Positions 1-1,135 of a stretch of DNA of 1,135 nt are shown one piece after another. The stretch lies in NCBI GenBank assembly GCA_000004985.1, contig GG739536.1, one strand, 5' to 3'. Each line of letters starts with the position of its first letter. Positions within the stretch are counted from its first letter, which is position 1. This stretch comes from Naegleria gruberi (taxonomy: Eukaryota). Below the pieces are notes generated by a model. The model saw only the letters and a program-made list of their open reading frames with translations. It ran no database searches and was not told where the DNA came from. The translations under genes and the position numbers were made by a program.

Positions 1-2
1 AA

Positions 3-92
3 TACTCTCAACAACTTATAGAGATAGTGGCATCTATGTGTAAACATGATCCTAATTCAAGAATAACATCAGGAGAGATTATCAGAATTCTC
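3..92 (+). other. Protein kinase catalytic domain, extreme C-terminal portion (subdomain XI-like)
   Basis: Translation YSQQLIEIVASMCKHDPNSRITSGEIIRIL. This matches the conserved end of eukaryotic-type kinase domains: a hydrophobic helix, then C(W/K)..DP..RP(s/t)..ei...L. Only the tail is visible, so the catalytic motifs (VAIK, HRD, DFG, APE) would lie upstream of the window. Confidence 0.55.
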
Positions 93-1133
93 ACACCCTA
101 TGAAGTCAAAATAACAGAATTTGGAAGAGCAAAGAGCTTCTATACAGAAAAAGAATACGAAAAAGCACTGTTGATTTTGAATCAAATTATTGAAAGTGAC
201 CCAACAAAAAGCATTTTTCTCCATCAGAGATACCTCACATTTAAAAAATTAAAGAATTATGAAAAGGCAATTGAAGATTTGAATAGAGCTTTAGAATTGG
301 ATCCCAACAATGCAAGTTATCTGAACAGCTTGGGTGTTTGCTACAAGGAAGGAGGTTGTGTAAAAAAAGATTGGGATAAGGCTATTTCATTATTTGAAAG
401 GTCTCGCAATGGACAAGCATTTTACAATTTAGGAATAATTTACAAAACGCGTTTTTCCAAACAACCAAAGTATAAGAAGAAAGACCCTTTAATCGAAAGA
501 AGAATGAATGAAGCATTCTTATTGGGTGCTGAAAAGGATAACAAGTTATGCCAACAAGAATATGGGCTCCTTTGCTTGAATTGTAACGATTATTTGAAAG
601 CAGTGGAGTGGTTGAAAAAGTCAGACACTCCACTATCCAACACATATTTGGGAAATCTCTATATGAATGGTTCTACAACAGTACAAAAAGATCCAAGAAA
701 AGCCTTTGAATACTATTCAAAATCCAACACCATTTCATATCATGCCTATTGTTACGAAGAAGGTATTGGAACACAAAAAGACCCACAAAAAGCTTTTAAA
801 ATGTATCAAGAAAATGAAAGGTTGATGGATTGTAAACTTGGAATGGGAAGAATGTATTTTAAAGGTTGGGAGGGAACAAACCCAGACTATCAGAAATCAT
901 TCAAGTATTGCACTGAAGTATTCGAATATTGTATAAATACTAAGGACAATCAAGACTTGAAAAACGAAGCAATGTATTACTTGGCAGAAATGTACTATTA
1001 TGGGAAAGGAATACCTGAAGATGAGCTATTGCACCATACTGAAAAGGCTGCTAGTTATTACAATTTATTAGTTTTTGTGAATAAGAATGTCATGTTCAAA
1101 ATTGGAGAAATGATTTATAAGCAATCTAACCCT
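3..1133 (+). CDS. Internal fragment (5' and 3' partial) of a large protein: C-terminal end of a Ser/Thr (TKL/TK-like) protein kinase domain followed by TPR-like and Sel1-like repeats
   Basis: I translated frame 3 by hand (codons starting at nt 3) and found no TAA, TAG or TGA through nt 1133, 377 codons. In ~33% GC DNA stops are expected about every 13-14 codons; under a simple base-composition model the chance of such a run is of order 1e-12 to 1e-13 (own approximate calculation). The translation has coherent protein-like motif structure, described in the sub-features. All other frames contain frequent stops (e.g. frame 1: tag at 19-21 and 25-27, taa at 64-66). The CDS runs off both window edges, so the true start and stop are outside the window. 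Confidence 0.9.
123..314 (+). other. TPR-like helical repeats (about two units) linking the kinase tail to the Sel1-like array
   Basis: Translation GRAKSFYTEKEYEKALLILNQIIESDPTKS / IFLHQRYLTFKKLKNYEKAIEDLNRALELDPNNA. The second unit is 34 residues with the TPR-typical Y, A, L/A positions and the terminal L.DP.N motif (ALELDPNNA). The first unit ends in a similar SDPTKS. Confidence 0.5.
312..1133 (+). other. Array of ~7-8 Sel1-like repeats (SLR; TPR-related), continuing beyond the 3' window edge
   Basis: A recurring ~30-45 aa unit matches the Sel1 consensus a..LG.mY..G.GV.kD..kA..wy.kAA. Examples: SYLNSLGVCYKEGGCVKKDWDKAISLFERS (nt ~315-404); NTYLGNLYMNGSTTVQKDPRKAFEYYSKS (nt ~639-725); HAYCYEEGIGTQKDPQKAFKMYQENER (nt ~741-821); KLGMGRMYFKGWEGTNPDYQKSFKYC (nt ~834-911); AMYYLAEMYYYGKGIPEDELLHHTEKAASYY (nt ~969-1061). 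The unit at nt ~417-548 is atypical, with a basic insertion. The final unit (VMFKIGEMIYKQSNP) is truncated by the window edge. Confidence 0.65.
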
Positions 1134-1135
1134 AG

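What the first reader, a model, noticed from the sequence alone, without database searches (positions are those of the whole stretch)
3..1133. Whole window is one uninterrupted + strand coding frame that the ORF track does not list
Frame 3 has no stop codon for 377 codons in ~33% GC DNA and translates to a motif-rich protein. The supplied six-frame track reports only an 87-aa antisense ORF, presumably because it requires an in-window stop codon. Anyone relying on the track would wrongly call this window non-coding or mis-strand it. Since the gene runs off both edges, its full length must be well over 1.1 kb. The kinase domain alone needs roughly 750 nt more upstream.
Basis: seen in the sequence. 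Interest (0 to 1): 0.6.

Follow-up and report, generated by a model that had tools for sequence, protein, structure and literature searches.

The report
Partial Naegleria kinase–TPR–Sel1 repeat gene
The whole 1135-base window is a real protein-coding stretch, already annotated in GenBank as a partial Naegleria gruberi protein, that encodes helical TPR/Sel1 repeats and probably the last 30 residues of a protein kinase domain; it is an ordinary gene fragment that the ORF lister skipped because it has no in-window stop codon.

Summary
Frame 3 (nt 3-1133, + strand) has 377 codons and no stop, while the other five frames carry 18-32 stops. Composition alone gives P~7e-15, and 2000 shuffles never exceeded 174 open codons. 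Period-3 signal beats 1000/1000 shuffles. The ORF tool omits the frame by design, because run-off ORFs are not listed.

The window is an entire 1135-bp scaffold of Naegleria gruberi. GenBank already carries a gene model on it: XP_002667972.1/EFC35228.1, 'predicted protein, partial', 351 aa, nt 36-1088.

The product has:
- two TPR motifs (aa 38-105);
- at least seven Sel1-like repeats (aa 106-377; Pfam Sel1 3e-26).

It is modelled as an alpha/alpha solenoid whose nearest solved folds are bacterial Sel1-repeat proteins.

The kinase claim is probable but not proven. Residues 1-30 match only the extreme C-terminus of Pfam Pkinase (positions 233-258 of 263; E 0.18, below threshold). They also match a home-made kinase C-lobe HMM better than 1000/1000 shuffles. 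In addition, 25 of the 149 closest relatives of the Sel1 region carry a kinase domain.

No longer contig or close orthologue could be found.

Verdict: ordinary, already annotated, low interest.

The parts
3..1133 (+). Uninterrupted coding frame of 377 codons, open at both window edges
   Evidence: No stop in the frame. Period-3 signal and codon-position bias. Pfam Sel1 3e-26 plus several TPR families. 100% identical to the N. gruberi predicted protein P0001.
36..1088 (+). Extent of the existing public gene model XP_002667972.1 / EFC35228.1 ('predicted protein, partial', 351 aa). It starts at an internal Met (codon 12) and ends just before a GT at nt 1089.
   Evidence: The P0001 sequence equals aa 12-362 of the frame.
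3..92 (+). aa 1-30: probable C-terminal end (subdomain XI, '...HDPNSRITSGEII') of a eukaryotic-type protein kinase catalytic domain. The rest of the domain is off the 5' edge.
   Evidence: The only Pfam hit of the 41-aa N-terminal fragment is Pkinase, profile positions 233-258 of 263, E 0.18. The best local alignments fall exactly on the kinase end of P0140, P0150, P0216 and P0247. A home-made HMM of 10 kinase C-lobes matches aa 1-30 at positions 115-145 of 154 with 12.0 bits, against a best of 6.7 in 1000 shuffles.
93..113 (+). aa 31-37: short linker between the kinase tail and the repeat array
   Evidence: No family match. The AF2 model runs a continuous helix through aa 23-48 at modest pLDDT of about 55-65.
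114..317 (+). aa 38-105: two TPR motifs. aa 38-71 is weak. aa 72-105 is close to consensus ('NYEKAIEDLNRALELDPNNA').
   Evidence: Per-repeat Pfam scan: TPR_6 at 17 bits for the first motif, and TPR_1 at 38.1 bits (cutoff 27.8) for the second. TPR_11 4.5e-11. Designed consensus TPR proteins in the PDB match. pLDDT 87-96.
318..413 (+). aa 106-137: first Sel1-like repeat
   Evidence: Sel1 18.2 bits, E 0.004, when scanned alone.
414..629 (+). aa 138-209: two degenerate helical repeats with a Lys-rich insertion (KQPKYKKKDP). This is the least confident part of the model.
   Evidence: No Sel1 hit when scanned alone; TPR_8 at E 0.11 only. Helical in the model, but pLDDT is 36-65 and below 50 for aa 180-193.
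630..1085 (+). aa 210-361: four Sel1 repeats (aa 210-242, 243-273, 274-317, 318-361)
   Evidence: Sel1 scores of 29.4, 29.4, 18.9 and 23.6 bits when scanned singly. Whole-protein Sel1 score is 91.3 bits against a cutoff of 30.7. pLDDT 81-96. PDB Sel1-repeat proteins 6ok3, 6ork, 8sxq and 4bwr match by sequence and by fold.
1086..1133 (+). aa 362-377: start of a further repeat (helix A, 'VMFKIGEMIYKQ'), cut by the scaffold end
   Evidence: Helix 362-375 in the model. Similarity to the helix-A segments of the other repeats falls in the top 1.2% of shuffled 14-mers (weak). No Pfam hit alone.
382..645 (-). 87-aa antisense ORF reported by the ORF track. It is a chance ORF, not a gene.
   Evidence: Listed. 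No Pfam match at E<=10. Its length is comparable to the mean longest open run in shuffles, 78 codons.

Best explanation
The window is a complete, very short, unplaced scaffold of the Naegleria gruberi nuclear genome. It lies wholly inside one exon of a protein-coding gene.

The encoded fragment runs, N to C, as follows:
- the last ~30 residues of a eukaryotic-type Ser/Thr protein kinase catalytic domain;
- a 7-residue linker;
- two TPR motifs;
- at least seven Sel1-like repeats.

The TPR and Sel1-like repeats together form one continuous alpha/alpha superhelix.

By analogy with other kinases that carry TPR or Sel1 solenoids, the solenoid is the non-catalytic protein-protein interaction arm. 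It would dock substrates or regulators, or mediate self-association or autoinhibition, while the off-window N-terminal domain phosphorylates them.

Shown: the coding status, the species and existing annotation, the TPR/Sel1 identity, and the predicted solenoid fold.
Inferred: the upstream kinase domain, the continuation beyond both edges, and the docking role.
For: Coding status: no stop in 377 codons against 18-32 stops in the other frames, P~7e-15. Period-3 power beats 1000/1000 shuffles.

Identity: 100% match to XP_002667972.1/EFC35228.1, 'predicted protein, partial [Naegleria gruberi]', on a contig of exactly 1135 bp. The window GC of 33% fits the AT-rich N. gruberi genome, given as 35% GC, Sanger-sequenced, 1,977 scaffolds in PMC9928731 Table 1.

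Repeats: Pfam Sel1 3e-26 (91 bits against a cutoff of 30.7), TPR_11 4.5e-11 and TPR_1 3e-8, with a per-repeat map.

Fold: an AF2 model built with a 14-sequence alignment has mean pLDDT 79.6 and is all helix pairs. The top Foldseek PDB hits are Sel1-repeat proteins (6ok3, LceB 8sxq, c5321 4bwr, LpnE 6deh, HcpC 1ouv) and TPR superhelices.

Kinase tail:
- The only Pfam family hit by aa 1-41 is Pkinase, at profile positions 233-258 of 263.
- A kinase C-lobe HMM built here scores aa 1-30 at 12.0 bits at the matching position, above all 1000 shuffles.
- The best Smith-Waterman alignment of aa 1-32 lands on the kinase C-terminal end in 4 of the 9 Pfam-confirmed kinase-Sel1 relatives.

Architecture precedent: in a full HMMER search with the Sel1 part, 25 of the 149 best relatives contain a kinase C-lobe. 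Nine of nine that were scanned have Pfam Pkinase plus Sel1, eight of them with the kinase N-terminal to the repeats. Named examples come from Pelomyxa schiedti, Entamoeba marina, Diversispora epigaea and a Planctomycetota MAG.
Against: The kinase match is below Pfam's threshold (11.6 bits against 31.7; E 0.18). A phmmer search of the 41-aa fragment against the PDB found no kinase. No catalytic motif (VAIK, HRD, DFG, APE) can be seen, because that sequence would lie off the scaffold.

No close paralogue or orthologue with a full-length architecture was recovered.

There is no expression evidence, so the docking role is purely by analogy.

The public gene model ends at nt 1088 just before a GT. 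A splice donor there, with nt 1089-1133 being intron, is therefore not excluded.
Confidence: 0.75

Rival explanations
1. The gene encodes a pure TPR/Sel1 repeat protein. The first 30 residues are an unrelated helical N-terminal segment that only resembles kinase subdomain XI by chance, and no kinase domain lies upstream.
For: The Pkinase match is sub-threshold (E 0.18). No PDB kinase was found by phmmer. Most relatives of the Sel1 region (124 of 149) have no detectable kinase.
Against: Pkinase is the only family hit out of 24,736, and the match sits exactly at the profile's C-terminal end while the fragment sits at the window's 5' edge. An independent C-lobe HMM beats 1000/1000 shuffles. The best local alignments coincide with the kinase ends of four relatives. 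The frame is open up to the scaffold edge with no plausible start; the first Met is codon 12, inside the motif.
Confidence: 0.2
2. The scaffold is not Naegleria nuclear DNA but a fragment from a bacterial contaminant or symbiont, or a very recent bacterial transfer. Sel1-repeat proteins and kinase-Sel1 fusions are common in bacteria, including amoeba-associated ones.
For: It is an orphan 1135-bp scaffold with no context. Many of the best-scoring relatives are bacterial or metagenomic. No other Naegleria protein appeared among the hits.
Against: A scan of one genome from each of 185,579 prokaryotic species, plus the JGI metagenomes, found only a distant 31%-identity Sel1 segment. GC of 33% fits N. 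gruberi. The kinase-tail motif and the nearest tail matches (Pelomyxa) are eukaryotic in type. Strain NEG-M is grown axenically (PMC9928731).
Confidence: 0.05
3. The window is an assembly leftover of a decaying or unexpressed gene copy (a pseudogene fragment) rather than part of a functional gene.
For: It was left unplaced in a Sanger assembly. The central repeats (aa 138-209) are degenerate.
Against: 377 codons without a stop or frameshift in 33%-GC DNA, with a retained period-3 signal and repeat consensus residues, argue for ongoing purifying selection or very recent origin.
Confidence: 0.07
4. The open frame is a chance feature of non-coding DNA.
For: None beyond the absence of an entry in the ORF list.
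Against: P~7e-15, and the shuffle maximum is 174 open codons. Pfam Sel1 3e-26. Period-3 signal. A confident solenoid model.
Confidence: 0.005

Closest known systems
Protein kinases with C-terminal Sel1-repeat arrays, e.g. Pelomyxa schiedti KAH3764441.1 and KAH3761778.1, Entamoeba marina KAL7720403.1, Diversispora epigaea RHZ72881.1, Planctomycetota MAG MCW8131077.1
   Same: They have a Pkinase domain followed by a long Sel1 or TPR-like solenoid. The window's N-terminal 30 residues align to the end of their kinase domains.
   Different: Sequence identity is only about 30-45% over local repeat stretches, so there is no orthology. In most of them several hundred residues separate the kinase from the repeats, whereas here the first TPR begins 7 residues after the kinase tail. 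The window's own kinase domain is not observable.
Bacterial Sel1-like repeat (SLR) proteins with solved structures: Oxalobacter formigenes 6ok3/6ork, Legionella LceB 8sxq and LpnE 6deh, E. coli c5321 4bwr, Helicobacter HcpC 1ouv
   Same: They share the Sel1 repeat sequence signature (6ok3 2e-11, 6ork 1.5e-10) and the predicted superhelical fold (E 3e-9 to 7e-7).
   Different: They are secreted or periplasmic bacterial proteins with no kinase. Identity is 16-20%. TM-scores are low (0.3-0.5) because the superhelix curvature differs and the model has a weak hinge at aa 180-193.
Canonical TPR proteins: consensus CTPR designs, and the OGT and SPINDLY TPR domains
   Same: aa 72-105 is a near-consensus TPR, and TPR superhelices appear among the fold hits.
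   Different: Only two of the roughly ten repeats are 34-residue TPRs. The rest have the longer Sel1 spacing.
eEF2 kinase (alpha-kinase domain plus C-terminal SEL1-like helical repeats that engage the substrate); recalled from general knowledge and not tested here
   Same: It shares the functional logic: a kinase catalytic domain tethered to a Sel1-like solenoid that mediates protein-protein contacts.
   Different: eEF2K has an atypical alpha-kinase domain. The window's tail matches the classical Pkinase profile, and no Alpha_kinase hit was seen. This is an analogy only.

Membership tests
Sel1 repeat proteins (Pfam PF08238, SLR solenoids) | Several 36-44-residue repeats matching the Sel1 profile above the curated threshold | tested here: met
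   91.3 bits against a cutoff of 30.7, E 3e-26, in 5 stretches. Single-repeat scans give 18-29 bits each for five repeats.
Sel1 repeat proteins (Pfam PF08238, SLR solenoids) | Antiparallel helix pairs stacked into a superhelix, resembling solved SLR proteins | tested here: met
   This rests on a predicted model only. AF2 mean pLDDT is 79.6, with 19 helices. The top Foldseek PDB hits are 6ok3, 8sxq, 4bwr, 6deh and 1ouv.
Tetratricopeptide repeat (TPR_1/TPR_2/TPR_11) | A 34-residue motif matching TPR profiles above threshold | tested here: met
   For aa 72-105, TPR_1 scores 38.1 bits against a cutoff of 27.8 when scanned alone. TPR_11 scores 42.7 bits against 26.8. aa 38-71 is sub-threshold at 17 bits.
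Eukaryotic-type protein kinases (Pfam PF00069) | Catalytic core motifs: the Gly-rich loop, the VAIK Lys, HRDxxxxN, DFG and APE | not testable with these tools
   These would lie upstream of nt 3. The scaffold ends there, and no longer contig or identical protein record was found.
Eukaryotic-type protein kinases (Pfam PF00069) | C-terminal subdomain XI (helix with the conserved Arg, 'DPxxR') matching the end of the Pkinase profile | tested here: inconclusive
   aa 2-27 align to profile positions 233-258 of 263 at 11.6 bits, E 0.18, below the 31.7-bit cutoff. A home-made C-lobe HMM gives 12.0 bits, above 1000/1000 shuffles. Positional agreement is seen in 4 of 9 relatives. PDB phmmer was negative.
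Kinase-Sel1 fusion architecture | Both domains on one polypeptide, with the kinase N-terminal to the repeats | tested here: inconclusive
   The Sel1 part is shown and the kinase part is inferred from its tail. The architecture is frequent among relatives (25 of 149; 9 of 9 Pfam-confirmed).
eEF2K-like alpha-kinases with SEL1-like repeats | Alpha_kinase catalytic domain | not testable with these tools
   The catalytic region is off-window. The visible tail matches Pkinase, and no Alpha_kinase hit was seen.

The most novel reading that the evidence does not exclude
The fragment belongs to a Naegleria-specific, orphan kinase whose catalytic domain abuts a hybrid TPR-to-Sel1 solenoid, with only a 7-residue linker. 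No orthologue was detected among the best-scoring hits from billions of public proteins. Its repeat arm may have been acquired from amoeba-associated bacteria and fused to a eukaryotic kinase.
Probability: 0.1. Interest if true: 0.3.

Novelty: already known. Interest (0 to 1): 0.1.

Why it matters
It matters little biologically. The window is an ordinary fragment of a repeat-containing signalling gene in a genome reported to encode 265 predicted kinases (PMC9928731), and the CDS is already in GenBank.

There are two practical points:
- An ORF lister that drops run-off ORFs will make any window lying inside a long exon look non-coding or antisense-coding, so partial ORFs should be reported.
- The public model XP_002667972.1 is trimmed to an internal Met at nt 36 and to nt 1088. 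It carries no kinase annotation. The data here suggest it is the C-terminal part of a kinase-TPR-Sel1 protein.

Tried and rejected
(1) Looking for a longer contig. The look-up of encoding contigs on P0001 found no record. The search for related loci in prokaryotic genomes and in JGI metagenomes returned only a distant Sulfurovaceae Sel1 segment at 31% identity over aa 137-283.

(2) Looking for close paralogues or orthologues:
- The word-indexed search with the full frame returned the self hit and then TPR-rich bacterial proteins.
- The same search with aa 151-377 returned only the self hit and P0097.
- With aa 1-71 it returned nothing at all, not even the self hit, which looks like a quirk of the index.

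(3) phmmer of the 41-aa N-terminus against the PDB found no kinase.

(4) A single-sequence AlphaFold model was unusable (pLDDT 44). It was replaced by an alignment-based model.

(5) Searches for RNA families, tRNAs and tandem repeats found nothing relevant.

(6) Literature searches for Naegleria Sel1 kinases found no description of this protein or family in Naegleria. Only general context was gained.

(7) The antisense 87-aa ORF was rejected as a gene.

Full report
**Observation**

Reading the window and translating nt 3-1133 on the + strand gives 377 sense codons and no stop. A recount in all six frames gives 25, 32 and 0 stops on the + strand and 26, 21 and 18 on the - strand.

At the window's composition (33.2% GC), a random codon is a stop with probability 0.083. 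The chance of 377 open codons is therefore about 7e-15. In 2000 shuffles the longest open run in any frame averaged 78 codons and never exceeded 174.

The refutation clause about periodicity also fails. Base composition depends on codon position (chi-square p = 2e-4). The period-3 Fourier power is 17.1, against a shuffle mean of 3.9 and a maximum of 13.1 in 1000 shuffles.

The ORF lister shows nothing longer than the 87-aa antisense ORF at 382-645. The antisense ORF has no family match, and its length is what chance gives here.

**Where the window comes from**

The frame is 100% identical to a 351-aa database protein whose only contig is 1135 bp long. That protein is EFC35228.1 / XP_002667972.1, 'predicted protein, partial [Naegleria gruberi]'. 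The window is therefore an entire small, unplaced scaffold of the Sanger assembly of N. gruberi NEG-M. PMC9928731 Table 1 describes that assembly as 40.9 Mb, 35% GC and 1,977 scaffolds.

The public model equals aa 12-362 of the frame, i.e. nt 36-1088. It starts at the first in-frame Met and stops just before a GT at nt 1089. The coding nature of the window is thus already on record, although the model is shorter than the open frame.

**What the protein is**

Pfam gives Sel1 at 3e-26 (91.3 bits against a cutoff of 30.7, five stretches) and a set of overlapping TPR families over aa ~40-118. Scanning each repeat alone gives this map:

| Residues | Assignment | Score |
|---|---|---|
| aa 38-71 | weak TPR | TPR_6, 17 bits |
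| aa 72-105 | near-consensus TPR | TPR_1, 38 bits |
| aa 106-137 | Sel1-like repeat | 18.2 bits |
| aa 138-209 | two degenerate helical repeats with a Lys-rich insertion | no Sel1 hit |
| aa 210-242 | Sel1 repeat | 29.4 bits |
| aa 243-273 | Sel1 repeat | 29.4 bits |
| aa 274-317 | Sel1 repeat | 18.9 bits |
| aa 318-361 | Sel1 repeat | 23.6 bits |

The last 16 residues begin another helix. That helix resembles the first helix of the preceding repeats (top 1.2% of shuffled segments; helix 362-375 in the model).

Sequence search of the PDB finds designed consensus TPR proteins and solved Sel1-repeat proteins: 6ok3 at 2e-11, 6ork, 8sxq, 4bwr, and SEL1L 5b26.

A single-sequence AlphaFold model was poor (pLDDT 44). 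With a 14-row alignment the model reaches mean pLDDT 79.6. Values above 85 cover aa 40-110 and aa 230-350. The fold is all helix pairs, with a weak hinge at aa 180-193.

Foldseek against the PDB returns Sel1-repeat proteins first (6ok3, LceB 8sxq, c5321 4bwr, LpnE 6deh, HcpC 1ouv), followed by TPR superhelices. The TPR/Sel1 solenoid identity is therefore well supported.

**The kinase claim**

The first 41 residues hit exactly one of 24,736 Pfam families. That family is Pkinase, with aa 2-27 aligned to profile positions 233-258 of 263. The score is only 11.6 bits and the E-value 0.18, well under the 31.7-bit cutoff. phmmer against the PDB finds no kinase. I looked for independent support in three ways.

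- **Architecture among relatives.** A full HMMER search of 1.84 billion representatives with the Sel1 part (aa 106-377) gave 6447 hits at E<=1e-3, and the best 149 non-self hits are long Sel1 proteins. Twelve have an HRD..N plus DFG motif. Nine of nine that were scanned have Pfam Pkinase plus Sel1, eight of them with the kinase N-terminal to the repeats. A kinase C-lobe HMM built here finds 25 of the 149 with a kinase. Named members come from Pelomyxa schiedti, Entamoeba marina, Diversispora epigaea and a Planctomycetota MAG. Kinase and Sel1-like families are also known as expanded signalling families in arbuscular mycorrhizal fungi (PMC8647823).
- **Position of local alignments.** The best Smith-Waterman alignment of aa 1-32 lands exactly on the C-terminal end of the kinase domain in 4 of the 9 Pfam-confirmed proteins. 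One example is YSQQLIEIVASMCKHDPNSRISGEII-type pairing with FPREFCNLVRSLLEYDPAKRISIMDAF in P0150. By chance this would happen in a few per cent of proteins.
- **Independent HMM.** An HMM built from ten kinase C-lobes scores aa 1-30 at 12.0 bits, at HMM positions 115-145 of 154. The best of 1000 shuffles of the fragment scores 6.7 bits.

Taken together, I rate the upstream kinase as probable (about 0.75-0.8), not shown.

**Extension and origin**

No longer sequence could be obtained. The exact-protein lookup found nothing. Scans of 185,579 prokaryotic species genomes and of the JGI metagenomes found only a 31%-identity Sel1 segment in a Sulfurovaceae MAG.

The same negative result argues against the scaffold being a bacterial contaminant. 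So do its GC content and the eukaryotic-type kinase tail. No close orthologue or paralogue appeared in any search.

**Mechanism**

The best-supported reading is the C-terminal part of a Ser/Thr kinase whose catalytic domain is followed almost directly by a TPR-to-Sel1 superhelix. Such solenoids are protein-protein interaction scaffolds.

By analogy with kinase-TPR and kinase-Sel1 proteins, and with eEF2K from general knowledge, the arm would dock substrates or regulators, or control the kinase by self-association. This step is inference, and nothing in the window tests it.

**Verdict**

The object itself is ordinary: a partial, already annotated gene made of very common domain families. Novelty is 'already known' and interest is low. 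The useful outcomes are two. First, the ORF track should report run-off ORFs. Second, the public model is trimmed and probably belongs to a kinase.

Noticed in passing
window 36-38 and 1086-1091: The public gene model XP_002667972.1 begins at an internal Met (codon 12 of the open frame), which lies inside the putative kinase subdomain XI. It ends at nt 1088, immediately before a GT. Both ends look like gene-caller conventions (first ATG, possible donor) rather than biology. The frame stays open for 11 codons upstream and 15 codons downstream.
   Followed up: partly
window 414-629 (aa 138-209): The central repeats are degenerate. They contain a Lys-rich insertion (SKQPKYKKKDP) and a Cys-containing stretch (KLCQQEYGLLCLNCND). 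They have no Sel1 Pfam hit when scanned alone, and the model's confidence is lowest here (pLDDT below 50 at aa 180-193). This region may be a hinge or a lineage-specific insertion in the solenoid.
   Followed up: partly
relatives P0121-P0269: About 17% (25 of 149) of the closest relatives of the Sel1 region carry a protein kinase domain. They come from very distant lineages: Archamoebae (Pelomyxa, Entamoeba marina), a glomeromycete fungus (Diversispora) and a Planctomycetota MAG. The kinase-Sel1 fusion is therefore recurrent across lineages.
   Followed up: partly
whole frame; No other Naegleria protein (gruberi, fowleri or lovaniensis) appeared among the listed hits. The best non-self scores come from proteins with many repeats, not from orthologues. 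Either the gene is lineage-specific and fast-evolving, or orthologues are hidden below the repeat-rich hits.
   Followed up: no
(query window 3-215): The word-indexed protein search with aa 1-71 returned one candidate and no hit at E<=10, although the database protein P0001 shares aa 12-71 identically. This looks like a limitation of the index for short queries. It is not evidence of absence.
   Followed up: no
window 382-645, minus strand: The 87-aa antisense ORF that the track reports lies opposite the degenerate repeats. It has no family match, and its length is within chance expectation for this composition.
   Followed up: yes

Follow-up and report, generated by a model that had tools for sequence, protein, structure and literature searches.

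A Naegleria gruberi gene fragment in which the probable end of a protein kinase domain is followed by a TPR/Sel1 repeat solenoid

Solenoids built from TPR or Sel1 repeats are protein-binding surfaces, and PknG is a bacterial Hanks-type Ser/Thr kinase with a C-terminal repeat array. In eEF-2K, the kinase is covalently linked to a SEL1-like helical C-terminal domain, which serves as a docking platform for the substrate eEF-2 (PMC9258954). eEF-2K is thus a functional analogy for a kinase carrying its own scaffold of Sel1-like repeats (SLRs), as described here for Naegleria gruberi, with the difference that its catalytic domain is an atypical, calmodulin-regulated alpha-kinase, whereas the kinase tail reported below is that of a conventional eukaryotic-type protein kinase (ePK). 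The Alpha_kinase profile (PF02816) found no match at E ≤ 10 in the N. gruberi protein, which, as far as its sequence tells, is not an alpha-kinase or a relative of eEF-2K.

A second group of related systems is bacterial. The Sel1-like repeat proteins LceB (8sxq), Oxalobacter 6ok3/6ork, c5321 (4bwr), LpnE (6deh) and HcpC (1ouv) have the same solenoid fold as the protein studied here, with Foldseek E-values from 3e-11 to 9e-8 and TMq values reaching 0.69 across some 350 columns, but they are stand-alone, often secreted proteins that lack a kinase domain and share only about 20% identity with it. Bacterial Hanks-type Ser/Thr kinases are closer in layout, having an N-terminal Pkinase domain followed by TPR or Sel1 repeats. 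A word-indexed search with an artificial chimera bait (see below) returned numerous Pkinase+TPR proteins from Planctomycetota and Candidatus Uabimicrobium (e.g., P0132), as well as Pkinase+Sel1 proteins from metagenomes (P0167, P0212, P0187, P0157, P0197 and P0226). The initial annotation overstated the case in calling the architecture unusual, since Pkinase+Sel1 and Pkinase+TPR combinations are readily found in Naegleria and in many bacterial and metagenomic proteins. These bacterial kinases nevertheless differ from the N. gruberi protein, which is not a bacterial STK-TPR: they are prokaryotic, usually have long linkers or transmembrane segments, and their kinase domains lack the tail motif of the Naegleria kinases, with the Pfam Pkinase match stopping near profile position 200 of 263 in P0167, P0212 and P0187.

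The window, by which we mean the whole 1,135-bp stretch of DNA analyzed, is an entire N. gruberi contig, so the gene that it carries is truncated at both its 5' and 3' ends. Exact-match DNA scans of metagenome collections and of 185,579 genomes of bacteria and archaea turned up no contig overlapping it. It is AT-rich (GC, 31 to 35%) and contains no Rfam families, tRNAs or significant tandem repeats. Frame +3 (nt 3 to 1133) is open from the first base to the last codon, with no stops in 377 codons, an outcome that would arise by chance with a probability of about 7e-15 at this base composition, and the other five frames have 18 to 32 stops each. Open reading frames in those frames or on the other strand, none longer than 87 amino acids, were judged spurious. 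All features below lie on the + strand, and residue numbers refer to the frame +3 translation (the window protein). We consider the window to be, very probably, an internal fragment of an N. gruberi gene for a Naegleria-lineage Ser/Thr kinase or pseudokinase, in which the end of the kinase domain is joined by an 8-residue linker to a solenoid that comprises two TPRs and then eight or more Sel1-like hairpins.

The most direct support for this architecture comes from a relative in the same genus, P0130 (N. lovaniensis XP_044546736.1, C9374_006591), an uncharacterized 725-residue "protein kinase domain-containing protein." P0130 was retrieved in the word-indexed search, in which kinase domain 2 of another N. 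lovaniensis protein, P0126, had been fused to the window protein as bait; the pairwise BLASTP comparison with P0130 used the window protein alone. Pfam finds a Pkinase domain at residues 176 to 435 of P0130 (profile positions 2 to 260 of 263, E = 9.8e-47); downstream of it come seven Sel1 repeats (E = 8.1e-91). The window protein aligns to it in a single colinear alignment (E = 5e-19) that runs from the kinase tail into the Sel1 array, with window residues 1 to 39 falling on P0130 residues 407 to 445, the kinase tail of P0130. The tail motif of P0130, YSDSLVKIVESMLKFLPEQRIT, matches that of the window, YSQQLIEIVASMCKHDPNSRIT. Since P0130 is colinear with the window protein and has a full Pkinase domain upstream, the proposed combination of a kinase with SLRs, as put forward in the initial annotation, does exist in this genus, with the kinase located where the window's frame leaves the contig. 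The two proteins share the order of kinase tail, short linker and Sel1 array, yet they differ in that the window protein has two TPRs (residues 40 to 103) as an insertion that P0130 lacks, and in that its Sel1 array is more divergent and partly degenerate, in contrast to the seven near-consensus repeats of P0130. As identity over the repeats is only about 25%, we regard P0130 as a paralogue-level relative and not as a proven orthologue. Its kinase domain is generically Ser/Thr-like, with NEK1 as the best PDB match (E = 2.8e-23) ahead of CDPKs, PhK and STE20-like kinases.

With respect to the kinase tail itself (nt 3 to 95, residues 1 to 31), Pfam, a family HMM and BLASTP all place it at the C-terminal end of an ePK domain. 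The stretch corresponds to helices alphaH-alphaI (subdomains X-XI) and includes "DPNSRIT" with its conserved Arg; the rest of the domain lies beyond the 5' end of the contig. We built a Naegleria kinase profile from six domains (both domains of P0127, and those of P0128, P0129, P0131 and the N. gruberi protein P0150), leaving out P0126 and P0130 as a guard against circularity; the members had been retrieved mainly via kinase-domain similarity. This profile places residues 1 to 31 at its positions 250 to 280 of 284, with E = 1.5e-7 for a single comparison, and gives 23.4 bits for residues 1 to 40. When these 40 residues were shuffled 20,000 times, the shuffled versions peaked at 8.7 bits, none of them reaching 10 bits. 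The family profile and the shuffle control together indicate that the tail is real and belongs to the Naegleria-lineage ePK family, so that the initial reading of the first 30 or so residues as the last kinase subdomain holds. On these sequence comparisons, residues 1 to 31 are the C-terminal end of an ePK domain of this family, and the predicted in-frame ePK domain, mostly off the contig, would end in YSQQLIEIVASM. The kinase-profile match stops at residue 31 and TPR_6 begins at residue 40; in between lies the linker PYEVKITE (nt 96 to 119, residues 32 to 39), whose 8 residues come close to the 10 or so first estimated; in the AlphaFold2 (AF2) model, it forms part of a long helix at residues 23 to 48, with pLDDT of 63 to 82.

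The family to which this tail belongs comprises XP_044546712.1 (P0126), P0127 to P0129 and P0130 from N. lovaniensis, P0131 from N. fowleri and XP_002671859.1 from N. gruberi. At the domain end, its members carry the motif YS..[FL]I.[IL]V..M....P..RI, which is also found in the first 31 residues of the window protein. In an alignment of ten family kinase domains, the VAIK-Lys, HRD, DFG and APE motifs are intact in seven, including P0130, with the remaining three being degenerate: P0126 domain 1 (HGD), P0126 domain 3 (HRS, GFG) and P0127 domain 1 (YGS, without DFG). The tail motif is kept in all ten. Because intact and degenerate domains carry it alike, it is uninformative on catalytic competence, and the initial caveat that an active kinase and a pseudokinase are not told apart here stands, the catalytic motifs, from the Gly-loop, VAIK Lys and alphaC Glu to HRD Asp, DFG Asp and APE, lying upstream of base 1 of the contig. 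It is conceivable that the domain upstream has degenerated into a pseudokinase and that the whole protein is a noncatalytic scaffold, a pseudokinase fold joined to a TPR/Sel1 solenoid. Besides the three degenerate domains with a conserved tail, BLASTP of the window segment YSQQLIEIVASMCKHDPNSRITSGEIIRIL against the kinase-domain ends of P0126 is compatible with this, as the window tail is almost as close to the degenerate domain 3 (YSMELIEIISSMLHVQPSQRITAKQVCQLL, 43% identity) as to the intact domain 2 (YSTNFIKIVASMLRPRPSERITSQEAIEML, 46%). We nonetheless consider a pseudokinase rather unlikely, given that most family domains are intact, among them that of P0130, the family's only Sel1-bearing relative, and that the degenerate examples found here come from proteins with kinase domains in tandem and not from beside repeat arrays.

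Downstream of the linker, residues 40 to 377 (338 residues) consist of two TPRs and, after them, about eight Sel1-like hairpins, the last of which is cut by the contig end. In the Pfam scan of the whole translation, Sel1 (PF08238) matches with E = 3e-26 and 91.3 bits (cut-off, 30.7) in five stretches, with residues 212 to 241 as the best, and TPR membership, judged on PF00515/PF13414/PF07719, is likewise clear, with TPR_11 at E = 4.5e-11 (42.7 bits; cut-off, 26.8), TPR_1 at E = 3.4e-8 (33.4 bits; cut-off, 27.8) and TPR_2 at E = 2.9e-8 (33.7 bits; cut-off, 27). An NCBIfam scan gave TPR-type matches only, all below threshold. Each predicted hairpin was also scanned alone against Pfam, and the E-values given below for single repeats are from these scans.

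TPR 1 (nt 120 to 221, residues 40 to 73) is weak (TPR_6 E = 0.011, TPR_2 E = 0.037), with a helix pair in the AF2 model of which the first ends at residue 48 and the second spans 52 to 65. TPR 2 (nt 222 to 311, residues 74 to 103, or 74 to 107 as scanned alone) is canonical (TPR_1 E = 1.1e-9, TPR_11 E = 4.6e-8; helices 70 to 82 and 86 to 99). The Sel1-like series begins with repeat 1 (nt 312 to 410, residues 104 to 136; Sel1 E = 0.0031), which has the motif KDWDKAISLF at residue 122 and helices at 104 to 116 and 124 to 134. Two degenerate helical hairpins that have no Pfam match when scanned alone come next: hairpin 2 (nt 411 to 539, residues 137 to 179; helices 137 to 153 and 162 to 177), which contains the Lys-rich insertion KTRFSKQPKYKKKDP, where pLDDT falls to 63 at residues 151 to 160, and hairpin 3 (nt 540 to 626, residues 180 to 208; helices 181 to 193 and 197 to 207), with pLDDT above 90. 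Sel1 repeats 4 (nt 627 to 728, residues 209 to 242; E = 8.3e-7; motif KDPRKAFEYY) and 5 (nt 729 to 818, residues 243 to 272; E = 9.9e-7; motif KDPQKAFKMY) follow, the former holding the best Sel1 stretch of the whole-translation scan. At the DNA level, a 28-nt direct repeat with 90-nt spacing (683 to 710 and 773 to 800, 82% identity) corresponds to the KDP.KAF cores of these adjacent units. Repeat 6 (nt 819 to 947, residues 273 to 315; Sel1 E = 0.0022; helices 275 to 287 and 296 to 313) and repeat 7 (nt 948 to 1079, residues 316 to 359; Sel1 E = 7.4e-5; helices 317 to 333 and 339 to 357) complete the matched series, after which "KIGEMIYKQ" marks the start of a further repeat, unit 8 (nt 1080 to 1133, residues 360 to 377, or 358 to 377 as scanned alone), which the contig's 3' end truncates; it is too short for a Pfam match and is modeled as a helix at residues 361 to 373 at low pLDDT.

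The AF2 model, built on an alignment of 18 sequences, is all-helical, with 20 helices, a mean pLDDT of 88.5 and a pTM of 0.75; pLDDT exceeds 90 for most of residues 40 to 350, the dip at 151 to 160 apart. Searched with Foldseek against the PDB, the model matches Legionella LceB (8sxq) best (E = 2.9e-11, TMq 0.65), followed by the Oxalobacter Sel1 protein 6ok3 (TMq 0.69), Escherichia coli c5321 (4bwr), LpnE (6deh) and HcpC (1ouv), with consensus TPR proteins, SEL1L and OGT/SPINDLY ranking below the Sel1-repeat proteins. The predicted structure thus continues as an unbroken helical solenoid after the kinase tail, as had been anticipated. Profile scans, model and fold search agree in confirming residues 40 to 377, as modeled, as a continuous TPR/Sel1 alpha-solenoid, whose 338 residues are in line with the minimum of 330 first proposed.

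Whether so small a contig represents a living gene also has to be considered. At just 1,135 bp, carrying this fragment alone, it could be a pseudogene remnant, an unplaced haplotig piece or assembly debris; two of its repeat units are degenerate, and searches revealed no high-identity orthologue in another Naegleria species. In a word-indexed search, the Sel1 region alone retrieved only three weak nonself matches and no close paralogue of the repeats. On the other hand, 377 codons of AT-rich DNA have remained free of stops and frameshifts, and the predicted fold is confident across the repeats, including the units without a Pfam match, so that we hold a dead gene fragment to be improbable and retain the reading of the window as part of a kinase-repeat gene.

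It is less probable still that the start resembles a kinase only by chance and that the gene encodes a TPR/Sel1 repeat protein only, as its public annotation implies. Generic searches do leave room for such a reading. The Pfam scan of the full 377-residue translation, which placed Sel1 and TPR above their cut-offs, gave no Pkinase match, as expected for a 30-residue stub. When only the first 32 to 41 residues were scanned, Pkinase (PF00069) was the sole Pfam match (E = 0.12 to 0.18), aligning residues 2 to 27 to profile positions 233 to 258 of 263, so that both the family and the end of the domain are as expected, without the match being significant. The profile check proposed with the initial annotation was borne out for the repeats and, for the generic kinase profile, in position only (E = 0.12). 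The Pkinase score of 12 bits is below the gathering cut-off of 31.7 because the domain is truncated, which leaves some 26 of the 263 profile positions, and is no evidence against a kinase domain. A phmmer search of the PDB with the 41-residue tail returned no kinases, only chance matches (L24, Teb2 and recoverin), and is uninformative because a single-sequence query is so short. An exhaustive HMMER (phmmer) search with residues 1 to 42 against 1.84 billion representatives gave four nonself matches at E ≤ 0.001. Two of these, P0123 (a bacterial tandem repeat) and P0124 (DUF4116 repeats), were rejected as chance matches whose E-values come from summed repeats. The other two are kinases matched exactly where their kinase domains end on the C-terminal side: P0126, with its three tandem kinase domains, and P0125, a kinase-ankyrin protein. 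Set against the family-profile match at the correct domain end, the shuffle control, the P0130 alignment that continues from the tail into the Sel1 repeats and a frame that is open to the first base, a chance resemblance is largely refuted.

The last alternative, namely, that the repeat array comes from an eEF-2K-like alpha-kinase or a contaminating bacterial STK-TPR gene and not from a Naegleria ePK, could appeal to the kinase-SEL1 linkage of eEF-2K, to the many bacterial Pkinase+TPR and Pkinase+Sel1 proteins and to the bacterial or metagenomic origin of the window protein's best TPR and Sel1 matches, but is refuted for practical purposes and close to negligible in probability, given the missing Alpha_kinase match, a tail that fits ePK subdomain XI and Naegleria kinases specifically, the low GC content, no exact match in the bacterial and archaeal genomes scanned, and bacterial Pkinase+Sel1 proteins that match Pkinase to about position 200 only and are without the window's tail.

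Returning to the kinase-repeat fusion, the solenoid starts eight residues past the end of the kinase C-lobe, from which it follows that the repeat array must sit close to the catalytic domain. The TPR/Sel1 array may bind proteins and so bring a substrate, a regulator or a localization partner to the kinase, and the short linker would hold the recruited partner near it, in a role likened to that of the SEL1-like domain of eEF-2K. We infer, as the best-supported mechanism, a self-contained kinase and docking module in which the TPR/Sel1 array would select substrate, regulator or location. A kinase with a helical-repeat docking module is a familiar architecture, real but ordinary in this instance, and that of the window neither raises nor closes an open question.

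A wider pattern within the family may also be considered, more tentatively. The tail motif of the window is common to XP_044546712.1, P0127 to P0129, P0131 and XP_002671859.1, but these members pair the kinase with tandem kinase domains, with N-terminal DUF4116 repeats or with nothing, and none of them has TPR and Sel1 repeats. It is possible, if somewhat doubtful, that this is a Naegleria-specific family of signaling kinases in which the accessory module has been swapped repeatedly (tandem kinase or pseudokinase, DUF4116, Sel1 and a TPR-Sel1 hybrid), in which case the N. gruberi member would be specific to its species and diverging fast, serving as an adaptor-kinase or pseudokinase scaffold for a binding partner of its own. 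On that view, it would offer a naturally occurring example of how kinase targeting is rewired by exchanging modules in a deep-branching eukaryote. Literature searches combining Naegleria with Sel1 and kinase, or Naegleria with kinome, found no paper describing this kinase family.

With regard to public records, the frame +3 translation is 100% identical to one database protein, EFC35228.1/XP_002667972.1 (351 residues, N. gruberi), labeled "predicted protein, partial," whose precomputed domains are TPR and Sel1 only; an exact look-up of this protein for upstream sequence found no record. Neither the kinase connection nor the hybrid order of TPRs before Sel1 repeats is part of the public annotation, and the novelty of both is modest. 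The annotation of XP_002667972.1 can be improved from a TPR/Sel1 "predicted protein" to the probable C-terminal part of a kinase-repeat fusion. The same comparison shows that a lineage-specific profile allows the confident assignment of a 30-residue domain stub that generic Pfam thresholds miss. At the 3' end of the contig, we also observe a GT...AG at nt 1089 to 1135 (boundary at nt 1088/1089).

Both ends of the public gene model of this protein, XP_002667972.1 (351 aa), look like prediction artefacts, because the model starts at an internal methionine, stops before a GT...AG stretch that reaches the contig end, and leaves out a read-through segment that is repeat-like and predicted to be helical. 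The model covers nt 36 to 1088 of the window, versus nt 3 to 1133 for the open frame, with the methionine at residue 12 (nt 36) chosen as the start and ...VFVNKN as the last residues. The 47 nt remaining after nt 1088 begin with GT and end, exactly where the contig does, with AG, which would fit an intron call extending to the contig end. Reading through past nt 1088 gives VMFKIGEMIYKQSNP, which carries on the repeat pattern and forms a helix in the predicted model.

Within the Sel1-like array, we observe a 28-nt direct repeat (window 683-710 and 773-800; 82% identity, spacing of 90 nt) that spans the core of Sel1 unit 4 (KDPRKAFE) and that of unit 5 (KDPQKAFK), and this suggests that one 30-residue unit was tandemly duplicated relatively recently. 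A 14-nt inverted repeat, also in the coding region (window 602-634; 86% complementary, loop of 5 nt), has no match in Rfam and is probably due to chance. The Lys-rich insertion KTRFSKQPKYKKKDP (window 450-491, residues 150-163), located within the degenerate second Sel1-like hairpin, is the sole low-confidence stretch of the solenoid (pLDDT of about 63); it may represent either a basic loop or a patch resembling an NLS.

With respect to the related kinases, the N. lovaniensis proteins P0126 (XP_044546712.1) and P0127 are Naegleria tandem kinase-pseudokinase proteins, with three and two kinase domains, respectively. Some of these domains have lost HRD or DFG (HGD; HRS/GFG; YGS without DFG), with the tail motif being kept in domains lacking either.

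The repeat unit of P0124, a DUF4116 repeat protein (…LEIVRAACEHDPNFIRY…), is similar enough to the kinase tail motif (IEIVASMCKHDPNSRIT) to yield an E value of 1e-4 when summed over repeats, a likeness that we judged to be coincidence. In three members of the Naegleria kinase family (P0128, P0129, and P0131), DUF4116 repeats lie N-terminal to the kinase, and their co-occurrence is curious, despite that judgment on the motif.
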